Shown: positions 1 through 64,000 of the stretch, piece by piece | How the letters are laid out: the number at the start of each line of letters is the position of its first letter | How positions within the stretch are numbered: the first letter of the stretch is position 1 | NCBI RefSeq assembly: GCF_003334765.1 | Contig: NZ_QOWT01000004.1 | From: Escherichia coli | GTDB lineage: Bacteria > Pseudomonadota > Gammaproteobacteria > Enterobacterales > Enterobacteriaceae | Length of the DNA stretch: 64,000 bases | Reading direction: 5' to 3' (one strand) | Program-made: the position numbers and the translations under genes | Notes under the pieces: generated by a model | What the model was told of the DNA's origin: nothing | Seen by the model: the letters and a program-made list of their open reading frames with translations, nothing else | The model's database searches: none

Positions 1-362
1 AAATCGGCTCAAACATGAAGAAATGAAATGACTGAGTCAGCCGAGAAGTATTTCCCCGCTTATTCGCACCTTCCTTAACTATCCCCCTCTGGAAATACGA
101 CTTGTGAGCATAAGATAAATCTTATGCAAAATACAAATTAAAGATAAGGAAATTGTTACGAAAGCTATTAATTATTGTTGGTAATATAGTTTCAAGTGGT
201 ACTATAACTGGCTGTTAAATGGCATTTATAACTATTAGGTGCAGAGATATTCGCTTAAATGGATTAGTTTCTTTGTGGAAAAGTAACTGATGTTATAATG
301 TATGATGTTGACTATTGCACTATTCCAATAAAACCAGTCAGCTTTAAACAAGCAGCGTCATA

Positions 363-575
363 TTAAGAGAGATAAACATTTGCCGCTGTTGGTCCTCGCA
401 GGCCATTTACGCGGCAAAATTCCACACGTAATCCTGGTATAAGCACTTCTGCGTCGCGGGGAGTGAATGCGGAAATATGGACCTGAACTTCTTTACGACC
501 GTCGGAGGGGATAATGAATCCTTTGCCGCTTTTGCGATCAAAGGTTTTGACAATTCCTGTCATTTTACGGGACAA
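363..575 (-). CDS. cspH: Cold-shock-domain protein CspH (70 aa)
   Basis: 70-aa ORF with CspA-family pattern (KGFGFI-like RNP motif), characteristic length, position next to cspG. Confidence 0.9.
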
Positions 576-860
576 ACAAATTCCTTACTGAAAATACTGC
601 GCTGCACTATACGGGGTTAATAAAATAAAGCCAGCGATATTTAAGACCGCCGGACGGCTAAAATAAAATTTGCTTAATCTCAATTATCATGCGTTAATAG
701 CTGCGTCGGTTTGAAAGACAGACAGCATACAAAGTAGTTTACTAAAGCAGTTCTCATTATCAGGCATTATCCCCTTCTTTTGAGTCTCTCTCCTGAACAC
801 TAAGTAGTTTCTGTATTAAAGCCCTGTTTGCCGAAAGGCCCAAAATGAAGGAAGTAAAAT

Positions 861-1073
861 ATGTCTAATAAAATGACTGGTTTAGTAAAATGGTTTAACG
901 CAGATAAAGGTTTTGGCTTTATCACTCCTGATGATGGCAGCAAAGACGTTTTCGTCCATTTCACCGCCATCCAGAGCAATGAATTCCGCACGCTGAACGA
1001 AAATCAGAAAGTTGAATTTTCTATTGAGCAGGGGCAACGTGGCCCCGCGGCAGCGAACGTTGTTACGCTCTAA
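861..1073 (+). CDS. cspG: Cold-shock protein CspG (70 aa)
   Basis: [26 protein letters not shown]... with canonical cold-shock domain RNP1/RNP2 motifs. Confidence 0.95.
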
Positions 1074-1272
1074 GGTTGCCATTATTACTCAACATCTCCA
1101 TTTCCGCTGTCCATGTTGTCATGGTTCACAGTACCGCACATCGGCATTCGATGTGACGGAGCGAAACCCTTTGGGCGCTAAGTGTATTTTTTGTAAATCG
1201 ACGATGATCACCTTTGATAACGTCGCGCTGCAAATACGCACTGACCATGCGCCGCTGGATTTCACAAAATAA
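1012..1272 (+). CDS. ymcF: Small zinc-ribbon-like ORF (CPCC...CIFC), probably ymcF; true start uncertain (ORF-track ATG at 1012 overlaps cspG 3' end; alternative TTG at 1060)
   Basis: ORF contains two Cys pairs (C-P-C-C and C-I-F-C) spaced about 22 aa, typical of a zinc ribbon; lies between cspG and ymcE as in K-12. Confidence 0.45.
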
Positions 1273-1477
1273 TATCAGGCTCCCTCGTGGAGCCTTTTTT
1301 ATATCTGCCTTATTTTTCTTCAACGCTGTATGTATAGTAAGCGATAACCTGTTGATTATTGAATCTTTCGGGGAGATGGCTTATAACATTTCTTACCTGA
1401 CCAGGGTACCGGGAACCAACACCTTACTGGCGTGTTGCTGTCTTTTAAGACCAGAAGAGGTTAACAGTGAATATTGA
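1247..1477 (+). CDS. ymcE: Small membrane protein YmcE/Sfa (76 aa)
   Basis: In-frame Met inside the 87-aa ORF gives [25 protein letters not shown]..., matching recalled YmcE; hydrophobic segment. Confidence 0.6.
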   Translation: MRRWISQNNIRLPRGAFFISALFFFNAVCIVSDNLLIIESFGEMAYNISYLTRVPGTNTLLACCCLLRPEEVNSEY

Positions 1478-1640
1478 AGAGTTAAAAAAACAAGCCGAAA
1501 CGGAAATCGCCGACTTTATCGCGCAAAAAATCGCCGAGCTGAACAAGAATACAGGGAAAGAAGTCTCTGAAATTCGCTTCACCGCACGAGAAAAAATGAC
1601 CGGGCTTGAAAGTTATGATGTCAAAATCAAAATAATGTGA
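1467..1640 (+). CDS. gnsA: GnsA (57 aa, GTG start), putative regulator of unsaturated fatty acid synthesis
   Basis: Manual translation from GTG at 1467 gives MNIEELKKQAETEIADFIAQKIAELNKNTGKEVSEIRFTAREKMTGLESYDVKIKIM; below the ORF-track length cutoff. Confidence 0.8.
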   Translation: MNIEELKKQAETEIADFIAQKIAELNKNTGKEVSEIRFTAREKMTGLESYDVKIKIM

Positions 1641-1646
1641 TTTTGT

Positions 1647-1674
1647 GAACATCACCCCGTGCGAGGTGATGTTC
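1647..1674. terminator. Inverted repeat (gaacatcacc / ggtgatgttc) between convergent gnsA and yccM; likely bidirectional terminator
   Basis: 10-bp perfect inverted repeat with 8-nt loop, flanked by T-rich (upstream) and A-rich... tracts, located between two convergent stops. Confidence 0.5.
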
Positions 1675-1688
1675 CGCTTGTTGCTAAT

Positions 1689-2762
1689 TTAGTGACCAAT
1701 CATTGGCGCTTGTGGAATTAAGCGTCGGTACAATTCCTCCGGCACCGGGCTTTGCCATACTCCCGCATACATTGCGTAACCAATCACCGCAAACATAATC
1801 CCCAGAACCAGTAGCGTCATTAACCAGCCAGACAACGCAAAGGCTTTTTTATTTGCCGCAGGTTTTTGCAGTGAAAAGGTCAATGTTGAGGCTACCGGAC
1901 ATGACTCTACGCAAGTCATACAGCCGGTACATTCCACTGTTCGTACCTGAATTAATTTATCGACCGGGATCCGTGATGGGCAATTTTTTGCGCATTTGCC
2001 ACAGTCGATACAACTTTCGGCATTGCGACGAATCTTAAACGGCGACAATAGCGAAACCACGCCCATCAGCGCGCCATATGGGCAAAGATAACGACACCAG
2101 GCATGGCGAATAAACAGGCTGGCAATCAGCAAAACGGTCACGCTGATTAATGTCGCGGTCCCCATATGACGAAAGAAATCGAGCATTTTAACGTCCATCA
2201 CCACGCTGTAGGGCGACAACATAAAATAGTGAATCGCCTGAGCGGGCATCAATAACGCGATATAGATAAAAAAACTCAACAGCAAATACTTCACGCCGCG
2301 CAGAGGAATATCCAGCCAGCGGGGAAGGACACATTGCCGACCAAACAGTTTGTTACCGAGATCGCCGATTAATTCAGAAAGCGTACCAACCGGGCATAAC
2401 CATGAGCAAAAGGCCTTTTTGAGTAATAGACTGATGACGATAAAAGCGACCAATAACAGCATCGCGGCGGCGTGGACGGACGGTAACTGACCTGTTACAA
2501 GGCTATATTTCAGATTCATCAGCCCGGCAATCGGTAGCCAGCCTTCGATACCTCCCGGTCTGGCGACAAATGTCGTGCTACTTGCCGTTTCGTAATAGCG
2601 CACCCAATACCAGAACGTGATGGCAATATAAATATTCATTGCCAACAGTAATAATTGCGTCGCTTTACGCCAGGTCGTGGCATTACGCCAGTCATTCCAC
2701 GGTAATTTGCCGCCCGTCGTGCCTGGCCGCCGCTGCCAGCGGGTTCTTTTATTCTCTGCCAT
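1689..2762 (-). CDS. yccM: Polyferredoxin-like inner membrane protein YccM (4Fe-4S clusters)
   Basis: 357-aa ORF with multiple TM segments and CxxCxxCxxxCP ferredoxin motifs (CIDCGKCAKNCP, CTGCMTCVESCP). Confidence 0.85.
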   Translation of the reverse strand: MAENKRTRWQRRPGTTGGKLPWNDWRNATTWRKATQLLLLAMNIYIAITFWYWVRYYETASSTTFVARPGGIEGWLPIAGLMNLKYSLVTGQLPSVHAAAMLLLVAFIVISLLLKKAFCSWLCPVGTLSELIGDLGNKLFGRQCVLPRWLDIPLRGVKYLLLSFFIYIALLMPAQAIHYFMLSPYSVVMDVKMLDFFRHMGTATLISVTVLLIASLFIRHAWCRYLCPYGALMGVVSLLSPFKIRRNAESCIDCGKCAKNCPSRIPVDKLIQVRTVECTGCMTCVESCPVASTLTFSLQKPAANKKAFALSGWLMTLLVLGIMFAVIGYAMYAGVWQSPVPEELYRRLIPQAPMIGH

Positions 2763-2833
2763 GATTTTGCCAGTCCGTTAAGTTGTATACCAAATGCCAC
2801 TATTCTAGTTGTTCTTAACTGGCTGATATTGAT

Positions 2834-5578
2834 TCAAATCGCGTTCAGGTCTTTCTTATGCAACCATGCTTCCAGAGCGGCAACACTGCGTGTAATTTCT
2901 TCGTGTGGAAGGGGGGCAGATAATGGCTGCTGCTCCAGTTGTGCGCATAGCTGGCTGGCGATATGCATTCCCAGACTCGAGCAACTGCTTTTTAGCTGAT
3001 GCGCGGCACGCTTTATTTTCTCGCTATCCTGACTGGCGCGGGCAATGTCGATTTCATCGAGAAGCGGCAGGGCATGTTGTGTAAATAATACCAGCCATTC
3101 GTGGATCTTCTCCGTCCCCATTAACTGAGCATCTTCATTGAGTTGCGATACATCCAGCGATTGATCATTATTGACTTGCAGTTGGAGATAGTGCGCCAGT
3201 AACTGACCGAGCACTTCACGCGGCACCGGTTTAGGGATAATCCCGCGGAATAATGAACTGGTACGCTGGCGCAGCGTTTCGTCAATGACATGGGCGCTAA
3301 AGCCAATCAAAACCAGCGACGGATATTGCTGTGCCAGTTGTCGGGCAAGCGTAATGCCGTCGATATCCGGCAGATCAAAATCCACCAGTGCGGCAGCAAA
3401 CGGTTCGCTATTTTGCAGTGTCTCTAAAGCCTGCGCGGCATTGCCAACAGCAACAATCTGTGCACCACTGGTTTTCAGCATCTCAATGGTAATTCGCTGG
3501 GTTAGCGGGTTATCTTCAATTAACAGCAAACGTAAACCGTCAAGACGCACCGCCTGATTGACTGTTTTTGGCACGGGTGCCGTGGCAACACGTAACGGCA
3601 AGCGTAAACAAAAACAGCTTCCAACCTCCGGCGTGCTGGTGGCGCTCAGTTCGCCGCCCATCGCCTGGGCCAGACGGCTACTGATAGTCAGTCCCAGCCC
3701 GGTGCCGCCGCGTTTGCCGCTTACCTGCACAAATGGCTGGAAGATTTCTGCCAGTTTCGCGGGATCAATACCGCAGCCGCTGTCTTCCACTTCGACCAGC
3801 CATTGCTCGCCATCAGTGCGACTACGCAGGATAATGTACCCTTCGTCAGTAAAACGCAGGGCGTTGCTCAACAGGTTGGTTATAACCTGACGAATACGTC
3901 GTGGATCGCCCATTAACGCGCACGGCATATCATCGGCAATTGCCGTTGCCAGGCGAATCGGGCGACCTTTCACCCGTCCGCTCATTAATTGCAGGGTACT
4001 TTCCAGCAGCGGGCGCGGTTCAAAGGGCTCATCGCTGACCGAAACATTCTTGCCACCTGCTTCGATAGCGGAATAATCGAGAATATCGTTGAGGATGGTC
4101 AGCAACGATTCACCAGAGTCAGTAATTGCCCGCAAATCATCACGCTGGGCGTTAAGTGCGGGGTTATCTGCCAGCAGTTGAGCAGTGCCGAGAATACCGT
4201 ACAGCGGTGTGCGGATCTCATGGCTCATCGCCGCCAGAAACGCCGATTTTGCCTGGCTGGCTTTTTCTGCTTCCGCCCGTGCCTGTCGGTGTTCTATCAC
4301 CAGTTCCTGCAATTCAGCTGTACGCGCTTTGACCTGCGCCGCCAGCTGTTCGCGGTGGCGATTCAGTGCATGAACATTGCTGCGAAACGCATCCATCAGC
4401 CGCCCGATGGTATCCAGCTCCCGTACGCCAGCGGTTTCCGGGAAAGGGGAGTCAATATCACCGTCCAGCAGCCGTTGCAGCGCCTGCGTTTGTTCGGCAA
4501 GTGGACGCGTGACTGAGCGATAAACCACGCGCCAGAGGATCAGAATCAGTGCGCAAAGTGAAACCATCCCCAGCAATAACAGGCTGTATTGCCCGCGTGC
4601 ACTCGCTTTTTCCAGATGCGCCAGTCCGTGCTGATTACGCAGCTCAATGGTGTCGACCAGCTGACTGACTTCGCTACTAAACTGCGCGAACTGGGCGATG
4701 TTATTTTGTGCGAGAGTTTGTAGGTGATTGCTGATTTCACTGTCCTGCTGATACAGCGCCAGCAAATCGCTATATTGGCTAACGGTAGTTAACGTTGTTG
4801 CGACCTGCGCACGAACACCCGGATCTTCAATGCGTATTTGCCGACGTTGCAGAATTTTCACCGCATTATTGAGCTGCTTTTCCAGCGTTGGTGCATTTTT
4901 CTGGATCTGCTCCAGCCCCAGATTCATCACCATTTGCTGCACCCGCAGAGCGCTAAGGCGCAGTTCATTCATCTGGTTAACATACTCAAGATCGATATCA
5001 ATCAGCCGATCGAGTGCACTTTCAGCAGCCTGACGCTGATCTTGTTCGATCAAATCGTAAATCCCGGCCTGGGTCGCTCCAGCGGAAGTTGTCGCATTAT
5101 TCGCCTGACCTTGCGCCAGGCGTGCGATCTCATCGGCGGCAGCGACTATCTGCTGACTGAGTTGCTGTTGTTGCTGGCGCAGTTGCAAACGCTGCCCCAC
5201 CAGTTCCCCTTGCTGACGTAACGAACGGGAGATCTCCTGCTCCTGTTGTTCAATAGCGGTGGTATCAAAACCTTGTTCCCGTAACGCTTGCAGCAACGCA
5301 TTAATCTTCAGGCTTTGTGCGGTGAGCATTCGCCCCTGCGCCTGCCACATCTTTTCGTTATCGGCACTGGTCAGGTTCTGCGCGGCGAAAAGTTCCCAGG
5401 CGCTGGCTTCGCTCAACTGGCGCGCCATATTCATGGTAGGAATCAATGCCTGAGTGTTGTCTTTTTCCACCTGGCTGATAAAGCGCAGGTTGTACCATCC
5501 CACCAGGGTACTGGTCAGGGTTAACAGCGCCATCAGGGCAAAGCCCATCCAGAGTCTTCGGGTCAGGGTTAAATTCAC
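2834..5578 (-). CDS. torS: TMAO sensor hybrid histidine kinase TorS
   Basis: 914-aa ORF with N-terminal TM/periplasmic region, HisKA motif (MSHEIRTPL), HATPase, receiver domain and C-terminal HPt; adjacent to torT/torR. Confidence 0.95.
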
Positions 5579-5660
5579 GGTCGGTGCACTTTAGGTGAAA
5601 AAGGTTGAGTCGCAAAGCGGAATGCATCTAGCATAAAGCCTTATTATTGATGAGGCTATC

Positions 5661-6689
5661 ATGCGCGTACTGCTATTTTTACTTCTTTCCCTTTTCATGT
5701 TGCCGGCATTTTCGGCTGATAACCTGTTGCGCTGGCATGATGCGCAGCATTTCACGGTGCAAGCCTCTACGCCGCTTAAAGCCAAACGCGCATGGAAACT
5801 GTGCGCGCTTTATCCCAGCCTGAAAGATTCATATTGGTTATCGTTGAACTATGGTATGCAGGAGGCTGCTCGCCGCTACGGTGTGGATTTAAAAGTGCTG
5901 GAGGCAGGCGGCTACAGCCAGTTGGCTACCCAGCAAGCACAAATCGACCAGTGTAAACAGTGGGGCGCAGAGGCCATTTTGCTCGGTAGTAGCACGACCT
6001 CATTTCCCGACCTGCAAAAGCAGGTAGCAAGTCTGCCGGTGATCGAACTGGTAAATGCTATTGATGCTCCCCAGGTGAAAAGCCGCGTTGGTGTGCCCTG
6101 GTTTCAGATGGGCTATCAACCGGGGCGATATCTGGTGCAATGGGCGCACGGTAAACCACTGAATGTGCTGTTGATGCCCGGACCCGATAACGCCGGGGGC
6201 AGTAAGGAGATGGTCGAGGGTTTTCGCGCAGCCATTGCCGGAAGCCCGGTGCGTATTGTTGATATTGCGCTTGGTGATAACGATATTGAAATCCAGCGTA
6301 ACCTGTTGCAGGAGATGCTGGAACGCCATCCAGAAATCGACGTCGTTGCCGGAACGGCCATTGCGGCAGAGGCGGCAATGGGGGAAGGGCGTAACCTGAA
6401 AACGCCGCTTACCGTGGTGTCGTTTTATCTTTCACATCAGGTGTATCGCGGGCTGAAGCGGGGAAGAGTGATTATGGCTGCCAGCGATCAAATGGTCTGG
6501 CAGGGGGAACTGGCGGTTGAGCAGGCCATCAGGCAATTACAGGGGCAATCGGTTTCTGATAATGTCAGCCCACCGATTTTAGTTCTGACGCCGAAAAATG
6601 CCGACCGTGAACATATTCGCCGCTCGCTGTCACCAGGGGGATTTCGTCCGGTCTATTTTTATCAGCACACATCAGCGGCTAAGAAATAA
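5661..6689 (+). CDS. torT: Periplasmic TMAO-binding protein TorT
   Basis: 342-aa ORF with signal peptide and periplasmic-binding-protein fold features; divergent from torS. Confidence 0.9.
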   Translation: MRVLLFLLLSLFMLPAFSADNLLRWHDAQHFTVQASTPLKAKRAWKLCALYPSLKDSYWLSLNYGMQEAARRYGVDLKVLEAGGYSQLATQQAQIDQCKQWGAEAILLGSSTTSFPDLQKQVASLPVIELVNAIDAPQVKSRVGVPWFQMGYQPGRYLVQWAHGKPLNVLLMPGPDNAGGSKEMVEGFRAAIAGSPVRIVDIALGDNDIEIQRNLLQEMLERHPEIDVVAGTAIAAEAAMGEGRNLKTPLTVVSFYLSHQVYRGLKRGRVIMAASDQMVWQGELAVEQAIRQLQGQSVSDNVSPPILVLTPKNADREHIRRSLSPGGFRPVYFYQHTSAAKK

Positions 6690-7354
6690 CCTTCACCATG
6701 TTGCGTCACCAGTAAATCCGCGCTGAGTTTATGACGTAAACGACGAATTAACACATCGACGGTGCGCAGGTCAGGGTTTTCCACCCGACGCGCAGAAAGC
6801 ATACGTAGCAGACGTTCACGGCTGAGAATTTCGCCCGGATTCGTCACAAATGCCACCAACATTTCATACTCTGCGCGGGTCAGTTTAATCGGCTCGCCAT
6901 CCCGCTCCAGCGTATGGCGCGACACATTCAGGCAATAACCGGCAAAGCGATAGCAGTTGTCCTGAGTGTGCGGTTGAGCTTGTCGCGCGAGGTCGATTCG
7001 CCAGAGCAGATTTTTCACCCGTACTACCAGTTCGCGCAGTTCCAGCGGTTTGGTGACGTAATCGTCTGCGCCCATTTCCAGCCCAACAATACGGTCAATC
7101 CGATCGCTGCGTCCGGTAACCAGAATAATCCCCACCGTTGAGCGTTCTCGCAGGGCGCGGGTTAACATCAGGCCATTTTCATCGGGTAAGTTGATATCCA
7201 GCAGAATTAAATCTACCGACTGATTCTGCATAATTTCCCGTAGCCCGGCACCGCTCGCCGTAACGGAAACGGTATACCCCTCCTGAGTGAAGTAGGATTG
7301 TAATCGCGCCTGGGTAACCGGCTCATCTTCAACAATAACAATGTGATGTGGCAT
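6662..7354 (-). CDS. torR: Response regulator TorR (OmpR family)
   Basis: 230-aa ORF with receiver domain (VEDEPVT...DINLPDENG) and winged-helix C-terminus; 3' end overlaps torT 3' end by 28 nt. Confidence 0.95.
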   Translation of the reverse strand: MPHHIVIVEDEPVTQARLQSYFTQEGYTVSVTASGAGLREIMQNQSVDLILLDINLPDENGLMLTRALRERSTVGIILVTGRSDRIDRIVGLEMGADDYVTKPLELRELVVRVKNLLWRIDLARQAQPHTQDNCYRFAGYCLNVSRHTLERDGEPIKLTRAEYEMLVAFVTNPGEILSRERLLRMLSARRVENPDLRTVDVLIRRLRHKLSADLLVTQHGEGYFLAADVC

Positions 7355-7372
7355 CAGAGGGTTTTACTCATT

Positions 7373-7435
7373 CTGTTCATATCTGTTCATATTCTGCCGT
7401 AAGCCGTTCATCCTGACCAGTGCCGCTGTTCATAT
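7373..7435. promoter_or_regulatory. Four decameric tor boxes (CTGTTCATAT x3 plus CCGTTCATCC), TorR binding sites of the torCAD/torR control region
   Basis: Direct repeats read at 7373-7382, 7383-7392, 7404-7413 and 7426-7435 in the torR-torC intergenic region. Confidence 0.85.
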
Positions 7436-7483
7436 TTGCTCATTAAGATCGCTTCACTAAACCATAATTCTACAGGGGTTATT

Positions 7484-8656
7484 ATGCGGAAACTCTGGAA
7501 CGCGCTACGCCGACCCAGTGCTCGTTGGTCGGTACTGGCGCTGGTCGCAATTGGGATTGTGATTGGCATTGCGCTGATTGTATTGCCACACGTTGGGATC
7601 AAAGTCACCAGCACAACCGAATTTTGTGTCAGTTGCCACAGTATGCAACCGGTGTATGAAGAATATAAACAGTCGGTGCATTTCCAGAACGCCTCCGGCG
7701 TGCGAGCTGAATGCCATGACTGTCATATCCCGCCGGATATTCCAGGCATGGTGAAGCGCAAACTGGAAGCGAGCAATGATATCTACCAGACCTTTATTGC
7801 TCACTCCATTGATACACCTGAAAAATTCGAAGCCAAACGCGCGGAACTTGCCGAGCGTGAATGGGCGCGAATGAAAGAAAACAACTCGGCAACCTGCCGC
7901 TCCTGCCATAACTACGATGCGATGGATCATGCGAAGCAGCATCCTGAAGCAGCACGTCAGATGAAGGTGGCAGCGAAAGATAATCAATCCTGCATCGACT
8001 GTCATAAAGGTATTGCCCACCAGTTACCGGATATGAGTAGCGGCTTCCGTAAGCAGTTCGATGAGCTGCGCGCCAGTGCTAATGACAGTGGTGACACGCT
8101 GTACTCTATTGATATTAAGCCAATTTATGCGGCGAAAGGCGATAAAGAAGCCTCTGGTTCTCTGCTGCCTGCTTCGGAAGTGAAAGTCCTTAAACGTGAC
8201 GGCGACTGGCTGCAAATTGAAATTACCGGCTGGACGGAAAGCGCCGGACGTCAGCGTGTACTCACCCAATTCCCAGGTAAACGCATCTTTGTTGCCTCGA
8301 TTCGTGGTGATGTGCAGCAGCAGGTAAAAACGCTGGAGAAAACCACCGTTGCCGACACCAATACCGAGTGGAGCAAGTTGCAGGCCACTGCGTGGATGAA
8401 GAAAGGCGACATGGTGAACGATATCAAACCGATCTGGGCTTATGCGGATTCGTTGTACAACGGCACCTGTAACCAGTGCCACGGCGCACCGGAAATCGCC
8501 CACTTTGACGCTAACGGTTGGATCGGCACGCTCAACGGCATGATTGGCTTTACCAGTCTCGATAAACGTGAAGAACGCACCTTGTTGAAATATCTGCAAA
8601 TGAATGCGTCTGACACCGCAGGTAAGGCTCACGGCGATAAGAAGGAAGAAAAATAA
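7484..8656 (+). CDS. torC: Pentahaem c-type cytochrome TorC
   Basis: 390-aa frame from MRKLWNALRR; multiple CxxCH haem-binding motifs (CVSCH, CHDCH, CRSCH, CIDCH, CNQCH); NapC/NirT family. Confidence 0.95.
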   Translation: MRKLWNALRRPSARWSVLALVAIGIVIGIALIVLPHVGIKVTSTTEFCVSCHSMQPVYEEYKQSVHFQNASGVRAECHDCHIPPDIPGMVKRKLEASNDIYQTFIAHSIDTPEKFEAKRAELAEREWARMKENNSATCRSCHNYDAMDHAKQHPEAARQMKVAAKDNQSCIDCHKGIAHQLPDMSSGFRKQFDELRASANDSGDTLYSIDIKPIYAAKGDKEASGSLLPASEVKVLKRDGDWLQIEITGWTESAGRQRVLTQFPGKRIFVASIRGDVQQQVKTLEKTTVADTNTEWSKLQATAWMKKGDMVNDIKPIWAYADSLYNGTCNQCHGAPEIAHFDANGWIGTLNGMIGFTSLDKREERTLLKYLQMNASDTAGKAHGDKKEEK

Positions 8657-11202
8657 TGAACAATAACGATCTCTTTCAGGCATCACGTCGGCGTTTTCTG
8701 GCACAACTCGGCGGCTTAACCGTCGCCGGGATGCTGGGGCCGTCATTGTTAACGCCGCGACGTGCGACTGCGGCGCAAGCGGCGACTGACGCTGTCATCT
8801 CGAAAGAGGGCATTCTTACCGGGTCGCACTGGGGGGCTATCCGCGCGACGGTGAAGGATGGTCGCTTTGTGGCGGCAAAACCGTTCGAACTGGATAAATA
8901 TCCGTCGAAAATGATTGCCGGATTGCCGGATCACGTACACAACGCGGCGCGTATTCGTTATCCGATGGTACGCGTGGACTGGCTGCGTAAGCGCCATCTC
9001 AGCGATACCTCCCAGCGCGGTGATAACCGTTTTGTGCGCGTGAGCTGGGATGAAGCCCTCGACATGTTCTATGAAGAACTGGAACGCGTGCAGAAAACTC
9101 ACGGGCCGAGTGCCTTGCTGACCGCCAGTGGTTGGCAATCGACGGGGATGTTCCATAACGCTTCGGGGATGCTGGCGAAAGCTATTGCCTTGCATGGTAA
9201 TAGCGTTGGTACGGGCGGAGATTACTCTACCGGTGCTGCGCAGGTGATCCTGCCGCGCGTAGTCGGTTCGATGGAAGTGTATGAACAGCAAACCTCCTGG
9301 CCGCTGGTATTGCAGAACAGCAAAACCATTGTGCTGTGGGGCTCCGATTTGCTGAAAAACCAGCAAGCGAACTGGTGGTGCCCGGATCACGATGTTTATG
9401 AATATTACGCGCAGCTAAAAGCGAAAGTCGCCGCCGGTGAAATTGAGGTCATCAGCATCGATCCGGTTGTCACATCCACCCATGAGTATCTGGGGCGCGA
9501 GCATGTGAAGCACATTGCGGTTAACCCGCAAACTGACGTGCCGCTGCAACTGGCGCTGGCACATACGCTGTACAGTGAAAACCTGTACGACAAAAACTTC
9601 CTTGCTAACTACTGTGTGGGTTTTGAGCAGTTCCTGCCGTATCTGCTGGGTGAGAAAGACGGTCAGCCGAAAGATGCCGCATGGGCTGAAAAACTGACCG
9701 GCATTGATGCCGAAACCATTCGTGGGCTGGCGCGGCAGATGGCGGCGAACAGAACGCAAATTATTGCTGGCTGGTGCGTGCAGCGTATGCAGCACGGTGA
9801 ACAGTGGGCGTGGATGATTGTGGTTCTGGCGGCGATGCTGGGGCAAATTGGCCTGCCAGGTGGTGGTTTTGGTTTTGGCTGGCACTACAACGGCGCAGGC
9901 ACGCCGGGGCGTAAAGGCGTTATTCTGAGTGGTTTCTCCGGCTCTACGTCGATTCCGCCTGTTCACGACAACAGTGACTACAAAGGCTACAGCAGCACTA
10001 TTCCGATTGCCCGTTTTATCGATGCGATCCTCGAACCGGGGAAAGTGATCAACTGGAACGGTAAATCGGTAAAACTGCCGCCGCTGAAAATGTGTATTTT
10101 TGCCGGAACTAACCCATTCCATCGCCATCAGCAGATCAACCGCATTATTGAAGGCTTGCGCAAGCTGGAAACGGTTATCGCCATAGATAACCAGTGGACC
10201 TCAACCTGCCGCTTTGCCGATATCGTACTGCCTGCGACCACGCAGTTTGAGCGTAACGATCTCGACCAGTACGGCAATCACTCCAACCGTGGCATTATCG
10301 CCATGAAACAGGTGGTGCCGCCGCAGTTCGAGGCGCGCAACGACTTCGATATTTTCCGCGAGCTGTGCCGTCGCTTTAATCGCGAAGAAGCCTTTACCGA
10401 AGGGCTGGACGAAATGGGCTGGCTGAAACGCATCTGGCAGGAAGGTGTACAGCAAGGCAAAGGACGCGGCGTTCATCTGCCAGCGTTTGATGACTTCTGG
10501 AATAACAAAGAGTACGTCGAGTTTGACCATCCGCAGATGTTTGTTCGCCACCAGGCATTCCGCGAAGATCCGGATCTCGAACCGCTGGGCACGCCGAGTG
10601 GCCTGATTGAGATCTACTCGAAAACTATCGCCGATATGAACTACGACGATTGTCAGGGGCATCCGATGTGGTTTGAGAAAATCGAACGCTCCCACGGTGG
10701 GCCTGGCTCGCAAAAGTATCCGTTGCATCTGCAATCTGTGCATCCGGATTTCCGACTTCACTCGCAGTTATGTGAGTCGGAAACGCTGCGTCAGCAATAT
10801 ACGGTAGCGGGTAAAGAGCCAGTATTCATTAACCCGCAGGATGCCAGCGCGCGCGGTATTCGTAACGGTGATGTGGTACGCGTCTTTAACGCTCGCGGTC
10901 AGGTGTTGGCAGGGGCAGTGGTTTCTGACCGCTATGCACCCGGCGTGGCACGAATTCACGAAGGGGCATGGTACGATCCAGATAAAGGCGGCGAGCCTGG
11001 TGCGCTGTGCAAATACGGTAACCCCAACGTGTTGACCATCGACATCGGTACATCGCAGCTGGCGCAGGCGACCAGTGCGCACACTACGCTGGTGGAAATT
11101 GAGAAGTACAACGGAACAGTGGAGCAGGTGACGGCGTTTAACGGCCCCGTGGAGATGGTGGCGCAGTGCGAATATGTTCCCGCGTCGCAGGTGAAATCAT
11201 GA
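8656..11202 (+). CDS. torA: TMAO reductase TorA (molybdoenzyme, Tat-exported)
   Basis: 848-aa ORF with twin-arginine signal ([11 protein letters not shown]) and molybdopterin oxidoreductase domains. Confidence 0.95.
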
Positions 11203-24319: not shown

Positions 24320-27300
24320 TTAACCTATAGTCATTAAGCTGGCGTTACCGCCAGCGGCAGCGGTATTCACACTCAGCGAACGCTCGATATACAGCCGTTC
24401 CAGAAGGATATTGCTTTCGCCACGGGCAAAACCCTGCACCGAAACAATTGTGCCATCCCGCGCGGCAACTGCTTCACACAATGCGCGAAGCTGATCCGAA
24501 TCACCGTGGAAGATCACCGCATCAAACGGTTGAGCGGTTATATTTTCCGCTTTCGCCAGTTGAATACGTTCGCTGACTGCCGATGGCAATGCCTTCACTA
24601 ACTGACGATGCAGCGCGTCATCCGGCCACAGTACCTGGCTGCCCACCGCCAGCACGGCGGCGAGCTGAGTCAGCGCATCCTGCTCATCATCGGCAATACA
24701 CAACACGCGCTCACGCGGCAGCAGCGTCCAGGTGTTGCGTTCACCCGTCGGCCCCGGCAGCAATCGTTGTGTTCCTGCCTGCGCCAGCTCGCCATATTGC
24801 GTACATAACGCCTGCAATTCTGGACGATTTGCTGCCCATTCCCGCAGTGCATTTAGCGGCTGAGTCAATGCGGCTTTCAACTGCGCATCGACCGGATACT
24901 TTGCATCCTGACGCGCGAGCGTCACTGCCAGCGCACTTTCCGGGCGATTCGCCAGCAGACGGTAGAGATAGAGCGGACCGCCTGCTTTCGGCCCGGTACC
25001 GGACAACCCTTCGCCGCCGAACGGCTGCACACCAACCACTGCGCCCACCATATTACGGTTAACATACAGGTTACCAACATGGGCCGAGCCAGTGACCTGG
25101 GCGATGGTTTCATCAATGCGCGTATGGACGCCAAGCGTCAGACCATAACCGGAAGCGTTAATCTGCTCGATCAGCTCTGGTAGCTGGTTACGGTTGTAAC
25201 GCACCACATGCAGCACCGGACCAAAGACCTCTTTTTGCAATTCGGCAAAGTCATCCAGTTCGATCAGCGTCGGGGCGACAAAGGTGCCGCTTTGCCATTC
25301 ACGGGCATCTTCGCTGTTTTCCCGCACCGCCTGGAACACCGGACGGCCTTTGCTACGCATGGTCTGAATATGGCGCTCAATATTGGCTTTCGCTTCGCTA
25401 TCAATCACTGGACCGATATCGGTGGTCAGGCGACCCGGATTACCTATCCGGCATTCGGCCATTGCGCCGCGCAGCATTTTCAACGTGTGGTCGGCAATCT
25501 CATCTTGCAGGCACAGCACGCGCAGCGCCGAACAACGCTGACCCGCACTGTCGAACGCCGAGGCCAGTACATCCACGACGACCTGTTCGGTCAGTGCTGA
25601 AGAATCGACAATCATCGCGTTCATGCCGCCGGTTTCAGCGATGAGCGGAATAGGGCGACCCTGAGCGTCTAGGCGGCTGGCGATATTGCGCTGCAGTAAC
25701 GTAGCGACTTCGGTTGAACCGGTAAACATCACCCCGCGCACGCGATCATCACCCGTCAGTTGCGCGCCCACGGTTTCACCCCGACCTGGCAGCAATTGCA
25801 CCACGCCTGGCGGTACACCCGCTTCCAGCAAAATGGCGATCCCTTGCGCGGCAATCAGCGGCGTTTGTTCTGCCGGTTTTGCCAGCACGCTGTTACCTGC
25901 CGCCAGTGCGGCGGCGATCTGCCCGGTGAAAATAGCCAGCGGGAAGTTCCACGGACTGATACACACCACAGGCCCTAATGGACGGTGGGTTTCGTTAGCG
26001 AAATCATCCCGCACCTGTCCGGCGTAGTAGTGGAGAAAATCGACCGCTTCGCGCACTTCGGCAATGGCGTTACTGAAGGTTTTTCCGGCCTCACGCACCA
26101 GAATACCAATCAGTTGCTGCATCTGGCTTTCCATCAGCACGGCAGCGCGGTGCAAAATCGCTGCGCGTTCAGCCGGAGGCGTGGCAAACCAGATTGGCGC
26201 GTTATTAACCGCACTTTCCAGCGCCTGTTCTACTTCACGCGGCGTGGCTTCACGCACATAGCCCACAATATCTTTCGGTTCCGCAGGGTTAATAACGGGC
26301 GACATCTCACCTGCCGCTACCGGTTGTTCCAGCATTGGCAAGGCCTGCCATTTTTGCAGTGCACTATTGAGCAGGGCAGAGGAGAGCGAGGCCAGGCGGT
26401 GTTCGTTAGCGAGATCCAGCCCTGCCGAGTTGTCGCGCCCGTGACCGTAAAGATCGCGCGGCAGGGGAATTTTCGGATGCGGTAATCCAGTTTGCCCTTC
26501 CTGTTGCGCCAGTTTTTCTACAGCAGTGACCGGATCGGCGACCAGTTCATCCAGTGGCAAAGAGGTGTCGGCAATACGGTTAACAAACGAGGTGTTAGCA
26601 CCGTTTTCCAGCAGGCGACGCACCAGATACGCCAACAGCGTTTCATGTGTGCCAACCGGAGCATAAATACGACACGGACGGTTAAGTTTGCCGTCGGCAA
26701 CTTTCCCGGTGACCTGCTCATACAGTGGCTCGCCCATACCATGCAGGCACTGGAACTCGTACTGACCCGGGTAGTAGTTCTGCCCCGCCAGTTGATAAAT
26801 CGCCGCCAGCGTATGGGCGTTGTGCGTCGCGAACTGCGGGTAGATTAGATTCGGCACCGCCAGCAGCTTTTTCGCACAGGCGAGATAAGAAACGTCGGTA
26901 TACACCTTGCGGGTATAAACCGGATAACCTTCAAGGCCGTCCATCTGCGCACGCTTAATTTCACTATCCCAGTACGCGCCTTTCACCAGGCGAATCATCA
27001 GACGGCGACGGCTGCGGGTGGCGAGATCAATCAGGTAATCGATCACCAACGGGCAGCGTTTTTGATAAGCCTGAATAACAAAACCGATGCCGTTCCAGCC
27101 TGCCAGTTCCGGCTCGAAACAGAGTTTTTCCAGCAGATCGAGGGAGATCTCCAGGCGATCGGACTCTTCGGCGTCAATGTTGATACCAATATCGTACTGA
27201 CGCGCCAGCAGGGTGAGTGATTTCAGACGCGGGTAAAGCTCTTCCATTACCCGGTCATACTGGGCGCGGCTATAACGCGGATGCAGCGCCGACAGTTTGA

Positions 27301-28282
27301 TTGAAATGCCCGGCCCTTCATAGATGCCACGACCGTTAGACGCTTTACCGATGGCGTGAATCGCCTGCTGATAGGAAACCATATACGCCTGTGCATCTGC
27401 GGCGGTCAGCGCGGCTTCGCCCAGCATATCGTAAGAGTAACGGAAACCTTTCTCTTCCAGCTTGCGGGCATTGGCTAACGCTTCCGCGATGGTTTCGCCA
27501 GTGACGAACTGCTCACCCATCAGGCGCATCGCCATATCCACACCTTTGCGGATCAGCGGTTCACCGCTTTTACCGATAATGCGGTTCAGCGAGCGGGAGA
27601 GGCTGGCTTCGTTATGGGTGGAAACCAGTTTGCCAGTAAACAGCAGCCCCCAGGTGGCGGCATTAACAAACAGTGACGGGCTACGACCAATGTGTGACTG
27701 CCAGTTACCGTTGCTGATTTTGTCGCGAATTAACGCGTCGCGGGTGGCTTTGTCGGGAATACGCAACAACGCTTCCGCCAGACACATCAGCGCCACGCCT
27801 TCCTGCGATGACAGCGAAAACTCCTGCAATAACCCCTGGACCATACCTGCGCGACCACTGGCATTTTTTTGATTACGCAGTTTATCGGCCAGCTGATACG
27901 CCAGTTTGTGCGCCTGTTCAGCAACTGGCTGCGGCAGGCGGGCTTGTTCCAGCAGCATAGAAACCGCTTCGGTTTCCGGGCGGCGATAGGCCGCGGTGAT
28001 CGCGGCGCGGGAAACCGACTGGGGCAATATTTGCTCGGCAAAGTCGAGGAATGGCTGGTGTGGTTCCTCTGCCGGAGTCGGTGCTTCATCGCTCTCATTG
28101 GCCGCGCCAGAAAGCAGCGCAGGTAGCTCCGGCAGAGTATCGCTGTTTTCCAGTTGTTCGAGATAAGAAAAAATCGCCTGCTTAATTAACCAGTGTGGTG
28201 TGCGATCGATACGTGTCGCGGCAGACTTAATACGCTCACGCGTCGCGTCGTCCAGCTTAACCCCCATGGTGGTGGTTCCCAT
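24320..28282 (-). CDS. putA: Bifunctional proline dehydrogenase / P5C dehydrogenase and transcriptional repressor PutA
   Basis: 1320-aa frame from MGTTTMGVKLDDATRERIK (N-terminal RHH DNA-binding domain), PRODH and aldehyde dehydrogenase domains. Confidence 0.95.
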   Translation of the reverse strand: MGTTTMGVKLDDATRERIKSAATRIDRTPHWLIKQAIFSYLEQLENSDTLPELPALLSGAANESDEAPTPAEEPHQPFLDFAEQILPQSVSRAAITAAYRRPETEAVSMLLEQARLPQPVAEQAHKLAYQLADKLRNQKNASGRAGMVQGLLQEFSLSSQEGVALMCLAEALLRIPDKATRDALIRDKISNGNWQSHIGRSPSLFVNAATWGLLFTGKLVSTHNEASLSRSLNRIIGKSGEPLIRKGVDMAMRLMGEQFVTGETIAEALANARKLEEKGFRYSYDMLGEAALTAADAQAYMVSYQQAIHAIGKASNGRGIYEGPGISIKLSALHPRYSRAQYDRVMEELYPRLKSLTLLARQYDIGINIDAEESDRLEISLDLLEKLCFEPELAGWNGIGFVIQAYQKRCPLVIDYLIDLATRSRRRLMIRLVKGAYWDSEIKRAQMDGLEGYPVYTRKVYTDVSYLACAKKLLAVPNLIYPQFATHNAHTLAAIYQLAGQNYYPGQYEFQCLHGMGEPLYEQVTGKVADGKLNRPCRIYAPVGTHETLLAYLVRRLLENGANTSFVNRIADTSLPLDELVADPVTAVEKLAQQEGQTGLPHPKIPLPRDLYGHGRDNSAGLDLANEHRLASLSSALLNSALQKWQALPMLEQPVAAGEMSPVINPAEPKDIVGYVREATPREVEQALESAVNNAPIWFATPPAERAAILHRAAVLMESQMQQLIGILVREAGKTFSNAIAEVREAVDFLHYYAGQVRDDFANETHRPLGPVVCISPWNFPLAIFTGQIAAALAAGNSVLAKPAEQTPLIAAQGIAILLEAGVPPGVVQLLPGRGETVGAQLTGDDRVRGVMFTGSTEVATLLQRNIASRLDAQGRPIPLIAETGGMNAMIVDSSALTEQVVVDVLASAFDSAGQRCSALRVLCLQDEIADHTLKMLRGAMAECRIGNPGRLTTDIGPVIDSEAKANIERHIQTMRSKGRPVFQAVRENSEDAREWQSGTFVAPTLIELDDFAELQKEVFGPVLHVVRYNRNQLPELIEQINASGYGLTLGVHTRIDETIAQVTGSAHVGNLYVNRNMVGAVVGVQPFGGEGLSGTGPKAGGPLYLYRLLANRPESALAVTLARQDAKYPVDAQLKAALTQPLNALREWAANRPELQALCTQYGELAQAGTQRLLPGPTGERNTWTLLPRERVLCIADDEQDALTQLAAVLAVGSQVLWPDDALHRQLVKALPSAVSERIQLAKAENITAQPFDAVIFHGDSDQLRALCEAVAARDGTIVSVQGFARGESNILLERLYIERSLSVNTAAAGGNASLMTIG

Positions 28283-28341
28283 GCCATTACTCCTGTTGTT
28301 CAGAAAGGTGCAACTTAACGTTATCGTGAAATATCCATGAT

Positions 28342-28515
28342 GTTGCAACTTTGTGCAACCATGTTAAATGTGACATGCGTAGCAAGCTTAAAAATGAATG
28401 AAATGTTAATAAAAGAAATCGATATGACAGGGATTAAAAAAATAACTCAGACTTTTTCTCTGCGGCAGTTAACATTTTTGAAAGGTGCAACCGCAAAAAA
28501 TGTGAGAGAGTGCAA
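28342..28515. promoter_or_regulatory. put control region with multiple PutA operator motifs (GTTGCA / TGCAAC)
   Basis: GTTGCA at 28342-28347; TGCAAC at 28355-28360, 28485-28490, 28510-28515 in the divergent putA-putP intergenic region. Confidence 0.8.
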
Positions 28516-28704
28516 CCTGATGAAAAATAGTGTCGCTGAGCACTAAAATTTAATGTAAATGGTGTGTTAAATCGATTGTGAATAACCAGCGCTTCCGGCA
28601 GGATACGGTCGCCCTGGTAAAACATAAACTCTGTTACCCCGTTCCGGTGGCAGATATAACGGCAAGTTTCGACATTGCCGATAATAATTTTTTGGAGACT
28701 TTAG

Positions 28705-30213
<1,509 letters not shown>

Positions 30214-30511
30214 GGGACTTAGCCTGCGGCGGTTTTGTTTGGCTTCAGCAGCGGGTTGCGCTCCCTTAATGTGCCTCGCCATATAAATTGAATGGTGCAG
30301 GGAGCGCGCAGGGGGCGGCCAATCGCCGCCGCCCCCTGCTGTCCCGGCCTTCGGGGAACGCTTCAGCGATTTTGACGCCACCAACACCCGAGCTGTTATT
30401 ATGTTCCGGGCAAAAAGTTAGATTTGATAATCGCGGATGGACGAAATTGCTTGATACACCCGCTTATCAGTTTTACATGGAAGCTCTGATGCATTGAGTC
30501 TGGACAGTTTT

Positions 30512-30548
30512 GTCGGCTGGATACGGCGTTTACGCGGCATCCGGCAAG
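30512..30548. repeat. REP element (single palindromic unit)
   Basis: gtcggctggatacggcgtttacgcggcatccggcaag palindrome. Confidence 0.6.
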
Positions 30549-30678
30549 AACACATGGTTCTTTGCAAACAATCCCATCTTTCTACCCTGGAATAATCGTT
30601 TATATCCCTTGGCATTACCTCTCTTTGTTTACATTCCAACATCATTTTATAAACATTCCGCTTGTGTTTTTCTTTGCC

Positions 30679-30696
30679 GTAATGATAATCGCTATC
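30679..30696. promoter_or_regulatory. Fur box-like sequence (GTAATGATAATCGCTATC) upstream of efeU
   Basis: Close match to Fur consensus GATAATGATAATCATTATC about 60 nt upstream of the efeU start. Confidence 0.65.
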
Positions 30697-30755
30697 ACTG
30701 CGATTTACTTTTCTTTGCATAGATTGACTCAGAAAAACGTTTAAGGGTGGGTGGC

Positions 30756-31586
30756 ATGTTTGTTCCGTTTCTCATTATGTTGCGCGAAGGACTTGAAGCC
30801 GCGCTGATTGTCAGTTTGATTGCCAGCTATCTTAAGCGTACCCAGCGAGGCCGATGGATTGGTGTGATGTGGATTGGCGTGTTGCTTGCCGCTGCGTTGT
30901 GCCTGGGCTTGGGTATCTTCATTAACGAAACCACCGGCGAATTTCCGCAAAAAGAACAGGAACTGTTTGAAGGTATCGTGGCGGTGATCGCCGTGGTGAT
31001 CCTTACCTGGATGGTTTTCTGGATGCGCAAAGTGTCGCGCAACGTCAAAGTGCAACTGGAACAGGCAGTCGATAGCGCATTGCAGCGTGGAAATCATCAT
31101 GGCTGGGCGCTGGTGATGATGGTCTTTTTTGCCGTTGCAAGGGAAGGGCTGGAGTCGGTCTTTTTCCTGCTGGCGGCATTTCAACAAGATGTCGGGATCT
31201 GGCCGCCGCTGGGTGCAATGCTCGGTCTTGCTACTGCCGTGGTGCTAGGCTTCCTGCTCTACTGGGGCGGTATTCGCCTCAATCTTGGTGCATTTTTTAA
31301 ATGGACCAGCCTGTTTATTCTCTTCGTCGCCGCAGGGCTGGCAGCTGGTGCCATTCGCGCATTTCATGAAGCCGGATTGTGGAACCACTTTCAGGAAATC
31401 GCCTTCGATATGAGTGCGGTGCTCTCAACTCACTCGCTGTTTGGCACGCTGATGGAAGGGATTTTTGGCTATCAGGAAGCGCCGAGCGTCAGCGAAGTCG
31501 CCGTCTGGTTTATTTATCTCATCCCGGCGCTGGTGGCATTTGCTCTGCCACCACGCGCAGGGGCGACAGCGTCTCGCTCCGCGTAA
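30756..31586 (+). CDS. efeU: Ferrous iron permease EfeU (FTR1 family), apparently intact
   Basis: Uninterrupted 276-codon frame from MFVPFLIMLREGLEAALIV with two REGLE motifs (REGLEAA, REGLESV) and multiple TM segments. Confidence 0.9.
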   Translation: MFVPFLIMLREGLEAALIVSLIASYLKRTQRGRWIGVMWIGVLLAAALCLGLGIFINETTGEFPQKEQELFEGIVAVIAVVILTWMVFWMRKVSRNVKVQLEQAVDSALQRGNHHGWALVMMVFFAVAREGLESVFFLLAAFQQDVGIWPPLGAMLGLATAVVLGFLLYWGGIRLNLGAFFKWTSLFILFVAAGLAAGAIRAFHEAGLWNHFQEIAFDMSAVLSTHSLFGTLMEGIFGYQEAPSVSEVAVWFIYLIPALVAFALPPRAGATASRSA

Positions 31587-31643
31587 CAAATACGACGCAA
31601 ACTCTTGCTTAGTTACAACATACTTTAAAGGGATAGTCTCGTC

Positions 31644-32771
31644 ATGACCATTAACTTCCGCCGTAACGCATTGCAGTTGAGCGTGGCTGCGCTGTTTTCT
31701 TCTGCTTTTATGGCTAACGCCGCTGATGTGCCGCAGGTCAAAGTGACCGTGACGGATAAGCAGTGCGAACCGATGACCATTACGGTTAACGCCGGGAAAA
31801 CACAGTTCATTATTCAGAACCACAGCCAGAAGGCGCTGGAGTGGGAGATCCTCAAAGGCGTGATGGTGGTGGAAGAGCGGGAAAATATCGCCCCTGGCTT
31901 TAGCCAGAAAATGACGGCGAATTTACAGCCTGGCGAATACGATATGACCTGCGGTCTGCTGACTAACCCGAAAGGGAAGTTGATCGTCAAAGGTGAGGCA
32001 ACGGCGGATGCGGCGCAAAGTGATGCGCTGTTAAGTCTTGGTGGTGCAATTACTGCATATAAAGCGTATGTCATGGCGGAAACCACGCAGCTGGTGACCG
32101 ACACCAAAGCCTTTACCGACGCGATTAAAGCAGGCGATATCGAAAAAGCGAAAGCACTGTATGCACCGACGCGCCAGCACTATGAGCGTATTGAACCGAT
32201 TGCTGAACTGTTCTCCGATCTGGATGGCAGCATTGACGCCCGTGAAGATGATTACGAGCAAAAAGCCGCCGACCCAAAATTCACTGGTTTCCACCGTCTG
32301 GAAAAAGCATTGTTTGGCGACAACACCACCAAAGGGATGGATCAGTACGCTGAGCAGCTTTATACCGATGTGGTCGATTTGCAAAAACGCATCAGTGAAC
32401 TGGCTTTCCCACCTTCAAAAGTGGTCGGCGGCGCAGCCGGACTGATTGAGGAAGTGGCAGCCAGCAAAATTAGCGGTGAAGAAGATCGCTACAGCCACAC
32501 CGATCTGTGGGATTTCCAGGCTAACGTTGAAGGCTCGCAGAAAATTGTCGATTTGCTGCGTCCACAACTGCAAAAAGCCAACCCGGAACTGCTGGCAAAA
32601 GTCGATGCCAACTTTAAAAAGGTCGATACCATTCTGGCGAAATACCGTACTAAAGACGGTTTTGAAACCTACGACAAATTGACCGATGCCGACCGGAATG
32701 CACTGAAAGGACCGATTACTGCGCTGGCGGAAGATCTGGCGCAACTTCGCGGTGTGCTGGGACTGGATTAA
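31644..32771 (+). CDS. efeO: Periplasmic iron uptake protein EfeO (cupredoxin + M75 peptidase-like domains)
   Basis: 375-aa ORF with signal peptide, directly downstream of efeU. Confidence 0.9.
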
Positions 32772-32776
32772 GCGTT

Positions 32777-34048
32777 ATGCAGTATAAAGATGAAAACGGC
32801 GTGAATGAACCGTCACGCCGACGTTTACTGAAAGTGATAGGTGCACTGGCGCTGGCGGGAAGTTGTCCGGTCGCTCATGCACAAAAAACGCAAAGTGCGC
32901 CGGGTACGCTTTCACCGGATGCTCGCAATGAGAAACAGCCGTTTTATGGTGAGCATCAGGCAGGGATCCTGACGCCACAACAGGCCGCAATGATGCTGGT
33001 GGCGTTTGATGTGCTTGCCAGCGATAAAGCCGATCTTGAGCGGTTGTTTCGCTTGTTGACTCAGCGTTTTGCTTTTCTGACTCAGGGCGGAGCAGCACCA
33101 GAAACGCCAAATCCGCGCCTGCCACCACTCGATTCCGGCATTCTTGGCGGCTACATTGCGCCCGATAATCTCACCATCACGTTATCGGTGGGTCACTCAT
33201 TGTTTGATGAGCGCTTTGGCCTTGCGCCACAGATGCCAAAAAAGCTGCAGAAGATGACGCGTTTCCCCAACGACTCGCTGGATGCGGCGTTATGTCATGG
33301 TGATGTGTTGCTACAGATTTGCGCCAACACCCAGGACACGGTTATCCATGCGCTGCGCGATATCATCAAACACACGCCGGATTTGCTCAGTGTGCGCTGG
33401 AAGCGGGAAGGGTTTATTTCCGATCACGCGGCGCGTAGTAAAGGCAAAGAGACGCCGATTAATTTGCTGGGTTTCAAAGACGGCACTGCCAATCCCGATA
33501 GCCAGAATGATAAGTTGATGCAAAAAGTGGTGTGGGTAACGGCAGATCAGCAGGAGCCTGCGTGGACAATCGGTGGCAGCTATCAGGCAGTACGCTTGAT
33601 TCAGTTTCGAGTGGAATTTTGGGACAGAACGCCGCTGAAAGAACAGCAGACGATTTTTGGCCGTGATAAGCAAACCGGTGCGCCGCTGGGAATGCAGCAT
33701 GAGCATGATGTGCCTGATTACGCCAGCGACCCGGAAGGGAAGGTGATCGCGCTGGACAGCCATATCCGGCTGGCGAATCCCCGCACGGCGGAGAGTGAGT
33801 CCAGCCTGATGCTGCGTCGTGGCTACAGTTATTCACTGGGCGTCACCAACTCCGGGCAACTGGATATGGGGTTGCTGTTTGTCTGCTACCAACACGATCT
33901 GGAAAAAGGCTTCCTGACAGTACAAAAAAGGCTCAATGGCGAAGCGCTGGAGGAATACGTTAAACCTATCGGCGGCGGTTATTTTTTTGCGCTGCCGGGG
34001 GTGAAGGACGCGAACGATTATTTCGGAAGCGCGTTATTGCGGGTTTAA
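32777..34048 (+). CDS. efeB: Tat-exported DyP-type haem peroxidase EfeB
   Basis: 423-aa ORF with twin-arginine signal ([16 protein letters not shown]), DyP-type peroxidase family. Confidence 0.9.
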
Positions 34049-34054
34049 TGTTTT

Positions 34055-34195
34055 TAGGCGGATAAGGCATTTGTGCGCAGATGCCTGATGCGACGCTTGC
34101 GCGTCTTATCATGCCTACAATCAGTGCGGGTTTGGTAGGCTGGATAAGGCGTTCACGCCGCATCCGGCGATCGTGCACTGATGCCTGATGCAAAT
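34055..34195. repeat. REP/BIME cluster between efeB and phoH
   Basis: Several units of gcctgatgcgacgcttgcgcgtcttatcatgcctac / ggataaggcgttcacgccgcatccggc type. Confidence 0.7.
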
Positions 34196-34225
34196 CCTGC
34201 TGAAAGCACACAGCTTTTTTCATCA

Positions 34226-34243
34226 CTGTCATCACTCTGTCAT
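34226..34243 (+). promoter_or_regulatory. Pho box (CTGTCAT-CACT-CTGTCAT), PhoB binding site upstream of phoH
   Basis: Two direct CTGTCAT heptamers separated by 4 nt, about 150 nt upstream of the phoH ORF. Confidence 0.8.
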
Positions 34244-34392
34244 CTTTCCAGTAGAAACTAATGTCACTGAAATGGTGTTTTATAGTTAAATATAAGTAAA
34301 TATATTGTTGCAATAAATGCGAGATCTGTTGTACTTATTAAGTAGCAGCGGAAGTTCCCGGCAGTGATAGTCAGTCACTATGGAGATCGCGG

Positions 34393-35457
34393 ATGGTAAC
34401 GTCCTGTACTGGACATGTTTTAGATAATCAACGCGCCACCACTCGCGGAGTTTTCTCCTCCGGTAGTCATCTCGTCACTTTGCATTTTCAACCTCATCCT
34501 TTCTTTTCATGTGTTACCGACGCCGTAAACGGTGCGCGTAGCCGTTTTTCGGCATTTTATCCAAAAGCAAACTATGGCTTACAAGGAAGCCAACCCTCTG
34601 ATGTTCGTGCGCATAATCGCGCTGCCAACGGCGCGTGTGATGAATACAAACAACTCAAGGTGCTCTCCATGGGAAGACAAAAAGCAGTGATCAAAGCTCG
34701 TCGCGAGGCAAAACGTGTGCTGAGACGGGATTCGCGCAGCCATAAGCAGCGTGAAGAAGAATCGGTCACCTCGCTTGTGCAGATGGGCGGCGTAGAAGCC
34801 ATTGGTATGGCCCGCGACAGTCGCGATACTTCGCCCATCCTCGCGCGAAATGAAGCGCAATTGCACTATCTGAAGGCTATTGAGAGTAAGCAGCTGATAT
34901 TCGCCACGGGCGAAGCCGGGTGCGGAAAAACCTGGATCAGCGCAGCAAAAGCGGCAGAGGCCCTGATACATAAGGATGTCGACAGGATTATCGTCACCCG
35001 TCCAGTTCTGCAAGCCGATGAAGATCTTGGCTTCTTACCTGGAGATATCGCAGAAAAGTTTGCTCCCTATTTTCGCCCGGTCTACGACGTGCTGGTCCGG
35101 CGCTTAGGGGCTTCCTTTATGCAGTACTGCCTGCGACCGGAAATAGGGAAGGTGGAAATTGCGCCGTTCGCCTATATGCGTGGACGTACCTTTGAAAATG
35201 CAGTCGTCATTCTTGACGAGGCGCAGAATGTGACTGCCGCGCAAATGAAAATGTTTTTAACCCGCCTCGGGGAGAACGTGACGGTTATCGTCAACGGTGA
35301 TATCACGCAATGCGATTTGCCTCGCGGCGTGTGCTCCGGATTAAGTGACGCGCTGGAACGTTTCGAAGAAGATGAAATGGTTGGGATCGTCCGGTTCGGT
35401 AAAGAGGACTGCGTACGTTCGGCACTTTGCCAACGTACGCTGCATGCCTACAGTTAA
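34393..35457 (+). CDS. phoH: PhoH, phosphate-starvation-inducible ATPase (PhoH family)
   Basis: 354-aa ORF with Walker A (GEAGCGKT) and PhoH-family C-terminal domain. Confidence 0.9.
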   Translation: MVTSCTGHVLDNQRATTRGVFSSGSHLVTLHFQPHPFFSCVTDAVNGARSRFSAFYPKANYGLQGSQPSDVRAHNRAANGACDEYKQLKVLSMGRQKAVIKARREAKRVLRRDSRSHKQREEESVTSLVQMGGVEAIGMARDSRDTSPILARNEAQLHYLKAIESKQLIFATGEAGCGKTWISAAKAAEALIHKDVDRIIVTRPVLQADEDLGFLPGDIAEKFAPYFRPVYDVLVRRLGASFMQYCLRPEIGKVEIAPFAYMRGRTFENAVVILDEAQNVTAAQMKMFLTRLGENVTVIVNGDITQCDLPRGVCSGLSDALERFEEDEMVGIVRFGKEDCVRSALCQRTLHAYS

Positions 35458-35506
35458 GTGTGTTATCGGTGCAGAGCCCGGGCGAACCGGGCTTTGTTTT
35501 GGGTGT

Positions 35507-35920
35507 TTATGCCCGGACTAGCGCTTTTTCTGAAACAACCATTTTTATTTGCCCCTGGCTGGTGAAGTGTACGCTCATCCTGTGGCTTTTTTGTAGTTGC
35601 TGATAGAGCTCATCAGGTATTGCTAAGCTCTCTGCATATTCTTGCGGCGTATATTGGTAGGCTGCATGATGCTGCTGTTTTTGAAAACGCAGCTTATTGT
35701 ACAGCGCCCAGACAATTAACACGACGGCATTCGCCACTGCCAGCAAAAAATAGAACTGAAGTCGGCTTCTGGCCTCGCTTTGCCAGTAATAACCCGTCAG
35801 CAGATCCATGGCGAATAAGAATATGAACAACGCAAATAATGTCCACAAGATGGTTGTGGCAACATAATCAACCAGTAAACGTACTGGTGATTGTCGGGTC
35901 GTAATAATTAAATTGTTCAT
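35507..35920 (-). CDS. pgaD: PgaD, PNAG synthesis accessory membrane protein
   Basis: 137-aa two-TM ORF immediately downstream of pgaC. Confidence 0.9.
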
Positions 35921-35921
35921 A

Positions 35922-37247
35922 TTAACCTCTCAGAATCCCGCGATCGGGACTTACCCAACGGGCGCGTTGCTTTTTAGGCATCAACATGACTCGTGTAAAT
36001 GATACCAATGTCGTTGCCAGGCTCAGCATCCAGAAAATAACCGGGAACCAAATAATCCAGAAAAGCGATGAAGTCAGATTATGCTCATAGCGATTCTCGA
36101 TCATCAGGCTGACAATAAATTGCAGTAAACATAACGTACACAATAATATTCCGGCAGTATGTGTCGCAGCGATATGTGTCAATTCAATATTTAACGGTAC
36201 ACCGGCAAGTTGGACTGCGTAAATAATGAAACCGACCAGGCAGGTGAAGGCCCATATTGTCGTCAGGCAGTATTCAAAAAACAGCGGCCACATTCGAAAG
36301 TTTTCTTTGCGCCACAACCTTGTCATATTTTTGAGGAATACTTCTGCACCGCCCTGAGCCCAGCGCAGGCGCTGTTTCCACAGCCCTTTTAACGTTTCAG
36401 GCATTAATATCCAGCACAGTGCCCGTGGCTCGTAAAAAATCGTCCACTGATTCAACTGCAGCTTCCAGCTAATATCAATATCTTCGGTGATCATATCGTC
36501 ACTCCAGTAACCCACTTCTGCCAGGGCGCTGCGACGAAATGCGGCAATAACACCGGAAACGGTAAATACGTTTCCATAGATACGCTGGGTTCGCTTGATC
36601 AAACCAATAATTGAGGAATACTCGCCAACCTGAATTTTACCCACCAGGGTAGAACGTGTTCGAATACGAGGATTACCGGTTACGGCACCCACACGCGGGT
36701 TGTACAACATCGGTTCCACAATATATGCCGCCGCATCGCGGTCTAATAACGCATCGCCATCAATGCACACCAGATATTCACTTTTCGCCGCGGCAGCTCC
36801 GGTTTTAAGCGCAATGGCTTTCCCCTGGTTTTGCGCCAGATGAATGACCCGCAAATGGGGAATTTGTGCAGCCATGCGATCCAGGATGGCACGGGTTTTA
36901 TCTGTTGAACCGTCATTTACGGCAATAACTTCAATGTTCTCATAACGCTGTGCTAAAGCGGCGTGTATGGTTTCCTCAACGTTTTTCTCCTCATTAAAAC
37001 AGGGAATGATAATGGAGATAGACGGATTATCTTTCAACTGGGGAGCTGGTGCGTTTTCTCCCCACGGCCAGTGGCGTTCACGATAGACCCAGAAATAGAC
37101 GCCGCCAACAATCCACATAATGGACATAAAAAACGGCCAGAAGAAAACGAACCTCATCATCAGTTCACCAGAGTGAAAGTACGCTACGCATAGGGGTATG
37201 CATAACACCAGACATAATATAAAAAACGATACGATGCGATTAATCAT
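35922..37247 (-). CDS. pgaC: PgaC, poly-beta-1,6-N-acetylglucosamine synthase (GT2)
   Basis: 441-aa ORF with GT2 motifs ([13 protein letters not shown]-type QxxRW). Confidence 0.95.
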
Positions 37248-39258
37248 TTTTCGGATACCAGGCTGTTGAAAACTCAGGACGAATAAGGTCTATTTCAGGT
37301 TGGTTATGCAGAAAATTGTCGGGATAATAACCATAGTTTTTCACTCCATTCAGTTGTAATAGGCTCATCCAGTGAGCGAGTTGTTGCGAAGAAATAGCCT
37401 GATGCTGACCATTTTTCTGCCAGTTTTGTGCCTGTAATTCTAAAATAGATTTGTCTTTAGCCTGAGGGATGTTTTTAATTTGATTGGTCAATTGTATTAA
37501 CCATTGGTCAGCCGATTTTTCTGCGACACCTTCCAGATAAGGCATAGCCATAATAGCGGTCCAGTCATAGCTTTTTAGGAAATCAGCATAATTCTGTGCA
37601 AACCAGGCTTCACTTTCAGGTTGTATTACCGGAAGTGCAAAAATATTTCGTGCAGTTTTAATATGTGGACCGCGAATGGCTTTTACGCGCGCACTAAGTT
37701 CTAAAGTGAAGTCAGTTAACGCACGACTTTTAAAGCGGGCCCACTGTTTAAATTGCTCCGGGTTTTGTCGAATTTCGCTCAGACTCCCGCTAAAGCCTGC
37801 TTGCTGATAAGCCGTGATAGCCGGTGCACTGGCATCTTCATAATCTGAAAGCAAAGCATCATCGTGGAACAATATGCCATCAAAAGCAGCATGTCCGGCA
37901 AGATCTTCATATAACATGCCAACTTGTGCTCTGACTCTGTCATCGAAAGGAGAGAGACGGTGATATTGTTCAGGATGAATTTGTGCTTTTTTCTCCCCTG
38001 TTGGTAAGTATTTTACTCGCGTTAATGTGGGATCTAAATCCCAGCTTAATACCGGCATCCACGCATAGATGTTTACACCTGAGCGGGTACGTAATTGCCA
38101 GGCAACCCGACTAAAAATATCTGCTTTCATTGGTAGCAAACGATTTGGAAACCAGACCTCTTTGACCAGCCCATCACCATCGGGATCAGCAAATGCCTGC
38201 AAATACACGGTTGATATTTGCATATCTTTCACCCGCTGAATTAGCACATCAATATTGCGATCCATTTGCTGGAGGTTTTCGTCATAAACGTAATCAAGAT
38301 CGATATGCATTATCCGTTGTGGTGATTTTTCCTGTACGGTAATAATTTGCTGGGCAAACTCTTTTAATGAGGGATTATTGGCGATTAATACCCGCGGAAT
38401 GGAATCCAATTGCGACGCATTTGCCAAACCTGATTCAAGGGTGAAGAACATGTCATAACCGAGTTTTTTTAATTCCTCTATCGCTATGCCATTCGCTTCG
38501 CCATAAGGCCAAACAAAAACGTGTGGATTTACCTCAACCTTTGTACGCAGGTATTCCGTCATTTTTACAGCATCCAGACGAATTCTTTCCCGGTATTCTG
38601 CTGCGGTTTCATACCGTGCGTGGTCAGTAAAATATGCACGATTTACATATACAGGCAATAAGCTGCCGGTGGCATTAGCCTGAATACCGTAGTGAGAATT
38701 CCATGTATGAGAAGCGAGCTCAACGAGCCGGGAACGCGCAACTTCTCGCACTTGTTGCCACGTGGCAAAATATTCTCGATCGACCAACTCATCGCCAAAT
38801 TTTACTTGTTTATCCGCTGGCGTATCGACCCAACTGCCGACGGGGGCCCATACAGCAGGCCACTGGAAGGCCTGAAGAATTGGGAAGACGCGGGTATAAA
38901 AACTCTGGTAGCCGTCATCAAAAGTCAGCACTACAGCTTTTTCCGGTAGCGGTTTTCCTCCTCGATGTGCTTCACGAATTTGAGCAATACTGACCGGTTG
39001 ATAACCGTTCTCGCGCAGCCAGGCAAATTGTTCACGCAGTGCTGATGTCCGCACTGACATAAAACGCTGGTCGGCAGCTTCGTCTTCAACGTTATGCCAT
39101 GAAATCGCTACAAAACCATTATGCGGCCACGGTTGCTCGGCGAGTAAAGATTCGCGATCCTGTGGCGGTATAAATGATGTTCTTGACTGGCTAATGCACG
39201 CGGTGAGCATAATTATACTCACCAGCATCAGGAGATATTTATTTCCATTACGTAACAT
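37240..39258 (-). CDS. pgaB: PgaB, PNAG N-deacetylase lipoprotein
   Basis: 672-aa ORF with lipoprotein signal (LTAC), polysaccharide deacetylase domain. Confidence 0.95.
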
Positions 39259-39266
39259 ATTTATCC

Positions 39267-41690
39267 TTAAAATCTGAATGTCATATCGAATTCAACGTAT
39301 AAGTTGTGTTCTCTGTCACCGTCATAAGGTCGTTTTTCCCAGCGTAGCGTTGCGCCAGCATCAATCACGTCATTCCAACTAATGCGTTGCCCGTAGCCGA
39401 GTTGGGTGACGACATCCGTGCCATAATGTTTTTGCCAGGAGGCACCAACACCTGCGCTGAATATTTGCTCCCAGCTATTTTCATAGCTTCGCCATAACAA
39501 ATGGCTTGCCTCAAATGCCGGAACAATATCGAACGTTTTTATAGGGTTGTAGTATGGGGTATCGTGTTCTGTATTTTGTTCGTAATACAGACTGGGTAGG
39601 AAATCGACAATCAAATATGGTGAAGACCAGATGCGTTCCTGACCCTCAAGTGAGACTTCATGACGCTGGTTACTGTCGGAAAAATCAGTGAAAGCCCAGG
39701 AGACACCGTACTTACGCCGCTCATTTTGATACCAGCGAACATAAGCCTGAGCACTGTTGCCTGTAACACCATTTTTCATTGCCCGTAATGGAACGCGGTG
39801 AGAGAGGCGTTCCAGTTGCGAACCAATACGCCAGTTATCATTAAAATCATACCAGCCAGACAGGCGCGCGCCGGGTTTATGCTCATGATTGAAAACGCGT
39901 TCAGCGTACTCTGCCTCGAGCCAGATATTACGTGACCGCCACTCAACACCCGCAAGCCAGTCGCGAACAATCCCTTTTCCTTCGCTAAATTGTCCATCGG
40001 CATAACCGAATCCAGCAAAACCGCGCCAGTTATCCTTCAGCGGTGGTGAATAAACGATGGTGGTTAAGTCGACATCATGTTTACCACTATCCGGGCCTTC
40101 GGCATCAATTCCTGTTGAGCCAGCGATACGAAGCTCTGCAAGATTATGTACATCAACCGCACGTTTTAATCGTACAACGCCGGGATCTTGCGGTTCACGT
40201 TCGACAACATCGTGCGTTAAGACAGCTGCCTGCTGCCATTCTTGTAACGTTAATGCTGTCCAGGCTTGTTCAACCTCCAGATTAATATTACGTGGCTCGA
40301 TCACTTCTGCTTTTTTTAATTCATTTTCTGCTGCACGAGGCCAACCGCGGGCTTGTAACACACTCGCGTAATCAATGCGCAGTCCCTGATTTCCTGGTGC
40401 GTTATAAGCAAGCTCTCTGGCTGTCATTTCAGCCTGAGGAAGATCATTACTATATTTTGCTACGGTTGAGAGAAACGAATGCCCCTGTAACCAGGTATCA
40501 TTCGGGATGCTCGTAGGCGTGCCCATTAACCGAAGGAAAGGCGGCGAAGTATTAATGGTATGTTGGGTGACAGTTAGCGCGCCCGGATAATTTTCACTCT
40601 CCAGGTGGCTGTAAAAGAGATCCGCAAGTTCTTCATCGGATAAATCCGGGGCAATGGTCTCCTTGTGATAAAAGAGCTCGGTCATTATTGACTGTGCTTT
40701 TTTCGGCTGATGATCTTTGAGATAAGCCGATGCAACCCAATATTGCCCCCAGGGCGGAATAATTTGCCCCGTCTTTTTTAATCGCTGATAGTGAGAAATA
40801 ACGTCTTTATAACGATCGCGAGTTAATAACGCGCCAAGATGATCAACCTGAATACGCTGGTACTGGGCAGTGCGGTCTGGGTTATCGTGCCACAGAATTT
40901 CTAATGCAGCGTATTGGGCGAGGGCGCGATCGGCAATGGCATAACGTTCACTTTCACTGCGCGTAGGCATAAACGACAGTCTGACCAGTTCGGCATGAAT
41001 ATCAGCGCGAATATCTGGCGTTAAATTGGCATCGTCAATCGCGGCAGCAAGTTGATTATTACGTAATGCCTGCACGTATTCTGTGGGATATTGTTGCGTA
41101 GATGCATTTTCAGGTAATGACTCTGTCATCGCCCGTAATTCATCCTGATGACGCCCCGCCAGTTTATAGATATAGGCTTCTGCGAGTAAATTGGCTTTGT
41201 CCGGTGCTCCAGAGTTAAGCTGCTTAAGTTTAACCAGCGCAGTATCATAGTGACCAGCATCTGCCAGGGTTAAAATTTGTCCCCGTTGATAATCCTTATT
41301 TTGCGGCTCCAGAGAGAGCGCCTTTTGCCACAGTGTAAGCGAGTTTTGCCATTGTTGCAGGTTACGATAAGCGACGGCGACAGCTGCATAACCACGCGCT
41401 GGTAATTGCTGATGACGGTAGCGGTTGTAAACGGTAATAACCTGTTTATCTTGCCCGGCCCATAAGGCAATCTGTAACCAGTCAGCAATTTGGTTATTGC
41501 TGAGTGCTGATTTTAGTGCAAACCATGACAAAGCTGGCTGAGTATTACCCTTGCGAGCTTCAATAATCAATGCATCATAGGCGTTATTAACAGCACTCTT
41601 CGCCGCGGGACTCGCTGCTAAAAATGCGGCAGTAAGAAGTTTCAAAGCCCATTTGGTTTTCGGGCACCTTTTTCTGCTACTTGAATACAT
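39267..41690 (-). CDS. pgaA: PgaA, outer membrane PNAG export porin with TPR domain
   Basis: 807-aa ORF, N-terminal TPR-like repeats and C-terminal beta-barrel ending in aromatic residue (RF). Confidence 0.95.
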   Translation of the reverse strand: MYSSSRKRCPKTKWALKLLTAAFLAASPAAKSAVNNAYDALIIEARKGNTQPALSWFALKSALSNNQIADWLQIALWAGQDKQVITVYNRYRHQQLPARGYAAVAVAYRNLQQWQNSLTLWQKALSLEPQNKDYQRGQILTLADAGHYDTALVKLKQLNSGAPDKANLLAEAYIYKLAGRHQDELRAMTESLPENASTQQYPTEYVQALRNNQLAAAIDDANLTPDIRADIHAELVRLSFMPTRSESERYAIADRALAQYAALEILWHDNPDRTAQYQRIQVDHLGALLTRDRYKDVISHYQRLKKTGQIIPPWGQYWVASAYLKDHQPKKAQSIMTELFYHKETIAPDLSDEELADLFYSHLESENYPGALTVTQHTINTSPPFLRLMGTPTSIPNDTWLQGHSFLSTVAKYSNDLPQAEMTARELAYNAPGNQGLRIDYASVLQARGWPRAAENELKKAEVIEPRNINLEVEQAWTALTLQEWQQAAVLTHDVVEREPQDPGVVRLKRAVDVHNLAELRIAGSTGIDAEGPDSGKHDVDLTTIVYSPPLKDNWRGFAGFGYADGQFSEGKGIVRDWLAGVEWRSRNIWLEAEYAERVFNHEHKPGARLSGWYDFNDNWRIGSQLERLSHRVPLRAMKNGVTGNSAQAYVRWYQNERRKYGVSWAFTDFSDSNQRHEVSLEGQERIWSSPYLIVDFLPSLYYEQNTEHDTPYYNPIKTFDIVPAFEASHLLWRSYENSWEQIFSAGVGASWQKHYGTDVVTQLGYGQRISWNDVIDAGATLRWEKRPYDGDREHNLYVEFDMTFRF

Positions 41691-41924
41691 CCTGTATTAC
41701 TCCATGTATTGCCAAAATCTCTCTCTGTATCTAATTACAGGTAACTGAAAAGAAAGATATTTTTGCACCTCATAATCCGTTATTAAACGCGGAAGAGAGA
41801 CGTGAATTGTTGATGATGAGAAGAAGAAATGATGAGCAGAGTGTCCATATAAAATCCTTTTCTCGCCCGAAAATCCATTCCAATGATGAGGATCTTCAGG
41901 AATACGGCATAAATCCCAATGCCT
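41691..41924 (-). promoter_or_regulatory. pgaA 5' leader with multiple GGA motifs (CsrA binding sites)
   Basis: At least five to six GGA motifs on the mRNA strand including one overlapping the SD (caGGAtg context). Confidence 0.7.
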
Positions 41925-42276
41925 TTTTCAAAATAAATTAGGATTAAAATAATTAAATCAGTAAATTCCGATGCATGATTTCGGATTTTTCGAAAGTCCT
42001 GATGAAAGGCTGCGCTACGGCACTCACGGATTTAATTGTTATTCCTAATGTATCTATGAATTAATGTTTTATAAGGATTTTCTATAACCATTTATAAGTA
42101 TTTTCAAGCCTGGCTTGTTGCAAACAATGTATAAAGCACTTAGGCAATAATAATTACATTCAGCAACTATCATCATCGGTATTGTTTGTGGGCGGAATTT
42201 CATATTGACAACAGTACAGTTCTTATATCTATTAATAATAGAAAGGGATCTACAACCTACAGATTGGTGTAGCTTT

Positions 42277-43635
42277 ATGGAAAAAGACTATTTGAGAATG
42301 AGTAGTACTGTATTAGTGAGCTTATTGTTTGGGCTTGCTTTGGTTTTGGTGAATAGTTGGTTTAATCAGCCAGGCGTTGAGGAAGTTGTTCCACGATCAA
42401 CCTATCTGATGGTAATGATTGCTTTATTTTTTATCGATACTGTTGCATTTATTTTTATGCAGTTGTATTTCATTTATGACCGTAGGCAATTTTCAAACTG
42501 TGTACTTAGTTTGGCTTTTCTGAGTTGTTTGATTTACTTTGTTATAACCGTCATTATCATTCAGCAAATTATTGAGGAGCGTTTGACAAGCAGTGTTGTC
42601 CAAAATGACATTGCAATCTATTATTTGTTTCGTCAGATGAGTTTGTGCATATTAATATTTCTGGCATTGGTGAATAAAGTTAGTGAAAACACAAAACAGC
42701 GCAATTTATTTTCCAAAAAAATGACTTTGTGCATAAGTTTGTTTTTTGTTTTTGGGGGGCCGATAGTTGCTCACATACTTTCTAGTCATTATGAGAGCTA
42801 CAATTTACACATTGCCGAGTTAACCAATGAAAATGGTCAGGTGGTTTGGAAAGCCTCATATGTTACCATAATGATTTTCATGTGGTTAACCTTGCTTTCG
42901 GTTAATCTATACTTTAATGGTTTACGCTATGATATCTGGAATGGAGTGACGGTGATTGCTTTTTGTGCCGTACTGTACAATATCTCTCTGTTATTTATGA
43001 GCAGGTATAGCGTGTCCACTTGGTATATTAGTCGCACTATTGAAGTAGTCAGTAAGTTAACCGTTATGGTAATATTTATGTGCCATATATTCAGTGCGCT
43101 ACGAGTAACAAAGAACATTGCACATCGCGATCCCTTAACCAATATATTTAACAGAAATTATTTTTTTAATGAACTGACAGTTCAATCAGCATCAGCCCAA
43201 AAAACGCCTTATTGCGTCATGATTATGGATATCGACCACTTCAAAAAAGTCAACGACACCTGGGGGCATCCGGTTGGCGATCAGGTGATAAAAACAGTGG
43301 TGAATATCATTGGGAAAAGCATACGACCAGATGACCTTTTAGCGCGCGTCGGCGGCGAAGAGTTTGGCGTCTTGCTGACGGACATCGATACTGAACGTGC
43401 GAAAGCTTTAGCGGAAAGGATTCGGGAAAATGTTGAGCGTTTAACTGGCGATAATCCTGAATACGCTATACCACAAAAAGTGACGATTAGTATTGGCGCT
43501 GTTGTGACTCAGGAAAATGCGTTAAACCCAAATGAGATCTATCGACTGGCTGATAACGCACTTTACGAGGCGAAAGAGACCGGGCGTAATAAGGTGGTTG
43601 TGAGGGATGTGGTGAATTTTTGTGAGTCACCATAA
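42277..43635 (+). CDS. dgcT: Diguanylate cyclase DgcT/YcdT (MASE4 membrane domain + GGDEF)
   Basis: 452-aa frame from MEKDYLRMSSTVLV; N-terminal polytopic membrane domain, C-terminal GGDEF domain with RVGGEEFG active-site motif. Confidence 0.95.
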   Translation: MEKDYLRMSSTVLVSLLFGLALVLVNSWFNQPGVEEVVPRSTYLMVMIALFFIDTVAFIFMQLYFIYDRRQFSNCVLSLAFLSCLIYFVITVIIIQQIIEERLTSSVVQNDIAIYYLFRQMSLCILIFLALVNKVSENTKQRNLFSKKMTLCISLFFVFGGPIVAHILSSHYESYNLHIAELTNENGQVVWKASYVTIMIFMWLTLLSVNLYFNGLRYDIWNGVTVIAFCAVLYNISLLFMSRYSVSTWYISRTIEVVSKLTVMVIFMCHIFSALRVTKNIAHRDPLTNIFNRNYFFNELTVQSASAQKTPYCVMIMDIDHFKKVNDTWGHPVGDQVIKTVVNIIGKSIRPDDLLARVGGEEFGVLLTDIDTERAKALAERIRENVERLTGDNPEYAIPQKVTISIGAVVTQENALNPNEIYRLADNALYEAKETGRNKVVVRDVVNFCESP

Positions 43636-43981
43636 AGCGGCCTGGCACACGCGTTTGATGGAAGACGGCGTTCAGGCAATGCGCGATTATCTTGCCGGAC
43701 TGGATATCGCTTCGCCAGAGCATCAGGTTCTGATGAACGTAACAGCAAAAAGCGAGGTCGCTCCGTCAATTATCAAAGAAAATCTCTCATTACACTTAAC
43801 TCATACGGTGAAATGGACTGAATCTCTCGATACATTTCTGAATATGCCAACCCCGGTAGCTTTCCTTGAAATAAGTAATAAGCCCTATTTGGGGAATATG
43901 TTAAATGATTTTGCTGGCGTGGATCAGCAACGAGTTATGCATTGTCGTAAAGCATTTAGTGATGCAAAGGTATTCAAATGA
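43622..43981 (+). pseudogene. ymdE: ymdE, C-terminal fragment of a FabD-like malonyl-CoA:ACP transacylase
   Basis: 119-aa ORF alignable by eye to the C-terminal third of FabD (VKW/QWT, LEI/YEV segments) but lacking the N-terminal GHSxG catalytic region; overlaps ycdT 3' end and ycdU start. Confidence 0.6.
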
Positions 43982-44964
43982 TTCCTGATTATTTAACTTT
44001 TATTCGCTTTCAGGATAAACGAAATCTGATATACATTTATGCTATTGGACTTATTCTGATAGGCTTTTATTGGAAGAATGCAGGGTTTACTTTTCCATCA
44101 GAGGATATTGGTGTAGTTAGTGGGATTCTGGCTCTGGTGCTGTATAATTTTATTTTTGATCTCAAGGCGTACTGGGCTTATAAATGCGTCACGAAGAATA
44201 TCGATTTTTCGTGGTTTAAGAAAAAGCAGAACCACAAAATAGAATTATTTCTTACACAACCTCTGGTGGCAGGATTTCTGTCGTTAATCATGTTGAGTGC
44301 AATGAGTTGGGGGCTATACCAGCTTCTACCCTCGTTATATGCGCTGTTCCTGATTTCGTTACTTGGGCCGTTGGTCATCTTTCTGCTGTTTCGGATGATC
44401 CGCACCAGTTATGTCAAGCAGGTCGCTATTTCAGTAGCGAAAAAAGTAAAATATAAAAGTCTGACTCGCTATGTGCTGCTTTCGGTGTGCATCTCAACGG
44501 TTGTTAACCTGCTTACTATCAGCCCGTTGCGTAACAGTGATTCTTTTGTGACAGAGGGGCAGTGGTTAACGTTTAAATCGATAATTGCATTGCTCATTCT
44601 TTGTGGCGTAGTGTTGGCGATTAATCTGTTTTTTCTGCGCTTCTCCAAGCGGTACGCTTTTCTGGGCAGGCTTTTTTTGCAGGAAATCGATCTGTTTTTC
44701 TCCAGTGAAAATGCGTTGTCGACCTTTTTTGCCAAGCCGCTTTGGCTTCGGTTATTCATATTGCTGGTTATTGAAGTGATGTGGATTACGCTGGTGTCGG
44801 TATTGGCAACGCTTGTAGAATGGCGGATTTGGTTTGAAGCCTATTTTTTACTCTGCTATGTACCGTGCTTAATTTACTATTTTTTCTATTGTCGATTCCT
44901 CTGGCATAACGATTTTATGATGGCATGTGACATGTATTTCCGTTGGGGGCATTTTAATAAGTGA
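43978..44964 (+). CDS. ycdU: Uncharacterised inner membrane protein YcdU
   Basis: 328-aa AT-rich ORF with about 8 predicted TM segments. Confidence 0.85.
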
Positions 44965-45098
44965 GGAAGTGATAGGAAGTGACCAGATAATACATATATG
45001 TTCTGTACTCTCTTGCGCATTTTGATTGTTGACTGAGTAACCAGACAGTTGATGTGCACGATTTCCCCTCGCCCTAACAGACGTGGGCGGGGGCACCC

Positions 45099-45719
45099 GG
45101 TGTGTGCAATATACGAAAAAAAAGCCCGTACTTTCGTACGAGCTCTTCTTTAAATATGGCGGTGAGGGGGGGATTGACTCGCTTCGCTCGCCCTGCGGGC
45201 AGCCCGCTCACTGCGTTCACGGTCTGTCCAACTGGCTGTCGCCAGTTGTCGAACCCCGGTCGGGGCTTCTCATCCCCCCGGTGTGTGCAATATACGAAAA
45301 AAAAGCCCGTACTTTCGTACGAGCTCTTCTTTAAATATGGCGGTGAGGGGGGGATTGACTCGCTTCGCTCGCCCTGCGGGCAGCCCGCTCACTGCGTTCA
45401 CGGTCTGTCCAACTGGCTGTCGCCAGTTGTCGAACCCCGGTCGGGGCTTCTCATCCCCCCGGTGTGTGCAATATACGAAAAAAAAGCCCGTACTTTCGTA
45501 CGAGCTCTTCTTTAAATATGGCGGTGAGGGGGGGATTGACTCGCTTCGCTCGCCCTGCGGGCAGCCCGCTCACTGCGTTCACGGTCTGTCCAACTGGCTG
45601 TCGCCAGTTGTCGAACCCCGGTCGGGGCTTCTCATCCCCCCGGTGTGTGCAATATACGAAAAAAAAGCCCGTACTTTCGTACGAGCTCTTCTTTAAATAT
45701 GGCGGTGAGGGGGGGATTC
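45099..45719. repeat. Tandem direct repeats, 181-bp unit x 3 complete copies plus a 78-bp partial copy that continues into authentic serX
   Basis: Identical units begin at 45099, 45280, 45461, 45642; each contains a terminator hairpin plus A/T run and the 3'-terminal 19 nt of tRNA-Ser. Confidence 0.9.
45659..45686 (-). terminator. Rho-independent terminator of serX (hairpin with GAAA loop + U8)
   Basis: Minus strand reads gctcgtac-gaaa-gtacgggc followed by tttttttt immediately after the tRNA 3' end. Confidence 0.8.
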
Positions 45720-45787
45720 GAACCCCCGATACGTTGCCGTATACACACTTTCCAGGCGTGCTCCTTCAGCCACTCGGACACCTCACC
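45700..45787 (-). tRNA. serX: tRNA-Ser (anticodon GGA)
   Basis: Reverse complement gives GGTGAGGTGTCCGAGTGGCTGAAGGAGCACGCCTGGAAAGTG...GGGGGTTCGAATCCCCCCCTCACCGCCA: 88 nt, long variable arm, T-loop GTTCGAATC, CCA end. Confidence 0.95.
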
Positions 45788-45981
45788 AAATTGTCGTTCC
45801 TGTCTTGCTGGAACGGGCGCTAATTTAGGGAAATCATGACCTGAGGTCAACAAACTTTTTGAAAAAATCGCGCGTTTATTCAAACTTCAATCAATGTGTG
45901 GTTTTAATAAGCGAAATCTGCTTTTTTTGCCACCGACCACGGATTTGTTATGCTGGTGGCCTTTGTAGATCATAATGATAA

Positions 45982-46959
<978 letters not shown>

Positions 46960-47013
46960 TAAAGCATCAGGATTCCTGCTATCCTTGGCGGGAATTGAAT
47001 ACAGGAGAGAGTT

Positions 47014-47751
47014 ATGTATCCCGTCGACCTTCATATGCATACCGTTGCCAGCACACATGCATATAGCACATTAAGTGATTACATTGCCCAGGCCAAACAA
47101 AAGGGCATTAAACTTTTTGCGATCACCGATCATGGCCCGGATATGGAAGATGCGCCGCATCACTGGCACTTCATTAACATGCGTATCTGGCCGCGAGTGG
47201 TTGATGGGGTAGGGATCCTGCGCGGCATCGAAGCTAACATTAAAAATGTTGATGGTGAAATTGACTGCAGCGGTAAAATGTTTGACTCGCTGGATCTAAT
47301 TATTGCCGGTTTTCATGAGCCGGTTTTTGCGCCACATGACAAAGCGACCAATACACAAGCGATGATCGCCACTATCGCCAGCGGCAATGTGCATATAATA
47401 AGCCATCCCGGAAATCCCAAATATGAAATAGATGTGAAAGCCGTTGCTGAAGCAGCCGCGAAACATCAGGTGGCGCTGGAAATCAATAATTCCTCATTTT
47501 TACACTCACGTAAGGGCAGTGAAGACAACTGTCGTGAGGTAGCCGCAGCGGTACGTGATGCTGGAGGTTGGGTGGCATTAGGCTCGGATTCTCACACCGC
47601 GTTTACCATGGGGGAATTTGAAGAGTGTCTTAAAATCCTCGACGCGGTAGATTTTCCGCCAGAGCGCATTTTGAATGTTTCTCCGCGCCGCTTACTGAAC
47701 TTCCTTGAATCTCGCGGTATGGCACCGATTGCGGAATTTGCAGACCTTTAA
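47014..47751 (+). CDS. ycdX: PHP-domain zinc phosphatase YcdX
   Basis: 245-aa ORF starting [13 protein letters not shown] (PHP-domain His motif). Confidence 0.9.
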
Positions 47752-47774
47752 TTACTAGTAATGGAAATATATTA

Positions 47775-64000: not shown

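Follow-up and report, generated by a model that had tools for sequence, protein, structure and literature searches.

The window analysed here is a stretch of 64,000 nucleotides of Escherichia coli DNA (GCF_003334765.1, NZ_QOWT01000004.1), and our gene table covers its positions 1 to 2800. Positions 126 to 2800 are the sequence of E. coli K-12 MG1655 apart from a single SNP at 317, and positions 6 to 125 are unlike K-12, in which IS1D adjoins that point. The stretch from 800 to 1700 was found in 5394 of 5426 complete E. coli genomes. On the plus strand, cspG (861 to 1073; 70 amino acids, stop codon TAA at 1071 to 1073) is followed by ymcF, by ymcE (1247 to 1477), an annotated ORF whose coding status is doubtful, and by gnsA (1467 to 1640), which is preceded by a Shine-Dalgarno sequence, AAGAGG, at 1455 to 1460. 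This group is flanked by cspH (363 to 575) and yccM (1689 to 2762), both on the minus strand. The first-pass annotation had described three small same-strand frames after cspG, among them a ymcE of 76 codons and a gnsA of 57 codons with a GTG start, overlapping by 11 nt (1467 to 1477). This layout was confirmed, and the cysteine-rich frame was found to overlap ymcE by 26 nt (1247 to 1272).

The maximal open cysteine-rich frame spans 86 codons on the plus strand, from TTG at 1012 to TAA at 1270 to 1272. The two cysteine pairs reported for it are present, with the CPCC codons at 1108 to 1119 and the CIFC codons at 1183 to 1194. However, the ATG inside cspG from which it was thought to start does not exist in that frame; the first in-frame ATG is at 1204, codon 41 of YmcF, and the in-frame candidate starts within cspG are TTG 1012, TTG 1024, GTG 1039, and TTG 1060. 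The overlap with the cspG 3' end that had also been noted applies to the maximal ORF from 1012 but not to the gene itself, which is annotated from 1084. The frame is ymcF (b4723; WP_071524879.1), a real gene but not a new one, with an existing annotation and a Pfam family of its own. RefSeq and the K-12 annotation give a product of 62 amino acids with an ATT start (1084 to 1272, plus strand). Coordinates and product are the same in our window and the Pfam match is full length, so that no difference from the known gene was seen. Residues 1 to 62 of YmcF align with positions 1 to 62 of the 62-position model PF23641 ("YmcF-like"; score 166.3, i-E = 1.7e-49), and the RefSeq product name is "cold shock small protein YmcF."

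The transcript that carries ymcF could be outlined from two features. The Rfam cspA thermoregulator (RF01766) matched the plus strand from 705 to 1127 with 159 bits, against a gathering score of 78 bits, over model positions 1 to 428 of 428; the match covers the cspG 5'UTR and coding sequence and extends into the start of ymcF. An intrinsic terminator with a 7-bp stem (AGGCTCC/GGAGCCT), a 5-nt loop, and a T-run lies on the plus strand at 1277 to 1300, inside the annotated ymcE. It begins five bases past the ymcF stop and is the only plus-strand intrinsic terminator in the region examined. A hairpin and T-run, with changed stem sequences, also follow the ymcF orthologues of Salmonella, Kosakonia, and Citrobacter, as well as those in the K-12 Qin prophage and in another prophage. 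The thermoregulator match, together with a terminator that comes only after ymcF, indicates that cspG and ymcF form a bicistronic cold-shock unit. Its mRNA would have a cspA-type thermosensing leader that begins near 705 and would end at 1277 to 1300. Zhang and colleagues, writing in Mol Cell in 2018, are said to have defined ymcF and its relative ynfQ from cold-shock ribosome profiling. In published RNA-seq tables, ymcF changes together with cspG (PMC13058169; PMC10920338), and ynfQ is listed as cold-shock induced (PMC11228462).

We compared the codon aligned with position 1084 in 80 loci from different species, 40 of them adjacent to a csp gene and 40 not. Behind a csp gene the codon was ATT in 36 loci, ATC in 3, and ATG in 1, with no other codon, whereas in the loci not behind csp it was ATG in 30, ATT in 6, ATC in none, and another codon in 4. 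In three of these last four the codon is ACG and an ATG lies three codons upstream; in the fourth the alignment is out of register and the next codon is ATG. Counted from the aligned codon, the ORF encodes 62 amino acids in almost all 80 loci. The E. coli genes with AUU starts include infC and pcnB, with which ymcF has the rare near-cognate start in common; in ymcF it is conserved among orthologues. In infC, a first cistron, AUU serves the autoregulation of IF3, whereas in ymcF ATT or ATC is tied to the place of a second cistron, 9 to 10 nt after a stop codon, and ATG is used when the gene stands alone.

The junction between the two cistrons is equally regular. In the window the stop codon of cspG is embedded in the Shine-Dalgarno sequence of ymcF (TAAGGT, 1071 to 1076, plus strand), with a 10-nt gap to the start codon. 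The csp stop lies within TAAGG or TGAGG in 38 of the 40 csp-adjacent loci, and the gap measures 10 nt in 31 loci and 9 nt in 7. The exception in start codon is Citrobacter sedlakii, where the csp stop has been lost through a 19-nt deletion that joins both ORFs into one of 130 codons. This is the sole csp-adjacent locus with ATG; it has lost the upstream termination and gained a canonical start. Because the ribosome binding site TAAGG contains the cspG stop and the start codon follows 10 nt further on, ribosomes that finish cspG are most likely passed directly to the ymcF ATT at 1084 by termination-reinitiation, and we infer that ymcF translation is coupled to cspG termination. The weak ATT would hold YmcF production in the cold to a low, constant share of that of CspG, whose output is then very high, and where upstream termination is absent ymcF would need an ATG. 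A hairpin sequestering the Shine-Dalgarno sequence at the cspG end was predicted for E. coli, but RNAalifold gave no conserved pairs over 22 loci, and this candidate was rejected.

Copies of ymcF that stand alone were found in unrelated neighbourhoods in Enterobacter, Lelliottia, Leclercia, and Silvania, with an ATG start. Their leader of about 190 nt is colinear with the cspG promoter and 5'UTR, and it has a 24-nt block with 92% identity in common with the cspG 5'UTR (733 to 756 of the window). In most of these loci the local alignment of the leader reached z = 6 to 10, with 0 of 200 shuffles attaining the score; two Leclercia loci were weaker, one being not significant (L049, z = 1.2) and the other marginal (L056, z = 3.4). 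The Rfam cspA thermoregulator gave no match on the stand-alone Enterobacter leader even at E ≤ 1. Since Rfam does not recognise this leader, the 24-nt block and the weaker colinear blocks are only suggestive of a relationship to the cspG leader. In Klebsiella and Raoultella, ymcF lies behind apparent degraded csp 3' ends and again starts with ATG. However, four stand-alone copies without an intact upstream gene keep ATT (L040, L063, L068, and L075). ATT can thus apparently work without an upstream cistron, and the association of start codon with position is strong but not absolute.

These four copies are also a point in favour of ordinary de novo binding of 30S subunits at TAAGG, in which ATT 1084 would be used independently of cspG translation and the weak codon would serve to limit expression or to confer sensitivity to IF3. 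The normal spacing between the ymcF Shine-Dalgarno sequence and start codon is compatible with such binding. IF3 discriminates against AUU starts, as for infC, so that a rise in IF3 in the cold should reduce AUU initiation, which does not sit well with induction of the protein by cold. In the cold, the ratio of IF3 to ribosomes increases about 3-fold (PMC6511841), and on that account an IF3-sensitive start could be regulatory. Independent initiation would leave two regularities to be accounted for, namely the very tight distance of 9 to 10 nt from a stop codon that lies inside the Shine-Dalgarno sequence in 38 of 40 loci, and the replacement of ATT by ATG when ymcF is the first cistron or the csp stop is deleted. 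We therefore consider de novo initiation an unlikely, though still serious, competitor of coupling.

A longer YmcF of 70 to 86 amino acids, starting at one of the TTG or GTG codons within cspG and overlapping its 3' end, in essence what the first-pass annotation had supposed, might be considered, since the E. coli frame is open from 1012 and AGGGG at 1030 to 1034 precedes GTG 1039. Some database entries from Citrobacter, Salmonella, and relatives of Kosakonia are 70 to 72 amino acids long, and many Citrobacter loci have an in-frame ATG nine codons upstream of the ymcF start; however, that ATG arises incidentally from the csp codons AAT-GTN. In many genera the frame is closed 3 to 9 codons before the start. 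Eleven (11) loci, belonging to several genera, have a stop 3 to 7 codons upstream and no ATG, GTG, or TTG between it and the ATT, so that a non-canonical codon must be the start there. In seven loci of the Kosakonia group, the csp stop itself is in frame three codons upstream. In the stand-alone copies the ATG coincides exactly with the codon aligned to 1084, giving 62 amino acids, and the Pfam model consists of the same 62 positions. The region from 1012 to 1083 is not conserved as coding in the ymcF frame. A second ATT occurs at 1081 in the window, but the corresponding codon is GTT in other Escherichia loci, and the conserved start is 1084. A longer product is improbable on these grounds, and the comparison places the ymcF start at ATT 1084, 10 nt past the cspG stop and not inside cspG. 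Both K-12 genes, ymcF and ynfQ, start with ATT. The first-pass annotation had held that neither the start nor translation could be decided from sequence; comparison among orthologues fixes the former and, as described below, reveals selection at the protein level.

Two further readings of the cspG end have very little to recommend them. A CspG-YmcF fusion through programmed +1 frameshifting or stop-codon read-through is hardly tenable, as the frame being open across the last 62 nt of cspG in E. coli and the real in-frame fusion ORF of C. sedlakii, a single case produced by a deletion, are set against a csp/ymcF frame relation that varies (offset +1 in 31 loci, in frame in 8 with C. sedlakii included) and so argues against a conserved fusion, a frame closed immediately upstream in many genera, and stand-alone copies without any csp. 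The other reading is that the ymcF frame is untranslated, either as the cspG 3'UTR or as a small RNA derived from its 3' end, with a fortuitous ORF. In Salmonella, the Rfam small RNA candidate STnc220 does map on the last ~40 nt of the ymcF orthologue and the terminator, but it spans the 3' end only and is compatible with a coding mRNA.

Selection on the frame weighs heavily against an untranslated region. Across 75 orthologous loci, the pN/pS of ymcF was 0.15 (pS 0.78, pN 0.12), compared with 1.6 and 2.3 in the other two frames. Within Escherichia only, it was 0.04 (other frames, 2.3 and 2.0), and the corresponding values were 0.06 for cspG (2.6 and 6.7) and 0.06 for gnsA (0.9 and 4.1). The low ratio was thus confined to the ymcF frame, with synonymous sites near saturation and the protein kept at 55 to 80% identity. 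Entropy at the three codon positions was 0.42, 0.24, and 1.22 over the 75 loci, the third position exceeding the first two 3- to 5-fold, and the cysteines are invariant and the length of the ORF is conserved. This analysis effectively refutes the untranslated reading, which we regard as extremely improbable, and the substitution pattern marks ymcF as a protein-coding gene under strong purifying selection. No primary experimental evidence for ymcF translation was found in the literature searched; the case for translation and for the ATT start is made by comparative evidence plus database annotation.

We collected 137 YmcF homologues, all from Enterobacteriaceae or their phages and most of them 62 amino acids long. 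A profile search of 1.84 billion representative proteins returned 42 relatives only, all small stand-alone proteins, and none among the proteins searched was a domain fusion or a distant relative hinting at function; two large proteins matched in this search were repeat artefacts. Among 37 YmcF sequences, C9, P10, C12, G14, Q16, R18, P29, G31, A32, K33, C37, and K38 are invariant, and at least 90% of them have C11 and C34. In these orthologues the block HFRCPxCHGSQYR, HFRCPxCxGSQYR as a family pattern, and an 11-residue block are nearly invariant, and the last ~20 residues are variable. Conservation of the four cysteines had been proposed as a check on the frame, and it was borne out for C9, C12, and C37 without exception and for C34 at the level given above. 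Distant members keep all four cysteines and have CPxC in place of CPCC, and because of this the predicted ligand set is C9 (1108 to 1110), C12 (1117 to 1119), C34 (1183 to 1185), and C37 (1192 to 1194), all on the plus strand.

YmcF is most likely a Cys4 (CPxC...CxxC) metal-binding miniprotein of the zinc-ribbon or rubredoxin-knuckle type, for which the zinc ribbon of TFIIE-alpha and the Zn modules of Leu- and Ile-tRNA synthetases are near systems. The metal would be Zn or Fe. Basic and aromatic residues on the surface are invariant, which suggests that YmcF has a specific macromolecular partner; given that R8, Q16, Y17, R18, K33, and K38 are invariant, its role is probably to bind a nucleic acid or another protein during the cold-shock response. 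Sequence comparison with solved structures gave nothing significant, and PHROGs and PADLOC searches with ymcF and ymcE gave no matches. Likeness to the Rieske box and to the UvrA CPxCHG was limited to the motif level. YmcF scored 17.4 bits (E = 0.003) against NCBIfam NF047912 (ECs_2282 putative zinc-binding CxxC family), under the curated cutoff of 37 bits. YnfU (b4776) is likewise a small putative zinc-binding protein with two cysteine pairs encoded near csp genes in Qin. However, YnfU is unrelated to YmcF, as no BLASTP alignment exists between them, and it was ruled out as a paralogue.

The true paralogue is YnfQ (b4724), which is 66% identical to YmcF over 62 amino acids and is likewise separated by 10 nt from the csp gene before it. 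In Qin of K-12 the order is cspI, the 10-nt gap, ynfQ with its ATT start, ynfR, ynfN, and gnsB. As with ymcF, a terminator comes directly after the stop codon and a gnsA/gnsB homologue lies downstream. Unlike ymcF, ynfQ sits in a prophage between lysis and packaging genes, and the ORFs between ynfQ and gnsB (ynfR and ynfN) are unrelated to ymcE. YnfQ has been modelled with a rubredoxin-like metal site (PMC13348028). The name "YnfQ" in VanOrsdel 2018 denotes another ORF, of 37 amino acids. The same cassette lies between lysis and terminase genes in the lambdoid phages and prophages Tritos, mEp460, 2H10, HannyBb, L083, and L084, with the order csp, ymcF-like gene, terminator, variable ORF, and gnsB. 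The chromosomal cspG-ymcF locus is a paralogue of this phage moron cassette.

Taken as a whole, we hold with high confidence that the cysteine-rich frame is the known ymcF, that it encodes a Cys4 miniprotein as the second cistron of the cspG mRNA, and that its translation starts at ATT 1084, probably coupled to cspG termination.

The ORF between ymcF and gnsA is less secure. Of the three stacked genes that had been described, ymcF and gnsA were borne out, and the middle one, ymcE, came out without evidence of conserved coding. GnsA matched phrog_2301 over positions 1 to 57 of 57 (E = 1.1e-33), and its prophage homologue carries PF08178. YmcE does match the NCBIfam equivalog NF007379 (187 bits; cutoff, 163). 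In six other Escherichia species-level loci, however, the ymcE ATG is lost in four and the frame is broken in four, by stops, by a 6-nt deletion plus a stop, or by a 1-nt deletion, whereas ymcF and gnsA are intact in all six. Outside Escherichia, in Citrobacter and in phages, ymcE is absent or unrelated ORFs lie upstream of gnsA/gnsB. The non-overlapping part of ymcE gave a pN/pS of 0.71 in the annotated frame and 0.51 and 1.15 in the other two. Its divergence is uniformly low, at about 0.05, compared with a pS of about 0.2 in the neighbouring genes; this uniformity, with no preference for a frame, points to constraint at the nucleotide rather than the codon level.

The ymcE ORF contains the cspG-ymcF terminator, and by eye we noted a candidate sigma-70 promoter of gnsA on the plus strand at 1359 to 1387, with TTGAAT (1359 to 1364) and TATAAC (1382 to 1387) separated by 17 nt. 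A strict promoter scan, in which T was required at position 6 of the -10 hexamer, did not flag it. The blocks of this candidate promoter are conserved in the regions upstream of gnsA/gnsB in Escherichia, Citrobacter, and phages, and the conserved blocks are separated by indels whose lengths are not divisible by three. For the gnsA leader, in the ymcE region, a conserved RNA structure was also considered, but it was rejected with only three invariant pairs and no covariation. By sequence, ymcE does not behave as a conserved coding gene or as a partner antitoxin of GnsA, and it may instead consist of the cspG-ymcF terminator and the promoter and leader of gnsA. This lack of coding hallmarks conflicts with the description of ymcE as the GnsA antitoxin (Wei et al. 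2015, as cited in PMC8484670).

The identification of ymcF itself adds nothing new, as both the E. coli K-12 and the RefSeq annotation include the gene and its Pfam family exists. Only two points go beyond the existing annotation, namely the switch between ATT and ATG according to cistron position and the doubt over ymcE. The comparison adds context to ymcF in the form of the relation of start codon to cistron position, the stop codon within the Shine-Dalgarno sequence, the csp-type leader on stand-alone copies, and the phage cassette. We tentatively propose two readings, held at somewhat less than even odds: that start codon choice in the YmcF family serves as a conserved means of regulation, and that ymcE may not be protein-coding. 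The first would mean that AUU or AUC is used only 9 to 10 nt behind a csp stop lying in the gene's own Shine-Dalgarno sequence and that AUG is used once termination is lost, either with the whole csp ORF or, as in C. sedlakii, with the csp stop alone.

If this is true, YmcF would be a naturally occurring example, repeated across the phylogeny, of obligatory termination-reinitiation at a near-cognate codon, and its output could also hang on initiation fidelity, through IF3, in the cold. For the family, the picture is of a small protein that keeps close company with cold-inducible Csp paralogues and that lambdoid phages also carry; its start codon switch provides a clean natural setting in which to study how translation is coupled at near-cognate codons in cold shock.

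The annotated ymcE ORF (window positions 1247 to 1477) does not have the hallmarks of conserved protein-coding genes. The start codon is gone in four of the six other Escherichia loci, the frame is disrupted in four of the six, and among the compared loci the ORF is absent outside Escherichia. The pN/pS of ymcE was 0.71, with no frame favoured and with low divergence throughout. The missing coding hallmarks conflict with the reported role of ymcE as the GnsA antitoxin (Wei et al. 2015, as cited in PMC8484670).

The ymcE ORF contains the intrinsic terminator of cspG-ymcF (1277 to 1300), which reads as RLPRGAFF in the ymcE frame. A similar arrangement is found in the K-12 Qin prophage, where the 21-amino-acid small ORF ynfR (MKAPSGAFLLG...) runs across the terminator hairpin 3' of the ymcF paralogue ynfQ. 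Strong cold-shock induction of YnfR-SPA has been published. Also inside ymcE is a candidate gnsA promoter (1359 to 1387; TTGAAT and TATAAC separated by 17 nt), which is kept upstream of gnsA or gnsB in Escherichia, Citrobacter, and lambdoid phages. In the same alignments, indels of lengths other than multiples of three occur downstream of this candidate promoter. A search for conserved RNA structure in the gnsA leader found none.

The window is identical to K-12 MG1655 from 126 to 2800 apart from one SNP at position 317. Its left end (1 to 125) is unlike K-12 MG1655, in which IS1D adjoins the point of departure. Residues 9 to 17 of YmcF form the string CPCCHGSQY (1108 to 1134), which resembles both the CPCHGSQY of Rieske [2Fe-2S] box II in cytochrome b6f subunits and the CPxCHG of the UvrA zinc knuckles, although neither likeness is significant (E-values of 0.014 to 0.2). 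Additional conserved residues of YmcF are C11, H13, and H6.

In Citrobacter sedlakii NBRC 105722 (L019), a 19-nt deletion has removed the csp stop codon and joined csp and ymcF in one ORF of 130 codons (2297 to 2689), in which the ymcF start codon is ATG, not ATT. It may represent either a natural fusion or a csp gene in decay. Stand-alone, ATG-type ymcF copies occur in Enterobacter, Lelliottia, Silvania, and Leclercia (L073 2310 to 2503; similarly L064, L070, L074, L081, L054, L056, and L049). They are preceded by a leader of about 190 nt that is colinear with the cspG promoter and 5' untranslated region and includes a 24-nt block with 92% identity to the cspG 5' untranslated region. These copies have the appearance of loci from which the csp ORF was excised. 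The leader similarity was weak in the two Leclercia loci tested (z = 1.2 for L049 and 3.4 for L056), and Rfam did not recognize the leader.

In Salmonella enterica subsp. diarizonae (L014), the Rfam small RNA candidate STnc220 matched at 2647 to 2726 (102 bits), overlying the final ~40 nt of the ymcF orthologue and its terminator. STnc220 probably represents a fragment from the 3' end of the csp-ymcF mRNA.

In lambdoid phages and prophages, a cassette consisting of csp, a ymcF-like gene with an ATT start, a terminator, a variable small ORF, and gnsB, in that order, sits between the lysis genes and terminase (L083 and L084, 2778 to 3838; L085, 2278 to 3337; K-12 Qin, L086, 3110 to 4168). This lambdoid moron cassette and the chromosomal cspG-ymcF-gnsA locus are paralogous.

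Follow-up and report, generated by a model that had tools for sequence, protein, structure and literature searches.

Response regulators of the OmpR/PhoB family hold a receiver and a winged-helix domain, and their operators, exemplified by the pho boxes of PhoB and the direct repeats of ArcA, consist of repeats in the same orientation with a period of approximately 10–11 bp. In these operators, the site nearest the promoter takes the place of an absent −35 element. The tor boxes of Escherichia coli, located between torR and torC, are likewise same-orientation repeats, and have been described for strain K-12 (Simon et al. 1995; Ansaldi et al. 2000; PMC9239176). The published sequence of boxes 1, 2, and 4 is 5'-CTGTTCATAT-3', while that of box 3, which matches at 7/10 positions and is of low affinity, reads 5'-CCGTTCATCC-3'; gel shifts with TorR have been obtained on boxes 1, 2, and 4, whereas the binding to box 3 is thought to depend on box 4 (PMC9239176). 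The torCAD promoter is bound by TorR-P, but not by ArcA-P or FNR (PMC10845959). For the high-affinity TorR site, the autoregulation of torR, and the expression of torCAD, both PMC10845959 and PMC5294996 refer to Ansaldi et al. 2000.

Convergent overlapping genes, in which each stop codon lies inside the partner gene, represent the closest described counterpart of a second feature of this locus, the overlap between torT and torR. A total of 58 convergent overlaps has been reported in E. coli, their origin being ascribed to stop-codon mutation or drift, and phase 123:213 accounts for 18% of those of at least 5 nt (PMC2174442).

The DNA analysed here, a stretch of 64 kb referred to as the window, corresponds to the E. 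coli cspH-torSTRCAD-cbpAM-rut-put-efe region, where torS(−), torT(+), torR(−), and torCAD(+) follow each other (Table 1). The order and orientation of torT, torR, and torC are identical in 18/18 loci from other genomes. TorT, TorR, TorC, and TorS each score above the curated NCBIfam equivalog cut-off along the entire protein, in agreement with the RefSeq names, and the torT and torR ORFs translate without interruption. By megablast, positions 5500–7700 have a counterpart in 5,420 of 5,426 complete E. coli genomes, at 100% identity in many of them, where they are annotated as torS, torT, torR, and torC; across the sequence searches, the locus was counted in 5,412–5,417 of the 5,426 genomes. In the identical E. 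coli stretch of strain NCTC86, RefSeq places torT at 1662–2690 and torR at 2663–3355 of the locus, equivalent to 5661–6689 and 6662–7354 of the window; since these coordinates map to the same gene ends, the overlap is already part of the public annotation.

Table 1. Features of the tor region, with positions counted from the first nucleotide of the window.
Feature	Position	Strand	Description
torS	2834–5578	−	Hybrid sensor kinase of the TMAO system, listed for context; NCBIfam NF008543 equivalog (1906 bits, cut-off 982) and RefSeq
torT	5661–6689	+	342 aa, periplasmic TMAO-binding partner of TorS; ORF, translation, RefSeq, and NCBIfam (NF008185 equivalog, 495 bits, cut-off 200; TIGR02955, 438 bits, cut-off 310)
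torT/torR overlap	6662–6689	both	Convergent, tail-to-tail coding overlap of torT (+) and torR (−); 28 nt, including both stop codons
torR	6662–7354	−	230 aa, OmpR/PhoB-type response regulator; ORF, translation, RefSeq, and NCBIfam (NF008034 equivalog, 428.7 bits, cut-off 275)
tor box 1	7373–7382	+	CTGTTCATAT, sequence as published; starts 18 nt past the torR start codon
tor box 2	7383–7392	+	CTGTTCATAT; abuts box 1, forming a 10-bp tandem pair
tor box 3	7404–7413	+	CCGTTCATCC; degenerate, 7/10 match; starts 21 bp after the start of box 2
Non-box conserved segment	7414–7422	+	TGACCAGTG, between boxes 3 and 4; conservation in 15 spacers
tor box 4	7426–7435	+	CTGTTCATAT; starts 22 bp after box 3; ends 8 bp before the −10 hexamer
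TAAGAT	7444–7449	+	Likely −10 hexamer of the torCAD promoter; conserved in 12/15 aligned spacers
torC	7484–8656	+	First gene of the box-controlled torCAD operon; NF011606 equivalog (884 bits, cut-off 455) and RefSeq CDS

With respect to domain structure, TorR is covered from end to end by the family models of ArcA, OmpR, and PhoB, comprising a receiver and a winged-helix DNA-binding domain. Its residues 1–121 match the solved TorR receiver domain (1zgz_A), and it also matches the full-length structures of RegX3 and BaeR. The TorT structure from Vibrio parahaemolyticus (3o1h_B) aligns to residues 46–332 of the E. coli protein and ends there.

Compared with the published K-12 torR-torC region, the window exhibits the same genes, order, decamers, and 129-bp spacer; no difference was found, and both represent the same locus. 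A preliminary description of this DNA had named torT, torR, and torC, placed the torT stop (6689) 28 nt inside the 3' end of torR (6662), counted four decamers (three CTGTTCATAT and one CCGTTCATCC) within 63 bp of the torR-torC spacer, taken them for the known tor boxes, and considered the whole to be known biology. The gene identities are borne out by the NCBIfam equivalogs and the RefSeq names, the overlap is exact according to the ORF list, the translations, and the identical RefSeq ends, and every coordinate and count of the decamers is correct, their sequences agreeing in full with PMC9239176. As textbook E. coli biology, the locus is indeed already known together with its boxes and annotation, and every public annotation shows the overlap. 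No evidence contradicting the identity of the tor locus was found, and it is highly probable that this is the regulatory core of the E. coli locus for respiration of trimethylamine N-oxide (TMAO), tor, with the decamers as TorR operators and the overlap as a tolerated placement of stop codons.

All four boxes are contained in the 129 bp that separate the start of torR (7354) from that of torC (7484), where they span 63 bp (7373–7435) in one orientation. The decamer CTGTTCATAT is present in exactly three copies in the 64-kb window (7373, 7383, and 7426), all of them on the + strand, and the relaxed pattern CYGTTCATMY adds CCGTTCATCC at 7404 and two isolated hits. The start-to-start distances of 10, 21, and 22 bp are roughly whole helical turns, which, together with the single orientation, is expected of an OmpR/PhoB-type regulator. 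An alignment of 15 torR-torC spacers from six genera of Enterobacterales reveals that the TTCA core is invariant in all four boxes, that CTGTTCATA in box 1 is invariant in 15/15 spacers, and that the 10/21/22-bp spacing is kept across the six genera. Both the anatomy of the boxes and their conservation are thus direct observations.

Unlike operators of the PhoB/ArcA type, only boxes 1 and 2 are adjacent, while boxes 3 and 4 lie two helical turns from their neighbors. Another difference is that the inter-box segments TGCCGTAAG, between boxes 2 and 3, and TGACCAGTG are conserved yet are not boxes. Moreover, a single tor operator serves two divergent promoters with opposite outcomes, as known from the literature. 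Within TGACCAGTG, the residues G, A, C, C, G, and T at 7415–7418 and 7420–7421 are invariant or at least 90% conserved in the 15 spacers.

Other observations concern the inter-box segments and further box-like sequences. The GACC-GT of TGACCAGTG is better kept than the flanks of box 3 across the 15 spacers and six genera, and TGCCGTAAG is partly conserved. With a small probability, TGACCAGTG could be bound by a factor not yet recognised or make a contact with TorR that has gone unnoticed. Degenerate TorR half-sites in a six-slot array were considered for the inter-box segments and set aside, given that these match the consensus at only 4–5 of 10 positions and are out of register. Two candidates for additional degenerate boxes, TTGCTCATTA (7436–7445) and TTTACTCATT (7363–7372), emerged as repeats in the analysis, but neither is conserved outside Escherichia, and they are therefore rejected as a fifth and sixth box. 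Elsewhere in the window, the tor-box-like decamers CTGTTCATAC (9279–9288, − strand, inside torA) and CTGTTCATCC (22033–22042, + strand, inside rutB) are probably due to chance, because they are isolated and lie within coding sequences.

The number of boxes is not the same in every genome. In Providencia vermicola (5701–5845 of the locus), the spacer is 10 bp longer and holds a third tandem box-like decamer, TTATTCACAT, directly after box 2, and so box number varies between species. In E. coli OkiPb01695 (NZ_AP042570.1; 201–318 of the locus), a 43-bp deletion equivalent to positions 7383–7425 of the window removes precisely the segment between the beginning of box 2 and that of box 4, leaving two adjacent boxes beside the −10 hexamer. 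This deletion looks like the product of recombination or slippage between identical repeats, or else of an assembly error; if real, it constitutes a natural two-box promoter.

Regarding the torCAD promoter, its −10 site has been given as TTGCT(nnnn)AAGAT (PMC10845959). A promoter scan returned no consensus-like sigma-70 −35/−10 pair in the torR-torC spacer, the scan totals being at the level of shuffled sequences. The position of box 4, 8 bp before TAAGAT, and the absence of such a pair are consistent with an activator-dependent promoter, in which box 4 may stand in for the missing −35 as in other OmpR/PhoB-family operators.

Taken together, the boxes are operator sites of the response regulator TorR, with boxes 1 and 2 acting as a tandem high-affinity site beside the torR start; torCAD is known to be induced by TMAO. 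Boxes 1 and 2 reportedly cover the torR transcription start and are said to bind TorR whether it is phosphorylated or not, and induction reportedly needs them on the same helical face as boxes 3 and 4. According to the literature, from which the binding order, the autoregulation, and the activation are taken, TorR bound to boxes 1 and 2 would repress torR, and would also help TorR-P to load onto the weaker boxes 3 and 4. Since only 8 bp separate the end of box 4 from the −10 hexamer downstream of it, in a promoter with no recognisable −35, TorR-P bound to this box could recruit RNA polymerase to torCAD. Downstream of the promoter, an element responsive to the bis-MGD molybdenum cofactor has been proposed, spanning +1 to beyond +48 of the torC leader (PMC10845959). 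An Rfam scan of positions 5400–7800 (E ≤ 1) detected no known RNA family in this leader (~7456–7510), including the Moco riboswitch.

On the opposite side of torR, the 28 nt shared with torT encode TorT residues 334–342 and the torT stop on one strand, and on the other TorR residues 222–230, preceded by the third base of Gly-221 and followed by the torR stop. Both ends of the overlap are stop codons, so that ambiguity in the start codons has no effect on it. Ten bases (6662, 6665, and every third base up to 6689) are third codon positions in both genes, which corresponds to phase 123:213 in the notation of PMC2174442. The torT stop, TAA in the window, is the complement of the third base of a TorR Gly codon and the first two bases of the Tyr codon, and sits opposite the conserved GEGYFL segment in the C-terminus of TorR, which by analogy would form the last strand of the winged-helix domain. 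Loss of this stop would extend torT to the next in-frame stop, 15 codons further, and the overlap to 73 nt. Because the TorT chain of 3o1h_B ends at the residue equivalent to 332, the TorT tail encoded in the overlap lies beyond the known fold. At the 3' end of torR (6659–6664, − strand), tandem stops, TGA TAA, are found, the second one codon after the first.

With its 28 nt, the torT/torR overlap is longer than the common 4-nt class of convergent overlaps. In the annotated 50 kb around the locus, torT/torR is the sole overlapping pair among nine convergent CDS pairs, the others being 37–256 bp apart; the pair is uncommon, not exceptional.

A shared bidirectional terminator at the overlap was considered and rejected, as folding of the 120 nt downstream of each stop yielded no structure beyond that of shuffled sequences (z = −0.7 and −0.15). 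A terminator scan returned no terminator-like site at the overlap, and the Rfam scan mentioned above detected no RNA element there. With no terminator-like site beside either stop, both transcripts must enter the partner gene, and they may have some mutual antisense effect.

To compare the overlap across genomes, a TorT scan with one genome per species provided 18 loci from Escherichia, Citrobacter, Providencia, Enterobacter, Edwardsiella, and Serratia, which were combined with the window and its RefSeq copy into 20 loci, and the overlap was measured by extending each gene to its stop. The length is exactly 28 nt in 14 loci: besides the window and its RefSeq copy, these are 12 of the 18 fetched loci, all belonging to Escherichia, Citrobacter, Providencia, or Enterobacter ludwigii. 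The two Serratia loci exhibit overlaps of 21 and 54 nt, Edwardsiella hoshinae one of 4 nt, and the three other Edwardsiella loci a 7-nt gap with no overlap. The 54-nt overlap belongs to Serratia liquefaciens, indicating that an extension such as that expected from the loss of the torT stop is tolerated.

Among the 14 loci with 28 nt, 9 of the 10 shared third positions are variable, while only 4 of the remaining 18 are (Fisher p = 0.001), and the torT stop is always TAA or TAG. Every locus, whatever its phase and whether or not the genes overlap, retains the TorR C-terminus HGEGY[FL]LA[AS][DE]V, and conservation of the TorT tail beyond FRPVY is restricted to the same-phase 28-nt group. In this group, a single base change can alter both proteins together: C→Y in TorR accompanies H→Y in TorT, A→S accompanies A→E, and C→R accompanies H→R. 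Outside E. coli, TorT from the 28-nt genera is 66–76% identical to the E. coli protein. The profile matches reaching or nearing both C-termini, together with the variation on the shared third positions, establish that both frames are real coding sequence through the overlap.

From the comparison, the overlap looks like a tolerated placement of stop codons, and we infer that the TorT tail is probably the passenger and TorR the constrained partner. The torT frame would run into the antisense of the torR 3' end until it meets the TAA, and the last nine residues of TorT, beyond the folded domain, would follow the codons of TorR. As the disordered TorT tail follows the constrained C-terminus of TorR, single base changes alter both proteins, and as the third positions face each other, both genes retain synonymous freedom. 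The conserved length is an automatic consequence of TorR keeping its Gly-Tyr codons, the third base of the Gly codon being a pyrimidine. Against a passenger role, however, the exact 28 nt across four genera, despite the 66–76% identity of TorT, could reflect selection.

Other explanations of both features have to be weighed against these data. The decamers might be chance repeats or the sites of another regulator such as ArcA, the closest paralogue of TorR, which is the second-best family match of TorR and for which ArcA-like motifs have been noted in the torCAD promoter (PMC10845959). However, CTGTTCATAT is expected 0.10 times per window and its three exact copies were reached in 0 of 100 dinucleotide-preserving shuffles, the cores and spacing of the boxes are conserved across genera, and the published binding data (the TorR gel shifts on boxes 1, 2, and 4, and the binding of TorR-P, not of ArcA-P or FNR, to the promoter) already contradict this possibility, to which practically no probability can be assigned. 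The overlap, in turn, would be an artefact if a frame, annotation, or sequencing error had occurred near the 3' ends of torT or torR. For such an error, a general caveat applies and no specific support was found; against it, both ends are the first in-frame stop codons, the profiles reach the last residues (TorR residues 1–230 on a 231-position profile, and TorT residues 1–339 of 342), the RefSeq ends are identical, the same sequence is present in ~5,416 E. coli genomes, and other genera carry the same overlap with compensating synonymous changes. An artefact is hence exceedingly improbable, and already refuted as far as sequence data can refute it. A frame error at these gene ends, named in the preliminary description as what would overturn it, did not appear, with the profiles reaching the C-termini and the arrangement shared by thousands of E. 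coli genomes as well as by other genera.

A regulatory role of the overlap is also improbable, if less so. Here, mRNAs complementary at their 3' ends, or collisions between polymerases, would tie the amounts of TorT and TorR to each other or drive them apart, tuning signaling and torCAD noise. The conservation of length and phase in four genera would fit such a device, as would the lack of an intrinsic-terminator-like site between or just beyond the stops, through which each transcript would enter the other gene, and the sensitivity of torCAD output to very low and variable levels of TorS and TorT (PMC6814406). Nevertheless, the overlap is changed or lost in Edwardsiella (7-nt gap and 4 nt) and Serratia (21 and 54 nt), where the gene order and the boxes persist, and the constraint on the TorR protein fully explains its conservation. 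In addition, any close convergent pair gives 3' antisense transcripts, with or without overlap, and the literature searched yielded no report of such regulation and no paper discussing the torT/torR overlap. A shade less probable still is the proposal that the 28 nt are maintained by pairing of the mRNA 3' ends or by polymerase interference, linking the amounts of TorT and TorR and contributing to stochastic torCAD bet hedging. Were the overlap to couple the expression of both genes, it would bear on this noise-based bet hedging, but nothing found points there. Read instead as a tolerated placement of stop codons, the overlap provides a small illustration of how convergent overlaps may be tolerated, with third positions facing each other and one stop fixed by the Gly-Tyr codons of the partner.

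Some minor observations concern the database matches of the window. Six of the matches to the tor region lie on records labelled as plasmids, which could be large chromosome-derived plasmids or mislabelled replicons. The window matches strain NCTC86 position for position up to ~35 kb and is out of register beyond that point, where NCTC86 holds frameshifted pgaD and dgcT, plus an IS3 copy.

On the other side of torT, the 82-bp divergent spacer between torS and torT has been reported to be the place where phage HK022 integrates and to hold a shared repressor site for IscR, and a prophage is found there in ~5% of E. coli genomes, rewiring the expression of torS (PMC6814406). In the window, this spacer (5579–5660) is without insertion. 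The torS start in both the ORF list and RefSeq is a GTG at 5578; lacZ fusions, however, identified a downstream ATG as the sole torS start used (PMC6814406). As this ATG is codon 11, at window position 5548 (region 5546–5578, − strand), the annotated TorS is probably 10 residues too long.

What the first reader, a model, noticed from the sequence alone, without database searches (positions are those of the whole stretch)
28342..28515. Four GTTGCA/TGCAAC PutA operator motifs in the put intergenic region
Hexamers matching the PutA recognition sequence occur at 28342, 28355, 28485 and 28510, clustered over the divergent putA/putP promoters, consistent with autoregulation by the PutA RHH domain.
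Basis: partly seen in the sequence, partly recalled or inferred. Interest (0 to 1): 0.15.

Follow-up and report, generated by a model that had tools for sequence, protein, structure and literature searches.

The report
Known PutA operators between putA and putP
These short repeats are the well-known docking sites through which the E. coli proline-degrading enzyme PutA switches off its own gene and the proline transporter gene, so the finding is correct but ordinary.

Summary
The window here is E. coli. Bases 28183-28804 are identical to K-12 MG1655, with putA (24320-28282, minus strand) and putP (28705-30213, plus strand) flanking a 422-bp spacer.

Three of the four start coordinates are off by one base; the true starts are 28342/28344, 28354, 28486 and 28511. 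A fifth hexamer at 28309 was missed.

The clustering is not chance. There are 6 matches against 0.41 expected, and only 2 of 100,000 dinucleotide-preserving shuffles reach 6. The 64-kb window as a whole is not enriched.

In 71 orthologous putA-putP spacers from Enterobacteriaceae and Erwiniaceae, the four listed sites are the most conserved islands (0.996 identity against 0.64 elsewhere). Their orientation is fixed and so is their local spacing (10 bp, and 24-26 bp). The fifth site exists only in E. coli and its closest relatives.

The adjacent PutA is the trifunctional type. Its ribbon-helix-helix (RHH) N-terminus is identical to the crystallised DNA-binding domain.

This is the published PutA operator set with the GTTGCA core.

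Seen in passing: a covarying hairpin with an invariant loop in the putP leader, which is not in Rfam.

The parts
24320..28282 (-). putA, encoding the trifunctional PutA (RHH repressor domain + proline dehydrogenase + P5C dehydrogenase), 1320 aa. The ATG is at 28282-28280.
   Evidence: ORF list; NCBIfam NF008772 at 2656 bits; Pfam PutA_1st, PRODH, Pro_dh-DNA_bdg, Pro_dh and Aldedh; N-terminus identical to PDB 4o8a, 2rbf and 2gpe; RefSeq annotation.
28283..28704 (.). put control region: the 422-bp divergent putA-putP spacer, 38% GC.
   Evidence: Identical to MG1655 1078883-1079304. Present in 5421 of 5426 complete E. coli genomes.
28309..28314 (-). It lies 27-32 nt upstream of the putA ATG, at about +10..+15 of the inferred putA transcript. 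It is specific to Escherichia.
   Evidence: Present only in E. coli, two unnamed Escherichia species and E. whittamii among the 71 spacers; absent in E. albertii and all other genera. Column identity is 0.29. The hexamer is intact in two sampled E. coli of the major variant, whose SNP is at 28302.
28342..28349 (.). Palindromic site GTTGCAAC (probably operator 4). The hexamer can be read on either strand. It sits in the spacer of the inferred putA promoter.
   Evidence: GTTGCAAC is present in 71 of 71 orthologous spacers.
28353..28360 (-). Site GGTTGCAC, hexamer at 28354-28359 (probably operator 3). It is 10 bp from the previous site and contains the inferred putA -35 element TTGCAC (28358-28353).
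   Evidence: The 10-bp spacing holds in 70 of 70 spacers. The block 28340-28360 is the longest conserved run of the spacer.
28485..28492 (-). Site GGTTGCAC, hexamer at 28486-28491 (probably operator 2, the one crystallised with PutA52 in PDB 2RBF; sequence recalled from memory). It lies at -82..-77 relative to putP P1.
   Evidence: conserved run GGTGCAACC at 28484-28492. The TGCAAC core is intact in nearly all of the 71 spacers. The GGTGCAAC columns are invariant among the 15 genera aligned. The flanks vary.
28510..28517 (-). Site GGTTGCAC, hexamer at 28511-28516 (probably operator 1). It lies at -57..-52 relative to putP P1. It abuts a conserved TGTGA (28501-28505), which may be half of a CRP site.
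   Evidence: conserved run AGTGCAACCT at 28509-28518. The exact hexamer is present in 65 of 71 spacers; Kosakonia sacchari has one mismatch. Spacing to the previous site is 24-26 bp.
28330..28358 (-). Inferred putA core promoter: -35 TTGCAC (28358-28353), a 17-bp spacer, -10 GATATT (28335-28330), and a transcript start near 28323.
   Evidence: This is inference. The -10-like GATATC/GATATT block is nearly invariant in the 15-genus alignment (invariant columns 48 and 50-53). The consensus scan missed it because the -35 matches only 3 of 6 positions.
28568..28568 (+). putP P1 transcription start, reported at -137 from the ATG. P4 (-95/-94) falls at about 28610 and P5 (-13) at about 28692.
   Evidence: PMC2760140 Table 1, citing Nakao 1987 and confirmed by that paper's own mapping. 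The conversion to window coordinates is mine.
28705..30213 (+). putP, the sodium/proline symporter, 502 aa.
   Evidence: ORF list; NCBIfam NF011948 at 1143 bits; RefSeq annotation.

Best explanation
The hexamers are the operator sites of the E. coli put regulon. The N-terminal RHH fold of a PutA dimer inserts its two-stranded beta-sheet into the major groove at a GTTGCA core. The conserved unit here is about 8-9 bp, GGTTGCAC.

When proline is scarce, oxidised PutA is cytoplasmic and occupies these sites. The three sites on the putA side (28309, 28342-49, 28354-59) cover the downstream flank, the spacer and the -35 element of the putA promoter, so they block RNA polymerase. The central pair (28486, 28511) sits 52-82 bp upstream of the putP P1 start. 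From there it lowers putP transcription, most likely by blocking upstream contacts or an activator such as CRP.

When proline is available it reduces the FAD of PutA. Reduced PutA binds the membrane much more tightly and so leaves the DNA, and both genes are derepressed.

Shown here: the presence, enrichment, orientation, spacing and deep conservation of the sites; the identity of the genes and of the RHH domain; and sequence identity with K-12. Taken from the literature: PutA binding to this spacer and the redox/membrane switch. Inferred: which promoter element each site overlaps, and the anti-activation mode at putP.
For: The sequence is identical to K-12 MG1655. There are 6 hexamer matches against 0.41 expected, and 2 of 100,000 shuffles reach 6. 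All five sites share one orientation.

In 71 orthologous spacers the four core sites have mean identity 0.996 against 0.64 for the rest of the spacer. They form three of the four longest conserved runs. Their flanks vary, which bounds a unit of about 8-10 bp. The 10-bp spacing holds in 70 of 70 spacers and the other local spacing is 24-26 bp. The adjacent 900 bp of putP coding sequence carries on average 0.02 TGCAAC and 0.05 GTTGCA per locus.

PutA is the trifunctional type with an RHH domain. Its residues 1-52 match the full length of the PutA52 chain of the DNA complex 2rbf, and residues 1-66 are shown identical to 4o8a.

Literature: gSELEX finds PutA bound only at the putA/putP spacer (PMC8249747). 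PutA binds the roughly 420-bp put control DNA with Kd about 45 nM, and proline reduction raises membrane affinity while lowering DNA affinity only about 2-fold (PMC5293562). Repression and derepression are summarised in PMC5879082. PutA appears to bind DNA as a single RHH dimer (PMC2777438). The putP P1 start is at -137 (PMC2760140).

From memory, not checked here: Zhou et al. 2008 (J Mol Biol 381:174) report five GTTGCA operators, three needed for putA repression and two for putP. I also recall that the 21-mer crystallised in 2RBF matches window 28477-28497.
Against: No binding experiment can be run with these tools, and the primary mapping paper is not held. The operator numbering and the 3+2 functional split therefore rest on my memory.

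The 28486/28511 pair does not overlap the -35/-10 of the mapped putP P1, so simple promoter occlusion is not shown for putP. The putA start site is inferred, not mapped here.

The fifth site (28309) is not conserved outside Escherichia, so conservation gives it no support. GTTGCA resembles the -35 consensus TTGACA, so part of the conservation of the 28354 site could reflect promoter function.
Confidence: 0.94

Rival explanations
1. Chance: a short hexamer recurs in an AT-rich spacer without any function.
For: GTTGCA is only 6 bp, and across the whole 64-kb window it is not enriched: 48 matches against 56 expected.
Against: Within the spacer there are 6 matches against 0.41 expected, and 2 of 100,000 composition-preserving shuffles reach 6. 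Five copies in one orientation occurred in 0 of 100,000 shuffles. Four sites are invariant across 71 spacers from at least 20 genera while neighbouring bases diverge.
Confidence: 0.005
2. The conserved blocks are promoter elements (-35-like TTGCA, compare TTGACA) for the several put promoters. They are conserved for RNA polymerase recognition rather than for a repressor.
For: TTGCAC at 28358-28353 lies 17 bp from a conserved GATATT and is a plausible putA -35 element (inference). putP has five reported start sites (PMC2760140).
Against: All sites share an identical longer unit, GGTTGCAC, in a single orientation, including on the putP side, where a -35 for putP would have to read on the other strand. 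Sites 10 bp apart cannot both be -35 elements of one promoter. The sites at 28486 and 28511 are 52-82 bp upstream of P1, with no matching -10 at the correct distance. The literature reports direct PutA binding to this DNA.
Confidence: 0.03
3. The sites belong to another regulator that shares the core, such as CytR, whose octamer is GTTGCATT.
For: RegulonDB models the CytR site as GTTGCATT repeats (PMC3013702), which shares the six-base core.
Against: None of the spacer sites has the TT extension; they read GTTGCAC(C/A/T) or GTTGCAAC. The only GTTGCATT in the window is at 42442. The put genes are not nucleoside-catabolism genes. gSELEX with PutA selects this spacer.
Confidence: 0.01
4. The conservation reflects protein coding. 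The 28486 and 28511 sites lie inside the 40-aa form of the small protein YmdG (28424-28546), and all four listed sites lie inside a 69-aa ORF (28337-28546) that PGAP annotates in many strains.
For: A tagged YmdG was detected (PMC6001520). RefSeq annotates ymdG, and PGAP annotates the 69-aa ORF.
Against: Outside the 8-10-bp islands the ORF region is poorly conserved and carries indels. The ATG at 28520 is replaced in Salmonella, Citrobacter and Klebsiella. RefSeq K-12 now restricts ymdG to 8 codons (28520-28546), which excludes every hexamer.
Confidence: 0.005

Closest known systems
E. coli K-12 put control region with five PutA operators (Zhou et al. 2008, J Mol Biol 381:174; PDB 2RBF is PutA52 bound to operator 2)
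   Same: This is the same DNA: the 622 bp around the spacer are 100% identical to MG1655. The GTTGCA core, the five sites and the 3+2 grouping all match. The same protein N-terminus was crystallised.
   Different: Nothing in the sequence differs. The operator numbering and functional split are recalled from memory because the paper is not held.
Salmonella enterica put control region (Hahn et al. 1988; Ostrovsky de Spicer and Maloy)
   Same: Divergent putA-putP genes with a 419-421-bp spacer. The same four core sites sit at equivalent positions with the same 10-bp and 25-bp spacings (L024, L072).
   Different: Salmonella lacks the 28309-type site. It has instead an extra GTTGCA in the opposite orientation about 100 nt from the putA ATG, where E. 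coli reads GTAGCA (28380-28385).
Pseudomonas putida PutA RHH domain (PpPutA45; PDB 2jxg, 2jxh, 2jxi)
   Same: A homologous RHH domain (E = 7.5e-20 against the window's PutA N-terminus). It is reported to recognise the same GTTGCA core (from memory).
   Different: It belongs to a different family of bacteria. Its spacer was not examined here, because the search pattern was restricted to the enteric N-terminal sequence.
Classical RHH repressors (Arc, MetJ, CopG, Mnt)
   Same: The same fold and the same mode of base reading, by an antiparallel beta-sheet in the major groove. They are autoregulatory operators at their own promoters. CopG-family chains are the next-best PDB matches.
   Different: Those proteins bind tandem or inverted repeats cooperatively as dimers of dimers. 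PutA is described as binding single sites as one dimer (PMC2777438). Here most sites are at least 24 bp apart, and only the 28342-49 and 28354-59 sites are 10 bp apart. In PutA the RHH domain is fused to a 1300-residue enzyme, and the effector acts through membrane relocation, not through allosteric loss of DNA affinity.
CytR operators (GTTGCATT octamers)
   Same: They share the six-base core GTTGCA.
   Different: The octamer extension is absent from every put site. CytR belongs to a different protein family (LacI type) and a different regulon.

Membership tests
PutA (RHH) operators of the put regulon | Core recognition sequence 5'-GTTGCA-3' | tested here: met
   There are five non-overlapping exact copies in the 422-bp spacer. 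Three of them extend to GGTTGCAC.
PutA (RHH) operators of the put regulon | Location in the spacer between divergently transcribed putA and putP | tested here: met
   putA is at 24320-28282 (-) and putP at 28705-30213 (+). All sites fall within 28309-28516.
PutA (RHH) operators of the put regulon | The cognate PutA is the trifunctional type, with an N-terminal RHH DNA-binding domain | tested here: met
   NF008772 equivalog at 2656 bits against a cut-off of 1750. Pfam PutA_1st, E = 3.4e-21. Residues 1-52 match the full length of chains 2gpe and 2rbf, and residues 1-66 are shown identical to 4o8a. The N-terminus reads MGTTTMGVK, so T5, G7 and K9 are present; their role as base contacts is recalled from memory.
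PutA (RHH) operators of the put regulon | More copies than chance gives, and conserved in orthologous control regions | tested here: met
   2 of 100,000 shuffles reach the observed count. Four sites are invariant or nearly so in 71 spacers. The fifth site, at 28309, fails the conservation part: it is found only in Escherichia.
PutA (RHH) operators of the put regulon | Physical binding by PutA (gel shift, footprint or crystal structure) and loss of repression when mutated | not testable with these tools
   The literature covers the identical K-12 sequence: a single gSELEX peak at the putA/putP spacer (PMC8249747) and Kd about 45 nM on put control DNA (PMC5293562). Site-by-site mapping (Zhou 2008) is recalled from memory only, because the paper is not held.
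PutA (RHH) operators of the put regulon | Overlap with the putA and putP promoters | tested here: inconclusive
   For putA, the inferred -35 TTGCAC lies inside the 28354 site and a conserved -10-like GATATT follows 17 bp away. There is no mapped start site to confirm this. For putP, the mapped P1 start puts the 28486 and 28511 sites at -82..-52, upstream of the core promoter. The consensus promoter scan gave one site, and it does not fit P1.
CytR operators | Octamer GTTGCATT in direct or inverted pairs about 2 bp apart | tested here: not met
   There is no GTTGCATT in the spacer; the only copy in the window is at 42442. The definition comes from PMC3013702.
Arc/MetJ/CopG-type cooperative RHH operators | Tandem or inverted sub-sites about one helical turn apart, bound by a dimer of dimers | tested here: inconclusive
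   Only the 28344 and 28354 sites are 10 bp apart, as direct repeats, and this spacing is invariant in 70 of 70 spacers. The other sites are 24-146 bp apart, and the distance between the two clusters varies from 130 to 146 bp, so no fixed helical phase is kept. The literature describes PutA as binding as a single dimer.

The most novel reading that the evidence does not exclude
The operator set has a fixed core and a changeable periphery. Four sites, two pairs with fixed spacing and orientation, are common to all Enterobacteriaceae and Erwiniaceae sampled. The fifth E. coli operator (28309, in the putA 5' leader) is a recent Escherichia-specific gain. Salmonella, Kluyvera and E. albertii instead carry a different, oppositely oriented fifth hexamer about 100 nt from the putA ATG. 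If both extra sites are functional, the tightness of putA autorepression has been tuned independently in different lineages.

A second part of this reading concerns putP. The 28511 site abuts a universally conserved TGTGA (28501-28505) centred about 60 bp upstream of putP P1. PutA may therefore repress putP by displacing CRP rather than by blocking RNA polymerase.
Probability: 0.35. Interest if true: 0.25.

Novelty: already known. Interest (0 to 1): 0.08.

Why it matters
For the scan, it matters mainly as a calibration point. A reader without tools recognised a textbook regulatory element correctly, missing one site and misplacing three coordinates by one base.

Biologically, the put system is the classic case of a 'trigger enzyme': an enzyme that is also its own repressor and is switched by moving to the membrane. 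Nothing here changes that picture.

The comparative analysis adds two small points. The functional unit is an 8-9-bp GGTTGCAC. The core architecture shared across enteric bacteria has four sites, with the fifth E. coli site being lineage-specific.

The more interesting lead lies outside the finding. The putP leader contains a covarying hairpin with an invariant loop, and a mapped RNA 3' end lies just downstream of it. I found neither a description of it nor an Rfam family for it.

Tried and rejected
1. I tried to read the primary footprint and structure papers and reviews: Zhou 2008 (PMC2665032 and its DOI), Tanner 2008 (PMC2664619), Singh & Tanner 2012 (PMC3715380), Larson 2006 (PMC2242416), Gu 2004 (PMC1390768) and a guessed id for the 2017 review (PMC5650515). 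None is held. Full-text searches for GTTGCA with 'proline utilization', and for 'PutA52', returned nothing. The direct comparison with published footprint positions therefore could not be made from a document.

2. The consensus promoter scan of 28200-28780 gave one sigma-70-like site (28520-28549, +). That is no more than in shuffles, and it does not fit the mapped P1 start, so I did not use it.

3. The CytR reading was rejected because the octamer is absent.

4. Coding constraint from ymdG or the 69-aa PGAP ORF was rejected because the ORF is not conserved.

5. An Rfam scan of 28200-28800 at E <= 1 found nothing.

6. A fixed helical phase between the two operator clusters, which would suggest looping, was rejected as a conserved feature because the distance varies from 130 to 146 bp.

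7. The first Pfam submission failed because the protein exceeds 1200 aa. I reran it on residues 1-1200.

Full report
WHAT IS THERE

The region is the put control region of Escherichia coli. Window 28183-28804 is base-for-base identical to K-12 MG1655 NC_000913.3 1078783-1079404, so window coordinate + 1,050,600 gives the MG1655 coordinate. The 422-bp spacer occurs in 5421 of 5426 complete E. coli genomes.

To the left lies putA on the minus strand (24320-28282, ATG at 28282). To the right lies putP on the plus strand (28705-30213). The products match the NCBIfam equivalogs for the trifunctional PutA (NF008772, 2656 bits) and for the Na+/proline symporter PutP (NF011948). Pfam finds the PutA RHH domain at residues 11-43, followed by the PRODH, Pro_dh-DNA_bdg, Pro_dh and Aldedh domains. 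The first 52 residues match the full length of the crystallised DNA-binding domain chains (2gpe; 2rbf is the DNA complex), and residues 1-66 are shown identical to 4o8a.

CHECK OF THE OBSERVATION

On the plus strand of the spacer (28283-28704, 38% GC):
- TGCAAC starts at 28309, 28344, 28354, 28486 and 28511.
- GTTGCA starts at 28342.

The 28342 and 28344 copies overlap in the palindrome GTTGCAAC. Three of the start coordinates are one base off, and a fifth site (28309) was overlooked. All five read GTTGCA on the putA sense strand.

The spacer has 6 hexamer matches. Dinucleotide-preserving shuffles of the spacer give a mean of 0.41, and only 2 of 100,000 reach 6. None gives five copies in one orientation. 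No other low-GC 422-bp stretch of the window has more than 2, while the window as a whole is not enriched (48 against 56 expected). The 12-mer GAAAGGTGCAAC occurs twice exactly (28303 and 28480). Three of the four copies of GGTTGCAC in the 64 kb are in the spacer.

INDEPENDENT EVIDENCE FROM RELATED GENOMES

A degenerate pattern for the PutA N-terminus retrieved 78 loci from one-genome-per-species contigs. In 71 of them the divergent putP could be located, with spacers of 389-556 bp. They cover Escherichia, Salmonella, Citrobacter, Klebsiella, Raoultella, Kluyvera, Kosakonia, Pluralibacter, Atlantibacter, Franconibacter, Siccibacter, Trabulsiella, Yokenella, Superficieibacter, Pantoea, Erwinia, Mixta and others.

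- GTTGCAAC is present in 71 of 71 spacers, and the next TGCAAC lies exactly 10 bp further on in 70 of 70.
- The central pair is present in nearly all, with the two sites 25 bp apart (24-26).
- The distance between the two clusters varies from 130 to 146 bp, with one outlier at 172.
- Mean identity to the window is 0.996 in the four listed sites against 0.64 in the rest of the spacer.
- Three of the four longest conserved runs are ATGTTGCAACTTTGTGCAACC (28340-28360), AGTGCAACCT (28509-28518) and GGTGCAACC (28484-28492).
- The bases flanking each unit vary freely, which bounds a unit of about 8-10 bp. On the putA strand this reads GGTTGCAC(A/C/T) at three sites and AAAGTTGCAACAT at the palindrome. 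A 15-genus alignment shows the same pattern.
- The adjacent 900 bp of putP coding sequence carries on average 0.02 TGCAAC and 0.05 GTTGCA per locus.

The fifth site (28309) behaves differently. It is found only in E. coli, two unnamed Escherichia species and E. whittamii, and not in E. albertii or any other genus; column identity is 0.29. Within E. coli the common polymorphism near it is at 28302, outside the hexamer. Salmonella, Kluyvera and E. albertii carry a different extra GTTGCA on the opposite strand about 96-100 nt from the putA ATG, where E. coli reads GTAGCA (28380-28385).

HOW IT WORKS

The literature available in the library supports the following points:
- PutA binds operator sites between putA and putP and represses both genes when proline is low (PMC5879082).
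- In genomic SELEX, PutA binds only this spacer in the whole K-12 genome (PMC8249747).
- PutA binds the roughly 420-bp put control DNA with Kd about 45 nM (PMC5293562).
- Proline reduction of the flavin strongly raises membrane affinity but lowers DNA affinity only about 2-fold, so derepression works by relocating the repressor to the membrane (PMC5293562).
- PutA appears to bind DNA as a single RHH dimer rather than as a dimer of dimers (PMC2777438).

From memory of Zhou et al. 2008 (not held): five GTTGCA operators were mapped by gel shift. Three are needed for putA repression and two for putP. The structure of PutA52 on operator 2 shows contacts to a 9-bp stretch, and I recall that 21-mer matching window 28477-28497. 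This agrees with the 3+2 grouping and the 8-9-bp conserved unit found here. Reading along the putA strand, the probable numbering is O1 = 28511, O2 = 28486, O3 = 28354, O4 = 28342-49 and O5 = 28309.

Placement relative to promoters is partly inferred. For putA, the 15-genus alignment shows a nearly invariant GATAT(T/C) block (28335-28330 on the minus strand). It lies 17 bp downstream of TTGCAC (28358-28353), which is inside the 28354 site. This gives a plausible -35/-10 pair with a start near 28323. On that reading the 28354 site covers the -35 element, the palindrome lies in the spacer, and the 28309 site sits at about +10..+15. That is a classic occlusion-plus-roadblock arrangement.

For putP, the mapped P1 start is 137 nt upstream of the ATG (PMC2760140), which is window 28568. 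The 28511 and 28486 sites therefore lie at -57..-52 and -82..-77, upstream of the core promoter. The 28511 site directly follows a universally conserved TGTGA (28501-28505). Interference with CRP or with alpha-subunit contacts is therefore the most likely mode, but this is inference.

RIVALS

- Chance is excluded.
- A promoter-element-only reading does not explain five copies of one longer unit in one orientation, or two copies 10 bp apart.
- CytR shares the core, but its octamer GTTGCATT is absent from the spacer.
- Coding constraint from the small ORF ymdG, or from the 69-aa ORF that PGAP annotates across the sites, is contradicted by the poor conservation and the indels between the islands, and by the loss of the ATG outside Escherichia.

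COMPARISON AND NOVELTY

This is not a relative of the known system; it is the known system, in the very sequence in which it was characterised. All membership features testable here are met. Physical binding cannot be tested here and rests on the literature. The novelty class is 'already known' and the interest is low.

The small additions from this work are three:
- The core architecture shared across enteric bacteria has four sites with fixed local spacing.
- The conserved unit is GGTTGCAC.
- The fifth E. coli operator is lineage-specific.

SEEN IN PASSING

The putP leader is structured. A hairpin at 28632-28652 has 7 of 7 base pairs with compensatory changes among 65 distinct sequences, and 92% of cells are paired (88% for the two hairpins together, against 23-52% when the partner columns are slid). 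Its 7-nt loop, CCGUUCC, is invariant. A second hairpin at 28660-28680 also covaries. Published 3'-end mapping places an RNA 3' end at MG1655 1079260, which is window 28660, 8 nt after the first hairpin (PMC7815308 supplementary file 3). UUCCGG, which spans the 3' part of the loop and the first two bases of the 3' stem arm (28642-28647), recurs at 28593-28598 and is complementary to the conserved Shine-Dalgarno region (C/U)UGGAG (28690-28695). Rfam has no match.

Other conserved blocks are TGTTAA repeats that fit the ArcA direct-repeat element; an ArcA-P footprint at putP P1 is published (PMC3798270).

Noticed in passing
window 28632-28652 (+), with a second hairpin at 28660-28680 and a conserved block at 28591-28608: The putP 5' leader holds a hairpin whose stem covaries between genera. 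All 7 pairs show compensatory changes, and 92% of cells are paired in 65 distinct sequences. The wobble pairs are G-U only on the + strand, which points to RNA. The 7-nt loop CCGUUCC is invariant. UUCCGG (28642-28647, the 3' part of the loop plus the first two bases of the 3' stem arm) recurs at 28593-28598 and is complementary to the conserved Shine-Dalgarno region (C/U)UGGAG at 28690-28695. There is no Rfam match, and I found no description in the papers searched.
   Followed up: partly
window 28660 (+), which is MG1655 1079260: Published 3'-end mapping (PMC7815308, supplementary file 3) lists an RNA 3' end 45 nt upstream of putP. It is flagged 'uORF' and not Rho-dependent. It falls 8 nt after the covarying hairpin, so a 93-nt fragment from P1 or a roughly 50-nt fragment from P4 may accumulate.
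   Followed up: partly
window 28520-28546 (+); longer forms at 28424-28546 and 28337-28546: The small ORF ymdG lies inside the put spacer. RefSeq K-12 annotates 8 codons (MKNSVAEH). The original report gave a 40-aa form that contains the 28486 and 28511 operators. PGAP annotates a 69-aa 'hypothetical protein' (WP_000979516.1) spanning all four listed hexamers in many strains. The ORF and its ATG are not conserved outside Escherichia, and it lies upstream of the mapped putP P1 start (28568), so its transcript must come from another promoter.
   Followed up: partly
window 28362-28367, 28404-28409 and 28565-28581 (+): Conserved TGTTAA repeats include TGTTAAatcgaTTGTGAA across the putP P1 start. 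They resemble ArcA direct-repeat elements with 11-bp spacing. An ArcA-P footprint on the putP P1 promoter and ArcA repression of putA and putP are published (PMC3798270).
   Followed up: partly
window 28369-28373 and 28501-28505 (+): Two TGTGA pentamers, each preceded by AAA, are conserved across genera next to the operator clusters. The second, together with the 28511 operator, forms TGTGA-N6-GCAAC, centred about 60 bp upstream of putP P1. These are possible CRP half-sites that overlap PutA operators; I did not score them with a CRP matrix.
   Followed up: no
L064 (Klebsiella oxytoca) and L050 (K. spallanzanii), spacer positions about 20-150: These two Klebsiella species carry an insertion of about 85-135 bp between the putA start codon and the first operator pair, giving spacers of 556 and 507 bp. 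This lengthens the putA leader without disturbing the operator spacings.
   Followed up: no
window 28380-28385 (+), compared with Salmonella L024/L072, Kluyvera L009/L020/L035 and E. albertii L005: E. coli reads GTAGCA here, whereas several other genera have an exact GTTGCA in the opposite orientation to the other sites. This may be an alternative fifth operator in those lineages.
   Followed up: partly

Follow-up and report, generated by a model that had tools for sequence, protein, structure and literature searches.

An intact efeU permease gene in a predicted Fur-controlled efeUOB operon of an Escherichia coli strain closely related to K-12

Can an Escherichia coli strain that closely resembles the laboratory strain K-12 be expected to possess a complete EfeUOB iron transporter, and would the synthesis of this transporter be controlled by Fur? 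EfeUOB is an acid-induced iron uptake system that imports Fe2+ at low pH when oxygen is present and iron is scarce, and its permease is a member of the EfeU/FTR1 family of polytopic inner-membrane proteins, for which seven transmembrane helices have been reported. We address this question for a 64-kb stretch of E. coli DNA (hereafter referred to as the window) and compare its efeUOB region with those of K-12, of O157:H7 and of the complete E. coli genomes (Table 1). Both the EfeUOB system and the contrast between K-12 efeU and the unbroken gene have already been known since 2006-2007 (Grosse et al., 2006; Cao et al., 2007).

The translation of efeU from its ATG codon begins with MFVPFLIMLREGLEAALIV, and the frame is closed by a stop codon at positions 31584-31586. 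A mechanically compiled list of open reading frames sets the start three codons earlier, at a GTG codon (position 30747); the ATG at position 30756 is the start annotated for efeU in K-12, in O157:H7 and in strain 720632. In a preliminary description of this DNA, an uninterrupted efeU frame of 276 codons had been noted along with the retention of both REGLE iron-binding motifs. Each of these statements holds: the frame is unbroken from the ATG to the stop codon ending at position 31586, and the two motifs (of the REXXE type) occupy residues 10-14 and 129-133 of the protein. Three profile models recognize the predicted product, namely the NCBIfam equivalog model for EfeU (NF041756; 331.2 bits against a cut-off of 255), the FTR1 family model TIGR00145 (351.7 bits against a cut-off of 303.8), and the Pfam model FTR1 (PF03239; 2e-89), whose match extends over residues 1-275 of the 276-residue protein. 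A crude Kyte-Doolittle scan yielded six hydrophobic peaks (approximately residues 1-23, 38-56, 70-88, 146-170, 179-203, and 248-266), while the segment around residues 115-135, which contains the second REGLE motif, stayed below the threshold of the same scan.

Table 1. Positions of features within the 64-kb window.
Feature	Position	Strand	Remarks
efeU, intact Ftr1-type iron permease gene	30756..31586	+	831 nt; 276 aa plus stop
GG dinucleotide in codon 36 (GGT, Gly36) of efeU	30861..30862	+	K-12 has a single G (pairwise alignment)
Shine-Dalgarno-like sequence AAGGGTG	30743..30749	+	Read from the sequence; starts 13 nt upstream of the efeU ATG; invariant in the alignment
Candidate sigma-70 promoter	30662..30689	+	-35 TTGTGT (30662-30667), 16-nt spacer, -10 GATAAT (30684-30689)
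Fur box CGTAATGATAATCGCTATC, predicted operator of the efeUOB promoter	30678..30696	+	15/19 match to the consensus GATAATGATAATCATTATC
CpxR-like box GCAAAGAAAAGTAAA in the efeU leader	30704..30718	-	9/10 match to GTAAA-N5-GTAAA
efeO, periplasmic component (cupredoxin/M75 protein)	31644..32771	+	375 aa; NCBIfam NF041757, 479 bits (cut-off 270); PRK10378 full length
efeB, Tat-exported DyP-type (haem) peroxidase/deferrochelatase	32777..34048	+	423 aa; TIGR01412, 618 bits (cut-off 428)
cspA thermoregulator	705-1127		Rfam gathering threshold; position of K-12 cspG
naRNA4/CssrE, two ES036/CssrF copies, ES056 (csgD-csgB intergenic)	11810-11888, 17775-17817, 51387-51478, 61573-61615		Other Rfam matches at the gathering threshold
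Other point differences from MG1655	125, 317, 3461, 7247, 13698, 14460, 19921, 20278, 25445, 25670, 42300, 45253, 45293, 45976, 51848		14 SNPs plus, at 125, a 1-bp insertion; the list is complete with the efeU G at 30861

A further member of the FTR1 family is the iron permease Ftr1p of Saccharomyces cerevisiae, which shares with EfeU the full-length match to PF03239 and the pair of REXXE motifs. The two permeases differ in the company they keep: Ftr1p is the partner of the multicopper oxidase Fet3p, whereas the bacterial EfeU has EfeO and EfeB as its partner proteins. Ftr1p has been described as an oxidase-coupled permease, and its similarity to EfeU is low, amounting to about 25% (PMC3577903).

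In the K-12 strain MG1655 (NC_000913.3), the corresponding locus b4490 lies between putP and efeO and is annotated as a pseudogene of 830 nt. Global alignment of the two genes revealed a sole difference, an extra G in the window at gene position 106; the loss of this one G terminates the K-12 reading frame after 36 residues. These data agree with published reports, in which the K-12 lesion is given as a 1-bp deletion in codon 36 (PMC3577903; PMC2808357). The preliminary description had regarded K-12 efeU as a frameshifted pseudogene, a view that is confirmed both by the annotation and by the 1-bp deletion in the alignment, which places the frameshift in codon 36 and finds the window free of it. 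With GG at positions 30861-30862, the window does not carry the cryptic allele of the K-12 type.

The entire window aligns with the MG1655 chromosome (approximately positions 1,050,676-1,115,865), with which it shares 99.97% identity and the gene order cspH/G, tor, cbpAM, rut, putA, putP, efeUOB, phoH, pga, dgcT, serX, csg, and opg. Point differences are found at 16 positions of the aligned 64 kb (14 SNPs and two single-base indels; Table 1). Across the segment 29400-35400, the extra G of efeU is the only deviation from K-12; the promoter, efeO and efeB show no difference at all, and the locus has the same chromosomal neighbours as b4490 in MG1655, with putA and putP on one side of efeUOB and phoH and pga on the other. 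The efeUOB region stems from an E. coli strain that is phylogroup-A-like and very close to K-12. Larger differences exist as well. IS3D, an element of about 1,264 bp located downstream of dgcT in K-12, is absent from the window, which has an empty site at 43640/43641. Furthermore, the first 74 nucleotides of the window cannot be aligned to K-12 and form the terminus of another mobile element, a multicopy one with 8,201 occurrences in 1,732 genomes, both chromosomal and plasmid-borne; we take the terminal sequence, whose reverse complement is GGAAGGTGCGAATAAG, to be an IS5 inverted repeat. In place of this end, K-12 has the sequence adjoining IS1D, an element positioned further to the left.

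When segment 20000-44900 was compared with its best-matching genomes, all 25 of those listed matched in two or three pieces, and most of these matches spanned approximately 1,266 bp of extra DNA; these genomes seem to carry the insertion at the IS3D site, and the window would then be exceptional among its nearest relatives. Several other features of the window were recorded in passing. A perfect tandem array of a 181-bp unit (3.4 copies; 45096-45718 and 45703-45787) adjoins a tRNA gene (serX in K-12), and on the minus strand each full copy is recognized as RtT RNA by Rfam, barely above the gathering threshold (46.3 bits against 45); K-12 possesses the array as well, and two SNPs distinguish it from that of the window. 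Opposite to the 3' end of phoH, the minus strand (35259-35452) matches Ysr251, a family of Yersinia antisense sRNAs, with 189 bits.

Such a degree of identity raises the concern that the window is K-12 DNA with a sequencing error, a notion that is ruled out by the 14 SNPs, the second indel, the missing IS3D, and the different insertion element at the left end. The same set of differences speaks against the related proposals that the intact efeU frame stems from a base-calling artefact in a short run of G residues, or from a secondary reversion in a K-12 derivative, for which the 99.97% identity to MG1655 and the restriction of all changes in about 6 kb around efeU to one G could be invoked. 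The site is a GG dinucleotide and not a long homopolymer, the 1,051-nt efeU region has 100% identical counterparts in at least two genomes, and the same GG junction recurs in independent complete genomes, of which there are at least 4,953. Hence, we regard an artefact or a reversion as extremely improbable.

The latter number derives from a survey of 5,426 complete E. coli genomes, 5,418 of which contain the 1,051-nt efeU region; the product name given there is "iron uptake transporter permease EfeU". To distinguish the alleles, we used junction queries of 40 or 41 nt with the indel in the middle, which forces every 28-nt megablast seed to span it; these queries read the site of the indel alone and not the whole efeU frame. 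The intact junction of the window was found in 3,929 genomes, and a version of it with a nearby G-to-A SNP, as seen in divergent strains, in a further 1,024. At least 4,953 of the 5,418 genomes that possess efeU (91%) consequently have an intact junction, and about 98 efeU-bearing genomes match none of the three queries. The K-12 deletion junction was detected in 367 of the complete genomes, a collection that is enriched for laboratory K-12 strains; among those listed, the carriers were mostly MG1655, W3110, DH10B, MC4100, TOP10, JM83, and XL1-Blue, along with O16:H48 strains. For a few of these 367 genomes, the label names an animal, a food or a patient as the source of the isolate; these could be wild members of the K-12 clone, laboratory contaminants, or transconjugant recipients. 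An unbroken efeU gene is the ordinary state in the majority of E. coli strains, and the broken copy of K-12 is the well-known exception.

The most parsimonious reading of these sequence comparisons is that the strain studied here would have kept the ancestral efeU allele, while the permease would have been lost in K-12 through the deletion of one G. Since the ancestral allele resides in a window in which, IS content and the non-aligning left end aside, no more than 16 positions of the 64 kb deviate from K-12, the K-12 frameshift could be very recent and private to the K-12 clone, possibly having become fixed around or after the time of isolation and domestication, and the strain would then represent a natural near-isogenic 'repaired K-12' in which EfeUOB could be studied. 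We put this scenario forward tentatively and consider it rather doubtful.

The tripartite layout of the EfeUOB system is complete: efeU is followed by efeO and then by efeB, which encodes a DyP-type peroxidase with a Tat signal, all in the same orientation. A twin-arginine motif (SRRRLLK) is present near the N-terminus of EfeB. Over their full lengths, efeO and efeB are identical to K-12 b1018 and b1019, respectively, and both of these K-12 genes are annotated as coding sequences, unlike efeU. The order efeU-efeO-efeB is shared with O157:H7; efeU (ycdN) of O157:H7 and of strain Nissle 1917 is known from the functional low-pH Fe2+ transporter EfeUOB (Grosse et al., 2006; Cao et al., 2007, as cited in later papers). 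Nothing of substance sets the window apart from O157:H7, in which the Fur box and the leader of efeUOB are the same; differences are found in the flanks, which are K-12-like in the window, and in the putP-efeU spacer upstream of about position 30620.

The amino acid sequence of EfeU is 100% identical to that of the O157:H7 strain Z892, with five synonymous nucleotide differences between the two genes, and RefSeq uses one accession (WP_000497942.1) for this protein and for EfeU of strain 720632, whose DNA is 100% identical to that of the window over positions 30600-31650. According to later papers that cite the two primary studies, EfeU has been characterized as a ferrous-iron transporter (Grosse et al., 2006) and a functional EfeUOB system has been reported in an O157:H7 background (Cao et al., 2007). 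Because the protein is identical to the O157:H7 EfeU protein, and in view of the literature on that system, there is a strong case that EfeUOB would transport iron in the strain studied here.

The chemical nature of the transported iron is under debate; proposals range from Fe2+, via Fe3+ generated through oxidation by EfeO, to haem iron delivered by EfeB (PMC3577903; PMC3852070). The operon might accordingly be intact and yet have the extraction of iron from haem in the periplasm as its main role, with EfeB acting as a deferrochelatase that feeds EfeU, in place of the uptake of free Fe2+ at low pH. In O157:H7, EfeUOB has been found to promote the release of haem iron in the periplasm and its transport to the cytoplasm (PMC3577903), and EfeB is annotated as a deferrochelatase/peroxidase both in K-12 and by RefSeq, a role that is also mentioned in PMC3852070. 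Against haem as the main source stand the data of Cao et al. (2007) and Grosse et al. (2006), as summarized in PMC3577903 and PMC3852070, according to which uptake of Fe2+ depends on a complete EfeU protein and takes place under acidic, low-iron, aerobic conditions. We therefore judge a primary role in haem utilization to be unlikely; the two activities are, in any event, not mutually exclusive.

The control region of the operon is identical to the efeU promoter of K-12. The preliminary description had pointed to a close match to a Fur box about 60 nt upstream of efeU, and our analysis bears this out: the 18-mer reported there (GTAATGATAATCGCTATC; 30679-30696) forms part of the 19-bp site listed in Table 1 and leaves 59 nt before the ATG. 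This site is the best one in the 64-kb window and the only one with four or fewer mismatches, when 0.15 such sites would be expected by chance per 64 kb, as estimated from first-order Markov randomisations of the window that approximate its dinucleotide content. We also aligned the 175 nt preceding efeU from the window, K-12, O157:H7, and strains S5 and Z1323HEC0067, the latter two of which are both approximately 2.5% divergent. The Fur box is invariant in all five sequences, and so is the stretch from the box to the ATG, with the exception of a single base; the sequences that precede the box are, by contrast, strongly divergent across the compared strains. An invariant box and leader next to divergent upstream DNA is what would be expected of an operator and a leader under constraint.

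A match with four mismatches to a 19-bp consensus could nonetheless be a chance product of AT-rich intergenic DNA, which inflates such matches, and the operon would then be free of direct Fur control in this strain. We consider this very improbable, given the low number of sites expected by chance, the status of the box as the single best site of the window, its location 59 nt before the start of an operon for iron transport, and its invariance in divergent strains whose upstream DNA differs. Moreover, the identical K-12 promoter drives efeU and efeO, both of which are assigned to the Fur-2 iModulon in K-12, and the efeUOB operon has been described as Fur-repressed (PMC3577903). We infer from this that efeUOB would be subject to Fur-dependent regulation in the strain studied here.

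The location of the promoter can be suggested with less certainty. A strict scan of positions 30200-31700 for sigma-70 promoters returned none, the TTGTGT/GATAAT pair falling below its threshold; in a relaxed scan of positions 30640-30756, this pair scored 8/12 and was one of two equal-best hexamer pairs. The GATAAT sequence within the Fur box may perhaps serve as the -10 element and, if so, binding of Fur to the box would occlude it. The 3' half of the Fur box is overlapped by a stem-loop (AATCGCTATCACTGCGATT; 30687-30705) that precedes a T-rich tract and is invariant across the compared strains. We rejected it as a transcriptional terminator, because three terminator-like matches were found where 2.4 were expected, and attribute it either to chance or to a part of the operator. 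No known RNA family was detected by an Rfam scan of the putP-efeU spacer and the efeU leader at the gathering threshold.

Downstream of the Fur box, the leader contains a CpxR-like box (Table 1). Six matches of this kind were found in the window, as compared to 4.3 expected, so that the box is a positional lead that is not significant when taken alone; it is suggestive because of its position, its invariance, and the published CpxAR control of efeUOB. This control has been reported to consist of repression by CpxR (PMC3852070), and a published listing names efeU among the genes that are negatively regulated by CpxR in K-12.

The spacer between putP and efeU (30214-30755) is 542 nt long in the window and in K-12 and 219 nt long in S5 and Z1323HEC0067; homology to the latter two strains starts near position 30653, a short distance before the Fur box. 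Within the additional spacer DNA, there are a perfect 12-bp GC-rich palindrome (30308-30339) and a REP-like sequence near positions 30510-30545.

Taken together, we consider it highly probable that the region represents the wild-type efeUOB operon of a close relative of K-12, with the ancestral efeU allele, a function in the uptake of Fe2+ under acidic conditions, and control by Fur and CpxAR. EfeU would operate as an Ftr1-family iron permease of the inner membrane that binds iron via its two REGLE motifs, and it would cooperate with the periplasmic EfeO protein and the Tat-exported EfeB protein in the uptake of Fe2+ at low pH. When iron is plentiful, Fe2+-loaded Fur would bind to positions 30678-30696, a site that overlaps the candidate -10 element, and would thereby repress transcription; the CpxAR system may add a layer of control that responds to pH and envelope stress. 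The binding of Fur and CpxR and the position of the promoter are predictions made from the DNA sequence. Annotation and modelling of this strain should include a presumably functional EfeUOB system under predicted Fur control. Being nearly identical to K-12, the strain is a convenient natural reference for assessing what the efeU lesion does, and conclusions about iron uptake that are drawn from K-12 miss a transporter that is present in most E. coli strains.

Follow-up and report, generated by a model that had tools for sequence, protein, structure and literature searches.

Introduction

The pgaABCD genes make, deacetylate and export the biofilm polysaccharide PNAG. They lie in a part of the Escherichia coli chromosome for which an AT-rich accessory pga-ycdU island, O-island 47 (OI-47) of O157:H7 and H-NS binding in the region are already published. 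The pgaD-ycdU "genome island" was described in phylogroup A E. coli by Goldstone et al. (2016, PMC4951805), where ymdE and ycdU were reported as core in mastitis isolates, with little mutational decay, and where ycdT (dgcT) was co-regulated with pga, yet had a function unconnected to pga expression. OI-47 has a published size of 31,727 bp, and the tRNA gene serX is a documented integration site of other islands (OI-48/SpLE1; PMC3064760).

The expression of pgaABCD is mainly controlled after transcription start by CsrA and Rho, the CsrA/Rho-controlled pgaA leader mapping to the pgaA-dgcT region (PMC12360218), and NhaR is a further published regulator. The published H-NS evidence was obtained in K-12; it covers ycdU and the dgcT 3' junction and does not extend to pga (PMC4390576, PMC10294691). 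More specifically, the dgcT/IS3 (dgcT/insEF) junction is an H-NS-rich region with conditional repression at stationary-phase entry (PMC4390576), and a site inside ycdU is flagged as H-NS-bound, with ycdU RNA at 53 units versus 37,076 for phoH (PMC10294691).

Results

An AT-rich block that is replaced by another cassette in some strains

The window analysed here is a 64,000-nt stretch of E. coli DNA (GCF_003334765.1, NZ_QOWT01000004.1). The original prediction had described positions 35507-44964 as an AT-rich block spanning pgaABCD, ycdT, ymdE and ycdU, anciently acquired as one biofilm/c-di-GMP module and likely H-NS-silenced, and its gene names and coordinates proved correct (Table 1). The GC content of this block is 0.436, compared with 0.508 outside it and 0.497 for the window as a whole. 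When all 9458-bp segments were scored in steps of 100 bp, the lowest value (0.435) was found at a start of 35601, so that the block is the lowest-GC stretch of the window for its size. Both edges are abrupt, GC passing from 0.536 (35251-35500) to 0.464 (35501-35750) on the left and from 0.380 (44751-45000) to 0.548 (45001-45250) on the right. The seven block genes were compared with the 51 other genes of the window by Mann-Whitney tests, showing lower GC (0.436 vs 0.503, p=0.003), lower GC3 (0.444 vs 0.529, p=0.011), a lower codon adaptation index (CAI; 0.231 vs 0.308, p=0.001, with Sharp-Li weights) and more rare codons (5.0% vs 3.1%, p=0.016). The predicted AT-richness thus held in the sliding-window GC as well as in codon usage. 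Inside the block GC is uneven, with 0.44-0.47 in the pga genes, 0.34 in the pgaA-dgcT intergenic region, 0.386 in dgcT and 0.405 in ycdU. The window also has AT-rich patches outside the block, at yccE (0.34 GC) and in the csgD-csgB region (0.35 GC).

The block is strain-variable. In strain 7_33_80A, homology to the window ends at 35500 and restarts at 45096, with a 1232-bp DUF2726 cassette in between. Among 5426 complete E. coli genomes, 4382 are positive for pgaC; in 1052 the DUF2726 cassette (~1.2 kb) takes the place of the block, which is missing from about 19% of the 5426 with break points exactly at its edges. As in a genomic island, atypical composition and codon usage go together with a presence/absence polymorphism with defined break points (35500/35501 and 45095/45096), and the block is compositionally atypical accessory DNA, as had been proposed. 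No integrase ORF was found within 35.5-45.1 kb, a repeat search around the block returned no att-like or flanking direct repeats, and PADLOC gave no match on the DUF2726 cassette. On the right, serX lies 605 bp past the edge (45095), after a tandem repeat array matching Rfam RF00391 (45157-45293, 45338-45474 and 45519-45655) whose copy number differs among strains. In O157:H7, ycdU and serX are separated by an integrase-led island.

Table 1. Positions of the block, its genes and its right border in the window.
Feature	Coordinates	Strand	Remarks
Strain-variable AT-rich block	35501..45095	.	Between phoH and the serX repeat array; GC 0.436
pgaDCBA operon (PNAG synthesis, deacetylation, export)	35507..41690	-	Four intact ORFs in operon order
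pgaD	35507-35920	-	NF011180, 295.6 bits vs cut-off 191
pgaC	35922-37247	-	Intact ORF
pgaB	37240-39258	-	Intact ORF
pgaA	39267-41690	-	Intact ORF
Divergent pgaA-dgcT control region	41691..42276	.	GC 0.34; most AT-rich part of the block
dgcT (ycdT), membrane-anchored diguanylate cyclase	42277..43635	+	TIGR00254, GGEEF, RxxD; GC 0.386
ymdE' pseudogene remnant, C-terminal third of FabD-like malonyl-CoA:ACP transacylase gene	~43625..43981	+	
Putative deletion scar	43640..43641	.	O157:H7 has 31,748 bp (OI-47) between these bases; K-12 has IS3
ycdU, intact 328-aa eight-helix inner-membrane protein	43978..44964	+	Last gene of the putatively deleted lipid cluster; GC 0.405
Published intragenic PhoB ChIP-seq site in ycdU	44536..44553	-	PMC10294691 Table 1; H-NS-bound DNA
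Three exact 181-bp tandem RtT-like repeats	45096..45718	-	3' of serX; right border of the variable block
serX tRNA-Ser(GGA)	45700..45787	-	ARAGORN and Rfam tRNA

The pga operon and dgcT differ in composition

The predicted PNAG operon is present with all four genes intact, its DNA being 99.98-100% identical to RefSeq records annotated pgaA-D. Compared with O157:H7, the pga tract shows about 7 differences in 7 kb (~0.1%) and its flanks show 1-4% divergence, suggesting that this pga allele spread recently; the divergence of the pga tract is ten-fold lower than that of ycdU. This difference is a warning against reading AT-richness as one old acquisition. Of the proposed ancient acquisition, the accessory origin stands, while a single old event is too simple.

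The predicted GGDEF cyclase is DgcT, whose domain scores 156.9 bits against TIGR00254 (cut-off 37.4) and which has a GGEEF active site with an upstream RPDD (RxxD) I-site (motif RPDDLLARVGGEEF). In O157:H7, dgcT is followed on its 3' side by vmpA (GC 0.367), a hypothetical gene (0.335) and grvA (0.337), which are equally AT-rich. As GC is 0.34-0.39 in dgcT, vmpA and grvA versus 0.44-0.47 in pga, the control region (34% GC) and dgcT would group by composition with the AT-rich regulatory genes vmpA and grvA.

ymdE'-ycdU is the putative tail of the OI-47 lipid cluster

The gene order in O157:H7 is phoH-pgaDCBA-dgcT-vmpA-grvA-fimbriae-TpsA/TpsB-acpS-KR-DH-ACP-GcvT-like-KS-KS-KS-hyp-ABC-hyp-FtsX-LolA-like-hyp462-FabD(ymdE, 942 nt)-ycdU-integrase. 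It contains an intact lipid cluster of about 15 kb for fatty-acid/polyketide-like synthesis and export, of which the window retains the last 1.3 kb (ymdE'-ycdU); acpS, KR, DH, ACP, GcvT-like, KS-KS, KS, ABC/FtsX, LolA-like and barrel-like genes are all absent from the window. At least 80% of the FtsX-to-FabD segment is retained in 384 of the 5426 complete genomes. Pfam and NCBIfam searches with the 317-, 218- and 462-aa hypothetical proteins of OI-47 gave no match.

The 31,748 bp found in O157:H7 at 43640/43641 agree with the published size of OI-47. The scar starts 5 nt past the dgcT stop codon, its other end falls inside the FabD-like ymdE, and the window is without the IS3 that marks this position in K-12. 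A K-12 origin of the window with a masked IS3 was considered and rejected, since efeU, which is frameshifted in K-12, is intact in the window. At least two independent deletion types can be distinguished, one flanked by IS3 and retaining CATTT of OI-47, the others with IS-less junctions at GCGG/AGCGG microhomology. What remains of the FabD-like gene is its 3' 341-357 nt: ymdE' aligns with the last ~113 of the 313 residues in the O157:H7 protein and thus lacks the GHSVGE active-site region, its match to the 290-position fabD profile is confined to positions 196-264, and RefSeq annotates it as incomplete, with the N-terminus missing. The truncated ymdE, together with the conserved FabD-YcdU pairing described below, argues for a deletion here, not an insertion in O157:H7.

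YcdU belongs to a tiny family that is paired with FabD-like genes

The AF2 model of YcdU has a pLDDT of 89.4. Its gene overlaps ymdE' by ATGA, as in the intact clusters. In nine lineages (Kosakonia, K. aerogenes, Mixta, three Enterobacterales-like contigs, O157:H7 and two relatives at ~20% identity), the gene encoding the YcdU relative is always the last one and immediately follows an intact FabD-like gene; the literature searched did not report this conserved link. The family has 70 representatives among 1.84 billion proteins. As predicted, YcdU is without a recognisable motif, since Pfam and NCBIfam searches with YcdU and 44 family members returned only a spurious 25-residue PSII_Ycf12 match. 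When the ~20%-identity relatives were included in the alignment, only M1, N34, Y68, P183 and G230 were invariant; no catalytic-type residues are conserved family-wide, and YcdU is therefore probably not an enzyme. An acyltransferase-type role was considered and rejected, as His310, Asp318 and Cys317 of the close relatives are not conserved in the ~20%-identity ones. The databases hold thousands of identical copies of ycdU.

AT-rich tracts, H-NS and transcription signals

Three tracts of the block have an AT content of at least 65%. They account for 33% of all such DNA in the window, of whose length the block takes up 15%. The very AT-rich tracts include 41.76-43.25 kb and 43.84-44.18 kb. The tract 41761-42880 (AT at least 65%) covers the pgaA-dgcT control region, which would be the likeliest place of H-NS nucleation. 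The density of H-NS motifs is 1.69/kb in the block versus 0.92/kb elsewhere, a weak difference that is not relied on here. The published PhoB site TGTCACAAAAGAATCACT (PMC10294691 Table 1) occurs exactly once in the window. Between 41.5 and 46.1 kb, a promoter consensus scan found 12 sites with 10.2 expected, near chance, and 11 terminator-like sites were found versus 4.6 in shuffles, four of them being one motif of the RtT array. The published binding at the dgcT 3' junction and ycdU would in part support the idea that the block is H-NS-silenced, but the repression described at the junction is conditional and falls short of full silencing. The literature searched held no expression values of pgaA, dgcT or ycdU from a delta-hns strain.

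Discussion

We conclude that the block is probably the remnant of a ~41-kb accessory region, a mosaic of three parts in which ycdU has been orphaned from a deleted lipid cluster. A strain-variable region of ~41 kb would fill the phoH-serX slot in E. coli, of which only a remnant would be left here, made of three apparently unrelated parts: pgaABCD, the control region with dgcT, and ymdE'-ycdU. A 31.7-kb deletion would have removed the rest of the lipid cluster plus fimbrial and two-partner-secretion genes. As the tail of that cluster, ymdE'-ycdU places ycdU outside the PNAG/c-di-GMP system, as an orphaned membrane component. From gene context, YcdU of intact clusters may be an inner-membrane partner of the FabD-like/ACP machinery, or may pass the product to the ABC/FtsX exporter. 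H-NS on the AT-rich tracts, according to the published K-12 ChIP data, may keep expression from dgcT to ycdU low.

The same composition could reflect function in a native region (hydrophobic membrane proteins, AT-rich leaders, low expression) and not foreign origin. This would suit ycdU, whose GC3 of 0.48 stands against a non-block mean of 0.529 and whose AT-richness, located mainly at codon positions 1 and 2 (GC1 0.416, GC2 0.319), largely reflects a hydrophobic protein; the lowest-GC segment is, moreover, the intergenic control region, and equal AT-richness is seen in other native loci of the window (the csg genes, for instance). As an account of the block we find it improbable, because pgaB, pgaA and dgcT have low GC3 (0.39-0.42) together with low CAI, the block is absent from roughly a fifth of genomes with precise break points, the lipid cluster adjoins conjugation genes in one lineage, and a database name puts one homologue on an Enterobacter plasmid. 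It is still harder to believe that the whole block, ymdE and ycdU included, is one ancient biofilm/c-di-GMP module with ycdU as a PNAG or c-di-GMP accessory. The genes are indeed adjacent, all AT-rich, and come and go as one in the pga-versus-DUF2726 polymorphism, and in this IS3-less strain ycdU lies directly 3' of dgcT, without a convincing terminator in between (the scan of 41.5-46.1 kb found no + strand terminator-like site between the dgcT stop and ycdU). However, in each of the other lineages examined a lipid cluster without pga or GGDEF partner carries ycdU right behind a FabD-like gene, 31.7 kb separate dgcT from ycdU in O157:H7, and the pga tract and ycdU differ ten-fold in their divergence from that strain. 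The single module of the original prediction is thus abandoned, ymdE'-ycdU appearing to belong to the OI-47 lipid cluster, cut at 43640/43641.

The retention of ycdU might also be explained if the gene, perhaps with ymdE', had acquired a new role unconnected with the lost cluster. Its ORF is intact, with a dN/dS of 0.11 versus O157:H7, and together with its core status in mastitis strains this suggests that ycdU may keep a function of its own and not be a passive relic; the thousands of identical copies and the little decay reported for both genes (PMC4951805) point the same way. We nevertheless hold a new function to be rather unlikely, as the window differs from CFIAFB20190157 by two synonymous and three non-synonymous changes, too few for a selection test, ycdU shows H-NS binding and hardly any transcription in MG1655 (PMC10294691), and the deletion may be too recent for visible decay.

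With the orphaned-remnant reading, K-12, where their pathway would be deleted, is not the place to study ycdU and ymdE as PNAG or c-di-GMP parts, and their proper setting is strains with intact clusters, such as O157:H7, K. aerogenes and Enterobacter. We tentatively suggest, as a possibility short of an even chance, that YcdU represents a tiny eight-helix inner-membrane family, the obligatory FabD-paired last component of an undescribed proteobacterial lipid pathway. Such a pathway would comprise a double ketosynthase, a GcvT-like protein and ABC/FtsX-LolA-like-outer-membrane export, and would be cyl-like by domain content. If so, O157:H7, Enterobacter, Kosakonia, Klebsiella aerogenes, K. oxytoca and Mixta would make a surface lipid, which might be a polyene or an amino-lipid, and K-12-like strains would keep only YcdU, perhaps for a membrane function of its own. 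The orphaned-remnant reading itself makes the y-gene ycdU a testable member of a defined, as yet uncharacterised lipid synthesis and export cluster in an O-island of a major pathogen.

Comparison with known systems

In the cyl operon of S. agalactiae, which directs the polyene lipid granadaene, six of the seven "core" domain types (Armistead et al. 2020) have counterparts in the intact OI-47-type cluster, as counted by domain type in O157:H7 and K. aerogenes: ABC ATPase, KR, ACP, DH, GcvT-like aminomethyltransferase and double KS. The OI-47-type cluster also has an ACP synthase and an ACP S-malonyltransferase. In contrast to cyl, a CylE-type acyltransferase and a glycosyltransferase were not detected in it by Pfam and NCBIfam, and its export genes encode an FtsX/MacB-type permease, a LolA-like protein and a probable outer-membrane barrel. 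When the GcvT-like protein was searched for homologues with a view to a link to CylF, the 120 matches listed were all proteobacterial relatives, and the literature searched held nothing relevant on granadaene in Gram-negatives. The comparison concerns the intact clusters; the window holds only the ymdE stump and ycdU.

The block resembles H-NS-bound xenogeneic DNA of K-12 in being AT-rich, accessory and lowly expressed, with H-NS reported at ycdU and the dgcT/IS3 junction, and differs from it in that repression at the junction is conditional and pgaABCD is mainly under CsrA, Rho and NhaR. With the serX islands OI-48/SpLE1 it has in common the serX neighbourhood, the atypical composition and the strain variability. 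Unlike them, it is without integrase or flanking direct repeats, has the RtT repeat array between itself and serX, and is swapped for an alternative cassette and not excised. The absence from 10-20% of strains reported for the island of Goldstone et al. (PMC4951805) fits the frequency found here; that study treated ymdE and ycdU as candidate mastitis fitness genes and made no link between them and the OI-47 lipid cluster or its homologues in other genera. Compared with OI-47 of O157:H7, the window lacks the 31.7 kb with vmpA, grvA, the fimbrial operon, TpsA/TpsB and most of the lipid cluster. The position is the same, the 3' flank of dgcT and ymdE'-ycdU correspond to the backbone edges of OI-47, and ycdU and the remaining ymdE are ~98.6% identical to the O157:H7 copies.

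An AT-rich accessory block between phoH and serX

The DNA between phoH and serX, which holds pgaDCBA, dgcT (ycdT), the FabD-like gene remnant ymdE' and ycdU, is AT-richer than the rest of the window, as the original prediction had claimed. GC content is 43.6% over 35507-44964 against 50.8% in the remaining window, the lowest value among all windows of that length (43.5%) starts at 35601, and both edges are abrupt, with GC passing from 0.536 to 0.464 near 35500 and from 0.380 to 0.548 near 45000. We mapped 58 annotated genes from the RefSeq records, whose annotation agrees with the predicted gene names, and compared the seven block genes with the 51 others by Mann-Whitney tests. Block genes are lower in GC (0.436 against 0.503, p=0.003), GC3 (0.444 against 0.529, p=0.011) and CAI (0.231 against 0.308, p=0.001; Sharp-Li E. 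coli weights), and use more rare codons (5.0% against 3.1%, p=0.016), so that neither GC nor CAI equals the window average. Comparably AT-rich spots occur elsewhere in the window, namely yccE (34% GC) and the csgD-csgB region (35%), and the tracts outside the block that reach 65% AT or more are as AT-rich as the block or richer.

The block is itself a compositional mosaic, since GC is 0.44-0.47 in the pga genes, 0.34 in the pgaA-dgcT intergenic region, 0.386 in dgcT, 0.437 in ymdE' and 0.405 in ycdU. GC3 is low in pgaB, pgaA and dgcT (0.39-0.42). For ycdU, the low GC sits in codon positions 1 and 2 (GC1 0.416, GC2 0.319; its GC3 is 0.48, and non-block genes average 0.529), suggesting that its AT-richness largely reflects a membrane protein rich in Phe, Ile, Leu and Lys. 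Unlike pga, dgcT resembles in GC its O157:H7 neighbours vmpA, a hypothetical gene and grvA (0.34-0.37).

In E. coli 7_33_80A, homology to the window ends at 35500 and picks up again at 45096, and the slot is occupied by a cassette of 1232 bp whose only gene is a DUF2726 gene. This cassette is also AT-rich (34-42% GC), its alleles are 90% to 100% identical, and it gave no defence-system match with PADLOC. Of 5426 complete E. coli genomes, 4382 have pgaC and 1052 have the cassette; as these counts add up to about the whole set, the slot looks like a two-state locus, judging from totals rather than from genome-by-genome overlap. The right break point is the start of the RtT-like repeats, which are followed by the tRNA-Ser gene serX; three copies are found in the window and in K-12, and one is annotated in RM10410, 5CRE51 and 7_33_80A. 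serX is a known integration site of OI-48/SpLE1 (PMC3064760). The block contains no integrase and is not flanked by direct repeats, and is therefore not a classical tRNA-integrated island. The accessory region itself is already known: pgaD-ycdU was described as a genome island with efeB/phoH on one side and ghrA on the other, missing in 10-20% of phylogroup A strains (Goldstone et al. 2016, PMC4951805).

Coordinates of features in the window and in comparison loci
Feature	Position	Strand	Remark
cspH side of window start	1-400		AT at least 65%
yccE tract	13251-14810		AT at least 65%
efeU	30756-31586		intact; frameshifted in K-12 BW25113
Ysr251 match (Rfam, Yersinia sRNA)	35259-35452	minus	189 bits, full length; antisense to the phoH 3' end and immediately left of the block
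Position of OI-47 and of the K-12 IS3	43640/43641		both absent
PhoB ChIP-seq site TGTCACAAAAGAATCACT	44536-44553	minus	inside ycdU
RtT-like array	45096-45718	minus	three identical tandem units of 181 bp, each with an Rfam RtT match; directly downstream of serX
csgD-csgB intergenic tract	51321-52120		AT at least 65%
DUF2726 cassette, 7_33_80A	L002:4502-5733
TpsA/TpsB upstream of lipid cluster, O157:H7	L018:4556-24885
TpsA/TpsB upstream of lipid cluster, Klebsiella aerogenes	L013:1-18971
ycdU cluster with conjugative-transfer genes	L006:10303-12878; L007:10522-15825

ymdE' and ycdU as the probable stump of O-island 47

The window is close to K-12 BW25113 (99.98% identity over the shared part) but distinct from it, because efeU is intact and no IS3 separates dgcT from ymdE as it does in K-12. 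At this point O157:H7 carries the 31,748-bp OI-47. The gene order, taken from strain PV15-279, starts with phoH, pgaDCBA and dgcT, and continues with an EAL gene (vmpA), a hypothetical gene, a winged-helix regulator (grvA), an SDR gene, a fimbrial operon, a filamentous-haemagglutinin-type TpsA and a ShlB-type TpsB. It then runs through acpS, an SDR ketoreductase, a FabZ-like dehydratase, an ACP, an aminomethyltransferase-family protein, an 853-aa double ketosynthase, a 407-aa ketosynthase, a 317-aa hypothetical protein, an ABC ATPase, a 218-aa hypothetical protein, an FtsX-type permease, a LolA-like protein and a 462-aa hypothetical protein, to a full-length 942-nt FabD-like gene and ycdU, before the integrase of the serX island.

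The difference could reflect an insertion in O157:H7 or a deletion in the lineage of the window. ymdE' encodes only the C-terminal third of the FabD-like protein, without the active-site region, and this missing remainder points to deletion. The junctions differ among strains, indicating that OI-47 was lost at least twice: K-12 kept five OI-47 bases (CATTT) followed by IS3, 5CRE51 is joined at an AGCGG microhomology, and CFIAFB20190157, which retains a further 183 nt of ymdE, is joined at a GCGG microhomology. The window junction equals that of K-12 minus 1266 bp; none of the 5426 complete genomes matches it at 100% over its full length, the best match being 99.9% and split into two pieces. 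The FtsX-to-FabD segment is kept at 80% or more in only 384 of these genomes, and a contiguous dgcT-ymdE' junction is present in only 26; among the rest, the examples listed have an IS3 annotated at the site.

ymdE' and ycdU thus belong to the deleted lipid cluster of OI-47 and not to the biofilm/c-di-GMP genes, among which PgaD scores above its NCBIfam cut-off and the GGDEF domain of DgcT shows GGEEF and an RxxD site. The predicted AT-rich accessory region stands, while the idea of one biofilm/c-di-GMP module does not.

An old locus and the probable recent spread of its pga allele

Compared with O157:H7, the flanking putP-phoH region usually shows 5-20 differences per 500 bp (range 0-22), the pga tract (about 34.5-42.5 kb) 0-1, except for 4 in 35.0-35.5 kb, the 3' half of dgcT 3-4, and ymdE'-ycdU 6-8. 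The pga tract is thus about 0.1% diverged and both flanks 1-4%. Consistent with this, dS is 0-0.004 for pgaA, pgaB and pgaC, 0.047 for ycdU and 0.070 for efeB, and K-12, RM10410, 5CRE51 and O157:H7 share one RefSeq PgaA protein. In other genomes the pgaC alleles are 90-99% identical. Diverse alleles together with a near-identical tract suggest a locus that is old in the species, whose present allele has spread recently between lineages, probably by recombination between phylogroups; a single ancient acquisition, as originally proposed, does not fit.

Published support for H-NS binding at dgcT-ycdU

Of the sequence in the window that reaches 65% AT or more, 33% lies in the block, which takes up 15% of the window's length. 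H-NS silencing had been predicted for all of it, and published data support H-NS binding of the dgcT-ycdU part. A reporter inserted at the scar position, between ycdT and insEF-4, lay in a site described as H-NS-rich, and its repression rose on entering stationary phase (Brambilla and Sclavi 2015, PMC4390576). The PhoB site inside ycdU is listed as within H-NS-bound DNA and is transcriptionally inert, and RNA amounts to 53 units for ycdU versus 37,076 for phoH (Fitzgerald et al. 2023, PMC10294691). For pga, nothing on H-NS binding was found in the literature searched, where its control is attributed to CsrA and Rho at the leader (PMC12360218).

ycdU follows a FabD-like gene

As predicted, YcdU is a polytopic membrane protein without recognisable motif: hydropathy gives eight membrane helices, as in the published annotation (PMC4951805), and no Pfam or NCBIfam family matches. 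Its AlphaFold model (44 homologues) is all-helical with a pLDDT of 89.4; it resembles no solved structures beyond generic helical bundles, and every AFDB match is an uncharacterised membrane protein from Proteobacteria. Members are very few: 1.84 billion proteins include 70 representatives at 50% identity, and there are 114 clusters at 90% identity, the named ones all from Enterobacterales except one record labelled Vagococcus.

All contexts examined have the ycdU homologue in last place, directly 3' of the FabD-like gene of the same cluster. These contexts comprise O157:H7, K. aerogenes, Kosakonia, Mixta, a JGI contig adjoining conjugation genes, two close relatives and two relatives at about 20% identity; one distant relative lacks the LolA-like and 462-aa genes and still has the FabD-YcdU pair. 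An ATGA start/stop overlap leads into ycdU in the window, the two closest relatives, O157:H7 and strains with truncated ymdE'. No account of this pairing across genera was found in the papers searched, and it offers a concrete route to study ycdU in strains that still carry the lipid cluster.

Across the wide family only M1, N34, Y68, P183 and G230 are invariant, which argues against a conserved catalytic site. On a positive-inside reading of the sequence, the conserved N-terminus, RRYxxxGE loop and C-terminal segment are predicted to face the cytoplasm. YcdU may be a non-enzymatic inner-membrane partner, which would anchor the FabD/ACP machinery at the membrane or else hand the product to the exporter.

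The lost lipid cluster

The synthesis half of the intact cluster is type II fatty-acid/polyketide-like (acpS, KR, DH, ACP, FabD-like and three KS domains). The export half comprises an ABC ATPase, a LolCE/MacB-like permease, a LolA-like protein with a signal peptide and the 462-aa protein, which reads as having a signal peptide and the aromatic C-terminus typical of outer-membrane barrels. The TpsA/TpsB pair lies directly upstream in both O157:H7 and Klebsiella aerogenes, and may thus be part of the same functional unit. In one lineage, genes for conjugative transfer (TraG_N, T4SS coupling protein) and for a ParE toxin come after the ycdU cluster, and a homologue lies, by database name, on an Enterobacter bugandensis plasmid, indicating that the cluster is mobile.

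Perna et al. are said to have listed OI-47 in 2001 as an adhesin plus a polyketide or fatty-acid biosynthesis system; no paper on the cluster's product was found in the literature searched. A CylE-type acyltransferase was not found in the OI-47-type cluster. Its GcvT-like protein and double ketosynthase recall the streptococcal cyl operon, and by domain content it has counterparts for six of the seven core types of cyl gene given by Armistead et al. 2020, a likeness that we regard as a lead and not as a classification.

Follow-up and report, generated by a model that had tools for sequence, protein, structure and literature searches.

Recognition from sequence of the known CsrA-controlled leader of pgaABCD in a 64-kb stretch of Escherichia coli DNA

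INTRODUCTION

The product of the pgaABCD operon is poly-beta-1,6-N-acetylglucosamine, a biofilm adhesin. The leader of this operon serves as a textbook example of biofilm formation being controlled post-transcriptionally at several layers, and it is the founding case in which a protein remodels RNA and thereby brings about Rho-dependent termination. In the summarised literature, the 5′ untranslated region is given a length of 234 nt, and Wang 2005 (Mol Microbiol 56:1648), as summarised by Figueroa-Bossi 2014 (Genes Dev 28:1239, PMC4052769), places six CsrA sites within it. Secondary sources on Wang 2005 state that two of the six cover the Shine-Dalgarno (SD) sequence and the AUG, and that these two are required for translational repression. 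The two 5′-proximal sites lie on the left arm (+61..+81) of a discontinuous hairpin spanning +61..+107, whose right arm holds the 5′ half of a rut site (Figueroa-Bossi 2014, PMC4052769). CsrA opens this hairpin and exposes rut, leading to Rho-dependent termination in vitro as well as in vivo (Figueroa-Bossi 2014, PMC4052769), and reviews of 2020 and 2025 retain this attenuation model for pgaA. Gel-shift, footprint and toeprint data for CsrA on the leader, together with mutational relief of repression, are reported in those parts of the literature drawn on here.

Two other CsrA-controlled leaders invite comparison. The glgC leader is alike in that one of two GGA sites joined by a CsrA dimer covers the ribosome-binding site; glgC has just these two sites, one GGA in a hairpin loop and the other over the SD, whereas pgaA has six reported sites and transcription attenuation in addition. 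The iraD leader is alike in being long, with several CsrA sites and a short open reading frame (ORF). Paired sites are bridged by the CsrA dimer over a range of 10–63 nt. Among site types, Kulkarni 2014 classes ACGGA as primary and lists AGAGA (Table 2) as a ‘secondary site’ of CsrA, with the pgaA footprinting paper among the sources.

RESULTS AND DISCUSSION

Identity of the leader

We analysed a 64,000-nt stretch of E. coli DNA (the window), in which an initial annotation made from the letters alone had pointed to a match with the known CsrA-repressed pgaA leader. The interval concerned is 234 nt long and lies directly upstream of pgaA on the coding strand, with +1 at position 41924. Two features anchor what follows:

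41691..41924, minus strand: pgaABCD 5′ untranslated leader, identical to BW25113 and equal in length to the published 234-nt 5′ UTR
39267..41690, minus strand: pgaA ORF of 807 aa, which opens the pgaABCD operon (ORF list and RefSeq annotation of the identical sequence)

A 681-nt query (41600..42280) is 100% identical to the chromosome of E. coli K-12 BW25113 and to many other E. coli chromosomes, and the matching records annotate this identical stretch as the pgaA-dgcT intergenic region. The RefSeq annotation of BW25113 gives the gene order pgaA, pgaB, pgaC, pgaD, with dgcT (ycdT) divergent; in the window, ORFs of 672 aa and then 441 aa come after the pgaA ORF on the minus strand. The proposed match is borne out, with full identity to BW25113 and the exact 234-nt length, and the interval is the same object as the K-12 leader studied by Wang 2005 and Figueroa-Bossi 2014 (PMC4052769), with identical leader, hairpin, rut bubble and SD/AUG sites.

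We conclude, with a probability of roughly 95%, that the interval is the 5′ untranslated leader of E. coli pgaABCD, bound by CsrA at GGA-containing sites and repressed in at least two ways. This identification follows from sequence identity with an experimentally characterised leader, not from GGA statistics. The element is already known and thoroughly characterised, and the present result is a re-discovery; finding it again in E. coli adds nothing new, beyond the fact that a known element was correctly recognised from sequence. There are small additions, namely a list of those GGAs still found in Citrobacter, a 5′ hairpin that is conserved and carries a loop GGA, and an SD-AUG pair, likewise conserved, upstream of rut; these leave the overall picture unchanged.

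Our own computations cover sequence identity, the positions of motifs, the hairpin prediction, the C>G bubble, SD/AUG accessibility and the pattern of conservation; the literature supplies the binding of CsrA, its competition with the ribosome, termination by Rho and the start of transcription (+1 = 41924). A scan for consensus promoters gave no sigma-70-like match on the minus strand for the published pgaA start. By eye, TATTTT at −11..−6 is a possible −10 element of the pgaA promoter, which is described in a review as NhaR-activated. An Rfam scan of 41000..43000 (E ≤ 1) gave 0 matches, leaving the pgaA leader outside the curated RNA families.

In the published mechanism of this leader, dimeric CsrA on +222 (the SD) and +233 (the AUG) competes with the 30S subunit and thereby blocks translation initiation. 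CsrA on +68 and +79, in the left arm of the marginally stable hairpin +61..+107, holds that hairpin open; the open hairpin frees the C-rich rut on the right arm, allowing Rho to terminate transcription inside the leader. Untranslated pga mRNA also decays faster, and titration of CsrA by the small RNAs CsrB, CsrC or McaS lifts both blocks. The initial annotation was right to speak of CsrA repression, but its account is incomplete, in that CsrA also induces Rho-dependent termination via opening of the hairpin.

GGA content of the leader

The minus strand of the leader contains seven GGA triplets, at +9, +44, +49, +68, +79, +147 and +222, and an eighth, at +233, crosses the boundary between leader and pgaA (GG from the leader, A from the AUG). 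The initial count of at least five to six GGAs upstream of pgaA holds and is an underestimate. Across the window the GGA density is 2.6 per 234 nt. Of all 234-nt stretches in the window, 1.9% (plus strand) to 2.6% (minus strand) contain at least seven GGAs and 0.5–0.8% at least eight, with similar values on a coarser grid, and mononucleotide shuffles of the leader reach seven GGAs in 0.7% of trials. The GGA density of the leader is moderately unusual and has no diagnostic value alone; it is undecisive by itself because some 14 further stretches elsewhere in the 64 kb match it.

Might the cluster have arisen by chance, from base composition or as part of the SD, and be devoid of a regulatory role? 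The 14 or so equally dense 234-nt stretches in the window are compatible with this, and so is the triplet at +222, as the SD consensus is AGGAGG and a GGA within it is expected anyway. Against it, the sense strand of the interval carries eight GGAs and the antisense strand three. The sequence is also identical to a leader with published evidence of binding by CsrA, of toeprints, of relief from repression by mutation and of CsrA-induced Rho termination. We give this explanation next to no weight, since the published binding and mutagenesis data have already refuted it.

Correspondence between GGA triplets and published CsrA sites

The positions relevant to the published sites, other than the hairpin GGAs at +68 and +79, are as follows:

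41874..41881, minus strand: GGA +44 and GGA +49 (UUGGAAUGGAU), present in Escherichia leaders only and predicted mostly paired
41776..41778, minus strand: GGA +147 (AACGGAUUA), presumed published site 3, of the ACGGA primary type
41718..41726, minus strand: AGAGAGAGA run at +199..+207, presumed published site 4, lacking GGA and of the AGAGA secondary type
41701..41703, minus strand: GGA +222 in the SD (AUGGAGU), published site 5, accessibility 0.74 over the three bases
41688..41692, minus strand: GGA +233 over the pgaA AUG (CAGGAUGU), published site 6

There is no one-to-one correspondence between GGA triplets and CsrA sites. Some five of the GGAs (+68, +79, +147, +222 and +233) match published sites: we assign sites 1 and 2 to +68 and +79, and sites 5 and 6 to +222 and +233. 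Site 3 is most likely the ACGGA at +147, and site 4 most likely the GGA-less AGAGAGAGA run, in which AGAGA occurs at +199, +201 and +203. The GGAs at +9, +44 and +49 apparently fall outside the six. The suggested comparison of GGA positions with published footprints gives partial agreement, with some five of eight GGAs corresponding to a site, three apparently extra and one published site apparently having no GGA at all.

The GGA said to overlap the SD is indeed there: +222 lies within UGGAGU, 13 nt 5′ of the AUG, which is the position of an SD. At +233, GGAUGU fits the 3′ half of the SELEX consensus, and a pattern of A(N)GGA fits five of the eight leader GGAs. There are two pairs of GGAs with a spacing of 11 nt, +222/+233 (SD and AUG) and +68/+79. 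These spacings agree with what defines a CsrA leader, that is, at least two GGA-centred sites 10–63 nt apart with one over the ribosome-binding site.

Predicted structure and the rut region

Minimum free energy folding returned the same discontinuous hairpin as published, whether applied to the entire leader or to +61..+107 by itself. The two features concerned are:

41818..41864, minus strand: weak ‘anti-terminator’ hairpin (+61..+107), with GGA +68 (41857..41855) and GGA +79 (41846..41844) in its left arm
41785..41843, minus strand: C-rich, G-poor rut region for Rho (+82..+140), with a C>G bubble and 15 YC dimers

The hairpin has a predicted energy of −6.4 kcal/mol and a z-score of −0.5, i.e. 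it is no better than shuffles, and the leader as a whole folds like shuffled sequence (z = 0.04). A weak hairpin is what the published mechanism requires. Scanned in 78-nt windows, the leader has more C than G between about +40 and +195, with a peak at +69..+146 (22 C, 7 G) that ranks in the top 1.4% of the strand; this bubble agrees with the published one at +50..+130 (Figueroa-Bossi 2014, PMC4052769). The layout of the attenuator is present in the window, with rut lying partly within a marginally stable hairpin and the CsrA-site GGAs +68 and +79 on the other arm.

Pairing probabilities divide the GGAs into two sets. Those at +9 (in a loop), +222 and +233 are predicted to be accessible, with +222 at the 89th percentile of the leader and +233 at the 75th. 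Those at +44, +68, +79 and +147 are predicted to be mostly paired, two of them, +68 and +79, ranking near the bottom of the leader's triplets in accessibility (7th and 19th percentiles). Single-strandedness, which the initial annotation had suggested checking by structure prediction, is found for the first set and not for the second. It had also been suggested that GGAs outside single-stranded contexts would count against control by CsrA; we rejected this as mis-specified, for the published mechanism needs +68 and +79 to be paired. Since that pairing belongs to the mechanism, GGA accessibility does not discriminate here.

Conservation in Escherichia and Citrobacter

We aligned seven leaders: that of the window, two from ordinary E. 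coli (∼97% identical to it), two from a divergent E. coli lineage (∼80%), these four taken from complete or draft genomes, and two from Citrobacter species, the PgaA proteins of which are 73–74% identical. A genome-wide scan for PgaA relatives had yielded four loci, and the one from Leclercia was left out, as its pgaA is apparently interrupted. In this locus (Leclercia adecarboxylata NCTC13032, L007, 1435..3814), the homologue, of 50% identity, has a longest ORF of 419 aa compared with a tblastn match of 2.3 kb.

The only invariant islands in the seven leaders are the 5′ hairpin stem (+3..+6 with +15..+18) plus G10 and A11; AAGGAUUU.AUAUG (+66..+79), which holds site 1; and UACAGGAUGUAU (+229..+240), which holds site 6. 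Seven of seven leaders have the GGAs at +68 and +233. The five Escherichia leaders all have the SD GGA (+222), and the two from Citrobacter have it with a shift of one base; +9 is kept in six of seven. The remaining triplets are lost in part. In the four leaders from the divergent E. coli and from Citrobacter, GGA +79 reads GAA, GAG or GA- and +147 is missing (GGG in the divergent E. coli); +44 and +49 are absent from Citrobacter, where only +9, +68, the SD GGA and the AUG GGA survive. GGA bases are slightly more conserved than the remaining leader, both in the divergent E. coli (0.83–0.88 versus 0.75) and in Citrobacter (0.50–0.54 versus 0.40–0.42). Conservation of the motifs, raised in the initial annotation as a check, thus extends to +68, +233 and the SD GGA in all seven leaders, and fails in part for +79, +147, +44 and +49. 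The failure of +44, +49, +147 and +79 to persist beyond close relatives speaks for a chance cluster; the location of +68 and +233 inside the leader's only invariant islands speaks against one.

For the hairpin +61..+107, 81.6% of cells in the seven-sequence alignment are paired, versus 23–55% when the partners are slid, and three pairs show changes on both sides, which with seven sequences only is modest support. The hairpin was not clearly recovered when the divergent E. coli and Citrobacter leaders were folded on their own.

Distant pgaA paralogues (K. pneumoniae, Plesiomonas and IncF-type plasmids; 35–41% aa identity) were tried as a further test of conservation and set aside, their upstream regions being unalignable. 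These regions contain one to four GGAs and no SD/AUG pair. On these grounds, the arrangement of GGAs is confined to the chromosomal orthologue of Escherichia and Citrobacter.

A short ORF over the rut region

The leader contains a 21-codon upstream ORF (uORF), MDTLLIISSSHHQQFTSLFRV, at 41848..41783 on the minus strand (+77..+142), with AAGGA (+66..+70) 6 nt before its AUG (+77). Its presence raises the alternative that the upstream CsrA sites work through translation: ribosomes on the uORF would shield rut, and CsrA at +68/+79 would repress uORF translation and so expose it. The uORF covers the rut region almost exactly, and its GGA-bearing SD and start codon mirror the arrangement at pgaA itself. 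Moreover, AAGGAUUU.AUAUG is one of just three invariant islands, the uORF AUG persists in leaders that have lost the overlapping GGA +79, and there is a precedent at iraD for CsrA control via a short upstream ORF. CsrA binding accounts for the conservation of AAGGA just as well, however, and a frame left open for 21 codons could well arise by chance. The peptide itself varies, with 6 of 21 residues differing in the divergent E. coli and 10 codons only in one Citrobacter (as read from the alignment), and the exact peptide has 0 matches in a collection of 15 billion proteins. Mutation of the uORF AUG is reported to have had no effect in a Salmonella host (Figueroa-Bossi 2014, PMC4052769). Nor does the comparison with iraD extend far: whereas the iraD uORF is translationally coupled, that of pgaA ends 92 nt before the pgaA AUG and hence is not coupled, and mutation of its start codon is reported to be without effect. 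We regard a uORF-based mechanism as very improbable and retain opening of the hairpin by CsrA.

The 5′-terminal hairpin

One GGA apparently outside the published set lies in a conserved structure at the very start of the transcript:

41906..41923, minus strand: 5′-terminal hairpin (+2..+19), with a GGCAU/AUGCC stem and GGA +9 (41916..41914) in the loop, from folding and conservation

This hairpin has a predicted energy of −6.7 kcal/mol (z = −2.6), and its loop GGA has a probability of being unpaired of 0.97–0.99. The hairpin is kept as far as Citrobacter, in which the loop reads AAGGAAC. High-affinity CsrA sites classically present their GGA in the loop of a hairpin, as here, yet this one seemingly is not among the six. 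Unlike the loop GGA of glgC, it lies 213 nt from the SD GGA, beyond the 10–63 nt bridging range. A 5′ stem-loop could equally stabilise the transcript against 5′-end-dependent decay.

These considerations suggest a tentative proposal with two branches. The 5′ hairpin might be a seventh high-affinity CsrA site, or a CsrA-modulated element of 5′-end stability, nucleating CsrA on the nascent transcript before +68 and +79 emerge; alternatively, a translated uORF over rut might aid attenuation in E. coli. Taken as a whole, we consider this proposal unlikely.

On the plus strand, the complement of the 5′ hairpin plus a T-run was flagged as terminator-like. The call, at 41906..41923, is probably spurious because no plus-strand gene ends there.

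Surrounding region and related loci

Compared with BW25113, the leader itself shows no differences, and the window lacks the copy of IS3 between dgcT and ycdU. At 43636..43978, there are only ∼340 nt where BW25113 has IS3 between dgcT and an ACP S-malonyltransferase fragment/ycdU; given the absence of IS3, the window represents E. coli but not K-12 at this position.

The pgaA-dgcT region had no match in 1,141 of 5,426 complete E. coli genomes (21%). In E. coli strain EC2 (NZ_CP058571.1), IS1 is inserted in the region. Plasmids of E. coli, Enterobacter and Klebsiella, some of them of the IncF type, carry a distant pgaA paralogue (∼38% aa identity). From its upstream sequence, which has no GGA cluster, this paralogue is presumably outside the CsrA circuit of pgaA.

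The divergent gene dgcT (ycdT; 42205..43635, plus strand) encodes a diguanylate cyclase of the GGDEF type and has itself been reported, with one consensus site, as a target of CsrA (Kulkarni 2014 among the sources). Its start is probably the ATG at 42278 rather than the mechanically listed TTG at 42205. The sequence AAAGGGAUC occurs ∼35 nt upstream of this ATG, on the plus strand (region 42240..42280).

Follow-up and report, generated by a model that had tools for sequence, protein, structure and literature searches.

The IS3-free dgcT-ymdE-ycdU arrangement in an Escherichia coli genome is best read as an IS3 excision scar, not as the ancestral state

We found that the contiguous arrangement of dgcT (ycdT), ymdE and ycdU, free of insertion sequences, in a 64,000-nt stretch of Escherichia coli DNA (hereafter the window) appears from sequence comparison to be the most derived state of this locus, a scar left by IS3 and not an ancestral site. 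The initial annotation had taken the uninterrupted order as probably ancestral, a view that fails because the window lacks ATTT and GTG(C), which are native to the locus. Absence of an IS does not imply ancestry, and an attractive inference is thereby corrected. The allele has very probably been derived in four steps: an island, an IS3 with a deletion, a further deletion, and the excision of IS3. All intermediates still segregate in E. coli (full island, IS3 with the 31.5-kb deletion, the added 186-nt deletion, several excisions), and one chromosomal site documents the whole sequence, from the insertion through a large and a small adjacent deletion to multiple independent excisions.

The three genes form a tight array on the plus strand. 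The diguanylate cyclase gene dgcT (MASE4-GGDEF) occupies positions 42277-43635 according to the ORF list and the PGAP and MG1655 annotation of identical sequence, with a TAA stop codon at 43633-43635; Pfam matched MASE4 and GGDEF on the identical gene in L027. It is followed by the ymdE remnant, a 119-codon ORF with a GTG start at 43622-43981 (ORF list, profile search and full-length alignment), and by ycdU at 43978-44964 (ORF list and full-island comparisons), which encodes a 328-aa multi-pass membrane protein of unknown function. The remnant overlaps dgcT by 14 nt (43622-43635) and its stop overlaps ycdU in an ATGA (43978-43981). All these coordinates agree with the tightly stacked, IS-free frames described at first, and blastn of the whole 64-kb window gave no match to IS3. 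The right-hand overlap is inherited, as the full-length gene overlaps ycdU likewise in PS10-3 and YZMc3-1; the left-hand overlap arose by chance at the deletion junction, which also newly made the 5' end of the ymdE ORF (MSHHKA-), its codons 1-6 being junction and dgcT-tail sequence. The right-hand context, on the minus strand at 45096-45787, consists of a 181-bp tandem array (3.4 copies, three RtT-model matches) and the tRNA-Ser gene serX. The last ~34 nt of dgcT (43602-43635) are unlike those of B2/D/F strains and common to full-island strains such as PS10-3. An IS3 fragment as the source of this tail was rejected: the two share only the 11-mer TGTGAGTCACC, beyond which local alignment found nothing. 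Matches to this 11-mer are expected by chance at ~0.05, and we left it as a coincidence, used by EC09 for its deletion.

In K-12 MG1655, an IS3 copy (IS3D, 1094245-1095502) does lie between dgcT and ymdE, as the initial annotation stated, and alignment of the interval to K-12 revealed a true strain difference. K-12 carries 1266 extra nt between window positions 43641 and 43642, composed of ATTT, the 1258-bp IS3 and GTGC, and its junctions read AAAGCGGC-ATTT-IS3-GTGCCTGG, with no target-site duplication. The ATTT is native sequence downstream of dgcT and is also present in the full-island strain PS10-3, which rules out that it is foreign or IS-derived; the GTG(C) on the other side belongs to the fabD-like gene and is likewise kept by K-12 and missing from the window. 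The window junction, AAAGCGGC/CTGG (breakpoints are marked by slashes), lacks both tetranucleotides and so lies 4 nt outside each IS3 end. Its left flank ends at 43641 and its right flank starts at 43642, with the GC at 43640-43641 forming a 2-nt microhomology; the corresponding BLAST pieces (1-542 and 541-1401) share 2 nt at this point. From the junction alignments we place the putative excision junction, AGCGGC/CTGG, at 43636-43645. Because K-12 has kept the ATTT and GTGC that the window lacks, the window cannot represent the pre-insertion state of K-12.

The flanking sequences point in the same direction. Those of the window are of the K-12/RM10410 haplotype (0-2 differences over 2.9 kb), whereas B1-type alleles show more than 20 differences from them. 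Genomes that include K-12 and RM10410 match the window over 8-25 kb with 99.9-100% identity and carry IS3 at the exact site; none of the complete RefSeq genomes matched exactly, and a long-remnant allele on the K-12 haplotype was not seen among the alleles compared. The eight missing flanking nucleotides and the K-12-type flanks together argue for a secondary loss of IS3 at the 2-nt GC microhomology. The identical junction occurs in the finished genomes 2013C-4974 and OkiPb01713; the exact 119-aa ORF was found in 207 blocks of public assemblies, and all eight contigs inspected share the junction. It is present on at least two haplotypes, which could reflect repeated origin or one event carried between haplotypes by recombination.

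The true uninterrupted state is, by these comparisons, dgcT, a ~31.5-kb island, a full-length acyltransferase gene and ycdU. The full-length gene (942 nt, 313 aa) lies at the end of the island downstream of dgcT, whose native 3' sequence in PS10-3 reads ...AAAGCGGCATTT/TAGCGG. Strains with a full-length fabD-like gene at this locus had been suggested as a check, and the full-length gene with ycdU indeed occupies the same chromosomal site in ~390 complete E. coli genomes. There, ycdU is the last gene of a biosynthetic cluster and is ATGA-coupled to the acyltransferase gene; in Enterobacteriaceae bacterium 4M9, the gene after the full-length acyltransferase shares 43% identity with ycdU, and an NCBIfam search of ycdU gave no match. 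The pair ymdE and ycdU is what remains of the end of an acyl-carrier-protein/ketosynthase cluster of roughly 15 genes, which hundreds of E. coli strains keep intact, and this origin offers a handle on the function of YcdU.

Four steps account for the window allele. At the outset, dgcT was followed by the ~31.5-kb island, ending in a ~15-gene biosynthetic operon with the 313-aa FabD-like acyltransferase gene and ycdU as its last two genes. An IS3 located 10 nt downstream of the dgcT stop then came to adjoin codon 138 of the acyltransferase gene, and 31,557 nt were lost. This state survives in strain 2013C-3264, in which a complete IS3 adjoins codon 138, leaving a long remnant, and the deletion measures 31,557 nt. 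A 186-nt deletion beside IS3 next produced the K-12-type allele, in which IS3 adjoins codon 200 and these further 186 nt are gone; this allele is found in ~2200 of 5426 complete genomes (left junction in 2300, right junction in 2195). In the window lineage, finally, IS3 and 4 nt on each side were removed and the ends joined at the 2-nt GC microhomology, most likely in an excision that depended on the transposase and was promoted by the IS-excision enhancer IEE. The comparisons show the first three steps and the fact of the fourth, to which we infer a contribution of IEE in the window lineage.

Excisions of this kind are rare and diverse. Contiguous IS-free alleles were found in 29 of 5426 complete genomes, of which 25 are clean excisions and four retain partial IS3. 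At least six different IS-free junctions exist, and the five other types resemble that of the window, with breakpoints that lie 0-8 nt from an IS3 end and show 1-3 nt of microhomology; the OkiPb allele extends 160 nt further. Traces of the IS3 allele persist at independent IS-free junctions, B-1109 retaining the A of ATTT and EC09 a 50-nt IS3 stub. A long-remnant IS-free allele (O104:H4 type) occurs in nine genomes, and those seen are all on a B1-type haplotype. This allele was rejected as an ancestor, given the complete IS3 that adjoins the same remnant in 2013C-3264, and its own junction is best read, from the alignments, as a GGC repeat at which IS3 was excised.

Excisions at dgcT-ymdE-ycdU are strongly associated with iee, an association that is confounded by clonality and pathotype, many IS-free strains being STEC. 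Scored with a 1400-nt chimeric query and read indirectly from the count of places per record, with direct verification in SCU-104 only, an extra iee match was present in 24 of the 29 contiguous-allele genomes and 23 of the 25 clean excisions, as compared with at most ~23% across all genomes; iee was missing in three of the four alleles that retain partial IS3. Several other IS3-free strains, SCU-104 among them, carry a SpLE1-like element with iee at serX. The window, which covers 64 kb of its source genome, contains no iee, and its serX is unoccupied. A role of IEE in the window lineage is accordingly putative, and spontaneous IEE-independent slippage or end joining would yield the same scar; a 2-nt microhomology alone is weak evidence. 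Published work shows that IEE promotes complete excision of IS3 with up to 6 bp of endpoint homology, that partial IS3 remains without IEE, and that IEE-independent excision is rare but documented (PMC8860574); IEE also has microhomology-mediated end-joining activity (PMC9943667; Calvo et al. 2023).

Such a loss by slippage or end joining, independent of RecA, transposase and IEE, is a possibility that we hold to be doubtful. The window without iee and with its empty serX would fit it, as would the clean IS-free genomes CFSAN004176 and OkiPb01696, which lack an iee match, and the documented rarity that is IEE-independent excision (PMC8860574). However, the share of iee-positive genomes among the clean excisions (23/25, against at most ~23% overall) speaks against it, alleles of iee-negative genomes mostly keep IS3 fragments, as in the laboratory, and a 2-nt repeat separated by 1266 nt is a poor slippage substrate. 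An IS-independent deletion in a lineage that never held IS3, either of 186 nt from the O104:H4-type long remnant or as a single ~31.8-kb event from the island, is improbable. Its substrates would offer the same GC microhomology (AAAGCGGC/GGTT...GGTGC/CTGG) and the long-remnant IS-free allele does exist in nine genomes, but neither breakpoint is more than 4 nt from a K-12 IS3 end, IS3 is present in the closest relatives on both sides, the window is of K-12 type whereas the long-remnant alleles seen are all of B1 type, and the long IS-free allele is best explained by IS3 excision at the GGC repeat.

We give hardly any credence to an ancestral empty site into which IS3 inserted to create K-12, even though K-12 differs by an IS3 at just this position and the window flanks are nearly identical to its own. 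A never-occupied target would equal the occupied allele without the IS and without one copy of a 3-bp target duplication; the occupied allele shows no such duplication and has eight extra native, non-IS nucleotides, and an insertion is unable to create the native ATTT and GTGC. The outgroups do not share the window arrangement either; they show either the complete island, 942-nt gene included, or serX immediately after dgcT with no islet, and the IS-free alleles are rare (29/5426; 25 clean) and comprise at least six junctions. Breakpoints 4 nt outside each IS3 end, joined at a GC repeat, are what an excision scar looks like. An artefact, with IS3 collapsed by the assembler or engineered out as in an IS-free chassis, is just as hard to credit. 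IS copies commonly cause assembly errors and IS-less K-12 derivatives exist, but assemblers do not remove eight flanking nucleotides, the identical junction recurs in two finished genomes and many independent assemblies, and the window start lies inside another IS-like end. An engineered, MDS-type K-12 was rejected on account of 13 SNPs and 2 indels relative to MG1655 in 47 kb and an intact efeU.

The initial annotation was right that ymdE is a C-terminal acyltransferase remnant without the GHSxG region. It corresponds to the last 113 residues (201-313) of the 313-aa FabD-family acyltransferase, whose GHSVG nucleophile elbow, at residues 95-99, is absent from ymdE, the alignment starting only at 201; the full-length E. 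coli relative has the GHSVG and matches Pfam PF00698. Also missing is the N-terminal alpha/beta core that membership in the FabD family requires. The AWH histidine is retained, and AWH is invariant in the alignment with full-length and 306-aa relatives. The profile search proposed earlier did find acyltransferase similarity: NCBIfam TIGR00128 (fabD) matched residues 6-74 of the ORF to profile positions 196-264 of 290 (E=1.1e-9), at 38.2 bits and hence far below the 260.9 of the family cut-off for a whole protein. The best PDB match was 3ezo (E=1.8e-4), and a Pfam scan of the 119-aa ORF returned nothing even at E<=10, so that the similarity is shown via NCBIfam, PDB sequences and the longer remnant. 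Judged by these matches, the similarity of the 119-aa piece is real but weak. Compared with the C-terminus of the full-length WP_001362169.1-type gene, ymdE has two amino-acid differences; its 0-4 synonymous and 1-2 non-synonymous substitutions are too few for dN/dS. PGAP labels the stretch 'ACP S-malonyltransferase, incomplete, missing N-terminus', and we predict that the 119-codon ORF is an enzymatically dead remnant.

Natively, ycdU has no promoter of its own, and it is now placed immediately 3' of dgcT with no IS between them. We detected no terminator-like or promoter-like site on the plus strand between 43200 and 43978; read-through from the dgcT promoter probably reaches ycdU, as we infer from this layout, and co-transcription of ycdU with dgcT is plausible. 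More tentatively, and with considerable reserve, the locus may be a natural case in which an operon arose through IS3 insertion, deletion and excision, and ycdU would act as a functional, co-regulated partner of dgcT in the window. Goldstone et al. (2016) reported that IS3 had shortened ymdE, whose homologue in other phylogroups measures 945 bp, and found no IS-free or longer versions in phylogroup A (PMC4951805). A place for ymdE and ycdU among the core genes of mastitis-associated phylogroup A E. coli has been proposed (PMC4951805), so that control of ycdU by dgcT, or its isolation by IS3, may matter for this phenotype.

The locus can be compared with several known systems. Its genes are those of b1025-b1029 in K-12 MG1655 (dgcT/ycdT, IS3D with insE4-insF4, the ymdE pseudogene and ycdU) at 99.9% identity, and ymdE is already annotated as a pseudogene there; unlike the K-12 locus, the window lacks IS3D and the eight flanking nucleotides and has a new ORF 5' end. 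With FabD and trans-acting acyltransferases (TIGR00128, TIGR03131 MdcH, PksC 5dz6, DisD 3sbm), ymdE aligns over their C-terminal third and shares their conserved histidine, but in contrast to FabD-type enzymes it amounts to 36% of the protein, with the nucleophile and the substrate-binding arginine region gone. IEE-stimulated excision of IS3-family elements (Kusumoto et al. 2011, as cited in later papers; PMC9943667; Chandler et al., preprint 10.1101/2023.06.07.543989) resembles the events at this locus in the complete removal of the IS, in breakpoints at or a few nucleotides outside the IS ends with 1-3 nt of microhomology, and in the enrichment of such alleles in iee-positive genomes, with partial IS where iee is absent. 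It differs in that adjacent deletions made earlier by IS3D had left the window locus without a target-site duplication for recombination, and in that a role of IEE in the window strain is derived from population data.

A further parallel is the insertion-deletion-excision (IDE) model of operon formation (Kanai, Tsuru and Furusawa 2022, PMC8860574), whose authors remarked on the lack of natural examples in which intermediates can be detected. The laboratory demonstration of that model used a plasmid; at the window locus co-transcription and any benefit would be putative, and a dead gene fragment stays between dgcT and ycdU. As in the IDE end product, two genes formerly ~32 kb apart, dgcT and ycdU, now stand in one tight co-directional array. 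All three steps of the model are kept in different natural strains: the intact state in PS10-3, insertion with the 31.5-kb deletion in 2013C-3264, the further loss of 186 nt in K-12, and excision in the window.

The genes dgcT (ycdT, encoding a diguanylate cyclase; 42277-43635, TAA stop at 43633-43635), ymdE (a 119-codon ORF with a GTG start; 43622-43981) and ycdU (encoding a multi-pass membrane protein; 43978-44964) overlap by 14 nt and by 4 nt (ATGA), exactly the stacking described in the initial annotation, and a sequence search of the whole 64-kb window revealed no IS3 sequence, in line with the claim that no insertion sequence separates ycdT from ycdU. Over 8 kb around the site, K-12 MG1655, RM10410 and many other genomes match the window at 99.9-100% identity, and in each of them the alignment is split at window 43641/43642. 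The MG1655 annotation places IS3D at 1094245-1095502, ahead of the ymdE pseudogene, which bears out the statement in the initial annotation that K-12 has an IS3 copy here. Direct alignment of the junctions, ...CACCATAAAGCGGC-ATTT-IS3 (1258 bp)-GTGC-CTGGCAC... in K-12 and ...CACCATAAAGCGGC-CTGGCAC... in the window, gives K-12 1266 extra nt, including 8 non-IS nt absent from the window, and no 3-bp target duplication around its IS3; the comparison with K-12 made in the initial annotation is right.

With 13 SNPs and 2 single-base indels separating it from MG1655 over 47 kb, the window does not come from a laboratory derivative of K-12. One of these indels restores efeU: the base missing from the MG1655 gene is present at window 30861, so the iron permease gene is intact, unlike the K-12 copy, which a frameshift has turned into a pseudogene. 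Window nt 1-74, which we take to resemble the terminal repeat of an IS5-type element, do not align to MG1655, and K-12 instead has IS1D slightly further left.

A Pfam search with the 119-aa ymdE product gave no match. The NCBIfam fabD profile (TIGR00128) aligned to residues 6-74 (profile 196-264 of 290, E=1.1e-9), which confirms a similarity to acyltransferases, with a score of 38 bits versus a family cut-off of 260.9 and thus below the membership threshold. The solved structures of FabD, PksC and DisD match the same region, and the longer remnant from other strains matches acyltransferases far better (E about 1e-11 to 1e-20). In the full-length protein of 313 aa, of which the window ORF represents residues 201-313, GHSVG occupies residues 95-99 and AWH residues 201-203; the initial annotation was therefore right to call ymdE a FabD-like C-terminal remnant that lacks the GHSxG region, and hence the catalytic serine, and the remnant cannot have acyltransferase activity. 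The junction created the first six codons of the ORF as well as its overlap with dgcT. Both the pseudogene status of ymdE and the IS3 polymorphism are already known; Goldstone et al. 2016 described ymdE as foreshortened by IS3, with a 945-bp homologue outside phylogroup A (PMC4951805).

When the N-terminal part of the acyltransferase, recovered from a metagenome contig, was searched against 5426 complete E. coli genomes, it was present in 390. The full-length gene that the initial annotation proposed to look for exists in PS10-3 and YZMc3-1 (942 nt, 313 aa), with the same ATGA overlap with ycdU and beside serX and ghrA. Gene order in PS10-3 is pgaABCD, dgcT, an EAL-domain gene, a fimbrial operon, an FHA/ShlB two-partner secretion pair, an operon of ~15 genes (acpS, SDR, FabZ-like, ACP, aminomethyltransferase-family, KS-KS, KS, ATPase, ABC transporter, LolA-like lipoprotein-sorting protein, hypothetical, FabD-like, ycdU) and the tRNA gene serX, and the ~31.5-kb island that separates dgcT from serX is intact in about 390 complete E. 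coli genomes. In Enterobacteriaceae bacterium 4M9 the cluster has the same order and likewise closes with a FabD-like gene and a YcdU homologue (43% identity), and the operon order is thus conserved in a distant enterobacterium; YcdU itself belongs to no Pfam or NCBIfam family. The PS10-3 sequence after the dgcT stop is AAAGCGGCATTT/TAGCGG..., so that the ATTT left of the K-12 IS3 is native sequence. B2/D/F-type strains have no islet, and serX directly follows their dgcT with its different 3' tail. The last ~34 nt of dgcT (window 43602-43635 versus 4500-4545 of the B2-type sequence L012) differ completely between island or islet strains (A, B1, PS10-3) and B2/D/F, which places the island boundary inside the dgcT 3' end and alters the C-terminal residues.

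An ENA metagenome contig (L016, 6001-6855) contains the first 203 codons of the acyltransferase gene of E. coli type; the similarity ends directly after ...VSGAWH, only a few nt from the IS3 breakpoint of K-12. Beyond that point the contig is unrelated, and its neighbouring genes (RND pump, histidine kinase, FeoB) differ from those in E. coli, which could reflect a chimeric assembly or a different rearrangement at this position. Adjoining serX, a 181-bp tandem array on the minus strand (45096-45787; 3.4 copies, 100% identical), each unit of which matches the Rfam RtT model, varies in copy number between strains (0 in L012, 1 in comparison sequences L003 and L004, at least 3 in L008), and MG1655's own annotation has no feature there.

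The locus is preserved in several stages. In 2013C-3264, dgcT...GCATTT is followed by a complete IS3 and GGCGGTTAAAGG..., IS3 abuts acyltransferase codon 138, and 31,557 nt are lost relative to PS10-3. The K-12 type, whose left and right junctions occur in 2300 and 2195 complete genomes, has lost 186 nt more at that same end of IS3, which brings the element up against codon 200; E110019 and WS0115A carry internally deleted IS3 copies. Only 29 of the 5426 complete genomes have a contiguous dgcT-ymdE match. Nine, including O104:H4, join AAAGCGGC/GGTT to the long remnant, a junction explained by the GGC repeat flanking IS3 in the 2013C-3264 type, and three have a variant keeping 26 nt of the long remnant. 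Others read AAAGCGGCA/GTGCC (3 genomes; A of ATTT retained), AAAGCGG/TGCC (2), AAAG/TGCC (7) or AAAGCGGC/CTGG (2; identical to the window junction), and EC09 keeps a 50-nt IS3 stub through recombination at an 11-nt repeat. All but one of the breakpoints lie 0-8 nt from an IS3 end, with microhomology of 1-3 nt. The 11-mer TGTGAGTCACC in the dgcT tail (window 43620-43630) recurs in IS3 ~55 nt from the ymdE-proximal end (3432-3442 of comparison sequence L001; chance expectation for such matches about 0.05); the EC09 deletion spans exactly between the two copies and changes the dgcT C-terminus.

The view that the uninterrupted arrangement is probably ancestral is refuted by these alleles. The window lacks ATTT, which is native and present in PS10-3 and K-12, and GTG(C) of the acyltransferase gene, which K-12, the long remnants and the full-length gene all have; IS3 insertion into the window sequence could not regenerate them. 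Its flanks are of the K-12/RM10410 haplotype (0-2 differences in 2.9 kb) versus more than 20 differing positions for the B1-type haplotype, which carries all long-remnant alleles seen, and its nearest relatives on both sides carry IS3. Judged from these comparisons, the window allele is derived, not ancestral. A direct, IS-independent deletion would have required both breakpoints to land, by chance, no more than 4 nt from the IS3 ends. The allele is genuine and occurs elsewhere: public assemblies contain the exact 119-aa ORF in 207 blocks, and in all 8 contigs inspected, which represent several haplotypes, the junction is identical; two of these contigs have an SpLE1-type integrase immediately behind ycdU.

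[quoted passage not shown] SCU-104, IS3-free and of K-12 haplotype, carries at the adjacent serX an SpLE1-like element with a 786-aa AEP-helicase gene, a 600-nt fragment of which is 100% identical to O157:H7 genes. Co-occurrence was scored with a chimeric query (800 nt junction, 600 nt iee), and iee presence, except in SCU-104, was inferred from place counts. An iee match accompanied 24 of the 29 contiguous alleles and, read from place counts, 23 of 25 clean excisions (strains not phylogenetically independent in either count), compared with 741-1229 places in the 5426 genomes overall, or at most about 23%; the five without a match include three of the four alleles keeping part of IS3. This distribution mirrors the laboratory result that IS3 was excised completely with IEE and left fragments without it, the end homology being no more than 6 bp (PMC8860574). 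The 64-kb window contains no iee, and its serX is unoccupied. In H212 (O55:H7 USDA5905), ymdE-ycdU and iee lie within about 2.7 kb of each other, which suggests that a large deletion brought the iee of an SpLE1-like element beside ycdU. We read the IS-free allele as an excision scar, one that is recurrent and associated with iee; this reading and the whole evolutionary series kept at the locus are what is new here.

In its native setting, ycdU ends a long operon and is translationally coupled within it. The 340 nt upstream of ycdU contain no promoter-like site, and the + strand between dgcT and ycdU no terminator-like site. Since the K-12 IS3 transposase genes are oriented towards dgcT (MG1655 annotation) and both IS3 promoters run in their direction (PMC8860574), IS3 would insulate ycdU from dgcT transcription, and it could drive antisense transcription of dgcT. 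Once IS3 has been excised, the sequence most simply predicts that dgcT transcription reads through into ycdU. For the insertion-deletion-excision model of operon formation, its authors pointed to a lack of natural examples with intermediates (PMC8860574), and we found no later paper in the searchable literature describing one at the dgcT-ycdU locus. The predicted read-through from dgcT into ycdU would correspond to the end state of that model.

Follow-up and report, generated by a model that had tools for sequence, protein, structure and literature searches.

PMC8144298 credits Egan and Landy (1978) with the first description of the tRNA-linked repeats (TLRs). In the definition used there, the final 18-19 nt of a TLR are the 3' end of the upstream gene (PMC8144298). 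The catalogue of Rudd (1999), in the form relayed by PMC8144298, contains 22 TLRs at ten loci of E. coli K-12, with one to five units at each locus. The 178-bp repeats of tyrT-tyrV are known as RtT or rttR; for these, PMC8144298 and PMC3318445 point to Egan and Landy (1978) and Bosl and Kersten (1991). The same catalogue, again as relayed in PMC8144298, includes rrA, rrB, and rrF, the TLR small RNAs located between the operon terminators T1 and T2 of rrnA, rrnB, and rrnD. The TLRs between these terminators are transcribed by read-through, and the rrA, rrB, and rrF RNAs bind Hfq and CsrA; the 19 tRNA-linked TLRs score <0.01 in a CsrA-binding predictor (PMC8144298). According to the literature, the TLR element is also found behind 5S rRNA in many genera. 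The supplement of PMC8144298 describes a strain from which all 22 TLRs were deleted; among its deletions are delta(rsX1-4) (1096182-1096779) and delta(rsW') (925059-925098). Duplicated tRNA ends have also been described for genomic islands. The P4-family integrase islands at serW and serX are flanked by the 14-bp sequence TGGCGGTGAGGGGG, and the O157:H7 tellurite islands and the Shigella SRL island have the last 14 nt of serW/serX as a direct repeat (PMC3064760).

The window analysed here is a 64-kb stretch of E. coli DNA. It contains a tandem array downstream of serX, between this gene and the convergent ycdU. The serX gene encodes tRNA-Ser(GGA) and occupies 45700-45787 on the minus strand (ARAGORN; Rfam tRNA, 53.8 bits; b1032 in the MG1655 annotation). 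The ycdU gene is located at 43978-44964 on the plus strand. Tandem Repeats Finder reported a single array at 45096-45718 (minus strand), with a period of 181, 3.4 copies, 100% matches, and 0 indels. This whole array consists of three full 181-bp units, a distal partial unit, and a 19-nt overlap with serX. The initial annotation of this DNA had placed the repeat starts at 45099, 45280, 45461, and 45642, in phase with this array and 3 nt inward from its true edge.

On the serX strand, each unit begins with TATTTAAAGAAGAGCTCGTACGAAAGTACGGGCTTTTTTTT, a hairpin with A-run and U-run flanks, continues with a body of ~120 nt, and ends in AATCCCCCCCTCACCGCCA, the last 19 nt of serX. Unit 1 is proximal to serX and spans 45519-45699 (minus strand), with terminator T1 at 45659-45699, the RtT body, and the tRNA-end copy at 45519-45537. 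Unit 2 (45338-45518, minus strand) is identical to unit 1, with terminator T2 at 45478-45518 and the tRNA-end copy at 45338-45356. Unit 3 is proximal to ycdU and spans 45157-45337 (minus strand), with terminator T3 at 45297-45337 and the tRNA-end copy at 45157-45175. The distal partial unit (45096-45156, minus strand) contains terminator T4 at 45116-45156 and a 20-nt leader, CGTATATTGCACACACCGGG; the repeat stops there at the first G's of stem P1. The copied tRNA end is exact in every unit, CCA included. The 19-mer TGGCGGTGAGGGGGGGATT occurs exactly four times in the window (45157, 45338, 45519, and 45700), and the last occurrence, 45700-45718, is the true end of serX; the earlier observation that only the last copy continues into the tRNA is borne out. 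The 14-mer island attachment core lies within this 19-mer and was found in all four copies. The unit-specific stretch is 103 nt long with 68% G+C. It had been described as a unique, GC-rich segment of about 100 nt; the size and composition hold, but the segment is not unique, and it is the conserved RtT/TLR body rather than island debris. The flank at 44965-45095 was considered as a decayed fourth unit, and its alignment score was matched by 292 of 1,000 shuffles, so it has no significant similarity to the unit.

The serX array shares the main features of the tyrT-tyrV prototype. In K-12, this locus has 3.1 copies of a 178-bp repeat, and a further unit lies in the spacer between tyrT and tyrV. 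These are likewise tandem units of ~180 bp, located just downstream of a tRNA gene on the same strand; they end in the last 18-19 nt of the tRNA, and their closing stem uses the copied end. The serX units (45157-45699, minus strand) immediately follow serX on the same strand, and all three have the 19-nt identity with the 3' end of the upstream gene. Both loci have the common core GGATGAGAA..CGAC..GGTTCGA and CCCGNAGGGCGAG..GAGTNAAT, followed by the tRNA end, and each of these blocks in the serX units aligns with the Tyr units. The Rfam RtT model (RF00391) matched each full unit over its full length, at 45519-45655, 45338-45474, and 45157-45293, although the score of 46.3 bits is marginal against the gathering score of 45. 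The tyrT-tyrV prototype units score 133-138 bits with the same model.

The published deletion coordinates lead to the same locus. They follow an older MG1655 numbering, and a shift of +777 was applied. With this shift, the two deletions named above lie 9 nt from serX and serW, respectively, and the position of tyrT is also reproduced. The delta(rsX1-4) deletion then maps to about 45094-45691 of the window, which is the array. Moreover, three "RtT sRNA" features are annotated by RefSeq at this site in other K-12 records. The MG1655 reference record has no annotation of the units, and b1030 and b1031 are missing between ycdU (b1029) and serX (b1032). The feature is already known as a catalogued family member (rsX1-4), and its classification is settled by the literature. 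We assign a probability of roughly 85% to the complete reading: the array is the serX set (rsX1-4) of the TLR family, Rfam RtT, with the 178-bp tyrT/tyrV repeat as prototype; it is resized by unequal recombination or slippage, and is transcribed by read-through.

The serX units also differ from the Tyr units in several respects. Their partner is tRNA-Ser(GGA), and stems P1 and P2 are rewritten to G6/C6, versus GGGGAAGG/CCTTCCCC in Tyr. The P3 and P4 hairpins are longer in serX, with different sequences. Each serX unit holds a predicted intrinsic terminator, whereas the Tyr units have no terminator hairpin. The body of the serX unit contains the closing stem P1, the hairpin P2, two more hairpins, and the conserved CCCGNAGGGCGAG...GAGTNAAT block. 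P2 mimics the 5' half of the tRNA T-arm (CGGGG-TTCGA). The predicted fold of the unit RNA (unit 1) has an energy of -79.8 kcal/mol with z = -5.1, and consists of the terminator hairpin and a closed four-way junction with a free ...CUCACCGCCA tail. The GAUGAG...CGAC core was also read as hammerhead-like, and this was set aside; the Rfam scan found no ribozyme family at E <= 1.

The predicted terminator is bidirectional. On the plus strand, it reads A8-GCCCGTAC-TTTC-GTACGAGC-T-rich at 45659-45699, with repeats at 45478-45518, 45297-45337, and 45116-45156, and this version was flagged four times by the terminator scan. On the serX strand, it reads GCUCGUAC-GAAA-GUACGGGC and then U8, which has the form of an intrinsic terminator. 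The 16-bp hairpin is present in the minimum-energy fold. The initial annotation was right in placing a terminator hairpin with an A/T run in each unit. In other genera, the terminator hairpin has another sequence with the pairing kept. The serW gene of K-12 has the same terminator as serX, with no unit behind it. The terminator belongs to the tRNA gene itself and has been repeated together with each unit.

The K-12 TLRs comprise four Tyr, 4+1 Ser, 5+1 Lys, three Arg, one Pro, and three rRNA units, 22 in total. All of them, including the rrnB unit, contain AACGTTGC-loop-GCAACGGCCCGNAGGGCGAG, together with a short hairpin and with GAGTNAT, which precedes the local 3' end. Detection of these loci by the Rfam RtT model was uneven: the proK unit scored 101 bits, those of the five lysT-operon Lys tRNAs 47-60, and that of lysV 47; the three Arg units fell below the threshold (23-31 bits), and the rrnB unit was undetected. 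The rrA, rrB, and rrF loci are organized like the serX array, with a stable-RNA gene, a terminator, a TLR, and a terminator. The P4/GCCCGNAGGG core is common to both, and the 3' end of the unit repeats the end of the upstream gene, as in serX. However, the upstream gene of rrA, rrB, and rrF is the 5S rRNA gene, each operon has only one unit, and these units have no T-arm mimic.

The distribution of the element was analysed by a core-pattern scan with stem positions left free, using one genome per species, which gave at least 120 loci. These were mostly in the Enterobacteriaceae, and Pseudoalteromonas and Lysobacter were also represented. Among the loci listed and those of E. coli, all units that have a tRNA gene in range are located downstream of that gene and on its strand, and in nearly all loci listed the first core begins 56-74 nt beyond the tRNA end. 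The partners in this set were Ser(GGA) for at least 82 units, Tyr for at least 78, Ser(GCT) for at least 10, and Ser(CGA) and Arg(TCT) for at least one each; this partner list is biased by the scan pattern, as the Lys, Arg, Pro, and 5S loci of K-12 show. A restriction of the family to tRNAs with a long variable arm (Tyr and Ser) was rejected for the same reason, since the K-12 TLRs also stand behind Lys, Arg, Pro, and 5S genes.

The units are matched to their partner tRNA in several ways. Among the loci listed, the 3'-end identity is 18-19 nt in most units, with a maximum of 20, so that the identity begins at one common position of the T-loop in both the Tyr and the Ser type. The hairpin after GATGAGAA corresponds to the 5' half of the cognate T-arm: CGGGG-TTCG in Ser(GGA), AAGG-TTCG in Tyr, and AGGG-TTCG in Ser(GCT). 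The strand preceding GATGAGAA is complementary to the 3' end of the cognate tRNA. The K-12 Arg unit (GGGAGGAT/ATCCTCCC) and the K-12 Pro unit (GAGGA/TCCTC, with P2 as CCTCC...GGAGG-TTCGA) are likewise tRNA-matched. In an alignment of 65 units, the P1 and P2 pairs have 25-28 double-sided changes tracking tRNA identity, which go back to no more than a few independent changes of tRNA partner.

The internal hairpins P3 and P4 are maintained with many different stem sequences. Within the Ser(GGA) type, P3 is found as CTGGC/GCCAG, CGGGC/GCCCG, CGAGC/GCTCG, CGTGC/GCACG, and CAGGC/GCCTG. The proportion of distinct segments folding better than 95% of shuffles was 76% for P3 and 60% for P4, with extracted segments folded singly, mononucleotide shuffles, and kinship ignored. 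MAFFT and RNAalifold recovered only P1 and P2, because the lengths of P3 and P4 differ between types. In these sequence comparisons, the internal hairpins P3/P4 are more persuasive than the P1/P2 covariation. The internal stems are kept through compensatory changes, and therefore a folded strand is under selection. Such selection is not expected of a recombination scar.

This bears on the suggestion that the array is a stack of attachment-site remnants, in which, through successive rounds of integration and excision at the serX 3' end, each integrative element would have left behind a second copy of the tRNA end together with a scar of its own DNA. The initial annotation had raised it by regarding the duplicated tRNA ends as a footprint of site-specific integration. 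The serX gene is indeed a genuine integration hotspot: integration does take place at serX and serW (PMC3064760), the 14-bp direct repeat of these sites is contained in the 19-mer, and the 14-mer is present in all four copies of the array. The outer edge of the array also borders variable DNA, which is pga...ycdU in some strains and DUF2726 in others. This edge is recurrent but imprecise: it lies at the start of P1 in K-12, at CCGACCGGG| beside the DUF2726 gene in other E. coli, and at GGTTCG| in prophage-bearing genomes. The attL/attR of OI-43, OI-48/SpLE1, and the SRL island duplicate the serX 3' end, as the TLR units do (PMC3064760). However, the island repeats are 14 bp long and bracket tens of kilobases including an integrase (PMC3064760), whereas the TLR repeat comprises 19 nt plus ~60 nt of terminator, and brackets a conserved, structured element of ~100 nt. 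The terminator part would not be duplicated by site-specific integration. The bracketed DNA is the RtT body and not mobile-element DNA; it occurs at the same position behind several tRNAs, and has compensatory changes in its stems.

The real islands leave a 14-nt repeat and no unit. In O157:H7, the ycdU side of the island has the terminator, the 14-mer, and then the integrase; on the serX side, island genes reach right up to the tRNA, and no unit is present on either side. Strain 025542-1 has the same kind of island in serX, within the true tRNA, and two intact units beyond it on the far side. These two strains provide the island at this position that the initial annotation proposed to look for. 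Of twelve prophage contigs, eleven have phage DNA joined to a 26-nt 3' fragment of tRNA-Ser, followed by the terminator and 1-5 RtT units; the array in these contigs is host DNA behind the displaced tRNA end. The twelfth contig (L127) is a short Tyr-type fragment. In four cases (O157:H7, the prophage contigs, 025542-1, and one by coordinates only), the element is in the true tRNA and the array is untouched; use of a unit's copied tRNA end as a secondary island attachment site was not seen in these four cases, which is a small sample. Islands are found without units (O157:H7), units without an island (K-12), and both together (025542-1).

Carriage of the units by phages or plasmids was also considered and rejected. 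The Ser unit has no match in 50,697 phage records, which likewise counts against attachment-site remnants. The plasmid matches are almost all very large non-mobilizable records, which are probably chromosome fragments. In the MG1655 reference, the annotation has no integrase within ~17 kb, in agreement with the earlier remark that none is nearby. In the cases examined, integration neither makes, needs, nor disrupts the units, and island repeats and TLR units occur independently of each other. The attachment-site reading is largely refuted, and we regard it as very unlikely: the hotspot is real, but the array is not a set of its remnants, as the islands and the phage records indicate. Duplications of a tRNA end beside a tRNA gene are not automatically integration footprints.

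The copy number of the TLR units varies between strains. Using the 103-nt unit-specific segment only as the probe, Ser-type units were found in 3,366 of 5,426 complete E. coli genomes (62%), with 1-11 units each, 8,055 in total, and a median of 2; the other 38% had none at the stringency of this search. Among 60 genomes taken as a spread sample, one unit was found in 12, two in 25, three in 10, four in 9, five in 1, and six in 3. At serX itself, none (O157:H7), two, three (K-12), and six units were observed, and the record spans at this site fit 0.4, 1.4, 2.4, and 3.4 copies. Copy-number variation across genomes, which the initial annotation had anticipated, is confirmed. No RtT unit follows serW in K-12, where the shared terminator is followed by an orphan CRISPR repeat; in other lineages, serW carries units. 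Strain 222 has three near-identical units at serW; compared with the serX units, they show ~95% identity, and a paired P4 change (CCG...CGG to CCA...TGG) is among the differences. The arrays are homogenised within each locus, and are gained or lost as whole units. Unequal homologous recombination or replication slippage is expected to behave in this manner, and the array most likely grows and shrinks in this way between its 181-bp repeats.

Perfect tandem repeats are prone to mis-assembly, and the array might in principle be an expansion or collapse of a shorter repeat. We consider the chance of this practically negligible. Several K-12 complete genomes, assembled independently, have the same ycdU-serX interval of 735 bp with three units; in other strains, the unit count differs but is again a whole number; and an array of 623 bp can be spanned by single long reads. 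An assembly artefact, which the initial annotation had named as grounds for dismissing the repeat, is contradicted by the recurrence of the same three-unit array in these independent assemblies.

Copy number also bears on the idea that the repeat is an amplified terminator module, with four bidirectional terminators insulating the convergent ycdU and serX. The two genes, on the plus and minus strands respectively, do converge on the array. Each unit has a long hairpin between an A-run and a T-run, which could act both ways, and this hairpin stays paired in other genera despite sequence change. However, the same terminator stands at serW without any repeat; O157:H7 has one terminator at this site, with ycdU intact; the Tyr-type units of the family have no terminator hairpin; and two-thirds of the unit is not terminator and is conserved separately. 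Because the number of copies at serX ranges from none to six, insulation is argued against as the purpose, and the initial proposal of a module shielding ycdU is not sustained. We judge this reading clearly unlikely. The stacked terminators and the extra 14-nt attachment cores are by-products of the repeat. Insulation of ycdU may be a side effect, in that the terminator stack may reduce antisense transcription into ycdU as a by-product.

Under the preferred reading of the array as rsX1-4, its RNA is probably made by terminator read-through and trimmed like a tRNA, by analogy with rtT and rrB (PMC8144298). The promoter scan found no sigma-70-like promoter within the unit on the serX strand. A TATATT box in the unit was considered as an independent promoter, and was rejected by hand inspection as having no -35 partner. 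The units would have no promoter of their own, and would be reached from the serX promoter when terminator T1 is read through, as shown for the TLRs of the rRNA operons. A transcript that passes one terminator would end at the following one, and the enzymes that process tRNA 3' ends would use the copied tRNA end to trim it to a defined length. Because every unit is preceded by a strong terminator, units 2 and 3 may contribute negligible steady-state RNA. To our knowledge, no function has been assigned to the TLRs in over 40 years. Since a strain with all 22 TLRs deleted exists and 38% of the genomes have no Ser-type units, any function is dispensable or conditional. The copy-number polymorphism, within-locus homogenisation, compensatory stems, and flanking stems that follow the tRNA provide material for the question of whether TLRs are a selected RNA or a tolerated repeat. 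Useful detail on a known family comes from the population data, from the stems matched to the tRNA, and from the hairpins that covary.

A further-reaching reading is that TLR/RtT is a single homologous and retargetable RNA module, which would either have an unrecognised templated spread between stable-RNA operons, or serve as a mimic of the cognate tRNA end. As such a mimic, it might, for example, act as a competitor or sensor for 3'-end processing, CCA repair, or the enzymes and integrases that target the tRNA end. This is based on the K-12 units behind Tyr, Ser, Lys, Arg, and Pro tRNA genes and 5S rRNA, and on the structure of the tRNA units, which carry the exact 18-19-nt 3' end; the long forms add the complementary 5' strand and the T-arm mimic. 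We regard it as tentative, with only a small chance of being correct.

Finally, a protein product of the repeat was considered, either from plus-strand ORFs of 137 aa or as a Tpr-like peptide starting at the ATG in GGATGAGAA. Two overlapping, identical 137-aa ORFs are present at 45102-45515 and 45283-45696 on the plus strand (ORF track), and some RefSeq genomes annotate a hypothetical protein here. However, with a period (181) that is not divisible by three, these ORFs change frame from one copy to the next, and we agree with the initial annotation in judging them spurious. For the peptide, the tyrT unit has an annotated 29-aa tpr that starts at the same ATG, and the serX unit has an ORF of 18 aa, MRSPDRGSTTGDSQLDRP, whose first residues are shared with Tpr. 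The common N-terminus, however, follows from the nucleotide conservation of the RNA core, and the lengths are unequal (18 aa in the serX unit versus 29 aa at tyrT). A G-run adjoins the ATG and leaves no spacing for a ribosome-binding site. The variation between genera preserves base pairing and not codons, and the frame is not kept across copies and homologues. A coding function is extremely unlikely. The 137-aa ORFs are repeat artefacts at a site where the MG1655 reference record leaves a catalogued repeat family unannotated. The locus matches that of K-12 MG1655, and the window is nevertheless a different sequence: the MG1655 chromosome has an IS3D between dgcT and ymdE that is absent from the window. 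The ycdU-serX gap is 735 bp in both sequences; the ycdU-proximal unit of MG1655 has two substitutions relative to the window (at window positions 45253 and 45293), and one more substitution is found at 45976.

The window is K-12-like but is not MG1655. IS3D, which is present between dgcT and ymdE in MG1655, is absent from the window (window 43622-43981), and a comparison over 3.5 kb shows differences at three positions (45253, 45293, and 45976). The first two leave the ycdU-proximal unit imperfect in the MG1655 reference, whereas the window units are identical to each other. The 103-nt probe, a unit-specific segment of the serX unit, was run against 5,426 complete E. coli genomes. Four matching places were found in several K-12 genomes (rows H46, H54, and H62), whereas the annotation shows only three RtT units (tRNA-linked repeats, TLR) at serX, and serW carries none.

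In MG1655, a CRISPR-DR4 repeat (Rfam, 50.1 bits) is located immediately past the serW terminator, between clpA and serW (L137 1254-1281), with another copy of CTGTACGGCAGTGAAC close to it. These serW repeats look like an orphan CRISPR array, at the site that holds RtT units in other strains.

The outer edge of the array is different in some E. coli, where a single DUF2726 gene follows phoH in place of the ~11 kb pgaD-ycdU region (L139 1704-2480; L143 and L144, both 5306-6040). In these strains, the outermost RtT unit is truncated within its T-arm-like hairpin (…CCGACCGGG, followed directly by ATGC…).

The IMG/VR prophage contigs (L125-L136) include arrays that lie behind a prophage-displaced tRNA-Ser end, e.g. 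L135 7250-8559. In these arrays, two distinct terminator hairpins, GAGTCCAGA…TCTGGAC and GAGCCTGAAC…GTTCAGGC, occur among otherwise near-identical units. In several of these contigs, the final unit ends after GGTTCG and adjoins an ORF, which, with its sequence read only by eye, resembles an XRE-type helix-turn-helix protein.

Two loci are irregular. E. coli SCPM-O-B-8794 has two RtT cores just 106 nt apart, downstream of tRNA-Ser (L038 7652-7783). The RtT core of L096 begins 39 nt past a tRNA-Arg(TCT), the sole non-Ser, non-Tyr partner among the pattern-scan matches listed. In MG1655, an Rfam match to the REP-derived naRNA4 (69 bits; L148 476-555) adjoins the far side of the TLR downstream of proK.
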